Assembly (NCBI GenBank): GCA_965226495.1
Contig: OZ245365.1
Location: 4,992,001 to 5,056,000 of the forward strand
Direction of reading: 5' to 3'
DNA from: Candidatus Marinacidobacterales bacterium
Lineage (GTDB): Bacteria; Acidobacteriota; Vicinamibacteria; Marinacidobacterales; DATDRI01
DNA: 64,000 nucleotides
Shown here piece by piece: positions 1 through 64,000 of this stretch (position 1 is the first letter of the stretch; every line of letters starts with the position of its first letter). The position numbers and the translations under genes were made by a program. The notes below the pieces were generated by a model. It was not told the DNA's origin. It was given only the letters and a program-made list of their open reading frames with translations, and did no database searches.

Positions 1-2
1 CT

Positions 3-3000
3 TCCTGTAGCAAGATCACGTACACATTCCTAGGTATTGGCAGCGGCTCGCCCCAGCTATCCGCATGGCAAGTCGGGCTCCTGGAGAGCAAGACCCTCTC
101 GGAAGGATCGCTGGTGCTCGAAGAGGAAGAGCTCGAGTGGGTGCGATCGGTTGCGATCTCGAGCGAAGATGAATCGGTGGGTTTCTACAACGACTCCGAG
201 ATCTACATCCCCTTGATGGAAAAGCGCACCGTGACGCGTCGCGCCGAGAGGTACGCTACGACGAACAGCTATCGCACGACGGATTTCAATGACTTCGGGC
301 GACCCTGGAAGATCGTCGAATCCGGAGACCTGACGCGCACAACCACTAGAGTGTTTCAATATGGTTTTGGCCCCTACATTGTCGACCGGGTTGCTTCCGA
401 GTCGGTTAAGGTCGCGGGCGATAAAACGTTTACGATGAGCCGCGCGTTCGACCTCGGCGACGGTTTCATGAAGTCCGAAACGGTCTATGGAATCAAGACC
501 ACGTTTACACCAGACAGTTTCGGCAACCTCGCGCGCATAAAGAATGCTAACAACAACACAACCCAGTTCAGCTACTCTCAGGGCGTCCTTAGAAACACGA
601 CCACTCCCGAATACACCATCACGCGGTCCATCAATTCGGATGGGACCGTCGCATCGGAAACCCAGCGAGGTCTTACGACCCGGTTCGAATACGACCGTCT
701 TTTCCGAACTACTGAAATAGATCCCCCGGCCGGTAACAATATCGTTACTGCGTATGACAACCAGAACGGCTCGTTTCGGCGGGTGAAGCGGGGTTCCTCG
801 GTTTTTACTACCGAGCTCGACGGCCTCGGTCGCGTTTCGGGGACATCCAATTCGGTCCAGGTCAAAACGCACGCAGACTGGGATGCCTGTGGTCGGCGGG
901 TTTATCAAAGCTATCCCTTCACCGGAAACATCAGTATTGGGACCGCCTTCGAATACGACGCGCTCGGTCGACTCAAGAAGAAAACCAATACCGGCCCCAA
1001 TACGACCATGACGTACAGCTATTCGGGCTCGAACGGGATCGACGTCACTATTGAAGATGAAGAGGGGAGGACCACCGTTCAGGATTGGAGCGCCTTCGGC
1101 GACCCGCGAGACGCGAGGCTGGTCAAGCTCACCGACGCCAACGGGGCCGGGTGGCAGTACGTTTACAACACGCTCGGAAGCCAAACTCTCTTGAACCCGC
1201 CGGGATCGGTGCCGAATCGTAGCTGGACGTTCAACTCCAAGAACCAGCTAGTGCAAGAAACTCATCCTGAAAGTGGAACGCTCACGTACTCATACCGCGC
1301 AGCAGGAAACCTCGAATCTCGAACGGACGCCGCCTTCGGCCGCACTAGGTATCACTACGATGGTAATGAACGTCTCATTCTCATCGATCGACCCGGCGGG
1401 TATGGCGACATCGCGATGGATTATGACGATTCGGACAATCGCACGCTCCTTGATAACGGGGACGCGAGAAGCACTTTTACCTATGACGGCGCCAACCGGC
1501 TCGAGCGACGAGACGATGTCATCGGCGGGGAGACGTTCGTAACGCGATATGGATACGACGGGAACGACAACCTCGAGCGAATCGATTACCCCTCGGCACA
1601 AGTCGTTCAATACTCCTACGACAATGAGAACCGGATCACGCTCGTCCACGACGGAAACGCGACGTTCGCCGCCGATTTCGAATACCACGCTTCCGGAGGC
1701 GTGACCTCCTATCGAGCCGGGAACGACGTGACTCACAACTTCACGTATGACGATCGATATCGGGTCGAAGACGTCTACGACAACGGCGGGGTATTGGATC
1801 TACGTTATACGTACGATGACGTGGGGAACGTCACCGACATCGTGGACGGACGCCCAGGGATGAACCAGAGCTACCGGTACGACCAGCTTGACCGCCTCAC
1901 GACGGCCAATGGTTTTTGGGGAAATGGCAGCTTCACCTATGACCGGCTCGGCAACATGAAAACGAGGACCATCGACGGCTTGCAGTCGACCCATTCCTAC
2001 AACGTCTCGAAGCAGCGACTAACGTCCTCCTCGAATCCCGCCGAGAGCTTCAGTTACGACGCTAACGGAAATCTAATTGGGGATGACGCTGGCGTCTATA
2101 CCTACACGCCGGAAAACATGCTCGAGCGTGCAACCGTCGGGGGTACCGTCACCGACTACGGTTACGACGGGGACAACCTGAGGAAGTTGAAGTCGAGCGA
2201 CGGCAAGGCGCAATTTTTCCTCCACGGTGCCGGCAATCTGCTTCTGAGCGAGTTCGAAATCGGGTGCGAGGGGGACCTCCAGTCGGTGCGAGACTACGTC
2301 TATGCCGGGGCCCGAATGATCGCATCGGTCAACAACAAACTGAGCTCGCCGACGCCGGTCGGGCCGGCCGATAGGATCTCCTCGACGACACCTACCCTTA
2401 AATGGAGCACTGTGCCTGGCGCCACGAGTTACACGCTGGTCGTGGAGAACACAACCGACGGCACGACGCCTATCAACCTCTCGGGGATTGCCGACACTAG
2501 CTACACTCCGACGAGTGCGCTCTTGCCATACAAGAATTACCAATGGCGGGTGAAGTCAGGTGACGGCGCCAACCAAAGCTGCTTCTCCGACAACACGCAT
2601 TTCGAAATTTTCACCGCACTCCTTTCCGTGAGCGTCCCTTCCCATGGCACGACTGTGTACTCTCCTTTCTCGGTATCGGGTTGGGCCATCGACCGGGCGG
2701 CATCGACCGGAACCGGGGTCGATGCGGTGCATGTGTGGGCATTCCCATCGGGTGCGGACGGCAACTTCAGCGTCGGCACTTTCCTTGGGACAGCCACACT
2801 GGGAATCGAGCGGCCCGGGGTGGGTGCTGCGTTTGGAGAGCAGTTCACTCCGTCCGGTTACCGGTTGAACGTCAACACTCCTCTACCTCCGGGCGGCTAT
2901 ACCCTTCGCGTGTATGCCCGCTCTTCCGCGACCGGCACCTTCAACAATTCCCTGACGGTAGACATCACAGTGGCGCCAGCGCTCAGTGCTCCGTTAATGG

Positions 3001-4088
3001 TTATCGACCTTCCCCAACCGGGGGCGAGCGTCTCGGTGCCCTTCGCACTAGCAGGGTGGGCCATCGACCAGGCGGCATCGACCGGAACCGGTGTCGATGA
3101 GGTGCACGTGTGGGCGTTTCCGCCAAGTGGGGATGGCATCTTCCTCGGGGCAGCCACACTTGGAGTCGTGCGGCCCGGAGTGGGTGCTGTGTATGGAGAA
3201 CAGTTCACGCCGTCCGGTTACCAGTTGAACGTCACCACTCCTCTACCTCCGGGCGGCTACACGCTTCGGGCGTATGCCCGTTCTACGGTGACGGATACCT
3301 TTAACAATTCCCGGACGGTAGACATCACAGTGGCGCCAGCGCTCAGTGCTCCGTTAATGGTTATCGACCTTCCCCAACCGGGGGCGAGCGTCTCGGTACC
3401 CTTCGTACTGGCAGGGTGGGCCACCGATCAGGCGGCATCGACCGGAACAGGTGTCGATGGGGTGGCGGTATGGGCATTTCCGCAAGGTGAGGACGGCAAC
3501 TTCAGCGAAGGCATCGTCCTTGGGGCAGCCACACTGGGAATCGAGCGGCCCGGGGTGGGTGCTGTCTATGGCGAACAGTTCACTCCGTCCGGTTACCAGT
3601 TGAACGTCACCACTCCTCTACCCCCGGGCAGCTATACCCTTCGCGTGTATGCCCGCTCTTCCGTGACCGGTACCTTTAACAACTCCCAGTCGGTAGACAT
3701 CACGGCGCTCCCGCCCAGTGCTCCGTTAATGGTTATCGACCTTCCCCAACCGGGAGCGGCCGTCTCCGTTCCCTTCCTGCTGGCAGGTTGGGCCTTTGAC
3801 CTGGCGGCATCGACAGGAACCGGTGTCGATGCGGTGCACGCGTGGGCGTTTCCGCCAGGTGGGGACGGCAACTTCAGCGTCGGCATCTTCCTTGGGGCAG
3901 CCACACTGGGAGTCGTGCGGCCCGGAGTGGGTGCTGTATATGGAGAACAGTTCACTCCGTCCGGTTACCAGTTGAACGTCATCACTCCTCTACTTCAAGG
4001 CGGCTACACGCTTCGCGTCTATGCCCGTTCTACAGTGACCGGCACCTTTAATCATTCCCGGGCGGTAGACATTACCGTGACGCCCTAG
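3..4088 (+). CDS. Rhs/YD-repeat cage protein (5'-truncated by window) with C-terminal FN3-like and four Ig-like domains, lacking the Rhs core and toxin
   Basis: Frame is open from position 3. Many YD repeats (YDALGRL, YDGANRL, YDDVGNV, YDQLDRL) end at RDYVYAGARMIASV (~2330), followed by an FN3-like segment and 4 GWAxD...GVDxVHVWAFP repeats. No YYHxDxLGS, GKERD or DPxG motifs. Confidence 0.9.
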   Translation, partial: SCSKITYTFLGIGSGSPQLSAWQVGLLESKTLSEGSLVLEEEELEWVRSVAISSEDESVGFYNDSEIYIPLMEKRTVTRRAERYATTNSYRTTDFNDFGRPWKIVESGDLTRTTTRVFQYGFGPYIVDRVASESVKVAGDKTFTMSRAFDLGDGFMKSETVYGIKTTFTPDSFGNLARIKNANNNTTQFSYSQGVLRNTTTPEYTITRSINSDGTVASETQRGLTTRFEYDRLFRTTEIDPPAGNNIVTAYDNQNGSFRRVKRGSSVFTTELDGLGRVSGTSNSVQVKTHADWDACGRRVYQSYPFTGNISIGTAFEYDALGRLKKKTNTGPNTTMTYSYSGSNGIDVTIEDEEGRTTVQDWSAFGDPRDARLVKLTDANGAGWQYVYNTLGSQTLLNPPGSVPNRSWTFNSKNQLVQETHPESGTLTYSYRAAGNLESRTDAAFGRTRYHYDGNERLILIDRPGGYGDIAMDYDDSDNRTLLDNGDARSTFTYDGANRLERRDDVIGGETFVTRYGYDGNDNLERIDYPSAQVVQYSYDNENRITLVHDGNATFAADFEYHASGGVTSYRAGNDVTHNFTYDDRYRVEDVYDNGGVLDLRYTYDDVGNVTDIVDGRPGMNQSYRYDQLDRLTTANGFWGNGSFTYDRLGNMKTRTIDGLQSTHSYNVSKQRLTSSSNPAESFSYDANGNLIGDDAGVYTYTPENMLERATVGGTVTDYGYDGDNLRKLKSSDGKAQFFLHGAGNLLLSEFEIGCEGDLQSVRDYVYAGARMIASVNNKLSSPTPVGPADRISSTTPTLKWSTVPGATSYTLVVENTTDGTTPINLSGIADTSYTPTSALLPYKNYQWRVKSGDGANQSCFSDNTHFEIFTALLSVSVPSHGTTVYSPFSVSGWAIDRAASTGTGVDAVHVWAFPSGADGNFSVGTFLGTATLGIERPGVGAAFGEQFTPSGYRLNVNTPLPPGGYTLRVYARSSATGTFNNSLTVDITVAPALSAPLMVIDLPQPGASVSVPFALAGWAIDQAASTGTGVDEVHVWAFPPSGDGIFLGAATLGVVRPGVGAVYGEQFTPSGYQLNVTTPLPPGGYTLRAYARSTVTDTFNNSRTVDITVAPALSAPLMVIDLPQPGASVSVPFVLAGWATDQAASTGTGVDGVAVWAFPQGEDGNFSEGIVLGAATLGIERPGVGAVYGEQFTPSGYQLNVTTPLPPGSYTLRVYARSSVTGTFNNSQSVDITALPPSAPLMVIDLPQPGAAVSVPFLLAGWAFDLAASTGTGVDAVHAWAFPPGGDGNFSVGIFLGAATLGVVRPGVGAVYGEQFTPSGYQLNVITPLLQGGYTLRVYARSTVTGTFNHSRAVDITVTP
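2620..4085 (+). repeat. Four intragenic ~360-375 nt repeats encoding Ig-like domains
   Basis: GACATCACAGTGGCGCCAGCGCTCAGTGCTCCGTTAATGGTTATCGACCT at 2961 and 3321. CCGTCCGGTTACC recurs four times. Confidence 0.9.
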
Positions 4089-4130
4089 CCGTCACGGCAC
4101 GAGCGTGGTTTACTAAAGAGGACGAGCATC

Positions 4131-5087
4131 ATGAAGATAGGTCGAGCGACAAGCAAGAAACTACAAGTCCTCCTCGGGTGTTTGCTGCTTGTGCCCGGCC
4201 TCGCCAACGCCCAGCGAATCGAGTACTACCACCTCGACGCCTTGGGCTCAGTACGTGCGGTGACCGACGAGAACGCCGACGTCATCGAACGCCACGACTA
4301 CCTCCCCTACGGCGAAGAGTGGAACCCCGAACCCTCCACCAACTCGCGGAAGTTCACCGGCAAGGAACGGGATGAGGAAACGGGCTTCGATTACTTTGGG
4401 GCGCGGTACTACGAGGCACAGCTTGCCCGGTTTACCACCATCGACCCCGCGCTGACTTTTGAAGAGAACCGCGTCGACCCGCAGAGGTGGAATCGGTACG
4501 CGTATGTTCGGAATAACCCCATGCGGTATGTGGACCCGGATGGCAAGATCCTCGAAACTCCGTGGGACATATTCAACATCACTCTCGGCCTAGCATCTTT
4601 GGGAGCGAATGTAGCGGTAGGGAATGTGGGTGGTGCCGCGGCGGACGCCGTGGGTCTGGCGATCGATGTTGCAGCAGCGGTCGTGCCGGGAGTGCCTGGA
4701 GGTGCCGGCACCGCGATACGAGCGATCCGGGGTGCAGACAAGGTTGCTGACATCACTCGCGCTACTCGGAGAGGTAGGCAGGTTCGAAGTCAGATCCACC
4801 ATGTGGCCACCGACAAATCCATCAAGAGTGGGTTCACTGAACAGTTCAACAGGGTTTTCTCGAGGGCTGGAATGAATCTACAGGACGATGCCAACAAACT
4901 CCTTCTCCAAGGTCATTCCGGCCGCCACTCCCCAAAATACCACCAGTACGTTCTCGGCCGTCTTAAAACAGTTACCGATGGACTGTCTGGAAATAACTAC
5001 ACGCGAGCGCTTAGAAACGAACTCGGATCCATTAGAACGGAGCTGACAAGGAATCCAGATCTGGTGAAGGGCATCGGCCTCGAATGA
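4131..5087 (+). CDS. Signal peptide + Rhs core + AHH-type (HNH-fold) nuclease toxin
   Basis: RBS AGAGGA; signal peptide ending ANA; YYHLDALGS, KFTGKERDEETG, NNPMRYVDPDG; C-terminal QIHHVAT...DDANK...HSGRHSPKYHQYV. Confidence 0.85.
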   Translation: MKIGRATSKKLQVLLGCLLLVPGLANAQRIEYYHLDALGSVRAVTDENADVIERHDYLPYGEEWNPEPSTNSRKFTGKERDEETGFDYFGARYYEAQLARFTTIDPALTFEENRVDPQRWNRYAYVRNNPMRYVDPDGKILETPWDIFNITLGLASLGANVAVGNVGGAAADAVGLAIDVAAAVVPGVPGGAGTAIRAIRGADKVADITRATRRGRQVRSQIHHVATDKSIKSGFTEQFNRVFSRAGMNLQDDANKLLLQGHSGRHSPKYHQYVLGRLKTVTDGLSGNNYTRALRNELGSIRTELTRNPDLVKGIGLE

Positions 5088-5668
5088 AATGGTTCTGGGT
5101 TGTTGCATGCGACAACACTGTCCCTAAGCCTTTCGTTGCCGATTGTGAAGACCTAAAGAAAGCAGAGGAGTTAGACTTATTGAGAGGCCAACCGATAGAA
5201 CATTGGGATGAAACGGCTTGGTTGAAAGCTTCGAAGCCAGAAAACGACGGCGACCCGGACGACGTACTCCAAGAGCACCTTGGAATACCTGTCTACTCCA
5301 ACCGACTCCGCGTGGCTCTGAACAGTGCTTCTATTACGGGAATCCAATACCTGTCGTTGCAGGTTTTGCGGCCGAATAACTCTCCCTTTGATGGATTCAG
5401 CATTGCGAACATACTCAATTTAGTTGCAGCGCTAGACTTCGAGAATTCAGACTACGACCGCTTTCCCGAGGATTACTTCCTTCCGGAGCGCAGGGGAATG
5501 ATACGGGGAATCCGCAGAGCCACACTACTGAAGTCGGCGCTAGATGGACTCCAGGTCATCCGTCTCAAGGAATACCCACGCAGCATCTACGTGTCAGACG
5601 AATTCAAAGCCGTGTTTGAATCCGGTGCCTTCACCGGCTACTCGTTCCATCAAATTCAACTCTCTTAG
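5084..5668 (+). CDS. Cognate immunity protein (Imm11/DUF1629-like)
   Basis: ATGA overlap with the toxin stop. PVYSNRLR...IQY...ANILNLVAALD...IYVSDEFK pattern resembles immunity proteins of AHH toxins. Confidence 0.7.
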   Translation: MKWFWVVACDNTVPKPFVADCEDLKKAEELDLLRGQPIEHWDETAWLKASKPENDGDPDDVLQEHLGIPVYSNRLRVALNSASITGIQYLSLQVLRPNNSPFDGFSIANILNLVAALDFENSDYDRFPEDYFLPERRGMIRGIRRATLLKSALDGLQVIRLKEYPRSIYVSDEFKAVFESGAFTGYSFHQIQLS

Positions 5669-5906
5669 AACGGAAGGCTACAAGTGGAACCGCCCCCTGT
5701 AAGTTTGAAACGACTACAGTAGAACGAAACTTATCGACGTGTTTCCGCACACCTTTAGGCACGGTGACCTATCTAGGTGTGCCAAAAGGAGACGGCAACG
5801 GTGAACACGAGTCCCAATCTGTCCAAAGTCGTAGAGTGGTCGAAGTAGCTCGAGACCAGCACGAATGATGAGCCACAGGCCTTCCGCACGCCTCGCCGTG
5901 CCACCC

Positions 5907-6242
5907 GTGAGTGTTGAAGATCCGGATACCATCGACTTCGTGGCCCTTGACCCCAGCGGAGAGGTCGTGCTCGTCATGGTGGAAGGCCGCGAGTGGGATG
6001 GTTCGGACGTGCGCCTGTTCGAGCTGCAAGAAAAGATTAACGGTTACGCGTCGTTTGTTCTTGACGGCAAGCTAATTGAGCAGCACCCAGAGCTGTTGGG
6101 CAAGCCTGTCCGGTTAGAGTTGCGGTGCGCTAGACCACCGGACCCGAAGACCGCTGGGTTTTTGGAAATGGTGAGCAGGAAGCTAGAGGAGGAAGGCCTG
6201 ACGCTTCGTGTGCAGCAGATTAGATCCGATCCTTCTGGTTAA
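5907..6242 (+). CDS. DUF6572-like small protein, copy 1
   Basis: VEDPDTIDFV...W...LQEKINGYASFVLDG. Identity with copy 2 begins at this GTG. Confidence 0.7.
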   Translation: MSVEDPDTIDFVALDPSGEVVLVMVEGREWDGSDVRLFELQEKINGYASFVLDGKLIEQHPELLGKPVRLELRCARPPDPKTAGFLEMVSRKLEEEGLTLRVQQIRSDPSG

Positions 6243-6432
6243 AACGCCGAGAGGCGTCGATCTTCCCCTGGATAAACTCCGCGCCAAACACCTTCTCTGC
6301 ATTCAGCCGATTGTGCGGGCCACAGTGAAGTCGGAGGTACCTCTCGTCGTGGCACCGATACAGCGCATACTGCCGCAGGTGCTCGATCTGGAGTCCCGTT
6401 CTCGGCGGACACCGGGACCGTCACGGCCTCGG
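6220..6432 (-). pseudogene. 3' remnant of the HNH endonuclease gene
   Basis: Aligns with 8218-8431 (GLQIEHLR...RYLRLHCGPHNRLNAEKVFG). No 5' part. Confidence 0.85.
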
Positions 6433-6500
6433 CGGTAGACATTACCGTGACGCCCTAGCCGTCACGGCACGAGCATGGTTTACTAAAGAGGACGAGCAAC
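6431..6500 (+). repeat. Duplicate of 4061-4130 (Rhs gene 3' end, hairpin, RBS)
   Basis: GGCGGTAGACATTACCGTGACGCCCTAGCCGTCACGGCACGAGC...TTTACTAAAGAGGACGAGCA in both places, with 2 mismatches. Confidence 0.95.
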
Positions 6501-7484
6501 ATGAAGATAGGTCAAACACTAAACAAGAGATTACACGTTCTCCTCGCGTGTTGGCTGCTCGTGCCCACGCTCGCCAACGCCCAGCGAATCGAGTACTACC
6601 ACCTCGACGCCCTGGGCTCAGTTCGTGCGGTGACCGACGAGAACGCCGACGTCATCGAACGCCACGACTACCTCCCCTACGGTGAGGAGTGGAACCCCGA
6701 GCCTTCGACCAACTCACGGAAGTTCACCGGCAAGGAACGGGATGAGGAAACGGGCTTCGATTACTTTGGGGCGCGGTACTACGAGTCTCAGCTTGCTCGG
6801 TTTACCACTATTGACCCCGCGCTGACTTTTGCAGAAAACCGCGTCGACCCCCAGAGGTGGAATCGGTATGCCTACGTCCGCAATAACCCGCTGCGGTATG
6901 TGGACCCGGATGGGAAGATCCTCGAGACTCCGTGGGACATATTCAACATCACTCTCGGCCTAGCATCTTTGGGAGCGAATGTAGCGGTAGGGAATGTGGG
7001 TGGTGCCGCGGCGGACGCCGTGGGTCTGGCGATCGATGTTGCCGCGGCCATTGCGCCCGGCGTTCCCGGTGGCGCCGGCACTACGCTACGAGCGATCCGG
7101 GGAGCGGATAAAGTCGCTGACCTGACTAAAACCGCCAGGAGAGGCTACCAATGGACTAGGTCCGGCACCCAAGCCACGTCTCAAGGCTTCCGATCGTTCT
7201 CCGCATTCAAACGAGCGGCGGGGCGGGCTGGGCCGGGGAGACAATGGCACCACGTTGTGGAACAAACGCCAAACAATCTCTCTCGGTTTGGCGCGGACAC
7301 AATCCACAACAACTCGAACTTGATCCCCGTTGACATTGAGACCCATAGAAGAATTAGCGGCTTTTTTTCATCAAAGCAGCCGTTCACTCAAGGTTCGACC
7401 GTACGACAATGGCTTGGCACCCGATCGCTAGAGCAACAGACGAAATTCGGACAAGAAGTCTTGGAGCGCTTCGCAAAAAAATGA
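6501..7484 (+). CDS. Signal peptide + Rhs core + HNH-fold (WHH-type) toxin
   Basis: Near-identical to 4131-4750 up to GADKVAD, then an unrelated C-terminus GFRSFSAFKR...QWHHVVEQ...HNNSNLI...HRRIS. Confidence 0.85.
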   Translation: MKIGQTLNKRLHVLLACWLLVPTLANAQRIEYYHLDALGSVRAVTDENADVIERHDYLPYGEEWNPEPSTNSRKFTGKERDEETGFDYFGARYYESQLARFTTIDPALTFAENRVDPQRWNRYAYVRNNPLRYVDPDGKILETPWDIFNITLGLASLGANVAVGNVGGAAADAVGLAIDVAAAIAPGVPGGAGTTLRAIRGADKVADLTKTARRGYQWTRSGTQATSQGFRSFSAFKRAAGRAGPGRQWHHVVEQTPNNLSRFGADTIHNNSNLIPVDIETHRRISGFFSSKQPFTQGSTVRQWLGTRSLEQQTKFGQEVLERFAKK

Positions 7485-7852
7485 AGTCAGACCAGGTTCA
7501 AAGGGCAAACATTCAAGATCTTCTAGAGGCCTACAAGGATGCTGCCGCCGCCCACTGCATGGCCACGGAACGAGGTGACCAAAATACAGCAAACCGAAGC
7601 CACGACGTCCTAGTAGGAATTCACACAGAGCTGCGTCGCCGGGGGGCGGAGGCGCTCAACGAGCTATTGAATTTGCTACAGAACAAAGACACTGGGGTGC
7701 GATTTTGGGCCGCTTCCCACGCTCTTGAGTTCTCTCCAGAAAAAGGAGAAAACGTCCTATCTGAGATAGCCAAGATCCCCAAGAGCCTAATTGCTTTCAG
7801 CGCAGAGGTAACTCTCCGGGAGTGGAGGGCGGGCCGGCTACGGTTTCCTTGA
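7481..7852 (+). CDS. Cognate immunity protein (DUF2019-like, helical/HEAT-like)
   Basis: ATGA overlap with the toxin stop. GD..TAN...LL...VRFWAASHAL...AEVTLREWRAG. Confidence 0.7.
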   Translation: MKSDQVQRANIQDLLEAYKDAAAAHCMATERGDQNTANRSHDVLVGIHTELRRRGAEALNELLNLLQNKDTGVRFWAASHALEFSPEKGENVLSEIAKIPKSLIAFSAEVTLREWRAGRLRFP

Positions 7853-7904
7853 CCTCCTTAGGATACTGCCCCACTCTCTCCGCTGCTGGCAGGTATTGAG
7901 TACC

Positions 7905-8240
7905 GTGAGTGTTGAAGATCCGGATACCATCGACTTTCTGGCCCATGACCCCAGCGGAGAGGTCGTGCTCGTCATGGTGGAAGGCCGCGAGTGGGATGGT
8001 TCGGACGTGCGCCTGTTAGAGCTGCAAGAAAAGACTAACGGTTACGCGTCGTTTGTTCTTGACGGCAAGCTAATTGAGCAGCACCCAGAGCTGTTGGGCA
8101 AGCCTGTCCGGTTCGAGTTGCGGTGCGCTAGACCACCGGACCCGAAGACCGCTGGGTTTTTGGAAATGGTGAGCAGGAAGCTAGAGGAGGAAGGCCTAAC
8201 GCTCCGTGTGCAGCAGATTAGATCCGATCCTTCTGGTTAA
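7905..8240 (+). CDS. DUF6572-like small protein, copy 2
   Basis: About 8 nt differences from 5907-6242, counted by eye. Confidence 0.7.
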   Translation: MSVEDPDTIDFLAHDPSGEVVLVMVEGREWDGSDVRLLELQEKTNGYASFVLDGKLIEQHPELLGKPVRFELRCARPPDPKTAGFLEMVSRKLEEEGLTLRVQQIRSDPSG

Positions 8241-9288
8241 AACGCCGTGAGGCATCGATCTTCTCCCGAATAAACTCTGCGCCAAACACCTTCTCTGCAT
8301 TCAGTCGATTGTGCGGGCCACAGTGAAGTCGGAGGTATCTCTCGTCGTGGCTCCGAAACAACGCATACGGCCGCAGGTGCTCGATCTGGAGTCCCGTTCG
8401 GGACCGGCACCGGGTCCCGTCGGGACCTCGGTACTCACATTGATAGCCGGCCCGATCGTGGACCCGCTCCCGGACCTCTGAGGGAATGTAGCGGGTCTTC
8501 GCGGAAACCTTGCCCGGGCAAGGTTTGCCGCCGGTTTTCGATTCGCGTTCGAGCCGCCGTGCGCGCTTTCTCTTGAGGTCTTTCTTGTCGAGCGCGATAT
8601 CTAGTGCCTGCTCCATGATCCCGGCCATGTGGTTCAGGGAGTTCTCGACGCCGAGGACTTCCGCCAGGCGCTCGAACTTCTCCTTGAACTTCCGGTCGGC
8701 GGCAAAGCGAAAGTTGTAAACCTCTGGCCTTGCCGGCTCGAGAATACTCGGCGACACTCGAGGAGCGGGGCGCGGCGTCTCGGGCACCACCCCGGCCGGT
8801 ACACTCGGAGGTGAAGTTGGAGCCGAGCGAAATGGGGTCTTTCGAATCGAGGGTGCAAAGACGGGCTTTGGCTGCAACGCGACGAGATATTCCTCGACCT
8901 CGCGCCTTGTCATCCCACCGCAATCGCTCAGAAGTCTCTCGATGTTCTCCTCCCGAAGATGCGGGGCGAGCAAACCGGCGACGGTAAGGCTCACCCGATT
9001 CTCGGCCAACGCAACGAGGAGCCTGGGAAAACGTCTCGAAACATTGGCCACCTGAATGCGACGGGCGACCGAGCCTTCGCTCAGATTCAAGCGTTCGGCA
9101 CAGTACGCGAAGAGACTCTTGTAGCCGCGCTCGAGATGGCCTTTTCTTCTCGACATCTCCGCGATGTGGGCGATAGCGAGCGCGACGTTTCGTTTCTCGG
9201 CGCGGACCAGCCGCTCCGTGGAGTGATCGAGCTCTTCCGTCGACAGACTCTCGAGTCTGTCGCAGTAAATCCTTACTTTTTCGATCAA
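8218..9288 (-). CDS. HNH endonuclease-domain protein (DUF222-like N-terminus, probably selfish element)
   Basis: GYKSLFAYC N-terminal motif; RYIPSEVRERV..RAGYQCEY...RC...LQIEH...HCGPHN. Confidence 0.8.
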   Translation of the reverse strand: MIEKVRIYCDRLESLSTEELDHSTERLVRAEKRNVALAIAHIAEMSRRKGHLERGYKSLFAYCAERLNLSEGSVARRIQVANVSRRFPRLLVALAENRVSLTVAGLLAPHLREENIERLLSDCGGMTRREVEEYLVALQPKPVFAPSIRKTPFRSAPTSPPSVPAGVVPETPRPAPRVSPSILEPARPEVYNFRFAADRKFKEKFERLAEVLGVENSLNHMAGIMEQALDIALDKKDLKRKRARRLERESKTGGKPCPGKVSAKTRYIPSEVRERVHDRAGYQCEYRGPDGTRCRSRTGLQIEHLRPYALFRSHDERYLRLHCGPHNRLNAEKVFGAEFIREKIDASRRFNQKDRI

Positions 9289-9481
9289 GAGCGTTGCCCC
9301 CTTCCCTCAAATATAGCAACGGGTTTTTCTGGGCCCTTAGTGAGTGTTAGAAGGGTGCAAACCGCCGAAATGAAAAACTTGATGGGAATTCTGCGGCGCG
9401 ATGCGAGGGAGCGTTTGGGTGCGCGATGAAGGTGTCTACGTTAATCTGCGATCTCTGCTTGAAACGTGCTCGGAAAACTTG

Positions 9482-11164
9482 TCAAGTGTTTTTTTCATTT
9501 TTTTCTGTATCCGTAAGGCTGATCAAGTAGCCCACCACAACCACGACCGCGCAGCCCACGATGTTGTAATAAAGATAAGAAATGTTCGAGACGCGCGAGG
9601 TTACAGCGACGGCAAGCATTCCCGCGCCGAGGCCCCAAAACGCGCCGCGACCGGTGGCTCGTCGGGTGCCAATTGCAAGAACGAACACGCCAAGAATCGA
9701 ACCGTAAAAGAAGGACCCGATCTGATTCACGACTTCGATCGCGGAGCCGAGGCGACCCATGTAGAGCGCGGCCCAAGTAGCAATGCCTCCCCACATCACG
9801 GTCGAGATGCGACTAACGATGAGGTAATGCCGGTCGGATGCCGAAGTCTTGAAATACCTCCGATAGAAATCGACCACGGTGGCAGTCGATAGAGAATTGA
9901 GCTCCGACTCCACGGTGGACATCGCGGCCGCGAAGATCGCTACCAGGATGAGGCCCACCATACCCACAGGCAAGAAGGTAAGCACGAACGTGGGGAAGAC
10001 GTAGTTCGTATCGTTGAACGGCTCGCCGTTCATCTCGCTGATGAGCTCGCCCGCACCTCGTCTCGCGCGAGAGAACTTTTCATCGGCGGCCAAGAAATCG
10101 AGCCGTTCCTGCTCCGGTCGGGCGCCCGCCGCGGCCAACCCCTCTGCCGCCTGCCGTCGTTCCTCGAACGCTTGATCATAGGACTCCGCGAGCCTTTGAT
10201 ACTCCTCGGCGTGGACACTCGCTTCGAGCTTCGCCAGCTCCACGGGATTGAATACGATTGGCGGCTTCTCGAACTGGTAGAACACGAAGAGCAGGGCGCC
10301 GGTCAGGAGGATGATGAACTGCATGGGTATCTTGAGCAGGGCGCTGAAGAGCAGCGAGAGTCGGCTATGGGTCAGGGAGCTCGCGGTTAGATATCGCTGG
10401 ACTTGACTCTGGTCGCAGCCGAAATAGGACAACATCAAAAAAAGACCACCGACCAATCCAGTCCAGAACGTGTAAGTAACTTGCGGATCGGGGTTGAAGT
10501 CGATGGTATCGAGGCGTCCCGTAGAGCCCACGATACGAAGAGCGCTGCTCAGGGATAGCGAGTCCGGCAAACCATAGAGGACGGCTCCGAGACAAAAAAG
10601 CATGCCCAAGGAAATGATCAACATCTGCCACACTTCGGTCCACATGACCGCTCGCATCCCGCCGAAGGCGGTGTAGACGGTGGCGCCGAGCCCGATGGCC
10701 AGTATGAGGACCTTTTCGTCCATTCCGAAGACGATAGAAAGTACGACCGAGGGGGCGTAGATGACCACGGCATCGGCGAGGCCGCGAGACATAAGAAAGA
10801 GAAAGCTGGTGAGGCTACGGGTTTTTCCGTCGAAACGGTTTTCGAGAAACTCGTATGCGGTGAACACACGGGCCCGATAGAAAAACGGCACCAAGGTGAC
10901 GCATAGAATCACCATCGCGATGGGCAGTCCAAGGTAGACCTGGATGAACCGCATGCCATGGACGTAGCCTTGACCGGTGGTACCGACCAGTGTGATGGCG
11001 CTCGCTTGAGTGGCCATCACCGAAAGGCCAATGGCCCACCACGGCATGGAGCGCTTGGCGAGGAAGTAATCCTCGATCTCCTTGTTACCGCGACCGGTAC
11101 GGAGACCGACCCCGATTATGAAAGCGAAGTAAAGTAGGACGACCAGCCAATCCAGCAGATGCAT
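9482..11164 (-). CDS. Sodium:solute symporter family protein
   Basis: Multi-TM; DYFLAKRSMPWWAIGLS, DQSQVQRYL, AAAMST motifs. Confidence 0.9.
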   Translation of the reverse strand: MHLLDWLVVLLYFAFIIGVGLRTGRGNKEIEDYFLAKRSMPWWAIGLSVMATQASAITLVGTTGQGYVHGMRFIQVYLGLPIAMVILCVTLVPFFYRARVFTAYEFLENRFDGKTRSLTSFLFLMSRGLADAVVIYAPSVVLSIVFGMDEKVLILAIGLGATVYTAFGGMRAVMWTEVWQMLIISLGMLFCLGAVLYGLPDSLSLSSALRIVGSTGRLDTIDFNPDPQVTYTFWTGLVGGLFLMLSYFGCDQSQVQRYLTASSLTHSRLSLLFSALLKIPMQFIILLTGALLFVFYQFEKPPIVFNPVELAKLEASVHAEEYQRLAESYDQAFEERRQAAEGLAAAGARPEQERLDFLAADEKFSRARRGAGELISEMNGEPFNDTNYVFPTFVLTFLPVGMVGLILVAIFAAAMSTVESELNSLSTATVVDFYRRYFKTSASDRHYLIVSRISTVMWGGIATWAALYMGRLGSAIEVVNQIGSFFYGSILGVFVLAIGTRRATGRGAFWGLGAGMLAVAVTSRVSNISYLYYNIVGCAVVVVVGYLISLTDTEKNEKNT

Positions 11165-11398
11165 CGTTTCAGCGGCTGGTGAAATATGAGAACAGAAAGA
11201 GGAGAATGTAAACTACGAGGGTATTTGCGATGACGACGGCGTAGAAGCGACCCCAAGTACCGAACACAGGAGGGAGCTCATCGGGATCGGCCTTCGACTT
11301 CGGCAATTCGCTCGACATTGATAACCGGACTCCGCGCGCATTATAGCCGACATGACATTCATGACCTCGCTGAATCCCCCTCCTCGAGGAGAGCTGAT

Positions 11399-14065
11399 AT
11401 GAAACGCCTTTGCTACCTCTATCTGACGTCTTTGACGATCTTGTTCCTGCTTTCCGCCAACGCCTTGGCGCAGATGGAGCCGATTCCGGAGGACCGCGGT
11501 GCCACTGGGCTCGCCCTCGCGCTTCGCAAGTTGGGAGCCGGTGCCACGTTCATGCACATCACCGCCCATCCGGACGACGAGGACAACGGGCTGCTGGTGA
11601 TGATGAACCGTGGCCGCGGACTGAGAACCGCGCTGCTCACCGTCACCCGCGGCGACGGAGGGCAGAATCAAATCGGTACCGAATTGGAAGAGGCCCTCGG
11701 CGTTCTCCGTAGCGCCGAGCTCATGGCGATTCATCGTATCGACGGTGCCGAGCAGTATTTCACTCGCGCCTACGAGTTTGGCTATTCGTTCAGCGTCGAG
11801 GAGACGTTCGAGAAATGGGGCAGGGAGGAAATACTGGCCGATGTCGTGCGCATCATCCGCACGGTCCGACCGGACGTCATCGTCTCGCTTCCATTGGGCG
11901 GCGAGGGGGGTGGACAACACCACCAGGCCTCGGGACGACTCGCCAAGGAGGCGTTCCGTGCGGCTGCCGATCCCGATCGCTTCCCGGAGCAGATTCGAGA
12001 TGGCCTGAGGCCGTGGCAACCTCTCAAGCTTTACTCCCGGCATTGGATCCTGCGCCGTGAGGATGAAGACAAACCCGATCCTCCGGGCACCGTCGCTATG
12101 AACACCGGGCACTACGATCCGATCCTTGGCCTTTCGTACTACCAGCTCGGCCTGCAAGCCCGGGCGAACCACTTGTGCCAGCGGATTGGCCAACTGCGCG
12201 GTCTACCGGGGGAGCACCTTTCCAAATGGGTTCCTCAGGATGCGGTGGTGCCGGTCGTTGAGGGAGAGACCGATCTCCTCGATGGCGTCCCGATGGGCTT
12301 GGATCGACTGAAGGTCTTTCTCATCAACGCTGGGCCGGCGAAGGGGCTTCGTGGTGGACTCCTCGAGCTCGAGGAGCAGGTGGAAGCCGCGAACCAAGTC
12401 TACGATGCGAAGGCACCCTGGAAGACTCTCGAACCCCTTCGCGAGGGATTGGAGACGGTCCGTCGCCTCCGAGGCATCCTCGCTTCCGGCAACGTCAGCG
12501 AACCGGCCGCCTACGAACTCGAGCACCGGCTCTCTTATAAGGAGAAGAGCTTCACCGAGGCCATCGCTCTCGCGCACGGCCTGGCCTTGGATGCTATTGC
12601 CAATCGCCGCGAGGTCGTCCCCGGCGGCGAGCTCGAGGTCAAGGTGCAAGTCACCAATCGAAGTCCCGTGCCGGTAGATGTCACTTCCGTCGCTCTCGAG
12701 GTCCCGGACGGCTGGAAACAAGAACCGGAAGGCGAGACATCGGGGCGTCTCGGGAAGAATGAGAAGCTCGAGGTTCCGGTCAAGGTCACCGTCGGAACCG
12801 ACGCCGAGCCCGACCGCCCCTACTGGGTCAGGAACCGAGCCGTGGATCGTTACGACATCGTGGAGCCTAAGCACCTCGGACTCCCCTTTGCTCCAGCCGC
12901 CATTTCGGCGCGGGTCACGTTTCGCTCCGGGTCCGTCGACCTTTCGATCGAAGAGCCCGTTCAGCAACGTTACCCGGGAACCTGGGTCGGCACCGAAAAA
13001 CAAGATCTCGTGGCGGTACTGCCGAAGATCTCTCTGGCCTTGTCTCCGAAGGTGATCGTGGTACCGATCGGCTCGAACGACATGGGCAGGCGAACACGGA
13101 CCGCGTCGGTGGCGGTCCTATACAAAGGTACCGAGGAAGCGACAGGAAGCCTGCGCCTCCAGGTTCCCAACGGATGGTCGGTGTCCCCCGCGAGCGCGCC
13201 GATTCGCTTTCAGAGAGAAGACGAGGCCGCGACGTTGAAGTTCGAGCTAACGCCGCCCGAGTCCCTGACACCCGGGACGTACGAAGTCGAGGCGGTGGCA
13301 ACCTTGGATGGAAGTGATTACCGTGAAGGGTTCCAGAGAATCGCCTACCATCACATTCAAACTCGCTATCTCTTCCGGCCTGCCCGCGCGGCCCTCCAAG
13401 TGCTCGACGTCCGGGTGGCGCCGGTACGTGTCGGCTACATCATGGGCGTCGGCGACGAAGTCGCCGAGGCGGTGCGACAGCTCGGGGCCGATTTGGTCAT
13501 GCTCGAAGAGAACGACCTCGCGGAGGGCGACCTCTCCCAATTCGACGTCATCATCACCGGCATCCGAGCCTACTTCAATCGCACCGATCTCAGAGCCTAC
13601 AACGAGCGCCTCCTCGACTACGTGGAGAGCGGTGGAACGATGGTCGTGCTCTACAACCGCCAAGAGTGGGACGACGCGCAGTGGGGACCTTACCCCGCGA
13701 AGTACAGTCGCTCGCGCATCAGCGTGGAAGAAGCGCCCGTCAGTATCTTGGAGCCCACGCATCCGTTGTTTAACTTCCCGAACCGAATCACCGAAGCCGA
13801 TTGGAAGGGATGGGTTCAGGAAAGAGGAACCTATTTCCTCGGAGAGCGAGACGAACGCTACCGAGATCTGCTGACCTCCGAAGACCCGTGGGAGTACAAC
13901 GCGGGTGCGAAACGAGGCATGCTCGTCGAAGCGCAATACGGATCGGGCCGGTGGATCTATGTTGGGTTGACGCTTTTCCGCCAATTACCCGCGGGCGTTC
14001 CTGATGCCTACAAGTTCTTCGCAAACTTGTTGAGTCTCCCCAAGGCTCCTGAGACCACAGAGTGA
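11399..14065 (+). CDS. Secreted PIG-L/LmbE family deacetylase with NEW3-like and class I GAT-like domains
   Basis: Signal peptide; AHPDDED, TRGDGGQN, HHQ motifs; RBS GAGGAG. Confidence 0.88.
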   Translation: MKRLCYLYLTSLTILFLLSANALAQMEPIPEDRGATGLALALRKLGAGATFMHITAHPDDEDNGLLVMMNRGRGLRTALLTVTRGDGGQNQIGTELEEALGVLRSAELMAIHRIDGAEQYFTRAYEFGYSFSVEETFEKWGREEILADVVRIIRTVRPDVIVSLPLGGEGGGQHHQASGRLAKEAFRAAADPDRFPEQIRDGLRPWQPLKLYSRHWILRREDEDKPDPPGTVAMNTGHYDPILGLSYYQLGLQARANHLCQRIGQLRGLPGEHLSKWVPQDAVVPVVEGETDLLDGVPMGLDRLKVFLINAGPAKGLRGGLLELEEQVEAANQVYDAKAPWKTLEPLREGLETVRRLRGILASGNVSEPAAYELEHRLSYKEKSFTEAIALAHGLALDAIANRREVVPGGELEVKVQVTNRSPVPVDVTSVALEVPDGWKQEPEGETSGRLGKNEKLEVPVKVTVGTDAEPDRPYWVRNRAVDRYDIVEPKHLGLPFAPAAISARVTFRSGSVDLSIEEPVQQRYPGTWVGTEKQDLVAVLPKISLALSPKVIVVPIGSNDMGRRTRTASVAVLYKGTEEATGSLRLQVPNGWSVSPASAPIRFQREDEAATLKFELTPPESLTPGTYEVEAVATLDGSDYREGFQRIAYHHIQTRYLFRPARAALQVLDVRVAPVRVGYIMGVGDEVAEAVRQLGADLVMLEENDLAEGDLSQFDVIITGIRAYFNRTDLRAYNERLLDYVESGGTMVVLYNRQEWDDAQWGPYPAKYSRSRISVEEAPVSILEPTHPLFNFPNRITEADWKGWVQERGTYFLGERDERYRDLLTSEDPWEYNAGAKRGMLVEAQYGSGRWIYVGLTLFRQLPAGVPDAYKFFANLLSLPKAPETTE

Positions 14066-14073
14066 TCGCAGGA

Positions 14074-14105
14074 CCCTCACCCTACCCTCTCCCGAAGGGA
14101 GAGGG
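14074..14105. repeat. CCCTCACCCT-CCCTCTCCC/GGGAGAGGG palindromic element
   Basis: Perfect 9-bp stem CCCTCTCCC-GAA-GGGAGAGGG between genes. Confidence 0.6.
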
Positions 14106-14126
14106 AATAAAGGATATTAGACACTA

Positions 14127-15578
14127 ATGCGGAGACAGCGCATCGGTCTCGTCGTCGGCTTGGTGCTTTTTTGCCTCTTCGCCTTCATTCCGATTCCCGG
14201 TTTGCCAGAATCCGCGGGCAAGATGCTAGCCGTGGCGGTTCTCATGGCGACTTGGTGGGTCAGCGAAGCGATCCCTCTCGCCGCCACCGCGCTTTTGCCC
14301 TTGGTGCTCTTCCCCAGCCTGGGCCTGGCCTCGGCGGCCCGAAGTGCGGCACCCTACGCCAACCATTTGATCTTCCTGTTCATGGGGGGGTTCATGCTGG
14401 CGCAAGCGATGCAGCGATGGAATCTTCACCGGCGCATCGCCCTCCGCATCGTCAGCCTAATGGGGACCAATCCCGCGCGCTTGATCTTGGGATTCATGTG
14501 CGCCACCGCCTTCATGTCCATGTGGGTGTCCAACACCGCAACCGCCGCCATGATGATGCCTGTCGGCATGGCGGTCACCAAACAGGTGGCGGACGCCGTC
14601 ACCGAAAAGAATCTCGGGATCGACGTCACCCCCGGGCGGTTTCATTTCGGCATCGACCTTATGTTGGGCATCGCCTATGCGGCCTCCATCGGTGGAGTCG
14701 GGAGTCTCATCGGAACCCCTCCGAATGTCCTTCTCGCCGGGGTTCTGGAGGAGAGCTACGGGATCGAGCTCAGCTTTCTCGGTTGGATGGCCTTCGGTGT
14801 CCCTTTCGTCGCCTTGTTCTTGCCGCTGACCTGGTTGTGGCTTACTCGCATCGCTTACCCCATCGAGCTCCCGGAAATGCCGGGTGGTAGACGGCTCATC
14901 CGGGAGCAGCTCGAAGCGCTTGGTCCCATGAGCGACGGCGAACGAAAAACGGCCTTGGTCTTCGTCCTAGCCGCAGCCGGCTGGATGTTCCGACCGCTAT
15001 GGACGAAGTGGCTCCCTTCGGGAGAGCTCATCACCGACTCCACCGTTGCCATCGCGGCCGCCCTCCTCTTGTTCCTTCTTCCCACCGGCTCGGGAGATCG
15101 CGTTTTGGATTGGCATTGGGCCTCGAAAATTCCGTGGGAAGTCTTGGTGCTCTTTGGAGGTGGCTTCGCATTAGCCAACGGTTTCGAAATGAGCGGACTA
15201 TCGCAATGGGTCGGGAACTTGCTCGTTAGTTTCAAGGAGGCACCTCTCCCTGTTTTCATTACCGCCATCATCATCTTGTTGATTATCTTGACGGAGTTCG
15301 CTTCCAATACTGCGGCGGCGGCGATGGCACTGCCCATTTTGGGTGCGACTGCCATCGCCATGGGAATCTCTCCGCTGATCCTCTGCGTGCCGGCGGCGGT
15401 AGCCGCTTCTTGTGCCTTCATGATGCCAGCGGCGACGCCTCCTAACGCCATCGTCTTCGGAACCGGCTACTTCACTATCCCCCAGATGGTGCGAGCCGGT
15501 GCTTTCGTCGTTTTGATGGCGGCCGTCTTGGTCAGCGCCTTCACGCTACTCCTGCTCCGTCCCATCTTCGGTGTGTAG
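14127..15578 (+). CDS. DASS/SLC13 sodium:dicarboxylate or sulfate symporter
   Basis: SNTAT, IGTPPN, FMMPAATPPNAIV motifs. Confidence 0.92.
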   Translation: MRRQRIGLVVGLVLFCLFAFIPIPGLPESAGKMLAVAVLMATWWVSEAIPLAATALLPLVLFPSLGLASAARSAAPYANHLIFLFMGGFMLAQAMQRWNLHRRIALRIVSLMGTNPARLILGFMCATAFMSMWVSNTATAAMMMPVGMAVTKQVADAVTEKNLGIDVTPGRFHFGIDLMLGIAYAASIGGVGSLIGTPPNVLLAGVLEESYGIELSFLGWMAFGVPFVALFLPLTWLWLTRIAYPIELPEMPGGRRLIREQLEALGPMSDGERKTALVFVLAAAGWMFRPLWTKWLPSGELITDSTVAIAAALLLFLLPTGSGDRVLDWHWASKIPWEVLVLFGGGFALANGFEMSGLSQWVGNLLVSFKEAPLPVFITAIIILLIILTEFASNTAAAAMALPILGATAIAMGISPLILCVPAAVAASCAFMMPAATPPNAIVFGTGYFTIPQMVRAGAFVVLMAAVLVSAFTLLLLRPIFGV

Positions 15579-15638
15579 GCGTGATCATCGATTGATCGGC
15601 GCGCCACCTTTGAAGTAGCCTGCGAAGCAGAGGACGAA

Positions 15639-16307
15639 TTGCTTACTTCATTACTAGCAGGCACCGCGGCGGGCGCGCTCCATGCGCTCTCCGGTCCGGA
15701 TCATCTGGCCGCCATCACTCCGCTCTCCATTTCTCAAGATCGGAACGCCTGGCGGATCGGCCTGCGCTGGGGCTTGGGTCATGCTGCAGGAGTTGCTGTA
15801 GTGGGCGTCTTGCTGCTGGCTTTCCATCAGTTCTTGGATTTGGATCGTTTCTCGTGGTGGAGCGAGCGCCTGGTCGGCGTCGTGCTCATCGGGGTCGGCA
15901 TCTGGGGACTTCGTCGGGCGAGCTCGAAGTGGGTCCATTCTCATCAGCACGAGCACGACGACGGCTCGCACGTTCACATCCACTTTCATCCTCCGAGCCA
16001 AGCTTCGGACTCGACCGCCAAGCACGATCACTCCCACACTGCCTTTGGAGTTGGCCTGTTCCACGGCTTCGCGGGCACGACCCACCTCTTCGGGTTGATC
16101 CCCGCCCTCGCCCTACCCACTCAGCTTGCCGCGGTCTATCTCGGCGGCTACGGTATCGGCAATTTGCTGGCGATGGGCGGCTTCGCCTGGTTGGTAGGTT
16201 GGGCCGCGGCGAGACTCAGCGATTCGGGGGCGAGGGCATACCGCTTCGTACTAGCTGCCTTTTCGATGGCCGCGATCGGGATAGGGATCGCGTGGCTGGC
16301 GATCTAG
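15639..16307 (+). CDS. Nickel/cobalt transporter-like membrane protein (UreH/NiCoT-related)
   Basis: HALSGPDH, His-rich loop HSHQHEH...HVHIHFH, GLFHGFAG. Confidence 0.75.
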   Translation: MLTSLLAGTAAGALHALSGPDHLAAITPLSISQDRNAWRIGLRWGLGHAAGVAVVGVLLLAFHQFLDLDRFSWWSERLVGVVLIGVGIWGLRRASSKWVHSHQHEHDDGSHVHIHFHPPSQASDSTAKHDHSHTAFGVGLFHGFAGTTHLFGLIPALALPTQLAAVYLGGYGIGNLLAMGGFAWLVGWAAARLSDSGARAYRFVLAAFSMAAIGIGIAWLAI

Positions 16308-16335
16308 TAATGATCGGGCAAATGACCTGGCCGAT

Positions 16336-17151
16336 TCAGTTCGTAGAACCCTCCGCCGTCTCCATCCCGTCGAGACGGGCAAGGATCAATTCTCGCCGCT
16401 TGAGCACTAGCTTCTGGTTGTAACCCCAGATGTACTTTTTGATGACGCTCTTGATCTCTTTATCGCTCACCGAGCGAAGTCGCTCGACGACGTCTGGCTG
16501 GTAACTCGTGGGCCAGCGAACTCGATCCGCATCGTAGGGAACACCCCAAAACTTGGCATGGGTACCGATCCCATTGCCGTTGAGATCGTTCAACAACTTG
16601 CGATAGCCCCGAAAAGTCTTGGAGTTATCGATGAGAACCAAACGGTGCTCGGGAGTCACCATCGCGTTATTCAAATGGCGGTCGATGTTGGCAATCAGAT
16701 CGTCGAAGAGCCACATCATGCTTACCTGCCGTCGCCATCTCTCTGCGTCGCCGGGAATCCCTTCGACCTTCTCCATCGTCGTTCCGGTCACCCAAAACTG
16801 CAGACAGCCCTTTCTACCACCGATGCGTCGAGCAACCGTAGGCGGGACCATCCCCAACTGCAGGAGCTTGTCCAGCTCGTAGGCCGCGACTTCCCCGCGG
16901 TAGGTATCGTGCTCCTTGTCGATCTTCTTGAAGACCGCGTAGCGCGTCTCCCCCTTCCACTCCAGTGTCACCTTCTCGGGGTTGGTGACTCCCGTGCCCA
17001 GCTCCTTGCGGTCTACGACATCGGCTTCTTTTAGAAACTCCTCTATCTCTTGGGCATTGGGCCACAGGGGGGGGAATTCTTGCCCGTGCGCCATAGGGGC
17101 GAGAACAAAGACCAGAAACAGAAAGGCGAAGTACTTGAGATGCCGGCTCAC
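16336..17151 (-). CDS. Exported atypical kinase-fold protein
   Basis: Signal peptide; AVFK, EVAAYELD, PPTV, NIDRHLNN, LIDNS. Confidence 0.65.
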   Translation of the reverse strand: MSRHLKYFAFLFLVFVLAPMAHGQEFPPLWPNAQEIEEFLKEADVVDRKELGTGVTNPEKVTLEWKGETRYAVFKKIDKEHDTYRGEVAAYELDKLLQLGMVPPTVARRIGGRKGCLQFWVTGTTMEKVEGIPGDAERWRRQVSMMWLFDDLIANIDRHLNNAMVTPEHRLVLIDNSKTFRGYRKLLNDLNGNGIGTHAKFWGVPYDADRVRWPTSYQPDVVERLRSVSDKEIKSVIKKYIWGYNQKLVLKRRELILARLDGMETAEGSTN

Positions 17152-17241
17152 GGCCTTTTATTAGCACCAGCGGGCGCCATTTTCAAGCGGAAGCATTGCG
17201 TCTTGTATCGAGCACAATCGATGCATTAAGCTGGCGGCGTT

Positions 17242-18648
17242 ATGAGCCTGCCGGCCCTTCTATGGGTTCCGCTCGCGACGATCGTTTTCGACATTCCGCT
17301 TCTCGGCTCCCCACTCACGCCTCCCATACTAGATGAGCTTAGAGAACTGGAGGGTATTGCCACTCTCCGGGCGGACGGCCCCGCTCTCCGCTTGGAAATC
17401 GAGCCGCGGAGCGTGGTGCGGCTTTCGGCGCTCTCGGAAACGATTCGCCGGCATACTTTGAAGACCGAGATCGACTACGACGGGATCCCTCTCGGCGGGC
17501 ATACCATCTTCGAAATGGACGCCGGTCAATGCTTCAATTGCAGTGAGGGACCACTTAAGCAGCGACTATCACGCAAGGATTGGATCGACCGGTGGTCGGT
17601 CGTCGACTACGCGGCCAAGGGTCGATTGCGCTTTCGCATCACGCCCCGGGGTGAAGCGCGGCTCGCCGCGTTGGGAAGGCTCCCCTTCGAGGACATCCTT
17701 TTCACCGATCGTTACGACACCACCGAGCGAGCGAATCTCGACTGGCCAACGGGATCGGTCCAATGGCGCGAGAGCGAAGAGGAAGCGAGGTGGGAATCGA
17801 GCAGACCCCTAAAGCCCCTCCTCATCTTCCCAACCGCGGGCACGTGAGAGGGCGGCCTCTTTGTGAGAACGGGTCCGTTCTCCGAACCCTCGGTGGTCAC
17901 GTTGATCAACCGATACTTTGTCCCCGTGCACGTGGACAACCAAGCCTGGTCGGAGCCGCGCTATGGGATCAAGCCTGGGGAGGAGAACGCATACATTCTT
18001 CTAGAGACGCCGCCCGGCCAAAGTGAACTGCCGGACGTCGTCTTTCTCAAGACACTGAGCCAAGTCCTTGAGCCCGAGAACACGCGTGCCGCGCTCCTTT
18101 CGTTCTTGGAAAAACACCCCGAGTTCCACCGACCGTGGCCGGAGCTCGAGAAGCTCAGTGGAGACTCGGATCCGTCCTCCCGCACAAGGCACGCGGAGCT
18201 TCTTTTGGAAGAGGGTAAGGCCGAGCAAGCGCTCGAGCTATTGAGGGCACCAGGTTTACCCGAGCGGGCGGTTCTAGTTCGTGCACGCGCCTATCGTTAC
18301 TTGCAGCGCGTTGAGGAGGCCGCGGCCGAGCTCAACCGTGCACCGAAAACACTCGAGATGTCGCTCGAAGAGATTCGACTCGCCTACGATCGGGGGCAGC
18401 GCAGCGAGGCGGCGGAAGCTCTCGACGAGCTCTTGTCCCAACATGGGGGAAATCTGAAAGTGGCAGAAGCCTACTACCTTCGCGGGTGGCTCTATCACCT
18501 CGAAGGTGACGACGAACGGGCCATCGAAGTGTGGTCCGACGGGATCGAACGGCACCCCCCGAAGTCTTCGCTTTTCAGCCAAAAGGCCTACCTCACACTC
18601 ATCCGGGCAAACTGGGAGCTCCCGGACACCGTCGATCAGCCACGCTAG
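17242..18648 (+). CDS. Putative selenoprotein: CxxC domain + thioredoxin fold (Sec at TGA 17845) + TPR
   Basis: The two listed ORFs are in the same frame, separated by a single TGA at the Trx active-site position. A hairpin lies downstream. Confidence 0.75.
17848..17891 (+). promoter_or_regulatory. Bacterial SECIS-like hairpin
   Basis: Stem GAGAACG/CGTTCTC (17865-17882) with GGTC loop 24 nt after UGA; lower GAGGG/CCCTC pairing. Confidence 0.65.
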
Positions 18649-18827
18649 AAAAGTTTAACGTGGGTTTTTCCCCGCGTTTTATGAGTGTTGTGGATCACCT
18701 TGTCTCACCCCTGTTTTGCGCTAGACTTCCTTCGTTCGCGCCAACTCTGGTACTCGTCTCGCGACTCGGGGCTTCCCGAGCGCCAGAGATAAAGCAACGA
18801 AGTCCCTGGGCCAGTTTAGAGGAGACT

Positions 18828-19646
18828 ATGAGAACTACATTCACATGGATAACAACGACGCTAGGGGTATTTCTCCTGGCGGTGACGCTGATCCCAGCTT
18901 GCGGCCAGGGTGATGGAGATGCACTCCCCACGAGCTCCTCGGCTATGTCTTCGGACGGCTCGCTGGCGTTAGCGAGCCCGGTCAGTCAGAGAGATGATGA
19001 TAGCGAAGACGGTGACAGCAACGATGAAGACAGTAGCGACGACGGCGATAGCCTCGACGACGACAGCAGCGACAACGACAGCAATGGCGAAGACAGCAAC
19101 GACGATAGCGAAAGCCTGGATGATGATAGCGGCGACGGCGACGCCGGCCTCGCTGGCGGCGATCTCGAAGACAATGGAACTCGCGTCCGCGATGTCCTTC
19201 TCGCGGTCGATGCTTGTCCAACCTCTTTCACGGTTAGCGGAACGCTGGTCAACGCGACTGCGGAGACGCGATTCGACTGCGAGCCTGGCTGCGATGGTCT
19301 TTTCGAGCGACTGAGTTCTGACCAGTTCTGCCCGTTTGTCGTGCCGGGACTTCCCATTAGGGCTCGCGGCACGAATGATACCGGTACCATCAACGCTTCC
19401 CGAGTTCGAATCGATGACGAGATCAAGGTAACCGGCACTATCGCCGTCGGTAGTGCCGCGTTAGCACCTGGCACGCCGTTCACACTATCGGTTCTGGGCT
19501 TGGGCGATCTGCAATTCGTCGTGGCTCCGGGTGCCTTAATCGACACCTTTGCCGCAGGAAGCACCGTTCGTGTGGAGGGCGTCGTCCCACCTCTGACCGC
19601 CGGGGGCGGATTGCCAACTTTCGGCGCCACCGAGATACAAAACTAG
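18828..19646 (+). CDS. Lipoprotein with Asp/Ser-rich tract and DUF5666-like beta domains
   Basis: RBS GAGGAG; lipobox-like IPAC; ~50 aa acidic tract. Confidence 0.7.
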   Translation: MRTTFTWITTTLGVFLLAVTLIPACGQGDGDALPTSSSAMSSDGSLALASPVSQRDDDSEDGDSNDEDSSDDGDSLDDDSSDNDSNGEDSNDDSESLDDDSGDGDAGLAGGDLEDNGTRVRDVLLAVDACPTSFTVSGTLVNATAETRFDCEPGCDGLFERLSSDQFCPFVVPGLPIRARGTNDTGTINASRVRIDDEIKVTGTIAVGSAALAPGTPFTLSVLGLGDLQFVVAPGALIDTFAAGSTVRVEGVVPPLTAGGGLPTFGATEIQN

Positions 19647-19667
19647 CCTTCCTCGGCTCAAAGTAGT

Positions 19668-19705
19668 AGGAGTTGGGGAGGCGGACCATCGCTTCCCCAA
19701 CTCTT
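19668..19705 (+). terminator. Strong hairpin, possible intrinsic terminator
   Basis: AGGAGTTGGGGAGGCG / CGCTTCCCCAACTCTT followed by pyrimidines. Confidence 0.5.
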
Positions 19706-19764
19706 CTTCATTTCTGGACAACCCCGACCACACACCGTATAAGTTTTTGCGGAGGTGTGAACCC

Positions 19765-20538
19765 ATGAACAAAGCAAGCCCGATCGCGTTCGATCGCTTG
19801 GAAACCGGTGCCTATTGGCGCGTCGTCCTGGATCGTCCCGAGGGCAACATTCTGGATGGCGAGATGATCGAGGCACTGGAGACGGTCTTTCGGAACGCAG
19901 GTAAAGACAAAGACCTCAAGGTACTCTGCATCGAAGGGCGCGGAAGCCACTTCTCTTTCGGATCCAGCATTCAGGAGCATCTGCCCGAGCACGCCGAGAA
20001 CATGATTCGCGGCTTCCATGGAATGCTCGAAACCATGTTCGACGGCTCCTTTATCGTCCTCGCCGCCGTGCGGGGGCAGTGTCTAGGAGGGGGGCTGGAG
20101 TTGGTCAGCTGCTGCCATCGCGTCTTCGCTTCACGCAACGCGCGGTTGGGGCAACCCGAAATCCTGCTCGGCGTCTTCCCACCAGTGGCCTCGGTTATTC
20201 TTCCCGAGCGAGTGGGTCGGGCGAACGCGGAAGAGCTGTGTTTGTCTGGAAGGAGTGTCACCGCCGAGGAAGGACTCTCGATGGGCCTAGTAGATGTCGT
20301 CGCCGATGATCCGAGTGACGCGGCTTTGGCCTATGCCAAGGAACACTTGCTCCCCCGCTCGGCGTCGAGCCTACGACACACCGTTCGCGCGACCCGAAAC
20401 GGCCTGCGGGAGCGCTTCCTTGCCGAGCTCAGCGAGGTCGAGCGGATCTACCTCAACGAGCTGATGAAAACGCACGATGCGGTGGAAGGATTAGAAGCCT
20501 TTATCGAAAAACGTCCTCCGCGGTGGAAAAACGCCTGA
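19765..20538 (+). CDS. Enoyl-CoA hydratase family (Dch-like)
   Basis: HFSFGSSIQEH, GQCLGGGLEL, GQPEILLGVFPP. Confidence 0.8.
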   Translation: MNKASPIAFDRLETGAYWRVVLDRPEGNILDGEMIEALETVFRNAGKDKDLKVLCIEGRGSHFSFGSSIQEHLPEHAENMIRGFHGMLETMFDGSFIVLAAVRGQCLGGGLELVSCCHRVFASRNARLGQPEILLGVFPPVASVILPERVGRANAEELCLSGRSVTAEEGLSMGLVDVVADDPSDAALAYAKEHLLPRSASSLRHTVRATRNGLRERFLAELSEVERIYLNELMKTHDAVEGLEAFIEKRPPRWKNA

Positions 20539-20551
20539 GCATCGAAGACGA

Positions 20552-21916
20552 TTACTTGTAAACAACGCCTCCCTTGATGACCCGCGATACGCGATACTGA
20601 AGCAGAGAAATATCGTCGAGAGGGTTACCGTCCACAACAATGATATCGGCGAGCTTGCCAACGGCGATCGTTCCTAAGTGATCGTCGACGCCCTGCATCT
20701 GGGCGGGCCGCAACGTGGCCGATTGGATGGCTTGCATGGGCGAGAGACCGGCGTCGACTAAGTGAGCGATCTCTCGCAGCACAGAAGCGTGGTAGTTGAG
20801 AGGCGAGCCGGCGTCGGTGCCGGCAACGATTTGTTCCACGCCTCCCGCTTCGATGAAACGCCGCACCTTCTGCCGCACCACCTCCATCCGCGTCGTCGCA
20901 CCGATACCCCAGGGAATGCTTTGGGGCGACTGCCACGTTTCCCGCAGGTACGCATAGATGTCGGGCGCAAATTGGCTACGGAAGCGAGGATGATCTAGGG
21001 CTTCCGGGAAACGGAGCGCTCGCGCGTAGGCTTCCCGCATTTCCAAACTGGGAGCAACATAAGGTCCGCGAAGGATGTTCGCCGAAGGGCCGAGAGCCAC
21101 CGGCTTTTCACCGCGCACCAAGAGACGGAGCTCGCCATCGCTGTAGCCTGAGAGAGCGTCGGCTGTGAAGACCGCGTGTAGGCGATCGACGCCGGCCTGG
21201 ATCCCCGTTTCCCAGGCTGTTACCTGTCGCACTCCCAGATCGATTCCGAGTCCGGCGCTATGGGCAACTTCCGTGAGAGCTTGCAAAAGCTCCAAGTCCC
21301 AAGCACCATCGGACCAGATCTGATCCGCCTTCATACGAACCAGCTCTTCAACGATGCGTTCGGCGTCCGCGCGCGAGCCCACTACGAAGCGGCCCTCGTC
21401 TTCTTTGCCGGTTGCCTGCTTGACGGTTGGTCCAGCAAGGAAGAGCCGGGGTCCCTTCTTTTCACCCGCCTCGATGGCTTCCCGAAGCTCTCCCTGCTCC
21501 TCGAGGGGGCCACCCAGGTCACGAAAGGTGGTCACTCCGGCGAGCAAGTTGATCTCCGCAACCGTCGTCATCACTTCCATCACGCGATCGGGAAACCTGG
21601 AGAAGAAGCGTGTCGGAGGCGCACCGGCCCCGAAGAGCCGGAGGTGTCCGTGCGACTCCCAGATGCCAGGCATCACCGTCATCCCATTGGCATCGATCAC
21701 CTTGGCTCCGGTGGGGATGGTGAGCTCACCCTCTCGCCCCACGGCGACAATCGTATCGTCCTTGACGAGAACGACCGCGTTCTCGAGCGGTCGACCTCCA
21801 AACCCATCGATGAGTAGCCCTCCGGTTACCGCAAGGTCAGCTTCTTGGGCCTGTAATGCGGCTGGGTTGGCGGTGAGTCCTGTGACAATTATGAATACGG
21901 CGATTCTCTTAAGCAT
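20552..21916 (-). CDS. Secreted amidohydrolase family protein
   Basis: Signal peptide; MPGIWESHGH, AGTDAG, GKLADIIVVDGNP. Confidence 0.88.
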   Translation of the reverse strand: MLKRIAVFIIVTGLTANPAALQAQEADLAVTGGLLIDGFGGRPLENAVVLVKDDTIVAVGREGELTIPTGAKVIDANGMTVMPGIWESHGHLRLFGAGAPPTRFFSRFPDRVMEVMTTVAEINLLAGVTTFRDLGGPLEEQGELREAIEAGEKKGPRLFLAGPTVKQATGKEDEGRFVVGSRADAERIVEELVRMKADQIWSDGAWDLELLQALTEVAHSAGLGIDLGVRQVTAWETGIQAGVDRLHAVFTADALSGYSDGELRLLVRGEKPVALGPSANILRGPYVAPSLEMREAYARALRFPEALDHPRFRSQFAPDIYAYLRETWQSPQSIPWGIGATTRMEVVRQKVRRFIEAGGVEQIVAGTDAGSPLNYHASVLREIAHLVDAGLSPMQAIQSATLRPAQMQGVDDHLGTIAVGKLADIIVVDGNPLDDISLLQYRVSRVIKGGVVYK

Positions 21917-21931
21917 TTGGTTTCTCCATCA

Positions 21932-22024
21932 CTTAGTGCGCGCGGGACCCCACAACAACGCGCGATTTTCCTCGGGCATCTATCGGCGCTCGCGGGGACC
22001 CCACCCCCGCTCGAGCTCAGGGCT
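21932..22024 (-). repeat. GTGGGG-loop hairpin repeat, copy A
   Basis: Minus strand GCGGGG-GTGGGGT-CCCCGC (21992-22010) plus tail GTGGGGTCCCGCGCGCACTAA shared with copy C. Confidence 0.7.
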
Positions 22025-22045
22025 GTAGCTCGGTTGAGAATTTCA

Positions 22046-25000
22046 CTAGGGCGTCTCGGACACTACGACGGCCGGGATACCGTGCTCTTCGAAGAGCGCG
22101 TTGAAGCGAGCCAAATCCTGTTCTAGAAGCACCGTCATCTCTCTCTGAAGCGCCTCCCACTGAACCTGGAGCTCATCGAAACGCTTCTTCGCGCTCTCCG
22201 TGGGCGGGGCGTCGGCGCTGACCACCGCACCTTTCACGAAAAGGAACTGCTCGTTCAGCATGGTCGGGAAATTGACCGCGTCCATGATGGTCTCGAGCCT
22301 TGGCTGCATGAGTTTCGTCTCCAGCTCCATGAGCTTTGCAGACAGCGTCTCGCCGGCTTCGGTTATTTCGCTTTCCCCCGCGAGTCCCTCGGCCGAGGAG
22401 ACACGCGCCTCCACCTGCTCACGTAGTTGCTGAAGCACGATAACCGACCTATGGACTCCGTTGATCGATTCACGGATTCGGCCAAGAAACACCGCCTGTT
22501 CTCGAAGCTCGGCATCCGTCGCTTTGACTCGGGGATCTTTGAGGACTCGGAACGTCTCGGTCAGCGATTCATCGCCCACCTTCAATCGAACCTCATAGTC
22601 CCCCGGCGGGACGCGGTAACCGGGGACGGTTCCGAAGAAATCCGCGGCGAGGAACGTGCCGGGAACGCGAACGATAACCTCGTGCCTCAGATCCCAAACG
22701 AGACGATTCATACCCGGCGCCGTCGGAGTCGCCGCAAACGTTCGAATGACCGCCCCGCTGGAGTCTGCGAACTCGGTTCGAATCGGTTCTGCCGGCACTT
22801 CCGACAAATAGAAATAAACGATAGCCCCAGCCGGAGCATTCTCGCCCTCCCCAGGTCGCGTCCTCGCGCTTCCCTGGGTGCGATAGCTGTCTCGCGGGCG
22901 GAATAAAAAAACTTCCGTGTCCCGAGTGACGGAACTCATCTGTTGCAGCGGTGAGAGATCATCGAGAATCCAAAAGCCGCGCCCGTCGGTCGACGCCACG
23001 AGGTCGTTGTGGCGAACGACCAGATCGGTGACCGGCACTGAGGGGAGATTGAGCTTGAGGCTTTGCCAAAGAGCACCGTCGTTGAACGAAACGTAAACAC
23101 CGCTTTGGGTTCCCGCGTACAAAAGTCCTTTTCGCCCCGGATCCTCCCGAACCACACGCACCGAGTCATTACTGGGAAGACCTCGGGCGATGGGGAGCCA
23201 AGTCTCTCCGTAATCGCTGGTCTTATAGACGTAGGGTTCGAAGTCGTTGGTAACGAACCCCGTCGCCACAATGTAGGCAGTCCCCGGGTCGTGTGGCGAT
23301 ACATCGATGGCGTTGATCCTCGTTTCGCCGATCCCCGGCGGGGTGACGTCTTCCCAACTTTCCCCTCCGTTGCGTGTGATCTGAGCGAGTCCTCCATCCG
23401 TGCCCACCCAAAGGGTGCCGGCTTCGTGAGGAGATTCCACCAAGTAAGTGATGGTGTTGTAGTACTCGCCTCCCGCGGCCTCTCCCATGATGGGACCGCC
23501 ACCGGCACCGTGTTTGGCTTCTTCGTTCCTGGTCAAATCGGGACTGATCTCTTCCCAGCTCGCTCCGCCATCCGTCGACCTTAGGACCAGCTGGGCCGCG
23601 TGATAGATCGTCTTGTAATCGTGCGGAGACGCAACGATGGGCGCGTTCCAATTGAAACGGTAGCGCAGGTCCTTGGTATCCAAACCGAGCCCCTGCACCG
23701 GAATCGCCATGATGTTTCTGGCTTGCCCGCTGCGACGGTCGTACTCGGTGATCTGATTCATGTTCGCGCCCGCGTAAATGAGCGTCGGATCGTCCGGATC
23801 GAACGCCACGAAGCCGCTTTCACCTCCCCCCACCGTGTGCCAATCTTGCCTCGCGATCCCGGTACCTGAAGTCCGGCTCGGGACCGCCGCACACCCGGTG
23901 GTGTCCTGCTGGCAGCCATAGACCCAGTAGGGGAACCGATTGTCGGTGGTGACGCGATAGAACTGGGCCGTCGGTTGATTGTCTTGAGGTCCCCAGGTTC
24001 GCCCCCCATTGAAAGTAACGTTGGCGCCTCCGTCGTTGCCGTTGATCATCCAGTCGTTGTGTTGCGGGTGAATCCAAAGATCGTGATTGTCACTATGCGG
24101 CGTGGGTACGTTCTCGAAACTCTTGCCGCCGTCGGTGGAACGGAGCATCTGCATGTTGAGGACATAAACCGTATCGGGGTCCACCGGATCGGCGTAGACG
24201 CGCATGAAGTACCAGGAGCGGGCAAAGAGGACGCGTTCGGAATTGACGCGATGCCATGTCGCACCCGCGTCGTCCGAGCGATAGAGTCCTCCCTCGTCGG
24301 CTTCGACGATCGCCCATACTCTTTCCGGATCGGCGGGCGAGACGGCGACGCCTATCTTCCCCAGCGTACCTTCGGGCAAGCCTTCGGTTAACTCTTCCCA
24401 GGTCTCACCCCCATCCGATGTTTTGTAGACTCCGCTCCCGGGCCCACCACTCGTAATCTTCCAGGGCTGCCTTTGATACTCCCACATAGCCGCGTAGAGG
24501 ATTCGCGGATTAGTGGGGTCCATACTGAGATCCACCGCTCCCGTCTTATCGTCGACGAAAAGAATCCGCTGCCAGCTCTTCCCGCCGTCCTCGGATCGAT
24601 AGACACCCCGTTCCTCGCTGGGTCCCCAGGGACTTCCTTGAGAAGCGGCATAGACCACGTCGGCGTTCTTGGGGTGAACGCGAATTCTCGGAATGCGGCG
24701 ACTGGAAGGTAGGCCTCGGTGCTCCCACGTTTTCCCGCCGTCGGTGGATTTGTAAACGCCGTCCCCATCGGACGAGGTCTGGCCCCGCGGCGGCCCCTCC
24801 CCCATCCCTACGTAGATGACGTTGGGATCGGACTCAGCCACGGCAATCGCCCCGACCGAGCCCGTCGCGAAATGGCCGTCTGAAATGACGTTCCATGTGA
24901 CGCCGGCATCATCGGTTTTCCAGAGGCCCCCGCCCGCAGCGCCCGAAAAGAAGGAATGGATCTGGCCGGGGACACCCGTGACCGCCGTGACCCTTCCACC

Positions 25001-25123
25001 TCGAAACGGCCCGATGTGACGCCACCTCATCGCCTGCTCGAGATTGGGATCGACTCGCTGCCCGTAGGCGACATTCCCACACAACGTCAGAACTGAGATG
25101 AGCGTACCGATCAATCTCCTCAT
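22046..25123 (-). CDS. VPS10/BNR-repeat beta-propeller glycosyl hydrolase-like protein
   Basis: WRHIGPFRGGR; repeated S/TxDGGxxW Asp-boxes; signal peptide. Confidence 0.9.
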   Translation of the reverse strand: MRRLIGTLISVLTLCGNVAYGQRVDPNLEQAMRWRHIGPFRGGRVTAVTGVPGQIHSFFSGAAGGGLWKTDDAGVTWNVISDGHFATGSVGAIAVAESDPNVIYVGMGEGPPRGQTSSDGDGVYKSTDGGKTWEHRGLPSSRRIPRIRVHPKNADVVYAASQGSPWGPSEERGVYRSEDGGKSWQRILFVDDKTGAVDLSMDPTNPRILYAAMWEYQRQPWKITSGGPGSGVYKTSDGGETWEELTEGLPEGTLGKIGVAVSPADPERVWAIVEADEGGLYRSDDAGATWHRVNSERVLFARSWYFMRVYADPVDPDTVYVLNMQMLRSTDGGKSFENVPTPHSDNHDLWIHPQHNDWMINGNDGGANVTFNGGRTWGPQDNQPTAQFYRVTTDNRFPYWVYGCQQDTTGCAAVPSRTSGTGIARQDWHTVGGGESGFVAFDPDDPTLIYAGANMNQITEYDRRSGQARNIMAIPVQGLGLDTKDLRYRFNWNAPIVASPHDYKTIYHAAQLVLRSTDGGASWEEISPDLTRNEEAKHGAGGGPIMGEAAGGEYYNTITYLVESPHEAGTLWVGTDGGLAQITRNGGESWEDVTPPGIGETRINAIDVSPHDPGTAYIVATGFVTNDFEPYVYKTSDYGETWLPIARGLPSNDSVRVVREDPGRKGLLYAGTQSGVYVSFNDGALWQSLKLNLPSVPVTDLVVRHNDLVASTDGRGFWILDDLSPLQQMSSVTRDTEVFLFRPRDSYRTQGSARTRPGEGENAPAGAIVYFYLSEVPAEPIRTEFADSSGAVIRTFAATPTAPGMNRLVWDLRHEVIVRVPGTFLAADFFGTVPGYRVPPGDYEVRLKVGDESLTETFRVLKDPRVKATDAELREQAVFLGRIRESINGVHRSVIVLQQLREQVEARVSSAEGLAGESEITEAGETLSAKLMELETKLMQPRLETIMDAVNFPTMLNEQFLFVKGAVVSADAPPTESAKKRFDELQVQWEALQREMTVLLEQDLARFNALFEEHGIPAVVVSETP

Positions 25124-25157
25124 ACTGTCCTCCCTGTGCCCCGCGAAGGATATCAAT

Positions 25158-25199
25158 AAGCTGGCAAACTTGTCGCTGGAAGCTGGCAAACTTGCCGCT
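25158..25199. promoter_or_regulatory. Tandem 20-bp direct repeat in a divergent promoter region
   Basis: AAGCTGGCAAACTTGTCGCT and AAGCTGGCAAACTTGCCGCT, period 22. Confidence 0.55.
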
Positions 25200-25248
25200 C
25201 GATTCGTGGTACAAACGTCTCCCTAATTTCTTGTCCTGAAAGGAGTCC

Positions 25249-26008
25249 ATGATGGCTGGTGTTCGCGTTCTTTTGGGCTGGTGAGTCGTGGTCTCGAGCA
25301 GCACCCACTTCAAAGGATGGGATTTCTTCGCCAGTACGGTGTACGAGACCGGCACTGAGTATTTGGACAAAGCACTCGTGCCGCCCGCATTCGAGTTTCA
25401 CCATATGCCCAGCCGCATAGCCGCGAAGGAGTTCCCCCTCGACACGAAGGGACTGGCGGACTATGACGTCGTGATCCTGAGCGACATCGGTGCCAACACA
25501 CTTCTTTTGCATCCCGACACCTGGGCCCGCGGCAAGGCAACGCCTAACCGCTTGCAACTCCTCGCGGAATGGGTGAACGAGGGGGGGCGGACTGGCGATG
25601 GCAGGTGGCTATTTCTCCTTCGCGGGAATCTACGGCGCGGCGAAATACTACAGGACTCCGATCGAAGAGATCTTGCCCGTCAGCATCCACTGCTTCGACG
25701 ATCGCCTCGAGACCCCGGAAGGTACTTCTCCCAAAGTCGTCGACTCGTCTCACCCAATTGTCGAGAACATGCCCGAGCCATGGCCACACCTTCTCGGATT
25801 CAACGAGCTCGTACTCAAGAAGGAAGCGACCCTTGTCGCGAAGGCGGGAGAACATCCCTTGCTCGCGGTGCAACAGGTCGGAAAGGGCCGCTCGCTCGCC
25901 TGGGCATCGGATATCGGTCCGCACTGGTGTCCGGAAGCGTTCGCGAGCTGGGAAGGTTACGCGCGTTTGTGGTCGCAGTCCATGGAGTGGTTGGCCGGAC
26001 GACGGTAG
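25249..26008 (+). CDS. Glutamine amidotransferase-like (DUF1355-type) protein, frameshifted in this sequence
   Basis: LAGESW (shifted frame), THFKG, YDVVILSDIGANT, GGYFSF, SDIGPHW. Indels near 25275, 25290 and the G-run at 25581. Confidence 0.8.
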
Positions 26009-26170
26009 GCGTACTCCTCCGAGGAAGTTAACCGCACTATTCCGATGGCCGGGATCGCCGCCACGGTGTTCCCCCCGGCCTCTTCCCTGCTATAGTATTT
26101 CTCAAGCCTTTCCATAAACGACTCCGCGAGGGGGATCTTCGGTCAGCACGAATCCATATACATCATAGTT

Positions 26171-28612
26171 ATGAGTCTCCAGCAGATCTTGGAGTACGTC
26201 GAGCGTCTCAAGCCCTATTTCACTTGGCAGTACGGGCGGATCGCGCTCGCACTAGCAGTTACGGTACTGGCCCTTCGTTGGGCGAATCGTCGCTTGCGGT
26301 TGACCCAGCGGATCTGGGGACTGGCGATGACATTGGTGAATCCGTACTTGCAGGCGTTTGCCCGGCGCCTTGCCATCCGGCGTGCAGAACGACTCGGCGA
26401 GTGGCTGGAAGCCGGCCTGCTCCATGAAGAGCAAGGCGATCTCGACCGTGCTCTCGACTGTTATGAAAGCGCCGAGGAGTACCACCTCTGCGGCGAGATC
26501 TGTTTCCGGCTAGGTCGGAAGGACTACGCTGCCGAGTGGTTCCTCCTCTCCAAGGAGAAGAAACGGGCAGCGGCTTTGTTCGAAGAGCTCGAGCAATACC
26601 AGCGCGCCGCGGAGGTCTACGTCGAGCTCGGCTCGAATCTCGATGCGGCTCAAGCGTTCTTGAAGGCTCGCAATTTTTCGAAGGCGGGAGAGATCTACGC
26701 CGAGGCCGGCCGCTACGCTAATGCCGCCGAAGCCTTCGAGCAGGCTGGCGAGTTCGGTCGAGCTGCCGAGAACTTCGAGCTCCAAATCACGGAGGCCGGT
26801 GGCATCCAGGGCCGTTCCTTCTCGACGACGCAGCGGGCCGAGCTAGTTCGCTTCACTCTTCGGGCCGCTCAATGCTTCGAAAAAACCGGCGAGCTGAAAC
26901 GGGCGGCCCGAGTTCTCGAAGACGCAAGCCAGCACGGAATGGCGGCAACGCTTATGGAACGCGAGGGGGAGCATCGACGTGCCGCAGCGCTCTATGAGAA
27001 AGATGGCCAGGTGCAGAAGGCCGCCGCGATGTATGGGCTCGCTGCCGATGCGCCGGCGGCGGCGCGCCTCGAGGGTGAGTATCAACTATCGGCTGGGAAC
27101 ACAGTCGCCGCGGCAGAATCGTTTCTGAAGAGCGGTGACCCGATCCGGGCGGCGGAGATCTTCGAGAGCATCGGCCAGTTTCACCGTGCCGCGGACAGCT
27201 ACGCCCGTGTGGATGCCTTCGCCCAGGCGGCCGATGCGGCGCTCCGGGCTAACGAGAAGGCGAGGGCCGCGCAGTTTTTCGAAACGGCGAGGAAGTTCGA
27301 CCAAGCGGCCGAGTTGTACGCGGAACTCGGTAGCTTCGATCGCGCCGCGCAACTCTTCGCCGACTGCAACCGCTATTTCGATGCGGCCATGGCCGCCGCA
27401 AAATGCGACTCCGAAAAGCTAATGGTGGACTACTTGCAAAGAGTCGGAGAGGACGACCCCCACTACCAAGAGGCACTTGCGGAGCTCGTGCGGTATTTCA
27501 ATCGCCGAGGTTGGAGCTCGCTGGCCCTCGAACGACTCAGCATCGAGCTTGCCGGCAAACCCGTCCGGAGTGACAACTTGGAGCTTTGGGACGGATACGC
27601 TCGCGCCTACGAAGCACAGGGTGAGCTCGCCATGGCCAGTGAGATCCTCCACAAGATGATGGCGGTGCAGTTTAGCTTTGGCAACATCGGTGACCGGCGT
27701 CGCGAGTTGCAAAAGCGCATGGAGGAGGAAAAAGAACGCGAGAGCAACTTGACTACTCCGCTGGCGGCATCGCCCGAAACCAAACCCAAGTCCGAGTCCG
27801 GTATCGCCGACCACACAGAGAACGCACGGTATCAGCTCGAGGGAATGTTGGGTAAGGGCAACACCGGCGCCGTTTATAAGGCATACGATCGACTGTTTCA
27901 GCGAACGGTCGCATACAAGTTGTTATCGAAGCAGCTACTCCGCGATCCCAAGGCACGCGACAACCTCTTGGACCAGGTGCGGTCTGCCGCCGCGCTCAAC
28001 CACCCGAACATCGTAACCGTGCTCGACATCGGACTCGACCAGGCGCTCCCCTTCATCTGTACGGAACTGATCGAGGGTGAGAGTTGCTCGAGCGTCATCC
28101 GTCGACAGGGACGGCTTGAACTCACGGAGCTCATGCACCTCCTGGTTTCGGTTTGTCAGGGTCTCCATCACGCTCACCGACGGGGTATCGTTCACGGTGA
28201 TTTGAAACCCTCCAACATCATGGTTACGGTTGGCAACCGGGTGAAGATCGCGGATTTCGGGCTTGCCCGACCGGAGGGGGGACGGTTGAGCGGTATCACT
28301 TCAGGGTCTGCTCAGACGGTCAAGTATTGGTCGCCGGAACAAGTACGCGGCGACACTCCCGACCGCCGGTCCGACATCTACTCGCTTGGTGTTTGCCTCT
28401 ACGAGCTACTTCTCGGTCACGCTCCCTTCACTGAGGGGGACTTCTTTAGGCATCACCTGTACACTTCCCCACCTCCCATGAGGCGCGAGCGAGCCGAGAT
28501 TTCACCGGATCTCGAATACCTGGTCCTCCACTGCCTCGCCAAGTTGCCCGCCGAGCGTTTCCAAACCGCCGGAGAGATCGTTTCCTACGCTTCCGCCGCC
28601 GGGCTCCTCTGA
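26171..28612 (+). CDS. Membrane-anchored helical-repeat (TPR/SNAP-like) protein with C-terminal Ser/Thr kinase
   Basis: N-terminal TM; AAxxF/Y repeats; GKGNTG, VAYK, HGDLKPSN, DFG, SPEQ. Confidence 0.88.
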   Translation: MSLQQILEYVERLKPYFTWQYGRIALALAVTVLALRWANRRLRLTQRIWGLAMTLVNPYLQAFARRLAIRRAERLGEWLEAGLLHEEQGDLDRALDCYESAEEYHLCGEICFRLGRKDYAAEWFLLSKEKKRAAALFEELEQYQRAAEVYVELGSNLDAAQAFLKARNFSKAGEIYAEAGRYANAAEAFEQAGEFGRAAENFELQITEAGGIQGRSFSTTQRAELVRFTLRAAQCFEKTGELKRAARVLEDASQHGMAATLMEREGEHRRAAALYEKDGQVQKAAAMYGLAADAPAAARLEGEYQLSAGNTVAAAESFLKSGDPIRAAEIFESIGQFHRAADSYARVDAFAQAADAALRANEKARAAQFFETARKFDQAAELYAELGSFDRAAQLFADCNRYFDAAMAAAKCDSEKLMVDYLQRVGEDDPHYQEALAELVRYFNRRGWSSLALERLSIELAGKPVRSDNLELWDGYARAYEAQGELAMASEILHKMMAVQFSFGNIGDRRRELQKRMEEEKERESNLTTPLAASPETKPKSESGIADHTENARYQLEGMLGKGNTGAVYKAYDRLFQRTVAYKLLSKQLLRDPKARDNLLDQVRSAAALNHPNIVTVLDIGLDQALPFICTELIEGESCSSVIRRQGRLELTELMHLLVSVCQGLHHAHRRGIVHGDLKPSNIMVTVGNRVKIADFGLARPEGGRLSGITSGSAQTVKYWSPEQVRGDTPDRRSDIYSLGVCLYELLLGHAPFTEGDFFRHHLYTSPPPMRRERAEISPDLEYLVLHCLAKLPAERFQTAGEIVSYASAAGLL

Positions 28613-28749
28613 ACCGGAAGCTAGCGGGCGCCGGTGAGGCGGTTGGCCGGACGACCGTAGGTTCTACTCCTTGTCCTTCTTCCACAGCCGAAGTGTGTCG
28701 CGGAAGTATGCTCGAAGTCCTCACGAGCCGTGAGGCTCACGGGCTTCTT

Positions 28750-28847
28750 GCGTAGAATAGGACGCATAATCTACGCACATTTTGCGTGGATTACAGTTGA
28801 CTACGCGAAGAATAGGACGCATAATCTACGCAGGAGATGCGTAGATT
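28750..28847 (+). promoter_or_regulatory. Duplicated palindromic operator upstream of the Fic gene
   Basis: Two 43-nt units with period 55, each containing AATCTACGCA-N5-TGCGT(A/G)GATT. Confidence 0.7.
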
Positions 28848-29943
28848 GATACACTACATACACCAACTTCCTGACTGGCCGCAATTTTACTGGAATCAGG
28901 AAACCCTCGCTGTGGCGCTTGCCGACATCCGGCATCGGCAGGGCCGCCTGCTGGGCCGCATGGAGAGCCTCGGCTTTCCCCTTCAAAAGGAGGCGGAACT
29001 TGCAACGCTGACCCTTGATGTTCTGAAGTCCAGCGAAATCGAAGGTGAAAACCTCGATGCCGATCAGGTACGGTCGTCGATCGCCCGGCGGCTCGGCATG
29101 GACATCGCCGGCGCAGTCCCGGCAGACCGCGATGTTGAGGGCGTGGTGGAAATGATGCTCGACGCCACTCGGAATTTCGACCAGTCTCTTAGTGACGAGC
29201 GCCTGTTCGGCTGGCATGCCGCGCTGTTTCCGACTGGGCGCAGCGGCATGGGCAAAATCATCGTCGGCGGGTGGCGCGATGATGCCGCCGGACCGATGCA
29301 GGTCGTTTCCGGCCCGATGGGAAAAGAGAGAGTGCACTATGTCGCACCGGCGGCGCCGCTTCTTGATGGCGAAATGTCCCGATTCCTAAGCTGGGCAAAC
29401 AAACGCGAGAGCGGCACCGATCCGGTTCTCAAGGCCGCGCTCGCTCATCTGTGGTTTGTGACCATTCACCCATTCGATGACGGCAACGGCCGGATCGCGC
29501 GCGCCATTGCCGACTGGTCGCTCGCGCGGGCTGACAACAGCCCCCAGCGCTTTTACAGCATGTCGGCGCAAACCCGTCATGAGAGGAAGGCCTATTACGA
29601 CACACTGGAACACGCACAGAAAGGGACGCTCGACATAACCCTCTGGATGGAGTGGTTCCTCGGATGCCTTGGGCGGGCCTTTGAAGGAACTGAAACCACA
29701 CTTGCCGCCGTGCTTCAAAAGGCACGGTTCTGGGACAGGCATGCCCGCACGGCGATGAACGACCGGCAACGCATGGTCCTGAACAAACTACTCAACGGAT
29801 TCGTCGGAAAACTCACAACGACAAAATACGCCAAGCTTGCGAAGTGCTCTCATGACACCGCGCTCCGCGATATCCAGGAACTAATCGAACATGGCGTTCT
29901 GGAAAAAGACCCTGGCCGCGGACGAGCACGAGCTATTCGCTGA
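28837..29943 (+). CDS. Fic family protein (DUF4172 N-terminus, C-terminal wHTH)
   Basis: SSEIEGE, HPFDDGNGRIAR, TALRDI. The conserved end GRSTSYSL appears in a shifted frame. Confidence 0.92.
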   Translation: MRRLIHYIHQLPDWPQFYWNQETLAVALADIRHRQGRLLGRMESLGFPLQKEAELATLTLDVLKSSEIEGENLDADQVRSSIARRLGMDIAGAVPADRDVEGVVEMMLDATRNFDQSLSDERLFGWHAALFPTGRSGMGKIIVGGWRDDAAGPMQVVSGPMGKERVHYVAPAAPLLDGEMSRFLSWANKRESGTDPVLKAALAHLWFVTIHPFDDGNGRIARAIADWSLARADNSPQRFYSMSAQTRHERKAYYDTLEHAQKGTLDITLWMEWFLGCLGRAFEGTETTLAAVLQKARFWDRHARTAMNDRQRMVLNKLLNGFVGKLTTTKYAKLAKCSHDTALRDIQELIEHGVLEKDPGRGRARAIR

Positions 29944-30047
29944 AAGAAAATTGAGCTAGCTGCAAAGGAGTTTTTGCAGCAAGAACGGCTATTGGGGATG
30001 CAAGACGAAAGACACGAGGGGAGAACGTTCGCCGGACGACGGTAGAT

Positions 30048-30980
30048 TTATTCCCCAGCCTTCTTCCAGCGGAAGTGTCGCTCTAATTCCGACGAGTAGG
30101 ACGTACCTAGAGTATCCGCGTTCGCATCCAGCCACTCGGAGAACCGCGTCTTCCCGTTGGGCGCGTCTTCGGAACACAACAGACTATCCATGAGACCCTT
30201 CGCCTCGTCCATGGTTAGAACGACATCTCGTACGAACCATCCAATAATCTGACCCAAGAAAATTCCCAAACCAGGCGGCAGATGGACCAGCTTGACGTTC
30301 CGCCCCATCTTGGCCCCGATGAGCGCCACCAGCTCCTCGAACGTAAAGGTCTCGGGTCCGATAGCATCGAGGACACGCGACTCCGGGTCGTGCGAGCTCG
30401 CCGCGGCGATGGAGGCGAGGTCTTCCACGTAGACCGGTTGAACCCGGTACCGGCCAGTCCCGAAGATCGGAAATACGGGAAACTTGCGCATCAGCCAAGC
30501 GATGTTGTTGACGAGAATGTCCTCTTTTCCAAACACCAGAGTGGGCCGCACGATGGCGTAGGGAACACCCGATTCAACGAGGGCTTCTTCTTGACGAGCC
30601 TTGCCGACATCGTATGGCAAAGTGGATGCTTCCGAGGCGTTGGTCACGCTGATATGCACGATCTTCTTCACACCCGCATCGGCAGCACAACGGAAGAGCG
30701 TCTTGGTGTTCTCCACCGCCTGTTCGAACGTTGCACCCCCATAGGCGAACCGAACCCAATAAGTGTTATAGAGCGTGCGCGCGCCTCGCAGGTGCCCCGT
30801 CAACAACTCGGGTTCGTCGAAGTCGAACGGGAATGCCGCGACCGCACTACCGAAAGGGTTCTGTTTGTCCGGATGAGTAGTGACGGTTCTAACCTGTTTC
30901 CCGGAATCGATGAGGTGGCGAGCAATGTACTTTCCGATGTAGCCGAAAGCACCGGTGACGACATCCAACTCAGCCGACAT
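30048..30980 (-). CDS. NAD-dependent epimerase/NDUFA9-like SDR
   Basis: VTGAFGYIG, YxxGK, IVRPTLVFG, QPVYVED. Confidence 0.88.
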   Translation of the reverse strand: MSAELDVVTGAFGYIGKYIARHLIDSGKQVRTVTTHPDKQNPFGSAVAAFPFDFDEPELLTGHLRGARTLYNTYWVRFAYGGATFEQAVENTKTLFRCAADAGVKKIVHISVTNASEASTLPYDVGKARQEEALVESGVPYAIVRPTLVFGKEDILVNNIAWLMRKFPVFPIFGTGRYRVQPVYVEDLASIAAASSHDPESRVLDAIGPETFTFEELVALIGAKMGRNVKLVHLPPGLGIFLGQIIGWFVRDVVLTMDEAKGLMDSLLCSEDAPNGKTRFSEWLDANADTLGTSYSSELERHFRWKKAGE

Positions 30981-31033
30981 GCTCGTGTTCGTTGACGGGT
31001 CGGCTAAGGAGCCGCGCGCCGGTAGCGATCCTA

Positions 31034-33684
31034 TCAGTTTTCGGTGGGGACGAGGCGCTTCAGCTCCTCGAACCAGTTGAAGACGACGACCACTTCGGTC
31101 GGACCTGTTTCCTCACCCTGAAGCATTAGGAAGCGTTGTCCGTCCGCGGCGATGTCGTAATTTCGAACAACTCCTGGAATCCCTTCTTCAAACCGATCCT
31201 CGAACAGAACCCGCGGGGCCTCTCGGCCCTGAACTCCGGCGCGAGACGGACAGGAACAGCCATCACTTTGTCGCCCGAGCGATAGAAGATCTCTCTGCCG
31301 TCCGGTGCCCACAGGGGCTCCTGGCCGCCGTCGACCGAAATCGGCCACCTACCGGTCCCGACAGGATAGGGTCGCACGTAGACCTCGAACCGGCCGGACT
31401 CGTTTGAGTTGTAGGCGAGCCACCGGCCGTCCGGCGAGAACTCCGCGCTCCCTTGGGTATAGGGCGTGTCGGTAAACGACTCGCGTTGCCATTCACGCTC
31501 CATCGGTAGCATCGAGATGCCCCCCCCTCCTTTAATAGCCAAGACCCGACCGTCCGGTGACCAAGATTGGGGCCAGCCCCGATTCTCACCGAGCCGCTCG
31601 GCGGGACCGCTTCCATCCGCCCGCTTCCAATACACATGTTTGGCTCCGTCCCGGGTCGAATAGAAAGTCACGCGCTCGCCGTCCGGCGTCCAAACGGCAA
31701 CTTCCTCGTGGCTCTCGGCCAGAGTCAACCGGGTGAGCGCAGCGCGAGGCAAGTCGTACGTCCAAATGTCCCAGTTCCCTTCTTCGCGAATCTGTACTGC
31801 TATGCGCTGGCCGCGCGGTACGATTCGGGGACTGAAATAGGTACGTTGCTCGTCGATTGCAGGTTGTGCCTGCCCTTGGCGATCCACCCAGACTAGGCTT
31901 TTACCCGGCACTCCACTTCCAGGGACGTACACGAGTGTGCCACTCGCGGAAAAAGCAACCTGCGCACTTTGGTCAATCAAGCCTTGGCGCACGCCGTCGA
32001 GGACTCGAGTCGGAGGGCCGTTAACCTCCAAGCGTTCGAGATCGAAGGGCACCGCAAAAAGCGCCCCCGTCCGTGCGTACACCAAATGACCCGTTGGGGC
32101 GTAACGCGCGAAGGTTCCTCCTTCGATCAGAACCTTGTATTCGTTCGTTTTCAACGAGACCACGCCGATCGTCGCGTTGTCCGATTCTTCCATGGTAGTG
32201 ACGAGCAGTGCGGTTGCCCCCGGAAGAACCTGGGGCCAAATCAGTGCGAAGCTCTTGCATGATTCACATGTCGTTGCGACCTCCGGTGCGCCCCCGCCCG
32301 CCGCGACCGACCAATGACCGTCCTTATCGTAGAGGGGAAAGTAGATCCGGTCATCGGGACCCCAGCTCGCATAGCGGAACCACTGATGAGCGGTCAACGT
32401 CAAGGGTGAGCCTCCGGCAACGGCAACCTTTTTGAGCTTGTCGTCGGCGAAGAATCCCACCCACTCGCCATCGGGAGAGAAAAAGGGTTCTATGGCACCG
32501 TCTGTTCCTGCCACTGGTTCGGCATCCAGCTTATCCATCGAGCGCAAGAAGAGTTTATTGGTGCCACTGTCTTGAGCGATGAAAGCCAGGCGCCTGCCGT
32601 CGGGCGATATGGCCAGTGGCGAGTCTTCAGTGACTAGAGGCGGGGTAGACAACCGCAAACGGGTTACCGGCACGGTTGACGGCGACTAGGCCCGCCCCGA
32701 CCCAAAAACTTCTTTGCTTCCACCACTGGGCGGGCCGCACTGGCACGCCCGGAATCGGCGTCTCACTCAGAGCATCTTCAAAGTCAATCCGCGCATCCCC
32801 CACGTCGCGCAGCCGACGATGCAGATCCTTGCGAAGACAACGGCGCAGCACCTCCCTTACTTTCGCGGGTGTCGTCCCCGGCAAAGCTTCCCAGTCGGGT
32901 TCCCTGTTGACGATCGCCGCAAGGGTGTCGGTGACGGTTTCTCCGACGAAAGGACTATGACCCGTCAATGACTCGTAGAGACAGCAACCAAATGCCCAAA
33001 TGTCCGCCCGCTTGTCCACCGCCTTGCCCCGCGCCTGCTCGGGACTCATGTAAGCGGCGGTGCCCAGGATCACTCCGGTCTCGGTCGCGTCTCGTGTGAT
33101 GGTCGGCGATTCCGACTTATCCCCCGACGGCGGACCGCCGGCCAGCGCCTTCGCCAAGCCGAAGTCCAGGACCTTGACTTTGTCGTCGGGAGTGAGCTTG
33201 ATGTTGGCGGGCTTGAGATGCGATGGACGACGCCCTTTTCATGAGCCGCTTCAAGCGCTTCCGAAATCTGGCCGAACAGAGGTAGGGCCTCGTCCAAAGG
33301 AACCGCGCCGCGCCTAATCCGCTCGGCCAGTGTTTCACCCGGAACGAGCTCCATTACAAGAAAACGAATTCTCTCAGGGCCGCGGGGCCCCACCCCCACG
33401 GCTCTCGCTCCGCGACTCGCTGCGCTCGGGCTGAGGGCTCTCCGATTCCTCGAGCCCGTGAATCGTCGCGATGTTCGGGTGATTCAGCGAAGCAAGAACG
33501 CGAGCTTCCCGTTCGAACCGGGCTAGACGTTCGGCGTCTTTGGCAAAGGCTTCGGGAAGAACCTTGATGGCGACGTCCCGCCCGAGCGTGGTGTCTCGCG
33601 CGCGGTAAACCTCACCCATGCCGCCGGCTCCGAGAAGCAACAGGCGTCGTAGGAACCTAGTTTGTCACCAGGGGCAACGGGCAC
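31034..33684 (-). pseudogene. Ser/Thr kinase + TolB/PD40 beta-propeller, broken by ~5 frameshifts and a repeat insertion
   Basis: [18 protein letters not shown](D)LKPAN, DFGLAK, YMSPEQ, SPDG repeats and NWFEELKRL are spread over several frames. Confidence 0.8.
33370..33443 (-). repeat. GTGGGG-loop hairpin repeat, copy B (intragenic)
   Basis: GCCGTGGGG-GTGGGG-CCCCGCGGC (33379-33402) preceded by GCCCGAGCGCAGC. Confidence 0.75.
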
Positions 33685-33751
33685 GCCCGCTCTCTCTCTT
33701 GAAGGTCTGGCTAGTTTCTTTCTGGAAAAGTAGACCCGTCTAAGTGAAGAG

Positions 33752-34642
33752 TCAAAGGGGGTTACTGAAAGAAGATGACAAAGAGGTCTTCCACGTAGGC
33801 TCTTTCGAGATCAGGGCTCCTGCGACCAGGCCTAGCATACTTGGCAGCGAGAGACCTACCCTGCGTTCGAGAACGGGATAACCGAGGGTCTCTATTTTCT
33901 CCAATATGCGGCAGTACACCGTGCCCATGAGTGACGTGCAGCGGCGACTGTCCGACTCAATCAGATCGAGAAGGGGTTCTGCTCGGCGGTAATACCCGCG
34001 CACACGCTCGACCTGAAAACGCATGAGCTCCGTAAAGGCCGGAGTGGCGCGTCGTTCCTTCAAATCCTTCTCGGTCACGCCAAAGCGGTCGAGCTCTTCC
34101 TTCGGAAGATAGATGCGATCCTTCTCGGCCGCATCTTCTCCGACGTCTCGCAGGATATTAGTGAGCTGAAACGCGGTTGCCAAGTCCCGGCCTCTGTCGA
34201 TGGCCGTTTCGTCTTTGTAGCCGAAGATCGAAAGCGACATCGTGGAGATCGTGGTTGCCACCAAATCGCTGTAAACGAGAAGCTCTTCGTAGGTGGCGTA
34301 GCGTTTCTTGACCAGATCCATGCGGCACCCTTCGATGAGTCCGGCAAAAGACTCTTTGGGAACTGGGTACCGCTTCGCGACGTCGGCAAGAGCGAGAGTT
34401 ATCGGATGGGTGGGTTGGCCTTGATAACAGCGCTCCAGCTCTTCCTGCCAACGGTCGACTCGCTGGCGGACGTCGGCGCCGGGATCCTCATCGACGATGT
34501 CGTCGACGAAACGACAAAAAGCGTAGGTGGCATATACCGCGCGACGTTTGGGCGGAGGAAGAAAACGGAATCCCACGGAGAAGTTCGGCCCGGAGCGGTG
34601 GGCGACCTGGCGGCAGAGGGCGTAAGCGTCGTCCAGCTCCAT
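33752..34642 (-). CDS. Squalene/phytoene synthase family (HpnD-like)
   Basis: YAFCRFVDDIVD, FQLTNILRDVGED, RIYLP. Confidence 0.9.
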   Translation of the reverse strand: MELDDAYALCRQVAHRSGPNFSVGFRFLPPPKRRAVYATYAFCRFVDDIVDEDPGADVRQRVDRWQEELERCYQGQPTHPITLALADVAKRYPVPKESFAGLIEGCRMDLVKKRYATYEELLVYSDLVATTISTMSLSIFGYKDETAIDRGRDLATAFQLTNILRDVGEDAAEKDRIYLPKEELDRFGVTEKDLKERRATPAFTELMRFQVERVRGYYRRAEPLLDLIESDSRRCTSLMGTVYCRILEKIETLGYPVLERRVGLSLPSMLGLVAGALISKEPTWKTSLSSSFSNPL

Positions 34643-34647
34643 CGCAC

Positions 34648-35799
34648 TCACTCTTCGAGATAGCGGGCCACGAAGTCCGCGGGAAGTGGCTCCGGCTTCC
34701 CGGACCTTCCCTCCCGAGGACGACACCACCCGCACAAGAGTTTGTGCCCACATGGCTCGCCACGACCAAAGATTTTTTGAGCAACCGGTCGCATCGCTAA
34801 CCGCCACCAAGCCGGCCGCGCCCACGAATGTAGAAACTCTCGGAAGTCACGTCGGCTCGCTTGCCAAACGAAGAAACGCAGGCCGTAGCGGCCAAGCCCC
34901 TCATAGAGGAGACGGGTGGAAACGCTCGAGCGCATGGTGGGGCCGAACTGTTCGGTCCACAAACGATCAAAATGAGCTTTCTCGACGAGACTCCTCGCCG
35001 CCAGGTGGCCGGTGGCAATGGCATAACGAATACCGAGTCCGAACAAGTAATCTTGAAAACCACCCGCTTCGCCCGCAAAGAGCGAACGTCCTTGAACCGA
35101 GCTCTCGTGAAGAAAGAAATTCATGTAGGAGTACCCGGGCCGAGGTGAATCGATGTCGAACGGCCGAATGGCTTGAAAACGCTCGACCGTCCTTTCAAAG
35201 TGGCTCTCCAGTCGGCTATACTCTTTCAAAAGCGCGAGCCCCAGAGTGCCCCAACCGTCCAGCACGAAGAAATAAGCATAGCCTCCCGGTGCCAACTCGG
35301 GGTCGAAGATCACCTCGATGCGATCGGGGCTTGCGGTTCGAAACGCTATCTCCTTCGCGATCCCGTCGGCGGGGCCTGGCCCGGTAGCGACGATGTCCGC
35401 CTCGCCGGGCGAGAGCTTCTTTCCGAAATGGATCACCGTGCCCAGAGCTCGTGCCTGAGCCTCGAGCCCGCGATCGAGCGTGCCCGATTCCGTCCCGCGG
35501 CGCAAAAAGTAGCCGTATGGCCGTGAGCTCGCTACCGAAAAAGCCTTACCACGGTCGTCGAAGAGGTGCGCCCAGTGAGCGGCTCGGAGCTCGAAGTTGA
35601 CGTCGATTCCCAACCGAGCGAGCTCCTCGAGTGCGTCTTCCTTCCGGCTATAGCTCTCGAGGACTTGATACTCTCCGATGAAGCGAGCCCCGACATCGTC
35701 TCTTCGCTCGAAGACCTCAACCGGAACTCCGCTGCGACGAAGATGGATGGCAGCGGACAATCCAGCCGGACCGGCGCCGGCGATGACCACCGGTTTCAT
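34648..35799 (-). CDS. FAD-dependent oxidoreductase, geranylgeranyl reductase-like
   Basis: GAGPAG, PGGYAYFF, AGEAGGFQD..FG.GIRYA. Confidence 0.8.
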   Translation of the reverse strand: MKPVVIAGAGPAGLSAAIHLRRSGVPVEVFERRDDVGARFIGEYQVLESYSRKEDALEELARLGIDVNFELRAAHWAHLFDDRGKAFSVASSRPYGYFLRRGTESGTLDRGLEAQARALGTVIHFGKKLSPGEADIVATGPGPADGIAKEIAFRTASPDRIEVIFDPELAPGGYAYFFVLDGWGTLGLALLKEYSRLESHFERTVERFQAIRPFDIDSPRPGYSYMNFFLHESSVQGRSLFAGEAGGFQDYLFGLGIRYAIATGHLAARSLVEKAHFDRLWTEQFGPTMRSSVSTRLLYEGLGRYGLRFFVWQASRRDFREFLHSWARPAWWRLAMRPVAQKIFGRGEPCGHKLLCGWCRPREGRSGKPEPLPADFVARYLEE

Positions 35800-36938
35800 G
35801 GCAGAAGAAGTCTCGACAGCGTGGCCTCCCAGGTGATGCTGCGCACGCTCTCTTCGGCCATGTTGCCCATCCGCATCGCAAGCTCTTGGTTACCGGCCAG
35901 GACATCAATCTGCCGGGCAATGAAATGAGGATCCGGCAACAAGACGTAACCCGAGCGCCCGTTGGTTACGAGCTCCGCGGGGCCGCCGCTGTCTAAGCAC
36001 GTGATCACGGGTTTTTTCGAGCGAGCGGCCTCCAGGGTGACGAACCCGAAGTCTTCCATGAACGGAGCGAAGAAAACGGCCCGGCAACGCGCATAGTGAT
36101 GAATGAGGGTCTCCTCGTCGACCCGGCCCAAGAACTCCACTCGTTTCTTAATATCGAGCTCAACAGCGAGTCGGCGCAGTTCATCCTCCTCCTCCCCACT
36201 TCCGGCGATGACGACCCGTATGTCGTCCGACTTGACGTGCTGCATCGCCTTCAGTAGCAGGCTGACACGTTTCAAAGGATGGAGCCTGGAAACGGCGAAG
36301 ATGTAGTTGTCGTATGAATCGGTGCGATAGGCCCTAACCGGCGGTGGTGGGTAGAGCACCTCGCTCGAGATGTTCCCCCACTTCATCAGTCTTTCTTGAA
36401 CCGTCTTGGAAAGTGCGAAGAGACGGGTCACGTTTCGCCGAAGCAGGTAACCGTCGGCGCGGTGCACCATGAATCGACGGGTACCCTCCTTTATTCTGCC
36501 TTTCCACGAAAGCTGTTCCTTGAAACGGGGCCACAGGTCGTAGTACTCGCGCATGCGATGGGTGAGCCAGCACACGTGACGAGGGTGCCGGACCGCATAG
36601 CTCGGATAGCGAAGGGAGATCACCTGATCGACGGGCACGCCGTCTCCGGACTCGGAAACGTCGGTCAACCAGTTGGCTAGATAGGCCGCGAACTGGCGAC
36701 CGAAACGGTTTTGTGCGGTTCGAATAATCTCTACCCGAAAACCGTGCTGCTGCAACGCGGCGGCAAGGTTGCGGGCGATGACGCGATGTCCGCCCTCCAC
36801 GAACGGCACATCCGACGTGACCACGGCAACGCGGACCGGCTCGGCCTCGGACCCAGTGGCCTCGGCAGCTTTGCTGGCGTCGCTGGCTTTACTTTCAGCG
36901 GTCACTTTCGACAAAGCCGGACCGTTCGAGGTCTCCAT
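35796..36938 (-). CDS. Glycosyltransferase family 4
   Basis: VPFVEGG, SRLHPLKR, EDFGFVTLEA. Confidence 0.9.
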   Translation of the reverse strand: METSNGPALSKVTAESKASDASKAAEATGSEAEPVRVAVVTSDVPFVEGGHRVIARNLAAALQQHGFRVEIIRTAQNRFGRQFAAYLANWLTDVSESGDGVPVDQVISLRYPSYAVRHPRHVCWLTHRMREYYDLWPRFKEQLSWKGRIKEGTRRFMVHRADGYLLRRNVTRLFALSKTVQERLMKWGNISSEVLYPPPPVRAYRTDSYDNYIFAVSRLHPLKRVSLLLKAMQHVKSDDIRVVIAGSGEEEDELRRLAVELDIKKRVEFLGRVDEETLIHHYARCRAVFFAPFMEDFGFVTLEAARSKKPVITCLDSGGPAELVTNGRSGYVLLPDPHFIARQIDVLAGNQELAMRMGNMAEESVRSITWEATLSRLLLP

Positions 36939-37956
36939 GCCGGACGTCTTCCTTTCCACTAGCCGACTCGCTGGCGGCAAACCCCTCTATCGCGTATATG
37001 AACCCGCCGGGAAGATTCCCGATGACGCCGAGAGCGAGGATGAGTACGGAGAGCACGAACGCGCCGTCGGGATCCATTCCCACACTTCCAAAAAGGGCCA
37101 CATAGGCAAGATTGGTGGTTCCTAGACCGCTGACCGAGATCGGCAACATGGTAATCAACAGTATGAGGGGAACGAAACAAAAAAAGTAGACCGGAGCCGT
37201 ATCGAGACCCATCGCTTCCGAAAGAAGATAAGCCTGTAGGATGCGAAGAAGCTGAACACCCACTGACATCGCGAGGACGAGTCCCAGGAGCCCCGGTTGG
37301 CTTCGGTAGCGTTCCATGGCTCCTACTGCCCTTCCTACCGAACGTCGCCAGCCGGGCCAGCCGGGTCTCGTATCTTCATCGAGGTCTTCGCCGTCTTCAC
37401 TGTCAGGCCGGATGCGAGACAAGATCCAACGGTGGAAAGACGAGGACAGCAGCAAAGCAAGTCCCGCCAAAACCACCACTGAGAGCGCGAGTACCGTCGC
37501 CAGCAAGGCGGGGTGAGGGTAGATGCGGAAGAAAACGACGAGGGCGACGAGACCGATCAGTAGCATCGAGAGCATTCCCATGATGCGATCCATTGCCACC
37601 GAGGCGACGGATTCAATACTCTTCGACGACAACCTGGAAAAAGACACGGCACGAACCGTTTCTCCCCCGATCCCGGTGGGAAGGAAGCTCCCGAAGAACG
37701 TGCTCAAGAAAAAAATCTTCACGATTCTGACGCGCGGCGGATGAAAGCCGAGACCTTCTAGAAGGTAGATCCAGCGCCCGGCCATGAGACTGCGGTCCAT
37801 CGCCACCGTCACGAGAGTGAGCGCGACCAGCCACCAATCGGCCCGGGCAAGAAAACCCGCCATGTTTCGAATATCGAGCCGGGAGAGCAGTAATGCGATC
37901 AGCGCTACGCTGACAACGATGCGTAGGACCCACCAAAAACGACGGCGGTTCGTCAT
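36895..37956 (-). CDS. Lysylphosphatidylglycerol-synthase TM domain (putative flippase)
   Basis: Multi-TM; FLPTGIGGE, LPISVSGLG. Confidence 0.85.
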   Translation of the reverse strand: MTNRRRFWWVLRIVVSVALIALLLSRLDIRNMAGFLARADWWLVALTLVTVAMDRSLMAGRWIYLLEGLGFHPPRVRIVKIFFLSTFFGSFLPTGIGGETVRAVSFSRLSSKSIESVASVAMDRIMGMLSMLLIGLVALVVFFRIYPHPALLATVLALSVVVLAGLALLLSSSFHRWILSRIRPDSEDGEDLDEDTRPGWPGWRRSVGRAVGAMERYRSQPGLLGLVLAMSVGVQLLRILQAYLLSEAMGLDTAPVYFFCFVPLILLITMLPISVSGLGTTNLAYVALFGSVGMDPDGAFVLSVLILALGVIGNLPGGFIYAIEGFAASESASGKEDVRHGDLERSGFVESDR

Positions 37957-39227
37957 TGAGTAAGAGCACCGGCGGGAGCATTCTCCCGCGCCGACCCGTT
38001 TCCCGATTTCCCTGGAACGTCATCGAGAAAAGTAAAGTCTCGCTCGTAATCCCACCTTGGGCGGCCAGAACCCACGTCGCGGTAGCGGTTCACCAGAACC
38101 TCGTAGAGCCGCGACATCTTGTCGACAAACGCTTGAATATCGAACCGACGTGAGCTCTCTCGGGCGTTTTCTGAGATTCGAAACGCGAGAGTCGGTTCGT
38201 CGAGGACTCTGGCGATAGCCCCGGCCAGCGCCTTCGGGTCTCGAGGGGGCACCACCACAGAATTCACGCCGTCCCGCAAGACGTCCCGGAGCCCATCGAC
38301 GTCGGTCGAGACGATGGGCTTCGCCATCGCCATCGACTCGAAGACGGTGAGCGGCGTTCCTTCCCAAAGCGAGGGAAAGACAGTCACATCGAAGCTTGCG
38401 AACGAAGCCGCGACGTCTTTTTGGAAACCCAAGAAGAACACCTTGTCCTTTATCCCCAACCGTGCCGCCTGGGCCTCGAGATCCGGTTGCAGCGGACCCT
38501 CCCCAACGAAGACGAAACGGAGCTCGGGTCGTTCGCGCGACAAGAGAGCCGCGGCGTCTATGAAGAAACTGTTTCCCTTAGACTCCATGAGTCGAGTGAC
38601 GGTGCCGACGACTCGAATGCCTTTTTCGGAGAGCCCGGAAAGCCCTGAGAGGCCAAGTTTCTGGCGAGCCTCCCGTTCCCTCTCACTGCTCCACGGTTGG
38701 AACTCATCCAGCGGCGCTCCCAAGTAGACCAGCTTCACACGCTCGGGGGAGAGTTTTCTCGCCCGGATGCAGAATTGGCGCGTGCTGTCGGAGACCGCGA
38801 TCGCCAGATCGGTAACTGGATCCAGGAGCTTGTCCGGAATCTTTTGAAACCAAGGCGTGTCGGTTAGGTTCGCATGCTCGTGGAGGACATTGGGCATCCG
38901 CAAGAGCAGCGCCGCAGCTCGCCCGAAAGTCGTCGCCCCATAGCCATGGGTTTGGATGACATCGATCTCGAGCCGCTTCAGCAAGCGAACCAACGCCGGG
39001 AGCGTTGTTGGATCAAACTTCGATTTCTCTAGATAGTGTACCGGAAATCCGAACTGCTCGAGCGTTTCCTCCGACAGATCCCGTTTGCGAAGGCTCAAGA
39101 GCGATACCCTGAATCTTTTCGGATCGAACCGAGGGATCATCCAACTAAAAAGCCGCTTCACCCCATGCATCCGGGATCCCTCCCACCCGAGGTGATCGCA
39201 AATTTGCAGGACGTTGATAGGAGCCAA
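37953..39227 (-). CDS. Glycosyltransferase family 4
   Basis: PSLWEGTPLTVFESMA, VSTDVDG. TTG start follows AGGAG. Confidence 0.9.
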   Translation of the reverse strand: MAPINVLQICDHLGWEGSRMHGVKRLFSWMIPRFDPKRFRVSLLSLRKRDLSEETLEQFGFPVHYLEKSKFDPTTLPALVRLLKRLEIDVIQTHGYGATTFGRAAALLLRMPNVLHEHANLTDTPWFQKIPDKLLDPVTDLAIAVSDSTRQFCIRARKLSPERVKLVYLGAPLDEFQPWSSEREREARQKLGLSGLSGLSEKGIRVVGTVTRLMESKGNSFFIDAAALLSRERPELRFVFVGEGPLQPDLEAQAARLGIKDKVFFLGFQKDVAASFASFDVTVFPSLWEGTPLTVFESMAMAKPIVSTDVDGLRDVLRDGVNSVVVPPRDPKALAGAIARVLDEPTLAFRISENARESSRRFDIQAFVDKMSRLYEVLVNRYRDVGSGRPRWDYERDFTFLDDVPGKSGNGSARENAPAGALTQ

Positions 39228-39231
39228 CGGG

Positions 39232-40437
39232 CTACTTCTCCTTCGACTGAGATGGCGACTGCGGTGGATGCAGGCGATTGTACTTCCTGCCAATCTCTAG
39301 CACGCGCTCAATGGAAAGTGCCTCGACGGTGCGATCATCGCGGCCGGAGACAGTGGTGGCTTTGAGTAGGGAATTGTAAATGGCCTCCTCGGTGGCTTCG
39401 ACGACCGCTTCGAAGAGCGGCGAGAGCGCATCACCTCGAAGCACCGGCGCACCCTCGGTGAGGCTCTCGGATTCGTAGGCGCTTCGGAGCTCGGAGGCTG
39501 TCGAGAAGGCAATGACGAAGTCCCCGCTCCCGTGCGTCGAAGGACCGCCCGTCCGGCCCATGCCCAGGATGGCTCGGCTCGCCAGCCTTCGCAGCCCATG
39601 CGTTGCCAACGGTGCGTCGGTCGCCACCACCATCATGACCGACCCGTCTCCGCGGTCAGCGCGGTCAGCACGGTCAGGCCGGTCAGCAGTTCCACCTGGT
39701 GTCTCGACGTCGTCCCGCAAATAAAAACGGCCCAACTCCTCACCGACCGGCAGTCCGTCCATCTGAAGGACGCCGCCAAAATTGCTCTGCACCAGAACAC
39801 CGAGCGTATAGCCGCCGAGAGAATCGGGAAGGCGCCGGGATGACGTCCCGATGCCTCCCTTGAAACCAAAACAAATCGTCCCCGCACCGGCCCCGACGCT
39901 TCCCTCGGGGACCGGGCCCGCTTCCGCTCCGTGAATGGCGGCGAGCACGTGTTCCTCCTTAACGTGCCGGCCGCGAATATCATTCAGATATCCGTCGTTC
40001 GTCTCACCGACCACCGGATTAACGGAACGCACGTCTTCGTTTCCCGAAAGCGCAAGTGTGTAAGTTAACACCGCGTTCGCAGCTTCCCATACGGACAAGG
40101 TGTTGGTCAGAACAATGGGAGTCTCGACAAAGCCCAATTCCTCGACTTGCGTCGATCCCACGAGTTTGCCGAATGCATTACCGATGTGGATGGCGGCGGG
40201 AACCTTGTCTTGAAAGAGGTTCCCACCGTGCGGAAGGATGGCGGTCACGCCGGTCCTCACGGAATCACCTTCAACAAGGGTGACGTGTCCTACGCGCACT
40301 CCCTGAACGTCGGTGATCGCGTTCAGTGGCCCGGTCGGGAGGACTCCCGGCACCACGCCGATGTCCCTGGCACGCGGACGCCCGGACTGCGCCTGAGCTC
40401 CTTGGACTGTGAACGCCATGAGGAGCACGAAACCCAT
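39232..40437 (-). CDS. dmpA: DmpA/P1 family (S58) aminopeptidase with signal peptide
   Basis: NAITDVQGVRVGH, PVVGETNDG, KGGIGTSSR, G/S cleavage site, SGD. Confidence 0.88.
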   Translation of the reverse strand: MGFVLLMAFTVQGAQAQSGRPRARDIGVVPGVLPTGPLNAITDVQGVRVGHVTLVEGDSVRTGVTAILPHGGNLFQDKVPAAIHIGNAFGKLVGSTQVEELGFVETPIVLTNTLSVWEAANAVLTYTLALSGNEDVRSVNPVVGETNDGYLNDIRGRHVKEEHVLAAIHGAEAGPVPEGSVGAGAGTICFGFKGGIGTSSRRLPDSLGGYTLGVLVQSNFGGVLQMDGLPVGEELGRFYLRDDVETPGGTADRPDRADRADRGDGSVMMVVATDAPLATHGLRRLASRAILGMGRTGGPSTHGSGDFVIAFSTASELRSAYESESLTEGAPVLRGDALSPLFEAVVEATEEAIYNSLLKATTVSGRDDRTVEALSIERVLEIGRKYNRLHPPQSPSQSKEK

Positions 40438-40447
40438 CCTTCGACAG

Positions 40448-41662
40448 CTACTTGCTGGGCGCCTGACTCGGCACGGCTTGCTCGGGTTCCGCCGTTTTCG
40501 ACAGGAAATCCAAAACGCGACGGGTCTTCTCCAAGTAGTTTTCATAACTGTATTGGTTTTCCGCTCGTCGTCGGGCGGCTTCGCCCAGGGCCTGGGCCCG
40601 ATTGGGGTCCCGTAGCAAGGTCAAGATTCCCTCGCCGAACGCTTCTGGGTCGACCGCAGTGAGCTGGGAAACCTCGTCGTCCAAAACTTGCGTGTGTGTG
40701 AGCAATCGCGTGGCAACGATCGGTTTTCCGGCGCGTAGGTAAGAATAGATCTTCAATGGAGTGTTGTTTCCGTGGGAACGGGGAGACACCAGGACGTCGG
40801 TGGCAGCTAGATAGACGGACATCTCCTCCGGCGGGCGCTGTCCCACGAAGACGACCTTGTCCTCGAGACCTCGTTGCTGGATCGCGCCTCGCGCCTGGTC
40901 GATTTGGTCGGGATGACCACCCACCATGAGTAGGCGCGCCTTAGGGTCGCGCTCTGCGACCCATCGGACGGCGTCGAAAAGAAGGTCGAGTCCCTGATAG
41001 GCTTCGAACGTTCCGGTGTAACCGATGACCGCTGTCCCTTCGAGCCCCAAAGACTTTCGGAGAGCCGTCACCTCTTCACTATCGGCGGCGCGATTCGCCT
41101 CCGCCAGGGGCGAGTTCTCGATCAAGAAACAGGGCGTGTCGGGATCGACGTCGGCGACAACCTCCTGCAAATAGGGACAGATCACGATGACCGCCGACGA
41201 GCCCTTGATGGTCCAGCGCTCTGCGATCGCGAACAGTTTCCGCAGTACCCCCGACCGCGTGTAGCGGAAGTTGACGAGCTGCTCGGGCAGAGACGAGTGC
41301 ATATCGTAAACGGTAGGGACGCGGAACAGTTTCGATAGCAAAACTCCCATCAGCCCGGCCTCTTCGTGGCAATCGAGCAGATCGTAGCGAGCCGACAGCA
41401 GCCGCCGCAGGGCGGAGAAGAACACCATGACGTCCAGCGGAAGCTTGGCGAGCGATGGGCCGATCGCGATCTTGCGGATTCCCGGGATCCCTGGAGCGCG
41501 GAAGATTCTCAGCCCGGGGATGGAAACGTCTTCCCCTATCGGATAGGTCACCATATCGACTTCGTGTCCGAGCTCGGTCAAGGCGCGGGTCCGGTAATAC
41601 TCACTGAAGGGCGTACCCCGGGGCTGGAAGAAGGGCTCCGGGGCGATCATGAGGATACGCAT
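40448..41662 (-). CDS. Glycosyltransferase family 4
   Basis: APEPFFQPRGTP, PLKIYSYL. Confidence 0.9.
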   Translation of the reverse strand: MRILMIAPEPFFQPRGTPFSEYYRTRALTELGHEVDMVTYPIGEDVSIPGLRIFRAPGIPGIRKIAIGPSLAKLPLDVMVFFSALRRLLSARYDLLDCHEEAGLMGVLLSKLFRVPTVYDMHSSLPEQLVNFRYTRSGVLRKLFAIAERWTIKGSSAVIVICPYLQEVVADVDPDTPCFLIENSPLAEANRAADSEEVTALRKSLGLEGTAVIGYTGTFEAYQGLDLLFDAVRWVAERDPKARLLMVGGHPDQIDQARGAIQQRGLEDKVVFVGQRPPEEMSVYLAATDVLVSPRSHGNNTPLKIYSYLRAGKPIVATRLLTHTQVLDDEVSQLTAVDPEAFGEGILTLLRDPNRAQALGEAARRRAENQYSYENYLEKTRRVLDFLSKTAEPEQAVPSQAPSK

Positions 41663-41956
41663 GGCTTTCGGTACGGTAGCCCGCCTTAGCTCCCTTATCT
41701 CCCTTATCTCATTGACCAGACGAGACTAAGTCAGGAAGATTATAGGCTCGGTGACGAAGAGGGGTCAAAGGCAGTGAATAACGACCCAATTGACGACATC
41801 AAGGCAGGCCGACCGATCGACCGCTCCGGCCTCTAGACGGCTCGGGTTCACCTTATGAAAGTTTGCCGGTTGACTCGACGCGCGGCCTCGCATAGCATCG
41901 GGCCGGATTAGGAAACGTCTCTCAAAGGGTCGTCCCCAACGACCGGGAGGAAGGAA

Positions 41957-43054
41957 ATGAACCTAGATCGACGAGCCTTCCTCGCCACATTGGCGGCCAC
42001 CACCGCCGCGTTGACCGGCAGAGGCGACCCACTTCTTGCCGAGAGCACTCGTTCACCCTTCGATGATGTACCGGAGCGTCTTTTTGAAAGGACCCCGGTC
42101 TTCGACGCCCTCGGTTTCATCGACGACGAGCTTCTAATCGATGCCGGCTGGGATCTCGTTCGCCGATCCGGGGTCACCGCCCTCCACACCAGCCTTGCCA
42201 ACCGCAACTCGCGAGTCGCGCTCGAAGCTCTCGCCGAATGGCAGGTTCGATTCGACAGCCAACCGAATCAACTGATCAAAGTGCTCGGTGCGGGCGACAT
42301 CGAGCGCGCGCATCGAGAAGGTAAGCTCGGAATCTTGCTGGGTTTCCAGAACGCGACGTGTATCGATGGAGACCTCGATAACCTGCCCATTCTTCACGAC
42401 GCCGGAACCCGCATCATCCAGCTCACCTACAACTCGCGAAACCTCCTGGGAGACGGTTGCACGGAAAGAACCAACACCGGTCTTTCGGACTTCGGCGTGG
42501 CAGTTGTTGAAACGATGAACGAACTGGGAATTGCCGTCGACCTTTCTCATTGCGGTGAGCAGACGAGTCGGGACGGGATCGCAATCTCCCGGAAACCCCC
42601 TGCCTTCACTCATACGATGTGCAAGGCACTGCACGATCATCCACGTGCCAAAAGCGACGAGTTGCTTCGTGCCATGGCCGACCGCGGTGGAATGATCGGC
42701 ATTGTGTCTCTCGGCTACTTCATTGGCCCCACGGAGGACACCTCGCTGGAAGACTACCTGCGGCACATCGACCACGCCGTCAACGTTGCGGGCATCGATC
42801 ACGTGGGCCTTGCCTCGGACTACTCGCTCCGCGGGATTCGCGCGACGGCAACCCGCGAGAGCTGGTACGAGCCACGACTGAAGATATTCAAACCCAGCTA
42901 TAACGTCCGTTGGCCACCTTGGATCTCTGCGCTCGATGAACCGGAACGTTTTCGCACGACTGCCGAAGCGTTGACAAAGCGAGGCTATCGCAACGAGGAG
43001 ATCGAGAAGCTATTAGGCGAAAATTGGAGCCGATATTTTCGGCAGGCGCTGTAA
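41957..43054 (+). CDS. Tat-exported membrane dipeptidase (M19)
   Basis: DRRAFL; QLTYN, DLSH, HVGLASD. Confidence 0.88.
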   Translation: MNLDRRAFLATLAATTAALTGRGDPLLAESTRSPFDDVPERLFERTPVFDALGFIDDELLIDAGWDLVRRSGVTALHTSLANRNSRVALEALAEWQVRFDSQPNQLIKVLGAGDIERAHREGKLGILLGFQNATCIDGDLDNLPILHDAGTRIIQLTYNSRNLLGDGCTERTNTGLSDFGVAVVETMNELGIAVDLSHCGEQTSRDGIAISRKPPAFTHTMCKALHDHPRAKSDELLRAMADRGGMIGIVSLGYFIGPTEDTSLEDYLRHIDHAVNVAGIDHVGLASDYSLRGIRATATRESWYEPRLKIFKPSYNVRWPPWISALDEPERFRTTAEALTKRGYRNEEIEKLLGENWSRYFRQAL

Positions 43055-43075
43055 GTCGCCCGAGTGTACTCCAGG

Positions 43076-44848
43076 TTAGTCCAACAGGGTCCGACCTTCA
43101 TCCCCCTCTAGCATTAAAAGTCGAACCAGCCGCAGCGGGGGTTCTCCGCAACCTAGAAACGCATCGTGGAAGTCGCGAAGCGTCTTCGTTTCCGCACCGA
43201 CGTTCACGTAGTCGGAGCGCAGCTTCAAGATTTGTAGCTTTCCCAGGGCGGCGCTCATGCGACTCGGATCGGCGGCGATCACCCTTACTTCTCGCTCGGC
43301 GGCAGCGGCGCTGAGGAAGGACTCGTTCACGAAAATCCGGACCGCGGTCTCGAGGCTCAGCCCTTCGGCGTGAATCAAGAGGGTCGTGAACAGGCGGCAT
43401 AGTTCAACAAGCGCTCGATGGAGCTGCACCAAACGTAGAAGCGGGTCGGCGCTTCCATAACCCTCGTCGAGGAACATCTCCTCTGCGTAATGCGCCCAGC
43501 CCTCTCGATTGGCGCGGGAGGCAAGAACACGGCGGAGCTCGCTCATGCGATTCACCGATTCGTTGCTGGATAGAAATCGAAGGTAGTTTCCTGGATAGAC
43601 CTCACGGATGGAGAGCAGCTGCAACATGTAGGGCTCGAGGGGCAATGAGGGGCTAGATGCCTCGGCTAAAGGCAACGCCAACCTTAAGACCGCCTCGCGC
43701 GAAGATTCCGCTGGCCCGGGAACACGCAGCTTGCCGAGTTCACCTCCTAGCAGCGAAGGTACTGCTTCGACTGCCGGATCAGCCGCGTAGGTTAGAACCC
43801 CCGCGATATTCCTCTTGAGAGCGAACTCCCTCAAGTCTTGAAGGAGATCCACCGTATAAGGCAATACCTCCTCGCGGTCGAGCCGTTGGCTAGAGACTTC
43901 GGCCAGGAGCATGGGGAGAGATAGCTCGGAGTTAATGGTGGCGGCTATTTCCCTAATCCTCTGTTTGGTTTCTCCGAGCCGACGCTCTGTCAACCACCGA
44001 ATTTCATCGAGCGGGGTCTCGTCCATCTCGCTATAGAGGAGTTGAACCCGGAGCAGGTCTTCGCCGAGACGAAACGATTCGATTTCACCCCGCGCGACAT
44101 TGCTCTCTAGCTGGACGATGAACCCTTCCATGGAATCCAGGGCCGCGAGGCTCGCGACTTCGATCTCCCTGCGCATCACGTCATCCGCGGCTCCGGACGA
44201 TCCGTCCAGGGTCGCCTCAAGCCCGCCCAGTTGCTCCTGGCAATTCCTAACACTTGCGATCCCATCTTCGATCAGAACCGGGGATAGGCTCTCGACGTTC
44301 TGGATCACCGATTCCAAGAAAGACGGGATTTGATTGAGACGAGACAGAAGCGCATCCAGCCTAATCGGAACTCCCGGCTGGAAAAGGCTCCATACGCCTG
44401 AACAGATGACATCGCTGTAGAAGCGGGGCGATCGACGCCAGGACTCGATCTCCTCCAATTCAAAGATCTCTGATTTGACCGCATTGGTTAGTAGGAGCGC
44501 ATCGATAAACGCCGGGCGAGAGAGTTTCGTAAGGTCGATTCCTAAGAGCCTCTGGCGGAAATCTCGGAGCTCCGCCACTCGGGACTTCACATGGCTGGCC
44601 GAGAAGTGCCCCAGGTCGGCATCGCTGTCGTGGATGCCCACCATCGTCGCCTGGACCGGATAGAATCTAAAACGCGCATCGAAATACTCCTTTGCCCTTC
44701 CTTCCAATATCCGATCTTCGGGTGAGACGTCCGGACCGGGACTCTGCGAGCAAGCGATGGGCAAGACCAGCGCGGCGAAAAGAGCAAGAATGGGACAGCG
44801 AGGCGGTTTTTGACAGTCTGGTCGCCCTCTGCTAATTTCCGCCCGCAT
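43076..44848 (-). CDS. DUF885 family lipoprotein
   Basis: Lipobox PIAC; EVYPG, EGWAHYAE, LRDFHD. Confidence 0.82.
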   Translation of the reverse strand: MRAEISRGRPDCQKPPRCPILALFAALVLPIACSQSPGPDVSPEDRILEGRAKEYFDARFRFYPVQATMVGIHDSDADLGHFSASHVKSRVAELRDFRQRLLGIDLTKLSRPAFIDALLLTNAVKSEIFELEEIESWRRSPRFYSDVICSGVWSLFQPGVPIRLDALLSRLNQIPSFLESVIQNVESLSPVLIEDGIASVRNCQEQLGGLEATLDGSSGAADDVMRREIEVASLAALDSMEGFIVQLESNVARGEIESFRLGEDLLRVQLLYSEMDETPLDEIRWLTERRLGETKQRIREIAATINSELSLPMLLAEVSSQRLDREEVLPYTVDLLQDLREFALKRNIAGVLTYAADPAVEAVPSLLGGELGKLRVPGPAESSREAVLRLALPLAEASSPSLPLEPYMLQLLSIREVYPGNYLRFLSSNESVNRMSELRRVLASRANREGWAHYAEEMFLDEGYGSADPLLRLVQLHRALVELCRLFTTLLIHAEGLSLETAVRIFVNESFLSAAAAEREVRVIAADPSRMSAALGKLQILKLRSDYVNVGAETKTLRDFHDAFLGCGEPPLRLVRLLMLEGDEGRTLLD

Positions 44849-44959
44849 ATCCAGTTTCTGAGGCTATGCCTAGACTAGACCTAGACTACGGTTTGTCACG
44901 CCCATGAATATCAAGAGTATCAGGTTCTTCAGGATCGTCGCGAACCGGCTCGCACCGAA

Positions 44960-46351
44960 GTGAACCCATCGAGACTCGAATTCTACGGCGGACAAGCGGG
45001 AGCCCTGGCTCCATTCGTGCTCTTCCTCACCGGGGTGGCCTGGTTGGGCCTCTCCGGCGCCCCAGACGAAAAAGGTTTTTGGCCGGTGCTCCTGGCAGCA
45101 CTCGCCCTGGGGCTCTTGGTTACCAAGGATCGCACGGGCTACTCCGAGGTCGTGATTCGCGGGATGAGCCAACCGATCGTCATCTTGATGATCATGGCGT
45201 GGCTCCTGGCCGGCGTCCTCGGCACGATCATGGCCGGTACCGGATTCGTCGAGGCCCTGGTGTGGCTTGCTCGTCAGACCGGTGTTTCAGGCGGGGGATA
45301 CGTAGCCGCGGCGTTCCTGATCTGCTGCGGAGTCTCGACCTCGACCGGCACTAGCATTGGAACGATTCTATTATGCGGGCCGCTTCTCTACCCGGCGGGG
45401 AGCGCGATGAGTGTCGAGCCCGCTGTGCTGATGGGTGCTATTTTGGGCGGGGCGGTATTCGGGGACAATGTATCCCCGATCTCCGACACCACCATCGCTT
45501 CCGCGCTCACTCAAGACGCGCAAATCGGCGAAGTGGTGCGGAGCCGGCTCAAGTACGCGCTGCCCGCGGCGGGCGTGTCTCTCGTTTTCTATGCCGCGCT
45601 CGGTGGCTCGGCTGCCGCAGCCGGCGCCGGGTCGGAACAAGTCGGCTCCCCGCAAGGATTACCCATGGTGGTGGCGCCAGCGCTCACGGTGTGGCTTCTT
45701 TTGGCGCGGCGACATTTGCTGGAGGGACTACTCTCCGGGATCCTTGCCGCGGCCGCCATCGGTCTAGCCCTGGGACTTCTGGAGCCCTCCGAGCTCCTTT
45801 ACATAGACTCCGAGAGTTTCAGCGCCAAAGGCATCGTCCTGGAAGGCTTGGAAAGAGGCGTGGGTGCTTCCATCTTTACGCTTTTCCTGATGGGAATGGT
45901 GGCGAGCATCGAGGCCGCGGGCATCCTGGGACGAGTCGTCGAGTTCGCGCGAAAGCGAACCGCGTCACCACGCGGGGCCGAGTTCTGGATCTTCGGAACG
46001 GTCTCGGCCGCGGTCGCGATCACAACTCACAGTGCGGTCGCGATCCTCACCGTCGGTCAGTTCACGCGCGAGACCGGCGAACGGTTTAAGATATCTCCAT
46101 CCCGCCGCGCCAATTTGCTCGATGTCACGGTGTGCAGCTTCCCGTTCAATCTCCCCTATTTCGTGCCGGTGATCCTTGCCGCGAGTACCAGTGCATCGGG
46201 AGTCGACTTCGGCATGCCTCGCATCTCGCCCTTCGAGACTGGGTTCAATAACTACCACTCGTGGATGTTGTTGATCGTCGTCGTACTCGCGATTGTCACT
46301 GGCTTCGGCCGGAGGCCGAAGCCAGTCGGCCAGGAGGAATTGCCGCTGTAA
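44960..46351 (+). CDS. NhaC-family Na+/H+ antiporter-like transporter
   Basis: TGTSIGT, GAVFGDNVSPISDTT. Confidence 0.88.
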   Translation: MNPSRLEFYGGQAGALAPFVLFLTGVAWLGLSGAPDEKGFWPVLLAALALGLLVTKDRTGYSEVVIRGMSQPIVILMIMAWLLAGVLGTIMAGTGFVEALVWLARQTGVSGGGYVAAAFLICCGVSTSTGTSIGTILLCGPLLYPAGSAMSVEPAVLMGAILGGAVFGDNVSPISDTTIASALTQDAQIGEVVRSRLKYALPAAGVSLVFYAALGGSAAAAGAGSEQVGSPQGLPMVVAPALTVWLLLARRHLLEGLLSGILAAAAIGLALGLLEPSELLYIDSESFSAKGIVLEGLERGVGASIFTLFLMGMVASIEAAGILGRVVEFARKRTASPRGAEFWIFGTVSAAVAITTHSAVAILTVGQFTRETGERFKISPSRRANLLDVTVCSFPFNLPYFVPVILAASTSASGVDFGMPRISPFETGFNNYHSWMLLIVVVLAIVTGFGRRPKPVGQEELPL

Positions 46352-46384
46352 ATTCGGTGGGCAAGGGAACCTGGCCGGGTTTTG

Positions 46385-46541
46385 GGCCCGAGCGCAGCCT
46401 TGAGCGGACGCGCAGTCGCGAAGTCGACGGAGCATCAGGCGTTGGGGGTGGGGCCCCAACGCAGTTATGGAAGAGCGAGGGCAACGCGTGGGGGTGGGGC
46501 CCCGTCGCATTCCTGATGACGGTGGGGGCCCGCGCACTAAT
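46385..46541 (+). repeat. GTGGGG-loop hairpin repeat, copy C (two hairpins plus a degenerate third)
   Basis: GCGTTGGGG-GTGGGG-CCCCAACGC (46439-46462) and a second at 46486-46508. Confidence 0.8.
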
Positions 46542-46556
46542 CGTTTTCTTCGACCG

Positions 46557-48983
46557 TCACTCGGCGCGCAGCGCCTCAGTCGGATCCACCGAAGCCGCCC
46601 GCCGCGCCGGCACATAACACGCAACCACCGCGACCGCGAGCAAGATCACTGCCGTGGCGGCAAAGCTTGCGCCGTCGGTCGCACTCACCTCAAACAGTAG
46701 GCTCGAGAGCACGCGACCCAGAGCAAGAGCGGCGAAGAGGCCGATGGCGATACCAAAGAGCGTCAAGGCCAAGCCGCGGCCAAGAACCAGGCGCACCACG
46801 TCACCTCGACTCGCGCCTAACGCGATACGGACACCGAGTTCCCGGGTGCGGCCCCCGACGACCTGCGACAACAGCCCGTAGATTCCCACCGCGGCCAGCA
46901 GCAACGCGACCCCCGAAAAGATCCCCAGCAACAAAGCCGTGAGACGTTGCCTAGCCACCGAGCCCGCTAATACAGCTTCCATCGTCGTTACGTCGGAGAT
47001 CGCCAGGTCGGGGTCAAGTTCCCACACCGCGCGGCGCAGCGGCTCGGCCAGTGTTCCAGGGGTAATGTCGGCTCGCACGACAAGTGTTGCTCTTCTTGGC
47101 AGCCCGTAGCCATAAAAGGATTCTTGAGCGTGCGGAACGAAGACCGTTGGTTGCGGCGGCACCGCGAGGCCGTCATGGCGGACGTCTCCGACGACACCAA
47201 CGATCTCGAACGGCACTTCCTTCGGTTTGCTGGCGACGATGAGGACCCTTTGCCCTAACGCCTCATCCCCGCGAAAGAAGCTTCGCGCCAGCGTCTCGTT
47301 GACGATCACCACCCTCGGAGACGATTTCGTGTCGCTTGCCGTGAAGTCCCGGCCACGAAGGGGAATCCCGAGCGTGCGGAAGTATCCGGGCCCCACGGTT
47401 TGGTGCCCGACGGCCGGAAACGGATCTTGAGGACGAAACTCTCTGTCCACGTGCTCGAATCGCTCCGTGCGCAGTCCCTGCGCAAACGGTAGGTTGCTCA
47501 CATGGCTGACCGATCTCACCCCGGGGAGAGCTTCCAATTTGAGCACCAACTCCGGAAAGAAAGCCTCGACATCACCGGGTTCGGGGTAACGAACTTGCGG
47601 CAGTGAGATCCTCGCGCTCAGTACACTCGTTGGCTCGAAGCCCGGCTGAATCTGGACAAGGTTCCAGAAACTTCGCAGCAAGAGGGCGGAGCCCACCACC
47701 AATACCACCGCCAGGGCGATTTCGGCGACGACGAGGGCGCCACGCAATCGCGGGCGCCCCACACCCTCACCAATCTCACGGGCGCCCGAAACGAGGGCGG
47801 GACTCAAACTTCGACTTGAGGCACGTAACCCGGGGACCAGGCCGAAGGCGAGCGCGGACAATAGCGAGACCGCGAGCGTGAAAGCGGCCACGCCACCATC
47901 GACCCCGATCCGCTCCGCTCGCGGGAGGTTGCCGGGCTCTATGGCGAGAAGCGCATCGACGCCCCAAACCGCGAGTAGTAACCCCAGCGCTCCACCCGCG
48001 ATGGCGAGAACCAAACTCTCGGCCAAGGTTTGGCAAAGAAGTCGCCCTCGTCCGGCACCGAGCGCAGTCCGAATCGCCATTTCCTTCTGGCGCCCTTCGG
48101 CCCTCGCTAAGAACAAGCCGGCCACGTTGACGCACGCAATCAAAAGGACCAGCCCCACCGTCCCCAGGAGAACGAAGAGCGGCGTCCGAACACTGCCTAC
48201 CAGCTGCTCTTTCATCGTGACCGCATTCAACGGGTGGGCGTGCTCATAGTCGCTAGCCCAGCGCTCGCTTACGACGTCCATCTCGGCAAGTACCTGCGGT
48301 GTGCCGATCCGCGCTCGCGAGCGGCCTATCACAGTAAGGTAGTGGCCGGAGCGATCGGTGATGGAAGCCCGGTCGACAACGAGCGGGATCCAAAGCTGTG
48401 CAGCTGATGAAGGAAAAACAAAGGCTTCCGGCATGACGCCCACCACGGTGTAGCTCTCGCCATCCAAAAGGATCGCTCTATCCATCACAGCTGGATCGCC
48501 ACCGAAACGGCTTCGCCAAAGTCCGTCGCTCAACACGACCAGCGAGGCCCCGCCGGGACGATCCTCGCCAGGCAGAAAAACCCGCCCGAGTTTCGCTTCT
48601 GACCGTAGCACCGACCACAGGCCGGCACTGGTCATGCAGCCGGTAATTCGCAGGGGGCGTTCGTCGCCGGTTAGCACCGCTGGTCCGCAGGCGAAGGCTC
48701 CCAACTCCTCGAACAGATCCGTTTCGGCGCGATAGTCGAGAAACTCCGCTTCTGAAACTGGAAAGCGGCTTCGCCCCTGTTCAGGGAACTGCGTCCAAAC
48801 ATTAATAAGGGCGTTCGGTTCTTCGTACGGTAGCGGCTCGAGCAAAACGGCGTTGACGACACTAAAAATGGCGCTGTTCGCACCGATGCCGAGGGCCAAC
48901 GTGAGCACAGTCACCATCGCGAAGCCAGGTCGCTTTAGTAAGGTGCGGGTGGCCAACCGCAGGTCGTGAGCTAGATTCGCCAT
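46557..48983 (-). CDS. ADOP-type duplicated MacB/FtsX ABC permease
   Basis: [42 protein letters not shown]. Confidence 0.92.
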
Positions 48984-49141
48984 GACAACTCCCTCCGAAC
49001 CGAAGGAAAGCAAAACGTAGGCCAACACAATACTCGCGTGGGACACCGTTTTGCGGCGGGGTCGCATGGAAAGCGTCCAGTTTCGGGACGCGCAAGGTTC
49101 CAAGATCGGACAGAATCGAATTGAGCGGTGAGTGACTACCC

Positions 49142-49829
49142 TCAGAGTCGGATCAGAATCTCTTCAAGTCGTTTTCTGTGGAGATCGGGAACCTCGGCGC
49201 CCTTGGCGGGGTAGCCCACCGGAATAAGAACGAACGGTGTTTCGTTGGTAGGTCGCTTCAAGATCTCGCGAAGAAACTTCATAGGGCTTGGAGTGTGGGT
49301 CAGAGTCGCGAGACCCGCGTTGTGTAGCGCCGCGAGAAGCATGCCCACCGCAATCCCCACCGACTCGACAACGTAATAGTGCTTGCGCTTGACCAGGGTA
49401 CCGTCGTCGAGCGCAGCGTTTTCGAGACCATAGTCGATGCGAAATACTACGATCAGATACGGGGCGATCTCCAAAAACTCCTTGTGCCAGTCGGTTCCTA
49501 GGGGCGCCAAGGCTTCTTTCCATTCTTCCGGCATCCGCCGTTCGTAGTTCTCGCGCTCCTCTGCTTCCGCTGCTTCACGAATCCGGCTCTTGATTTGCGG
49601 GTCGGAGACCACCACGAACCGCCATGGCTGTTGATGAGCGCCGGAGGGTGCGGTTCCCGCCGTTTGGATCGCGCGTTCGATAAGGTGGAACGAAACCGGG
49701 CTGGGCGAGAAGTCTCGCACCGTTCGGCGGCGATCCATTACGTCATTAGAACTCCCGCGCCCTCCGCCGTTGCTCGTTTTCTTCGAGTTCGTCGAAACGA
49801 AGCGGTATGAACTTGGGAGTTCCTCTCAT
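49142..49829 (-). CDS. Nitroreductase family, iodotyrosine deiodinase-like (1-nt insertion near 49746)
   Basis: [26 protein letters not shown]. Upstream [10 protein letters not shown]...REF joins if one A is removed. Confidence 0.85.
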
Positions 49830-49880
49830 GAGTTCACACGTCGAGCTCGGGCGGACGACACCGAGTGCCCCTCGAACCTC

Positions 49881-51242
49881 TCACACTTTGAAGAAGGCTT
49901 CCTTTTCCGCCATCGGCGCCCCCTTCAACAGGTGCCTGGCAAGATGAAGGGACATCTTCATCGAGTGATCGGAATTGTTGTACCAGTAGGCGCCGGTGCG
50001 ACCGAGAAGCTTCAAGTTCTTGAACGGTTTCGCCATGCGCGCCGCAGCCGAGAAGCTTTCCTTGTAGCAAAGATCGTAAATCGGATAGGTGTCGCGAACT
50101 TTCTCGACGTGCACCGCCCCAAAGTCATCGAGAGAACGAACCAATTTCAACCGGACGAGATCGGATTTGATCCGGGTTATCAGCGCCTCTGGATCGCACC
50201 ACGCCTCGGCACCCTCAAAGCAGGTGACTTCGACGCAGAGCCCAGTCTTTCCGGAAGGCGACATGTAAGGAGCGAGCTCCTTGGTGATGGTCACGCGGGA
50301 AATGACAGTATCGGCGCTGCCGTAGTAGATCCACTGTTCGTGCTCCAACACGTCGGCGTGGACTTCGATGTTGAAAAGCACCGTTGATAGATACCGGATC
50401 GCCGGAGGCTCCTTCCCAAGAAGCCGCGCGAGGGCAATCAGATTTCCGCTCCAAACCAGGTGCTTGGGTCTAAGCTTGGTCCCGTTGGTAAGCTCCACTT
50501 CTTCGATTTTCCCATCCTGCGCATGGATCGCGGTGACCGTATCGTTGAGCCGGATCTCGCCGCCAATTTGAGGGATCTGTTCCGCCAGCTTCTCGCAAAA
50601 AGTACCGAAGCCCCCGTAGCTAGGATAAAGAAACTTGGTCACCACCGGACGAGGCAGAAGCACGTTGCGCACCAGGTCGAGAAGGGACTCGCTCTTGACC
50701 CGATTATCGATCACCGCACGATTGATCCCAGTCGTAGCCCAATCCACATGAACATCTTCGCAGGGGATCTGAAGAAACTTCTCGGTGTACGGCTTGAAGA
50801 AGAGGCGATACAGGGTGTCTCCATAGCGGGAGCGCGTGTACTCTGTAAAAGACTTGTCGTCCGCCGGTGGCCGTCGTCTCAGCAGGTCGAGTCCCGACGA
50901 GAACATGACGGGAAGCGGCAGTCGAAACAGGGCGCGACTGTCGAGTGGCCAAGCGAAATACTTTCCAAACAAGTGCACCGAGCTCGACCGGTCCACCACG
51001 AGGTAGTCGTCACCCAGCACCTCGAGAAGAAAGTCCATGACTTCTTTGTCTTCGGTGTGGAATCGCTTGGGTCCGACATCGAAGGTGAAGCCGTTGTAGT
51101 GAAACGAGCGAGCCAGTCCACCGACCACATCGTTGCGCTCGACGACGGTCACCTGCTGTTTCTCCTTGAGGACCGCGTGGGCGAAGGTGAGACCGGCCAC
51201 GCCGGCACCCACTACTAGGAAGTCTTTGTCAGTACTCATCAC
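49881..51242 (-). CDS. FAD-dependent oxidoreductase (protoporphyrinogen oxidase/Glf-like)
   Basis: GAGVAG, FDVGPKRF, GRTGAYWYNNSDH. Confidence 0.82.
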   Translation of the reverse strand: MMSTDKDFLVVGAGVAGLTFAHAVLKEKQQVTVVERNDVVGGLARSFHYNGFTFDVGPKRFHTEDKEVMDFLLEVLGDDYLVVDRSSSVHLFGKYFAWPLDSRALFRLPLPVMFSSGLDLLRRRPPADDKSFTEYTRSRYGDTLYRLFFKPYTEKFLQIPCEDVHVDWATTGINRAVIDNRVKSESLLDLVRNVLLPRPVVTKFLYPSYGGFGTFCEKLAEQIPQIGGEIRLNDTVTAIHAQDGKIEEVELTNGTKLRPKHLVWSGNLIALARLLGKEPPAIRYLSTVLFNIEVHADVLEHEQWIYYGSADTVISRVTITKELAPYMSPSGKTGLCVEVTCFEGAEAWCDPEALITRIKSDLVRLKLVRSLDDFGAVHVEKVRDTYPIYDLCYKESFSAAARMAKPFKNLKLLGRTGAYWYNNSDHSMKMSLHLARHLLKGAPMAEKEAFFKV

Positions 51243-51315
51243 TCGACCCGTGCAATCGGCTACTCTAGCACGGGCGACGACGGGTCGGAAACGCCGGGCC
51301 CTATTAGGGGAGGCG

Positions 51316-53307
51316 TTAGGATGGAGTAACTTGGAAGATGGTCGCGCCGGCGTTGGAATAGACCTCGCGAAAAAGCCAGGGGGCCTCCCAGAGCTTTCGG
51401 ACTAGCTCCCCTCGCACCGCGACTTCGCGGGTGCCGATGACCAGATAGTCGATTCCCGCCTCCGACGCCAACTCGTGAGCTCTCACCGGATCGCGAGATA
51501 CGAAAATGGGCCGCAGCTGCCGTTCTCTTTTCCGGTATTTGCGGTTGTCGAGGAGGAAGATAGGAAACCCAACCGCCATCCGTCTCTCCGCAAGGGCGGG
51601 TATCAGTGCCCATTCCCCGGGCTCGCGCGCGCGTATATCCCACTGAACCACGGCGTCTAAAGGGGTATTGGACCGGATCCACGAAAGAGCTTGGTAATCC
51701 GAGCGATCGACGATGGTCGTCCAACGAAACGTCCCGCGGGAAAAGTCTCGATTGGTGACGTCCTGAGCGTTATAGACATCGAGCACCGCGGTGAGCAAGC
51801 CCGGCACCAAAATGACCAGCAGTGCCCAACGCCTCCGATTTCCGATCGTGACCGCTACCATCAGAAAGAGTGCCACCAGGAGAATGCTGCCGGCGCGCCA
51901 AGCCATCCAAACGCCAGGGTAACTCCCGATATCCATGAAGAGAATGGCCATCAACGCCATTCCCGCCAGCGCCGTGATCGGTCGTGCGTAGCGGTCCGCG
52001 AGAGCGGGAAGCCCAAGGAAGAAGAGCGGCCCCGCCTCGAGCAGCAATAGGGCAGGCACCTCGGCAAGGCGAGGCACGCGGGGAACCAGGGCCCCGCCAG
52101 CTTCGTCGAAGAAACCGAGCGCGAAATACCAACCGAGAAAAGCAAGCGCCGTCGTTCCCACAATGAAGAGGTCGCGCAACAAATAGCTCTTTTGACCTCC
52201 CTCCATCGTGCGGCCCATGACGAGCCAAGGGCCCGCGATCATAGCGGTGACGATACTGGTGCCGGCCATGGCTCCGAGGACGACCCCTGCGAGAATCGAG
52301 CTCGCAATCCCACGCGGCTCACCTCGATAGAGAAGAAGAACCAAGATCAAGAGGAGGCTGTACGAGTAAAGATGTTGGGGTGTGTAAAGGAGCGAACGAT
52401 GGAGACCATCGAGAGAAGTGAGCTCGAAGAACCAACGCGAGAAGGCATCCACGTTCATATCCCGGAAACTTCCCAAGGGTTCGCCGATCCAGGCGGCGCG
52501 AACCAGAGCCGCCAAGCCCTCGTAGCTTGCCGCCGCTACTCCGATGACGACCGCGGCGAAGGCGTAACGCGGGCTACGGGCCAACCGACAGCCAGCCGCG
52601 AAGGCAAGCATTGTGAAGAGCAAGCTACTTCCAAGGTTCGTCAAAATGAGCGCCGGTTGGTTTCCGATCCAACCTCCGACCACAGCGGGCAAGAGGAAGA
52701 AAAGCCATTGGTAGCCGAGCGACCGACCGACGTAGAAAGGATTCTGGGGTGGGAAATCCCCTTTTTGAAGCTCCCCTACGATCGAGAGGTGGGTCATGAG
52801 GTCGGCGCTGAAGTAGGCTCGATAGGCGAAACCTTCCACGGCTTCTTGCCCGATTCGCAGGTAAGGCAGCGCTACCAAACTCATCACAACGGCTAGAGTC
52901 GCTACAAGCCAGAGGCGCGCCTCCTGCCCTTCTTTCCGGAAGCTGATTTGCGGTCGACGGGCCGCGTATACGATCACCGCGGTGACGGCGACGAGGGCGA
53001 AGCCGAGCTTGATCGGCGTCAGAACTCCGAGGCGATAGAGCAAGCTGGCCACCAGCGTGCTAAGGAAGTATCCAATGGCAATGCCGGCGGCGTGTCGTTC
53101 GCGGCCCGAGAACCATCGCCCTGCGAGCGCCCAACCAGGGGCGGCGAACAATGCGAGTGAGACGGCGAAGACGAGCACACGCCCAAGCGAGCCGGAGACC
53201 ACCGTCGCCAACACAACTCCCGCCGCCACGACGACGGCGACGCAAGCCAGGCTGAAATACCGCCAGCCGTCGCTTGCTATTTGGTGGCCCGGATCATGAT
53301 GTGCCAT
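51316..53307 (-). CDS. Polytopic membrane protein, GT-C-like
   Basis: About 13 TMs; D..TH, FPPQNPF, WIRSNTPLDAVV. Confidence 0.65.
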   Translation of the reverse strand: MAHHDPGHQIASDGWRYFSLACVAVVVAAGVVLATVVSGSLGRVLVFAVSLALFAAPGWALAGRWFSGRERHAAGIAIGYFLSTLVASLLYRLGVLTPIKLGFALVAVTAVIVYAARRPQISFRKEGQEARLWLVATLAVVMSLVALPYLRIGQEAVEGFAYRAYFSADLMTHLSIVGELQKGDFPPQNPFYVGRSLGYQWLFFLLPAVVGGWIGNQPALILTNLGSSLLFTMLAFAAGCRLARSPRYAFAAVVIGVAAASYEGLAALVRAAWIGEPLGSFRDMNVDAFSRWFFELTSLDGLHRSLLYTPQHLYSYSLLLILVLLLYRGEPRGIASSILAGVVLGAMAGTSIVTAMIAGPWLVMGRTMEGGQKSYLLRDLFIVGTTALAFLGWYFALGFFDEAGGALVPRVPRLAEVPALLLLEAGPLFFLGLPALADRYARPITALAGMALMAILFMDIGSYPGVWMAWRAGSILLVALFLMVAVTIGNRRRWALLVILVPGLLTAVLDVYNAQDVTNRDFSRGTFRWTTIVDRSDYQALSWIRSNTPLDAVVQWDIRAREPGEWALIPALAERRMAVGFPIFLLDNRKYRKRERQLRPIFVSRDPVRAHELASEAGIDYLVIGTREVAVRGELVRKLWEAPWLFREVYSNAGATIFQVTPS

Positions 53308-54050
53308 CCCAAGGGTCGCTTGATCCGATCGGGAAGTAGCTCGAAGAAAGGAACGAGCACGTAGTTGTTGAGTTTAGCGAAAAAATTATCGAACTTGAGG
53401 GTGCGTTTCGGGAATCGATCGACATGGATTTGAACGTCCCGGAAACGGTGAAACATTTTGCGGCACTCGCTGGTCGAATAGCGCCGAATGATGGGAGCGT
53501 CCTTCTTCGCATGTTCGATATTGGTACCGGAAAGAACCGCCGCCAGGTTGAACCACGAATAGCGGTTGTAGAGCATGATGATGGCTTCCCCGCCGGTCCG
53601 AAGCACCCGATAGACCTCATCGATCGACTTCTCGGTGTCGACGGTGTGGTGAAGCACACCATGTGAGTAGACGACGTTGAAGGAACCGTCGGGAAAGTCG
53701 AGAGACTCTGCGTTGCCGACCCGTAGGTTGCCTTGATAGCCTTCGCGCGCCAGGTTCGCGGTGGCAAGCTGGATCCCGTTCGGCGTGAGATCGACTGCGC
53801 TCACGTCAGCCCCGGCGCGCGCGAATTGCAAAAGGTCCATTCCAACGCCGCATCCTATCTCGAGAACTTTCTTGCCCTTGTATCTCGAAAACCCGACGTA
53901 GTCCCGCAGATAGTCGATCTTGTCGTAGCGATAGCGTTCGAGGGCGTCGAAGAACTCGGGAGATCCAACGGGGAGGTCGGTGACCTCGATGTCGTTGACG
54001 AACTCGTTCCAATACGCCCGAACGTCCTCGAGCGAGGTTGCATCAGTCAT
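53277..54050 (-). CDS. Class I SAM-dependent methyltransferase
   Basis: VLEIGCGVG, SHGVLHH. Confidence 0.9.
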   Translation of the reverse strand: MTDATSLEDVRAYWNEFVNDIEVTDLPVGSPEFFDALERYRYDKIDYLRDYVGFSRYKGKKVLEIGCGVGMDLLQFARAGADVSAVDLTPNGIQLATANLAREGYQGNLRVGNAESLDFPDGSFNVVYSHGVLHHTVDTEKSIDEVYRVLRTGGEAIIMLYNRYSWFNLAAVLSGTNIEHAKKDAPIIRRYSTSECRKMFHRFRDVQIHVDRFPKRTLKFDNFFAKLNNYVLVPFFELLPDRIKRPLGWHIMIRATK

Positions 54051-54242
54051 GGAGAGGCGGGAGTCTACCAAGGGGACCACAACCCGTCAAGTTTCGTCGA
54101 GTGATTCGAGGATCTCATGCCCTTCCTTGATTTCAGAACACCGTCGCCTTATGATGTTAAAGTCTTGGCCACAAATTCAAAAAGAAAAATTTAGTCCTAT
54201 CTCAATGAAGCGTCGAAACAACCCTGGCCATCGTGTGTCTCT

Positions 54243-55223
54243 ATGCCCGATCCCGCATCCTCCGATTTCATAGAAGAGTTCGCTCGCGACGTCGGGGACG
54301 GCCTGCGAAGCGAGCCTAAGTTTCTGCTCGCCAAGTACTTCTACGATGAGGCCGGCTCCAAGCTATTCGAGCAAATCACCGATCTACCGGAATACTATCC
54401 GACCCGGACCGAAGCTACCATTCTTCGCGAGAATGCCTCGGACATTCGCGACGCGCTGGAAGGCGACATCAGCCTCGTTGAGTTGGGTAGTGGGAGCTCG
54501 ACGAAGACAACCATCCTCCTCGAGAACATCATGGAGGCTCAGAAACAGCTTCACTACCTTCCCATCGACATCTCGCCCACTATTCTCGACCAAACGGCCC
54601 GCAAGTTGGATGCTCGTTACCCACGACTGACCACGATACCCATAGCCTCCGAGTACGGTGACGGGTTGCGGCGAGCCACTCGCATCGCGGTGGAGGAGCC
54701 TGAGGTCGCGGACAGGAAGCTGGTTCTCTTTCTCGGCTCGAGCATCGGCAACTTCGAGCCCCGGCAAGCGGGGGCCTTCCTCGATACGGTCCGCGATGGC
54801 ATCGCGCGCGACGATGCGCTCTTAATCGGATTTGACCTCCAAAAGGACAAGAATGTTCTGGAGGCCGCCTACGATGATGGCGCCGGCGTCACCGCCCGTT
54901 TTAATCTCAACATCCTGACGCGCATCAATCGAGAACTGGGTGGGGACTTCGATTTGGAGGTGTTCCGTCATCGAGCAGTATATAACGCGGCAGCCGGGAG
55001 AATTGAGATGCACTTGGTGTCTCAGAAGAACCAGGAAGTGCGTATTGAGAAGTTGGAGGAGAGCTTCCGTTTGGAGAAGGACGAATACATCCACACCGAG
55101 AGCTCCTACAAGTACACTAGACCCCTCATCGAATGGATTGCCCACTCCGCCCACTTCGAAGTGGGCAAAGTGTTCACCGACGACAACAAGTGGTTCGCTG
55201 TGGCTCTTTTCTTTCCCACCTAA
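54243..55223 (+). CDS. egtD: L-histidine N-alpha-methyltransferase
   Basis: KYFYDEAGS, PEYYPTRTE, FLGSSIGNF, AYDD..GVT, HTESSYKY. Confidence 0.88.
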   Translation: MPDPASSDFIEEFARDVGDGLRSEPKFLLAKYFYDEAGSKLFEQITDLPEYYPTRTEATILRENASDIRDALEGDISLVELGSGSSTKTTILLENIMEAQKQLHYLPIDISPTILDQTARKLDARYPRLTTIPIASEYGDGLRRATRIAVEEPEVADRKLVLFLGSSIGNFEPRQAGAFLDTVRDGIARDDALLIGFDLQKDKNVLEAAYDDGAGVTARFNLNILTRINRELGGDFDLEVFRHRAVYNAAAGRIEMHLVSQKNQEVRIEKLEESFRLEKDEYIHTESSYKYTRPLIEWIAHSAHFEVGKVFTDDNKWFAVALFFPT

Positions 55224-55257
55224 CCCCCACCGTTTGTGGGCCCGGCCCGGCCCGCAT

Positions 55258-57099
55258 ATGATTCCTAGGATGTTTCAGCGTCGTCATGCTCTAGGCGTGC
55301 TCTTCGCCATTGGAATCGTTCTGCTGGGGTTTTCTCTGTCCGTGGATTACCCTCAGCAGGCGGGAGCAATGTGGAGTGATGAGGCCACCTATTACACGAT
55401 GGCCCACAGCCTCGCTGTCGACGGCGACCTCCGCTTCACACGCAAGGATCTGGAGCGTGTGTATCGAGAGTTTCGCGGAGGCCCCTCCGGAATTTTCCTC
55501 AAGCGGGGACGGGAAGGCTCCCTGGCGTTTGGCAGCCCGTTTCCCCTCGTCATCCGTGACGGTGAGGTAACCGAGGAGATTTACTTCGCCAAGTCTTTTT
55601 TGTACTCGGTAGCAGCGGCGCCATGGGTGCGACTCTTCGGAACCCACGGCATGCTCGTCCTTCACACGCTAGCGGTGATGGCGGTCTTGGTTTGCGGATA
55701 CCTCTTCCTCGCCGCGACGAGCTCACCGGGCGTGTCTCTCGGGTACACGTTGACGTTTTTTTTCGCCTCGGTCGTGCCGGCTTACTTCGTGTGGCTGACG
55801 CCCGAGATTTTCAACTTGAGCCTCGTCTTTCTAGGCGCCTTCTTCTGGCTGTACAAGGAGAGAGCGCCGGCGCCACCGAAATTGCTGAGAGGGCTCACTT
55901 CGGATCTCATCGCGGCGGCCATCTTCGGCGCGGTCACCTATTCGAAGCCTTCGAACGTCTTCGTGATCCTCCCGGTGCTCGCACTTCTCGCGATGCGGCG
56001 ACAATGGAAGCGGGGTCTTGTCACCGGCGCCCTCTTCGGAATCGTTCTTAGCGGATTCTTTGTCGTGAACTTGGCGGTGACCGGCGAGATGAATTACCAG
56101 GGCGGCGACAGGAAGACCTTTTATGGGCGTTACCCTTTTCAGCGCCCAGACCTCAATTTCGAGAACACCGGACTCGCGAAAGTCACCGCCGAGATCTACA
56201 CCCAACAACCCTGGGACATCGTGGTTCACGACCTTTATTTTTTTCACATCGGGCGTTTTTCCGGCATCGCCATCTACTTCTTCCCTGCGTTGGTCGCGGT
56301 GGCGCTCTTCGCCTTCGGCCCTAAGAAGAATTGGCAATGGATGATTCTCGCGCTGGCCACGTTCGACTGTTTGCTTCTCATCGTCTGGATGCCGGTCAAC
56401 TACTTCGGGGGGGGTGGTACGCTAGGGAATCGCTATTTTCTGAACATCTACCCCCTCTACTTTTTTCTTACTCCGACACTCTTGCGACCTCTACTGGCCA
56501 TTTTTCCTTCATGGATCATGGCAAGCGTCTTCCTGACCTCGATTTTGGTCAATCCCTTCGCCGCGGCACGCCGCCCCGGCCAACACGCGACCACGGGTCT
56601 CTTCAAGTGGCTACCGGTCGAGCTTTCTCTCATCAACGATCTGCCCACCAACGTTGACCCCGCGAAATTTCGACAAAGGTTCGAAGACGGCTACCTGGGT
56701 TACTTCCTGGATAACAACACGTGGGGACGAGAGCGCTACCGAGGTGTCGGTTTCTGGGTGCGGGGCGAAACGAAAGCTGAAATGGTCGTTCGTACTCGTT
56801 TCCCGCTCGACAAGCTGATCGTTCGCGTGTTGAACGTGAGTGTTCCCAACCGGATCACGGTGTGCGTTCCCGGCGGCTGCGAAACATCGGACTACGAGCC
56901 TGGCGAGAAAAAGATTCTAGAGCTCCCCGCCGGACGGGGTTTCCCCTACGAGGACTTCGGAGCGCGCAGCTACTGCTATTTGGTGACGATTGCTCCAGAG
57001 CAAGGAGAGGTTCCCATGTTGGCCCGGCGTGGCGAAGGTGACAGCCGATACCTAGGGGCATTCATCTACATCGAGCCCGATCCGTACCCAGGAATATAG
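55258..57099 (+). CDS. Polytopic membrane protein, GT-C-like
   Basis: WSDEATYY, multiple TMs, GGGGTLGNRYF. Confidence 0.68.
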   Translation: MIPRMFQRRHALGVLFAIGIVLLGFSLSVDYPQQAGAMWSDEATYYTMAHSLAVDGDLRFTRKDLERVYREFRGGPSGIFLKRGREGSLAFGSPFPLVIRDGEVTEEIYFAKSFLYSVAAAPWVRLFGTHGMLVLHTLAVMAVLVCGYLFLAATSSPGVSLGYTLTFFFASVVPAYFVWLTPEIFNLSLVFLGAFFWLYKERAPAPPKLLRGLTSDLIAAAIFGAVTYSKPSNVFVILPVLALLAMRRQWKRGLVTGALFGIVLSGFFVVNLAVTGEMNYQGGDRKTFYGRYPFQRPDLNFENTGLAKVTAEIYTQQPWDIVVHDLYFFHIGRFSGIAIYFFPALVAVALFAFGPKKNWQWMILALATFDCLLLIVWMPVNYFGGGGTLGNRYFLNIYPLYFFLTPTLLRPLLAIFPSWIMASVFLTSILVNPFAAARRPGQHATTGLFKWLPVELSLINDLPTNVDPAKFRQRFEDGYLGYFLDNNTWGRERYRGVGFWVRGETKAEMVVRTRFPLDKLIVRVLNVSVPNRITVCVPGGCETSDYEPGEKKILELPAGRGFPYEDFGARSYCYLVTIAPEQGEVPMLARRGEGDSRYLGAFIYIEPDPYPGI

Positions 57100-57129
57100 A
57101 ACGTCCCGCCGGTATCGTACCGCGACGTG

Positions 57130-57290
57130 GAGCCCTCAGCCGCCGCGCAGCTGCCCGCCGGCCGCAGCGAGCCTGCCGAGCGGAGGCCAGGGGCCGAACA
57201 CTGCCCTGAGCTTATGCGCAGTCGCTTAGTCGACGAAGCATGACGGCGTGGGGGTGGGGCCCCGCGCCATTTATCGAAGAGTGAGGCCCC
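57130..57290 (+). repeat. GTGGGG-loop hairpin repeat, copy D
   Basis: GGCGTGGGG-GTGGGG-CCCCGCGCC (57245-57268). Flanks match copy C. Confidence 0.8.
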
Positions 57291-57319
57291 GAGTGAGTCG
57301 AAGTCGCCGGACAGCGAAG

Positions 57320-57922
57320 CTAAAGTATCAGAGACTCACGCTCGAGGAAGTAAGGGGCGATGGTACTTGCATCCAATCCTGAGAGATGTCGTTCCAGGGT
57401 CTCGATGACAATCGAGTCTAGCTGACTTCGGACGAGGCCTTGCGGATCATGTTCTCCCAAGCGCATCCCCATTCCATGGGGAAGAGTGGAGACATCTGAA
57501 CGGTCGGTGGTCCAAACGACTTTTCCCTCGGCCTCAAACAGTGAAGCGTTATTGGGATTGGCGAGAAACAAAACCAGCGTTGACTCCAACGGAAGAACCT
57601 TTTGCGCGGCGAGGAACACTCCGCCTCGACTCAAGTTCAAGACTTGCCCAGAGAGAAACTCCTCTCCACACTGGAGGACGATGGAAAGATCGGTCGGCAC
57701 GCGGAGACGCTGCCGATCCTTCACGCGCCGGCGGATGTCCTGGACTGAAAAGTGATGCGTCACCGGCTGACGAGGGATTCCGTTATACGCCGTGAGCAGA
57801 TCATAAAAGCTCTTCAGCTCGAACCACCGGCTCTCCACCTCCGGCGGAAGCAAACCGCCGGAGTGAACTTTTTCGTCGTTGAGGGCAGAGAACTCACCAA
57901 CCAGATCTAGGACTGTTTTCAT
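57320..57922 (-). CDS. PilZ domain protein
   Basis: RQRLR and NLSRGG c-di-GMP motifs; GMGMR. Confidence 0.82.
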   Translation of the reverse strand: MKTVLDLVGEFSALNDEKVHSGGLLPPEVESRWFELKSFYDLLTAYNGIPRQPVTHHFSVQDIRRRVKDRQRLRVPTDLSIVLQCGEEFLSGQVLNLSRGGVFLAAQKVLPLESTLVLFLANPNNASLFEAEGKVVWTTDRSDVSTLPHGMGMRLGEHDPQGLVRSQLDSIVIETLERHLSGLDASTIAPYFLERESLIL

Positions 57923-58323
57923 TGTGGCTCCCTCGAATCTTTGGGCGAGACGGCCATGCCGGGGAGAGGCGTGCCTTGCCTGCTGTTGCCATTAGACCGA
58001 GCGGGGTGGGAGCCCAGTGCCCATCGTTAAGTTTTCGATTTGATGAGCTCCCATTCTCCCCTAACGGTCAAATTTATTCAGTGATAGCGATCGCTGGGAT
58101 TTCACCGGTGGGTCGACGCGTGGTCCGCGGCCTCTGAGTCTTCCAAACCGAAGCCTGATGTATCCCTGTAATCCTTTTCCATGCAACGGTTTAGAACATA
58201 AACTGGAAAGGATTGGAAGAGCTTCGATGAGTTCGGCCGAGCCGCGGCAACGTGAGGCCCTTCCCCTACGAATGTGGGTCCACGGACCCGTTCCAGCGGT
58301 GGCGAGCCCCCCGTTCAGTATTA

Positions 58324-60345
58324 CTAACTCAACTCCTCGAGTGTGGCCATAACGTCGCGGCCTGAGAGGACCTCACCGACAGAGACGTTGATCTTGGACA
58401 CTTTGCCTCGCGCAGGAGAGCGGACCTCGAGCTGCATCTTCATCGACTCGATGACGAAGACGACCTGGCCCTCTTCGACTTGCTCACCCTCTCGTGACCG
58501 AACTTCCAAAACCCTTCCCGCCATGGGAGCTCGAACCTCTCCACTGCCGGAAGATACATCCAACCCTTCCCGAGCGGCGTGCCGTGGGCAAGCTAGGCGG
58601 AGCGTTTCACCGAATAAGGTCACCGTGACCTCGGCGACCGATGTGCGCGAAGCATAGAACCCCGCCGATGGCACTTCCCCTCCTTCGATTCGAGAGGTCA
58701 GCTCTCGCAGAGAGCTAGAGAAATGTGATGCTGGCAGCACTGATGTTCTTAAAGCCTCAACCAAACCCGGACCGGACAGGAGGAACTGCCCGCGATCGTC
58801 TCCGGCCGTAATGACCAGTGCAGGCCGTTCCAGCTCGCTTCCAATACGAGCCTGAAAGTTACCTTGGGCGGCGAAACGCTCGGCCACCGCCAGCCGCGAA
58901 GTCGCACCTCCAGAAACGGCGAGAGAAAGTTTCTCCCGAACGGTCCTCGATGCCAATCGATCTCTAAGTGTGAGAGGCAAGAGCCACGCATTGAGCGATT
59001 CCAGATTTTGATCGATCCATTGCGTCGACTCCCGTCCGGCTCGAAAATCGCGATGCCTAACCAGAGCTTGAAGAAAAGGGAGGTTGGTTGTCGGGCCATG
59101 GACGATCATCTCTTCGAGTGCCAGATCCATTCGCGTCAAAGCTTCGTCACGGCTCTCGCCGATGGTGATCACTTTCGCGATCATGGAATCGTACTGGGCG
59201 TTCACTCGCCCTCCCTCGCGGACCCCGGAATCCACGCGAACTCCCTCGCCACGAGGCTCCCGATAGAGGACCAGCGAACCTGGTGTCGGCAGGAAGTCGT
59301 TCCGCGGATCCTCCGCGAGGACACGCGCCTCTAACGACACACCTCGGGGCTCGAGGAGTGTGAAAGTACCGGGATCGGGCAAGCCGGACGGCCAAGAGCC
59401 TTCGGCCAGTTCGAGTTGAGCCTGCACCAAATCCACACCGTACACCATCTCGGTAACCGGGTGTTCGACCTGAAGACGCGTATTGACTTCTAGGAAGTGG
59501 AAGTTCTTTTCCGAGTCGAGCAGGAACTCGACGGTGCCGGCACCGCGGTACCGTGTCTCGGAAACGAGTGCAAGGGCCGCCTTGCCCAGAGACTCACGGA
59601 GCGCACCATCGACCACAACGCTCGGTGATTCCTCGACCACCTTTTGGTGGCGCCTCTGCATCGAGCACTCGCGCTCGCCGAGAAAGACGCCCCCCCCTTC
59701 ACCGTCTCCGAAAACCTGAATTTCGATATGACGCGGCCCCTTCAGGTAACGCTCGACGAAGACGGAAGGATCTCCGAACCCGGAACGCGCCTCTTCCGAT
59801 CCACGACGAATCGCCTCGGGCAGTTCAGCCGCAGAGCCCGCAACACGCATCCCTCTCCCTCCTCCTCCACCACTGGCCTTCACGAGATAAGGAGGTGATA
59901 TACCGCGTACCGCGAGTTCGTCGGCAAGTGCATCTGCGGACCATCCCTCTAATTCCTTCGACGCGAGGGACGACAGAGTAGGAACGCCGCATCGCAATGC
60001 GAGCGTCTTGGCGGACTCCTTGTTCCCGAGCGCTCTCATGCTTGCCGGCGTCGGCCCGACGAAGACAAGGCCCGCCTTCTCGACCTCCTCGGCGAACTCG
60101 GCGTTCTCGGACAAAAATCCGTAGCCGGGATGAAGCAGATGGGCACCCCAATTGCGGGCGGCACGAACGATCCCCTCTCCATCGAGAAAACTCTCGACTT
60201 CGAGAACCTCGTCCGCCTCGCTGCGGACCAAGGCGTCACCGTCTTCCACGGTGGAGGTGACCGCGACCTGGTATCCGCGCTCACGAGCGGCACGCAGAAC
60301 CCGCCGCGCGATTTCACCCCGATTCGCGATGACTAGTTTTTTCAA
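58324..60345 (-). CDS. Acyl-CoA carboxylase alpha subunit (biotin carboxylase + biotin carrier)
   Basis: IANRGEIA, HPGYGFLSEN, RLQVEHPVTE, ESMKM. Start codon uncertain. Confidence 0.92.
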   Translation of the reverse strand: MKKLVIANRGEIARRVLRAARERGYQVAVTSTVEDGDALVRSEADEVLEVESFLDGEGIVRAARNWGAHLLHPGYGFLSENAEFAEEVEKAGLVFVGPTPASMRALGNKESAKTLALRCGVPTLSSLASKELEGWSADALADELAVRGISPPYLVKASGGGGGRGMRVAGSAAELPEAIRRGSEEARSGFGDPSVFVERYLKGPRHIEIQVFGDGEGGGVFLGERECSMQRRHQKVVEESPSVVVDGALRESLGKAALALVSETRYRGAGTVEFLLDSEKNFHFLEVNTRLQVEHPVTEMVYGVDLVQAQLELAEGSWPSGLPDPGTFTLLEPRGVSLEARVLAEDPRNDFLPTPGSLVLYREPRGEGVRVDSGVREGGRVNAQYDSMIAKVITIGESRDEALTRMDLALEEMIVHGPTTNLPFLQALVRHRDFRAGRESTQWIDQNLESLNAWLLPLTLRDRLASRTVREKLSLAVSGGATSRLAVAERFAAQGNFQARIGSELERPALVITAGDDRGQFLLSGPGLVEALRTSVLPASHFSSSLRELTSRIEGGEVPSAGFYASRTSVAEVTVTLFGETLRLACPRHAAREGLDVSSGSGEVRAPMAGRVLEVRSREGEQVEEGQVVFVIESMKMQLEVRSPARGKVSKINVSVGEVLSGRDVMATLEELS

Positions 60346-60358
60346 GGATCGAAAGGAA

Positions 60359-61162
60359 TCAAGGCACCCAGGGAGGAGTCTTCTTGTCGAAGAAGGATGC
60401 GAGCCCGGCTTGGCCTTCCTCCGAGCATCGGGCCTTGGCAATGCTTTTGGCGGTGAAGTCGATCTGATCTGGGTTCGGAAGTGGTGCCGCATTGTGAAGG
60501 AGATCTTTCGTCCTGCGAGCCGATTCCGGACCAGCATGCAGAAACTCCGCCACCACTTCCTCGAGCTCAGAGTCGAAACTGTCCTCGCTGGTCAGTCGTT
60601 GCACCAAACCTAGCTCGCGCGCCTCTGGGCCCTTGATGCGTCGGCCGGTAAGAAGAAGTGACGACGCGGCTGCCAGGCCTATCTTTCGAACGATGTACGG
60701 GCTGATGACCGCGGGCACGATTCCGAGCCGGACCTCGGTGGTCGCGAAGGTCGCCCTTTCTTCGGAGAACACGTAGTCGGTCGAAACCGCGAGACCCATT
60801 CCGCCACCGATCGCGGCGCCACGAACCGCACAGATGACCGGGGTAGGAAACGCCGCGAGATCATAGAAGAGCTGGGCGAGGCTCTTGGCATCGGCGAGGC
60901 TCTCGGCCTCGCCGCTCCCAGCCAACCGCTTCATGTAGTTTAGGTCGGCGCCGGCGGAAAAAATCCTTCCATCACCGGTGAGAACGAGTAAGCGCATCTC
61001 CTCCGGGTCGGGTATCGCAGCCAGCTTGGTCAGCGCGTCTTTGAGCTCTTGGATCATCGTCTCGTCGAAGGCGTTCCGGACGTCGGGGCGTGAGAGCACG
61101 ACGCGTTTCACGCCATGAGGAAGCGATTCGACCCGGAGTGTTGAGGCTTGGATGTCTGTCAT
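60359..61162 (-). CDS. Enoyl-CoA hydratase (methylglutaconyl-CoA hydratase-like)
   Basis: FSAGADL, AIGGG, TEVRLGIVPAVISPY. Confidence 0.88.
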   Translation of the reverse strand: MTDIQASTLRVESLPHGVKRVVLSRPDVRNAFDETMIQELKDALTKLAAIPDPEEMRLLVLTGDGRIFSAGADLNYMKRLAGSGEAESLADAKSLAQLFYDLAAFPTPVICAVRGAAIGGGMGLAVSTDYVFSEERATFATTEVRLGIVPAVISPYIVRKIGLAAASSLLLTGRRIKGPEARELGLVQRLTSEDSFDSELEEVVAEFLHAGPESARRTKDLLHNAAPLPNPDQIDFTAKSIAKARCSEEGQAGLASFFDKKTPPWVP

Positions 61163-61169
61163 GGTCTTT

Positions 61170-61263
61170 TCTCAGCGGCGCCGGGGCCCCACCCCCAGCG
61201 CCTTAACGTTACGCGGTCTCGCTTCGCTCGCCGCTGCACGTTGGCTCATGGCTGCGCTCGGGC
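61170..61263 (-). repeat. GTGGGG-loop hairpin repeat, copy E
   Basis: GGCGCTGGGG-GTGGGG-CCCCGGCGCC (61177-61202). 5' GGCCCGAGCGCAGCC is shared with copy C. Confidence 0.8.
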
Positions 61264-61266
61264 CAC

Positions 61267-63144
61267 TCATATCAGCTCGCCCGGACACGGCATGTTCTCT
61301 GGGGCAATGGTTTCCAGCAGCGGCTTCGGGACTTCGACCCGACAACGCAAAAGCGCTTGGCTATAGGTCTTGCCTTGCGGATCGATGTAAAGACTCACGG
61401 TCCCGCCGCCGCCGAGCGATTCATCCAGCAAGAAATTCAGGGCCCAGAGGTTCGGTACCAAGTAACGGTACACCTTGCCGTGAGAGATGCTCCCGAACCA
61501 TTGCTTAATGCGCTCGGCAGTGACGTTCTCTCGCAACCAAACATAACACTCGGGACTCCTCCCGATGAGGCCGATGTTGGCCGTGTCCCCCTTGTCACCG
61601 CTTCGGGCGTGCGCGATTCGCATGAGTGGAACTTCGACTCGCGGCGCGCCTGTCCACTGGTCCATGAGAGCGAAAGGATACGGGTCCACCGGGGGGTCGT
61701 CGGCGCTTCCCGATCCGCCAGTTTTCGGCCAGGCCAGATCCCTGTGCTCCGCCTCGACCTTCAACTTGGGACTCTTTTTTTCCTGCACGAAGATTGTGAC
61801 CGAAGGAAGTGCACACTCTTGCGGAATCAACGCCGGCCAATAGCGGACGACATCCGAGATCGCAGGAGCGCCGCCAGTGACCGCGACGCCTGAGGGACCA
61901 CTCAGTATTAAGCTCGGGAGAAGCTTGCGGAACATGGCCAATTTTTTCCGTTCGTGATCCCGGGCGGACAGGCGCAGCAAGATTTCGGTCGGCTCGTGAG
62001 ACGGCGTCAGGTCGCGGTGCGTACTGTCGTCCCCAACGAGATCGGTATGCCTGGCCTCCAGTTGCGAGAGCCCGGCTCGCACCAGTTCGACCTCGATGCG
62101 GCTCCAGAATATCTCGGCGAACGCCTTGGCCTTTGCTCTAGCGTCGGGCCCGGAGATGATGATCGCGCCGCTCGATTTGAAACCGTCCTCAAGGGACACA
62201 CTGACCTTCAGTAAGTCGGTCGGCTTCGTACCTCGAACTCCCGAGACCCGAACGCGATCGGTGCTCTCTTGCTCGAGTTGGATCCCGGTGAAGTCGGCGA
62301 TCACGTCGGGAGTGAGATACGCCTGGGGATGTCCCATCTCATAGAGGAGCTGTTCTCGGATAGTCTGGCAGGTCACGAGGCCGCCCGTTCCTGGGTGTTT
62401 CGTCACCACAAAAGATCCGTCGGGCTCCACCTCCAGAATTGGAAAACCCAAATCCTGGAAGCTCGGCACCTTGCACCAATCGGTAAAGTTCCCTCCGGTA
62501 GCCTGAGCCCCGCACTCGATGATATGCCCGCCAACGATCCCGTGAGCCAACTTCTGGTAGTCTTCCATCGACCAACCAAACTCGTGAATTAGCGCACCGA
62601 GCGTGATCCCGGTATCACTCACCCGTCCCGAAAGAACGATGTCTGGTTCGGCCTCGAGCGCCTTAACCACCGGTAAAGCACCGAAGTAGGCATTCGCGGA
62701 AAGAACACTCGTTGCGTAGTCACCCAACTCTTCGCCGGTCTCCATGTTTTTCAGATCCACACCCCGTGCCCGAAGCTTAGAGAGCCGAGGCGCGATGTTA
62801 TCTCCTTCGATGACCCCTACTTTGAGCGTAAGGCCGCGGGTACGCGCCGCGGCAAAGAGCGCTTCCGCGCAGGCCGAGGGATTGACGCCACCCGCGTTGG
62901 TGATGATCTTGATCTTGCGGGCAACCACATCTTCGAGGAGCGGTTCCACCTGAGTGATGAAGTCGCGCGCGTAGCCGGCGTCGGGGTCACGAGCCAACTG
63001 CTTCTGCATAATGCTCATCGTGATCTCAGCCAGGAAATCGATCGAAATGTAGTTAACGGCAAGTTTGCCTTCCACTTGCCTTCTGAGCGCGTAGGGGTCG
63101 TCCCCCCAGTAGCCCCCGGCGTTGGCAATGCGAACGATAGCCAT
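61267..63144 (-). CDS. atuA: Acyclic terpene utilization AtuA/DUF1446 family protein
   Basis: IANAGGYWGD, DFLAEITM, GHIIECG, ARSGDKG, DPQGK. Confidence 0.88.
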   Translation of the reverse strand: MAIVRIANAGGYWGDDPYALRRQVEGKLAVNYISIDFLAEITMSIMQKQLARDPDAGYARDFITQVEPLLEDVVARKIKIITNAGGVNPSACAEALFAAARTRGLTLKVGVIEGDNIAPRLSKLRARGVDLKNMETGEELGDYATSVLSANAYFGALPVVKALEAEPDIVLSGRVSDTGITLGALIHEFGWSMEDYQKLAHGIVGGHIIECGAQATGGNFTDWCKVPSFQDLGFPILEVEPDGSFVVTKHPGTGGLVTCQTIREQLLYEMGHPQAYLTPDVIADFTGIQLEQESTDRVRVSGVRGTKPTDLLKVSVSLEDGFKSSGAIIISGPDARAKAKAFAEIFWSRIEVELVRAGLSQLEARHTDLVGDDSTHRDLTPSHEPTEILLRLSARDHERKKLAMFRKLLPSLILSGPSGVAVTGGAPAISDVVRYWPALIPQECALPSVTIFVQEKKSPKLKVEAEHRDLAWPKTGGSGSADDPPVDPYPFALMDQWTGAPRVEVPLMRIAHARSGDKGDTANIGLIGRSPECYVWLRENVTAERIKQWFGSISHGKVYRYLVPNLWALNFLLDESLGGGGTVSLYIDPQGKTYSQALLRCRVEVPKPLLETIAPENMPCPGELI

Positions 63145-63165
63145 TCGTTATCTACCTACATTCGC

Positions 63166-64000
63166 CTACATTCTAAAGACGCCGACCTTCGTTTCCTCGA
63201 GAGGAGCATTCAATACGATAGCCAGGCTCAACGCCAAGACGGTCCGAGTCGCCTTCATGTCGATGACACCGTCGTCCCAGAGCCGCGCCGATGCATAGTA
63301 GGGATGTCCTTCCTTTTCGTATTTTTCCAAGATCGGTGCGGTGATCTTTTCCGCTTCCTTCGAGCTCAGGGTTTTGCCTTGACGCTCGCGTTGATCTCGC
63401 TTGACGGTGAGCAACACTTGAGCGGCCTGCTCGCCCCCCATGACGGAGATGCGGCTACCCGGCCAGGTCCAGAGGAATCGGGGCTCGTAGGCGCGGCCAG
63501 CCATTCCGTAGTTTCCCGCGCCGAAGCTGCCACCCAAGATCATGGTGATCTTAGGAACCTTAGCGGTGGCAACCGCGTGGACCATCTTCGCTCCGTCCTT
63601 GGCGATACCGCCTCGCTCGTACTGAGCTCCTACCATGAAGCCGGTGATGTTCTGGAGGAAGAGAAGAGGAATCTTCTCGGCTGTACAAAGCTCGATGAAG
63701 TGCGTCACTTTGAGTGCGCTCTCGCTGAACAGGACTCCGTTGTTAGCGATGATCCCGCAGGGCATCCCTTCGACATGCGCGAAACCGGTCACCACCGTGG
63801 AACCGTAGCGCTCCTTGAACTCGAAGAGACGGCTGCCGTCCACGATGCGCGCAAGCACCTCGCGGATATCCACTTGGCGGTGCAAGTCCTTCGGCCAAAT
63901 CCCAAGAAGCTCTTCCGGCTCGTAGGCGGGAGACTCGGATGCCTTGAGATCCACGACCGCCTGCGATCGTTGCCCCAAGTGGAAGACGATGTCTCGCATG
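63166..64000 (-). CDS. Acyl-CoA carboxylase beta (carboxyltransferase) subunit, 5'-truncated
   Basis: [28 protein letters not shown]. Confidence 0.92.

What the first reader, a model, noticed from the sequence alone, without database searches (positions are those of the whole stretch)
3..7852. Split Rhs system: cage protein completed in trans by separately secreted, interchangeable plug-toxin subunits
Seen: the large YD gene ends its Rhs part at RDYVYAGARMIASV, then carries FN3/Ig domains and stops. Two downstream genes each have an RBS and a signal peptide (MKIGRATSKKLQVLLGCLLLVPGLANA; MKIGQTLNKRLHVLLACWLLVPTLANA). Each mature sequence starts with QRIEYYHLDALGS, the motif that follows that loop in canonical Rhs proteins, and continues through the whole core to DPDG and a toxin. 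Known: Rhs cage, core/DPxG autoprotease and toxin are normally one polypeptide, and orphan CT modules generally lack export signals. Inference: a two-chain, Sec-exported Rhs in which one adhesin-bearing cage can be loaded with either toxin without DNA rearrangement. The signal peptides have diverged but kept their n/h/c pattern, which suggests selection.
Basis: partly seen in the sequence, partly recalled or inferred. Interest (0 to 1): 0.87.

Follow-up and report, generated by a model that had tools for sequence, protein, structure and literature searches.

The report
Two-gene, Sec-exported Rhs toxin system
A soil acidobacterium encodes an Rhs toxin container whose closing plug and toxin sit on small, separately exported proteins instead of on the container protein, a widespread but apparently undescribed layout that could show how such containers are loaded.

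Summary
The large YD-repeat gene (window 3-4088) ends its cage at RDYVYAGARMIASV, continues into an FN3-like domain and four Ig-like repeats, and stops. It has no Rhs core. Two downstream genes (4131-5087, 6501-7484) each have an RBS, an ATG and a Sec-type signal peptide. Their mature parts begin at the last ~110 residues of the Rhs core (TIGR03696, DPDG), followed by a toxin and an immunity gene.

This is a family, mostly in Acidobacteriota:
- 1367 short relatives were found; 117 of 119 scored carry a signal-peptide-like leader directly before the core.
- 109 of the 120 best cage relatives lack a core, and about ten end exactly at the split point.
- Of 13 loci with at least 3 kb upstream, 7 have a core-less cage gene upstream and 1 has everything in one frame.
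- A third layout puts a hydrophobic helix, a basic loop and the signal peptide between tail and core in one ORF.

A folded bare-cage relative maps onto solved Rhs cocoons but lacks their last ~107-113 residues.

In this strain the cage gene carries a frameshift upstream of the window; an intact allele exists elsewhere. Verdict: new variant of a known kind. Two-chain assembly is likely but not shown.

The parts
3..2330 (+). 3' two-thirds of the YD-repeat cage (cocoon) of the large gene. The gene starts about 1.07 kb upstream of the window with its own Sec signal peptide, and in this genome carries a one-base frameshift about 0.87 kb upstream of the window.
   Evidence: cage end motif RDYVYAGARMIASV
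2331..4088 (+). C-terminal tail of the cage protein: an FN3-like domain, then four Ig-like (Y_Y_Y/Gmad2-type) repeats (tandem array 2682-4084), then the stop at 4086-4088. No Rhs core domain.
4115..4122 (+). Shine-Dalgarno-like aaagagga, 8 nt before the ATG of small gene 1
4131..4211 (+). Signal peptide of small protein 1 (27 residues: basic n-region, hydrophobic core, ANA before Q)
4212..4547 (+). Rhs repeat-associated core (plug / aspartyl autoprotease region) of small protein 1, ending in DPDG-K
4548..5087 (+). Gly/Ala-rich hydrophobic linker and AHH (HNH/EndoVII) nuclease toxin domain (residues 209-304)
5084..5668 (+). Imm11 immunity protein; start overlaps the toxin gene's stop
5865..6242 (+). 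DUF6572 protein (copy 1). Role unknown; repeated after module 2.
6431..6458 (+). 28-nt remnant of the large gene's 3' end (copy of 4061-4088) at the start of the duplicated module
6485..6492 (+). Shine-Dalgarno-like aaagagga before small gene 2
6501..6581 (+). Signal peptide of small protein 2
6582..6917 (+). Rhs core (plug) of small protein 2, ending in DPDG-K
6918..7484 (+). Linker and second toxin domain. No Pfam family for residues 201-327; weak Ntox10 hit on the linker only.
7481..7852 (+). DUF2019 protein, candidate immunity protein of toxin 2 (the longest ORF starts at 7409; an internal ATG at 7481 overlaps the toxin gene's stop)
7896..8240 (+). DUF6572 protein (copy 2; 98% identical to copy 1 over 300 nt)

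Best explanation
This is a Sec-dependent Rhs polymorphic-toxin system of a Vicinamibacteria-type acidobacterium. The canonical single polypeptide is divided at the start of the C-terminal plug.

Gene 1 encodes signal peptide, N-terminal region, YD-repeat cocoon and a variable adhesin-like tail, and nothing more. Each small gene encodes its own signal peptide, the last ~110 residues of the Rhs core (the strands that seal the cocoon in solved Rhs proteins and carry the DPxG autoprotease site), a hydrophobic Gly/Ala-rich linker and a polymorphic toxin. A cytoplasmic immunity gene follows.

Proposed mechanism (inferred):
1. Both chains cross the inner membrane unfolded through Sec.
2. Signal peptidase I frees a mature N-terminus 4 residues before YYHLD.
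3. In the periplasm the plug completes the open end of the cocoon, with the toxin inside or attached.
4. The core cuts after DPDG.
5. The tail domains bind a target surface.

Several plug-toxin genes can serve one cage. Sister loci make the same two chains from one ORF, by placing a hydrophobic helix, a basic loop and the signal peptide between tail and core.

Shown here: the gene structures, the complementary truncation, the family-wide conservation, the synteny and the fused relatives. Inferred: export, cleavage, docking, encapsulation, the route across the outer membrane and delivery.
For: 1. Complementary truncation.
- The small proteins match TIGR03696 (residues 57-138) and only positions ~1150-1260 of the 1261-position RHS_core profile. 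The intact cage allele P0121 has no core hit.
- An AlphaFold2 model of a natural bare-cage relative (P0182, 1094 aa, 40% identical in the cage-region search, mean pLDDT 90.9) aligns to solved Rhs cocoons at Z 20-27. Its last residue falls at RhsA (7q97) residue 1237 and at S. bongori Rhs residue 1313 of a 360-1420 construct.
- RhsA is cut after W1350, and its C-terminal aspartyl protease domain seals the cocoon (PMC8765631, passages read).

2. Conservation of the small-gene architecture.
- 1367 proteins of 174-557 aa match at E<=1e-10.
- Of the best 120, 119 have the YYH motif and 117 of those have a leader-like N-terminus ending 2-7 residues before it. The leader sequences are unrelated to each other, and the toxin Pfam families are many.
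- Longer relatives are fewer (256) and less similar.

3. Conservation of core-less cages.
- 1187 relatives were found. Of the best 120, 109 have no core hit.
- About ten end 3-11 residues after the ...DY[IV]YAG.R[LM].A motif.
- Most have hydrophobic N-termini.

4. Synteny. Of 13 leader-type loci with at least 3 kb upstream:
- 7 have a core-less cage gene within 0.9 kb upstream (L036, L044, L052, L053, L114, L133, L139).
- 1 has cage, tail, leader and core in one frame (L039).
- 1 has a cage gene downstream (L113).
- 4 have none (L037, L040, L043, L045).

5. Fused relatives.
- 11 of the 120 cage relatives carry a core 52-922 residues after the cage end.
- Two cages found by cage profile alone in G064 are single ORFs with helix, basic loop, leader and core.
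- 33 of 120 longer relatives have an internal leader. By my reading of the listing, about 24 of these also have an upstream hydrophobic segment and at least 4 Arg/Lys.

6. Both window chains have Sec-type leaders, and both small genes have an RBS.
Against: - No test of binding exists.
- In the window's genome the cage gene is broken by a one-base frameshift just after its signal peptide. Contigs of 3 of 4 runs laid (three studies) carry the same sequence; only one run and the database allele P0121 are continuous. The system may therefore be inactive in this strain.
- 4 of 13 informative loci have no cage nearby. For 4 of the 5 such genomes searched, no clear family cage was found elsewhere. 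These are incomplete MAGs, so absence is not shown.
- The residue after DPxG is R or K in 104 of the 114 relatives in which the motif was found, not the L/W/F of characterised Rhs proteins (consensus from PMC8765631). Autoproteolysis may differ or be lost.
- How a toxin would enter a separately folded cocoon, and how the complex would leave a diderm cell, is unknown. No secretion genes flank the locus.
- The signal-peptide calls are heuristic.
Confidence: 0.62

Rival explanations
1. The small proteins are independent Sec/T2SS-type secreted toxins. The 110-residue Rhs core serves only as a self-processing or carrier module. The core-less YD protein is a separate surface adhesin or lectin that merely shares ancestry and neighbourhood.
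For: - 4 of 13 informative loci lack a nearby cage. One small gene (L043) sits among housekeeping genes.
- Short relatives (1367) outnumber cage relatives (1187) in two searches that are not strictly comparable.
- The cage of this strain is frameshifted while both small genes are intact.
Against: - In solved Rhs proteins this region is a set of strands that spiral into and seal the cocoon; it is not a free-standing domain (PMC8765631, passages).
- The split point is the same in cage genes and small genes.
- Single-ORF relatives make both parts together.
- Synteny holds in 8 of 13 loci.
Confidence: 0.22
2. The small genes are ordinary silent orphan rhs-CT/immunity cassettes. They would be kept only as recombination substrates, and the apparent leaders would be incidental.
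For: The two modules share a 697-nt ungapped repeat that begins 28 nt inside the large gene's 3' end, the classic footprint of C-terminal displacement.
Against: - Both have an RBS and an ATG.
- 117 of 119 relatives keep a leader-like N-terminus although the leader sequences are unrelated.
- The main gene has no core into which a cassette could recombine.
Confidence: 0.05
3. In this strain the locus is a decaying remnant. The cage is a pseudogene, and the split says nothing about function here.
For: The frameshift after codon ~69 of the cage gene is also present in contigs of 3 of 4 runs from three studies.
Against: - Everything downstream of the frameshift is an uninterrupted 1663-codon frame. 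It is 98% identical to the intact allele, and the only gap is a 29-residue length difference in a tail repeat.
- Both small genes and their immunity genes are intact.
- The split architecture itself is conserved far beyond this strain.
Confidence: 0.11

Closest known systems
Canonical single-chain Rhs effectors (e.g. P. protegens RhsA, PDB 7q97; S. bongori Rhs, 8qjb-d; A. baumannii Tse15)
   Same: YD-repeat cocoon (VIA Z 20-27 for a cage relative; profile hits). TIGR03696 core with P....DP.G. Polymorphic C-terminal toxin followed by immunity gene.
   Different: Here the cocoon and the plug-plus-toxin are separate genes, each with its own Sec signal peptide. There is no PAAR or VgrG domain among the hits for the cage protein. 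A variable adhesin-like tail follows the cage. K/R rather than L/W/F follows DPxG.
Tc toxin BC subcomplex: TcB with interchangeable TcC subunits (e.g. Y. entomophaga YenB with YenC1-3; PMC11067744, title, abstract and outline seen)
   Same: A cocoon completed by a second, separately encoded chain that brings the core and the toxin. One shell partner can take different toxin-bearing partners from distinct loci.
   Different: TcC supplies about a third of the YD shell as well as the plug; here the second chain is the plug only. Tc needs a TcA translocator and has no Sec leaders on B or C (recalled). The toxins here are paired with immunity genes, which points to bacterial targets.
Sec-dependent Rhs/WapA of Gram-positive bacteria and bacterial teneurin-like proteins (PMC12704120, listing only; PMC13018210, abstract and passages)
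   Same: N-terminal Sec signal peptide on a YD-shell toxin, no dedicated injection machine nearby, extra adhesion domains.
   Different: In what I read, those are single polypeptides with the plug and toxin attached.
Orphan rhs-CT / immunity cassettes of Enterobacteria (recalled; Zhang et al. 2012, PMC3482391, passages seen)
   Same: Tandem toxin-immunity modules downstream of a main gene that share a conserved 5' segment with each other, plus a remnant of the main gene's 3' end.
   Different: Classic orphans lack their own start and export signal. These have an RBS, an ATG and a conserved signal peptide, and the main gene has no core of its own.

Membership tests
Rhs / YD-repeat polymorphic toxin systems | YD-repeat beta-cocoon | tested here: met
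   PF05593 E 6.6e-24. TIGR01643. Profile hits to 13 solved Rhs-type (Rhs and teneurin-like) sequences at E 4.7e-35 to 3e-24. The model of relative P0182 aligns to Rhs cocoons at Z 20-27.
Rhs / YD-repeat polymorphic toxin systems | RHS repeat-associated core domain with P....DP.G motif | tested here: met
   TIGR03696 at 75.9 and 76.2 bits (cut-off 32.5) on both small proteins. NP.RYVDPDG is present. It lies on a different polypeptide from the cage.
Rhs / YD-repeat polymorphic toxin systems | Cage, core and toxin on one polypeptide | tested here: not met
   Stop at 4086-4088. New RBS, ATG and leader at 4115-4211. No core hit in the intact cage allele.
Rhs / YD-repeat polymorphic toxin systems | Variable C-terminal toxin with cognate immunity gene downstream | tested here: met
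   AHH (PF14412) with Imm11 (PF07791). The second toxin comes with DUF2019. Relatives carry many toxin families.
Rhs / YD-repeat polymorphic toxin systems | Aspartyl autoproteolysis at DPxG-[LWF] | not testable with these tools
   Asp residues D105, D116 and D135 are invariant or nearly so. The residue after G is R/K in 104 of the 114 relatives in which the motif was found.
T6SS-delivered Rhs effectors | PAAR/VgrG or prePAAR N-terminus | tested here: not met
   The N-terminus of the cage protein is a Sec-type leader followed by DUF6531-type sequence. No PAAR or VgrG appears among the Pfam or NCBIfam hits. T6SS genes elsewhere in the genome were not searched.
Tc toxin BC complex | Both chains contribute YD repeats to the shell; TcB beta-propeller gate; TcA partner | tested here: not met
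   The small chain has only the ~110-residue core. The propeller and TcA were not searched. Tc entries align to the cage model at Z about 20.
Orphan rhs-CT cassettes | No own translation start or export signal | tested here: not met
   RBS, ATG and leader in both modules. Leader-like N-terminus in 117 of 119 relatives.
Sec signal peptide (SPase I type) | Basic n-region, hydrophobic h-region, small residues at -3/-1 | tested here: inconclusive
   Met by my hydropathy and -3/-1 heuristic. SignalP was not available. A Cys inside the h-region of both window leaders gives a weak lipobox-like L-[LA]-[GA]-C that is not conserved in relatives.

The most novel reading that the evidence does not exclude
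A family of Rhs containers is assembled after export from two chains. An open cocoon carries exchangeable receptor-binding tails. A separately translocated plug-toxin subunit closes and arms it in the periplasm. Sister loci reach the same two chains from one polyprotein, by inserting a membrane hairpin (helix, basic loop, signal peptide) that signal peptidase cuts. If so, toxin loading into an Rhs cocoon can happen in trans and after translocation, and one cage can be armed combinatorially.
Probability: 0.5. Interest if true: 0.82.

Novelty: new variant of a known kind. Interest (0 to 1): 0.7.

Why it matters
How the toxin gets inside an Rhs or Tc cocoon, and how it gets out, is still argued. 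All solved cases have the plug and toxin covalently continuous with at least part of the shell. A natural system in which the plug-toxin is a separate ~30 kDa secreted protein would allow three things:
- study of loading, sealing and autoproteolysis by simple mixing;
- direct tests of whether one cage accepts several toxins;
- a Sec-dependent, T6SS-independent Rhs model in diderm bacteria.

It also bears on annotation. Thousands of short 'RHS repeat-associated core domain-containing proteins' and 'YD repeat' or 'discoidin/Ig-like domain' proteins in Acidobacteriota would be two halves of one weapon.

Five full-text searches found no paper that describes this split. Subscription journals and supplementary files were not searchable.

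Tried and rejected
- **Complex prediction.** Cage residues 285-1140 of A3 with small-protein residues 28-140 of A2 came back 'NOT FOLDED' for chain 2. This gives no verdict on binding.
- **RNA evidence.** No RNA holder was listed for the 9.9-kb stretch. This is no evidence on expression.
- **Cages elsewhere in genomes whose small genes lack a neighbouring cage.** A clear family cage turned up only in G064. G061 and G065 gave tail-domain hits only, G062 gave a hit in a 3901-codon frame, and G063 gave none. These are MAGs of unknown completeness, so absence is not shown.
- **Matching small proteins to cages by identical 'longest contig' lengths.** I considered this for the two protein tables and dropped it as too indirect.
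- **Toxin 2 and the Gly/Ala-rich linker.** A relaxed Pfam search gave nothing.
- **Divergence of the two window leaders.** 73 of 90 nt are identical across the leader, against about 95% in the core. I do not take this as evidence of selection; mosaic recombination explains it equally well.
- **Split as an assembly artefact.** Rejected. Stops, RBS and leaders recur in independent assemblies.
- **Frameshift as an error of this assembly alone.** Rejected. Contigs of three other runs carry it.
- **Lipoprotein reading of the leaders.** Considered unlikely. The Cys is not conserved, while A-x-A before Q is common.

Full report
**Where the window lies and what the locus holds**

The window is G000:C1:4992001-5056000 of a 6.34-Mb single-contig genome. 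Named relatives of the locus are Vicinamibacteria and other Acidobacteriota MAGs.

The frame 3-4088 is the 3' part of a large gene. Reading upstream shows an ATG about 1.07 kb before the window. A 23-residue Sec-type leader follows, then the usual Rhs N-terminal sequence. Just after codon ~69 there is a one-base frameshift, and the rest of the gene runs on as an uninterrupted 1663-codon frame.

An intact 1690-residue allele (P0121) is in the protein collection. It is 98% identical over the aligned 1650 columns; 29 of those columns are gaps, a deletion in a tail repeat.

I laid the contigs of four runs from four studies on the region. Three agree with the window's genome at the frameshift site, and one has one letter fewer, which gives a continuous frame. 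The break is therefore a real variant and not an error of this assembly alone.

**The observation**

The cage part carries YD repeats (PF05593, TIGR01643) and ends at RDYVYAGARMIASV (window ~2330). After it come an FN3-like stretch and four Ig-like repeats (tandem array 2682-4084), then a stop. Neither the window fragment nor P0121 has a TIGR03696 core.

Forty-two bases later comes small gene 1, and 2370 bases further on small gene 2. Each has aaagagga 8 nt before its ATG. Each encodes a 27-residue leader with a basic n-region, a hydrophobic core and ANA before Q. Four residues later the sequence YYHLDALGS begins.

TIGR03696 matches residues 57-138 of both proteins. The E. coli-type RHS_core profile aligns only its last ~110 of 1261 positions, to residues 23/25-138.

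After DPDG-K come a Gly/Ala-rich hydrophobic linker and different toxins:
- Module 1: an AHH nuclease followed by Imm11.
- Module 2: an unclassified domain followed by a DUF2019 protein.

The two modules are a 697-nt ungapped duplication that starts 28 nt inside the large gene's 3' end. The own genome holds only these two leader-core genes plus one canonical Rhs in a 3596-codon frame elsewhere.

**It is a family, not a local accident**

A search with residues 1-140 of small protein 1 among proteins of 174-557 aa found 1367 at E<=1e-10.
- The best 120 are mostly 300-335 aa.
- 119 have the YYH motif.
- By my heuristic, 117 of those have a signal-peptide-like N-terminus that ends 2-7 residues before it.
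- The leaders share no sequence, only the pattern. The core is nearly invariant up to DPDG. The C-termini carry many toxin families, including AHH, HNH, several Tox-REase, SHH, URI2, GH-E, NucA/B and Ntox10/28.
- Among proteins of 558-2000 aa only 256 matched, and at lower identity.

The reverse search used the cage (residues 215-1090) and found 1187 proteins at E<=1e-20. Of the best 120, 109 have no core hit. About ten end 3-11 residues after the conserved ...DY[IV]YAG.R[LM].A motif, which makes them bare cages. The others carry tails of very different make-up: Calx-beta, discoidin, fn3, BACON-like, Big_7, FG-GAP/VCBS, InlB B-repeats and PPC. Most have hydrophobic N-termini.

**Neighbourhood**

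I examined 157 loci from genomes and metagenomes, and 27 hold a leader-type core gene. Thirteen of these have at least 3 kb of upstream sequence:
- Seven have a core-less cage gene ending within 0.9 kb upstream (L036, L044, L052, L053, L114, L133, L139). L044 has two small genes and L053 has three.
- One (L039) has cage, tail, leader, core and toxin in a single 2138-codon frame.
- One (L113) has a cage gene downstream.
- Four have none (L037, L040, L043, L045).

L043 lies among housekeeping genes. Among 61 genomes of relatives, 16 had core matches. Only G007 (unpublished; seemingly the same record as L036) had the short leader form.

**A third architecture**

In L039 and its orphan copy L042, the tail ends in a hydrophobic segment and an Arg cluster. 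These run straight, in frame, into the leader and core.

Two cages that I found in G064 with the cage profile alone show the same order in single 1970- and 1949-codon frames: hydrophobic helix, a basic loop of about 20-55 residues, leader-like segment, then core.

Of the best 120 longer relatives of the small protein, 33 have an internal leader-like segment before the core. By my reading of the listing, about 24 of these also have an upstream hydrophobic segment and at least four Arg/Lys between. The other 86 have no such segment and look like ordinary fused or orphan forms. One of the 120 had no N-terminal core hit.

Eleven of the 120 cage relatives are fused, with 52-922 residues inserted between cage end and core.

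So one clade holds three layouts: canonical single chains, single ORFs with an internal hairpin, and two genes.

The topology that fits the positive-inside rule is as follows. The helix spans outward-to-inward, the basic loop stays in the cytoplasm, the leader re-exports the core, and signal peptidase separates the two parts. This is my inference; nothing here tests it. An internal GTG start is also possible in L039.

**Structural mapping of the split**

The profile of 44 cages hits solved Rhs cocoons (RhsP, RhsA, Tre23, Tse5, Tse15, S. bongori Rhs, teneurin-like proteins) at E 4.7e-35 to 3e-24.

I folded a natural bare cage, P0182 (1094 aa, 40% identical to the window's protein in the cage-region search), with 44 sequences. 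The mean pLDDT is 90.9 and the pTM 0.83.

VIA-align gives Z 20-27 to Rhs, Tc BC and teneurin shells. The best local fits are 2.2-2.5 Å over 531-563 residues. Several long alignments have rmsd of 17-21 Å and give only the range.

The model's last residue aligns to:
- RhsA residue 1237;
- S. bongori Rhs residue 1313 of a 360-1420 construct;
- Tse15 residue 1245.

[quoted passage not shown] The bare cage therefore lacks the last ~107-113 residues of a canonical core. That is the length of the mature core of the small proteins (112 residues).

**What I could not test**

Docking therefore rests on comparative evidence only. No RNA run was listed. SignalP was not on hand.

The residue after DPxG is R/K in 104 of the 114 relatives in which the motif was found. 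It is not the L/W/F of the published consensus, so the cut may differ.

No secretion genes flank the locus. Upstream lies a TPR Ser/Thr kinase on the other strand. Downstream lie a DUF222/HNH-type gene and a solute symporter.

**Comparison and novelty**

The nearest known case is the Tc BC cocoon, where TcB is completed by interchangeable TcC subunits from distinct loci (PMC11067744; title, abstract and outline seen). There, however, TcC brings part of the shell.

Sec-dependent WapA and bacterial teneurin-like proteins are single chains in what I read (PMC13018210, abstract and passages; PMC12704120, listing only).

Zhang et al. 2012 note lectin and discoidin domains near the toxin end of RHS proteins. 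The passages I saw do not mention this split (PMC3482391).

Five full-text searches turned up no description of leader-core-toxin genes paired with core-less cages. Supplements and subscription journals were out of reach.

**Verdict**

- Observation: confirmed.
- Interpretation: partly supported. The two-chain reading is the best explanation (about 0.6). It is a new variant of the Rhs kind. In this particular strain the cage gene is broken.

Noticed in passing
L005:~13135 (= L193:436), about 0.87 kb upstream of window position 1: One-base frameshift in the cage gene just after its signal peptide. The same sequence is in contigs of 3 of 4 runs laid. One run and the database allele P0121 have a continuous frame, so both alleles circulate.
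   Followed up: yes
L039:8780-8900; L042; L203 and L204 (G064); proteins P0242-P0309: Single-ORF relatives place a hydrophobic helix, an Arg/Lys-rich loop and a signal-peptide-like segment directly before the Rhs core. The helix plus basic cluster resembles a C-terminal sorting signal (PEP-CTERM-like; the resemblance is recalled, not tested).
   Followed up: partly
window 5865-6242 and 7896-8240: Two 98% identical DUF6572 genes, one after each toxin-immunity pair. A homologue also follows the leader-core gene in L040 (6776-7093). Role unknown; it may be a second immunity or accessory protein.
   Followed up: partly
window 4548-4750 and 6918-7120 (residues ~140-205 of both small proteins): A Gly/Ala-rich, largely uncharged linker after DPDG is shared by many but not all relatives. 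The only family hit is weak and partial (Ntox10). It might act as a membrane-active pre-toxin segment.
   Followed up: partly
L046, L101, L096, L097, L103, L109, L047, L054: Other acidobacterial Rhs genes are fused but carry extra domains of 100 to more than 360 residues (discoidin-like, FN3, Ig-like) between the last cage strand and the core. This junction seems to tolerate insertions generally.
   Followed up: partly
window 8218-9288 (- strand): A 356-aa ORF with a weak DUF222 hit (E 2.3e-4, below the cut-off) and an HNH-like C-terminus lies just after the second DUF6572 gene. It is possibly a mobile-element-type endonuclease marking the end of the island.
   Followed up: no
runs X1-X20: Twenty runs from seven studies, filed under seven different organism labels, hold 69-95% of the sampled words of this 9.9-kb stretch. 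Near-identical strains are widespread or repeatedly sequenced. I did not look into the sources.
   Followed up: no
G000:C1:~3.109-3.114 Mb: The same genome also holds one canonical fused Rhs in a 3596-codon open frame. Its core is 42% identical to the small proteins' core.
   Followed up: no
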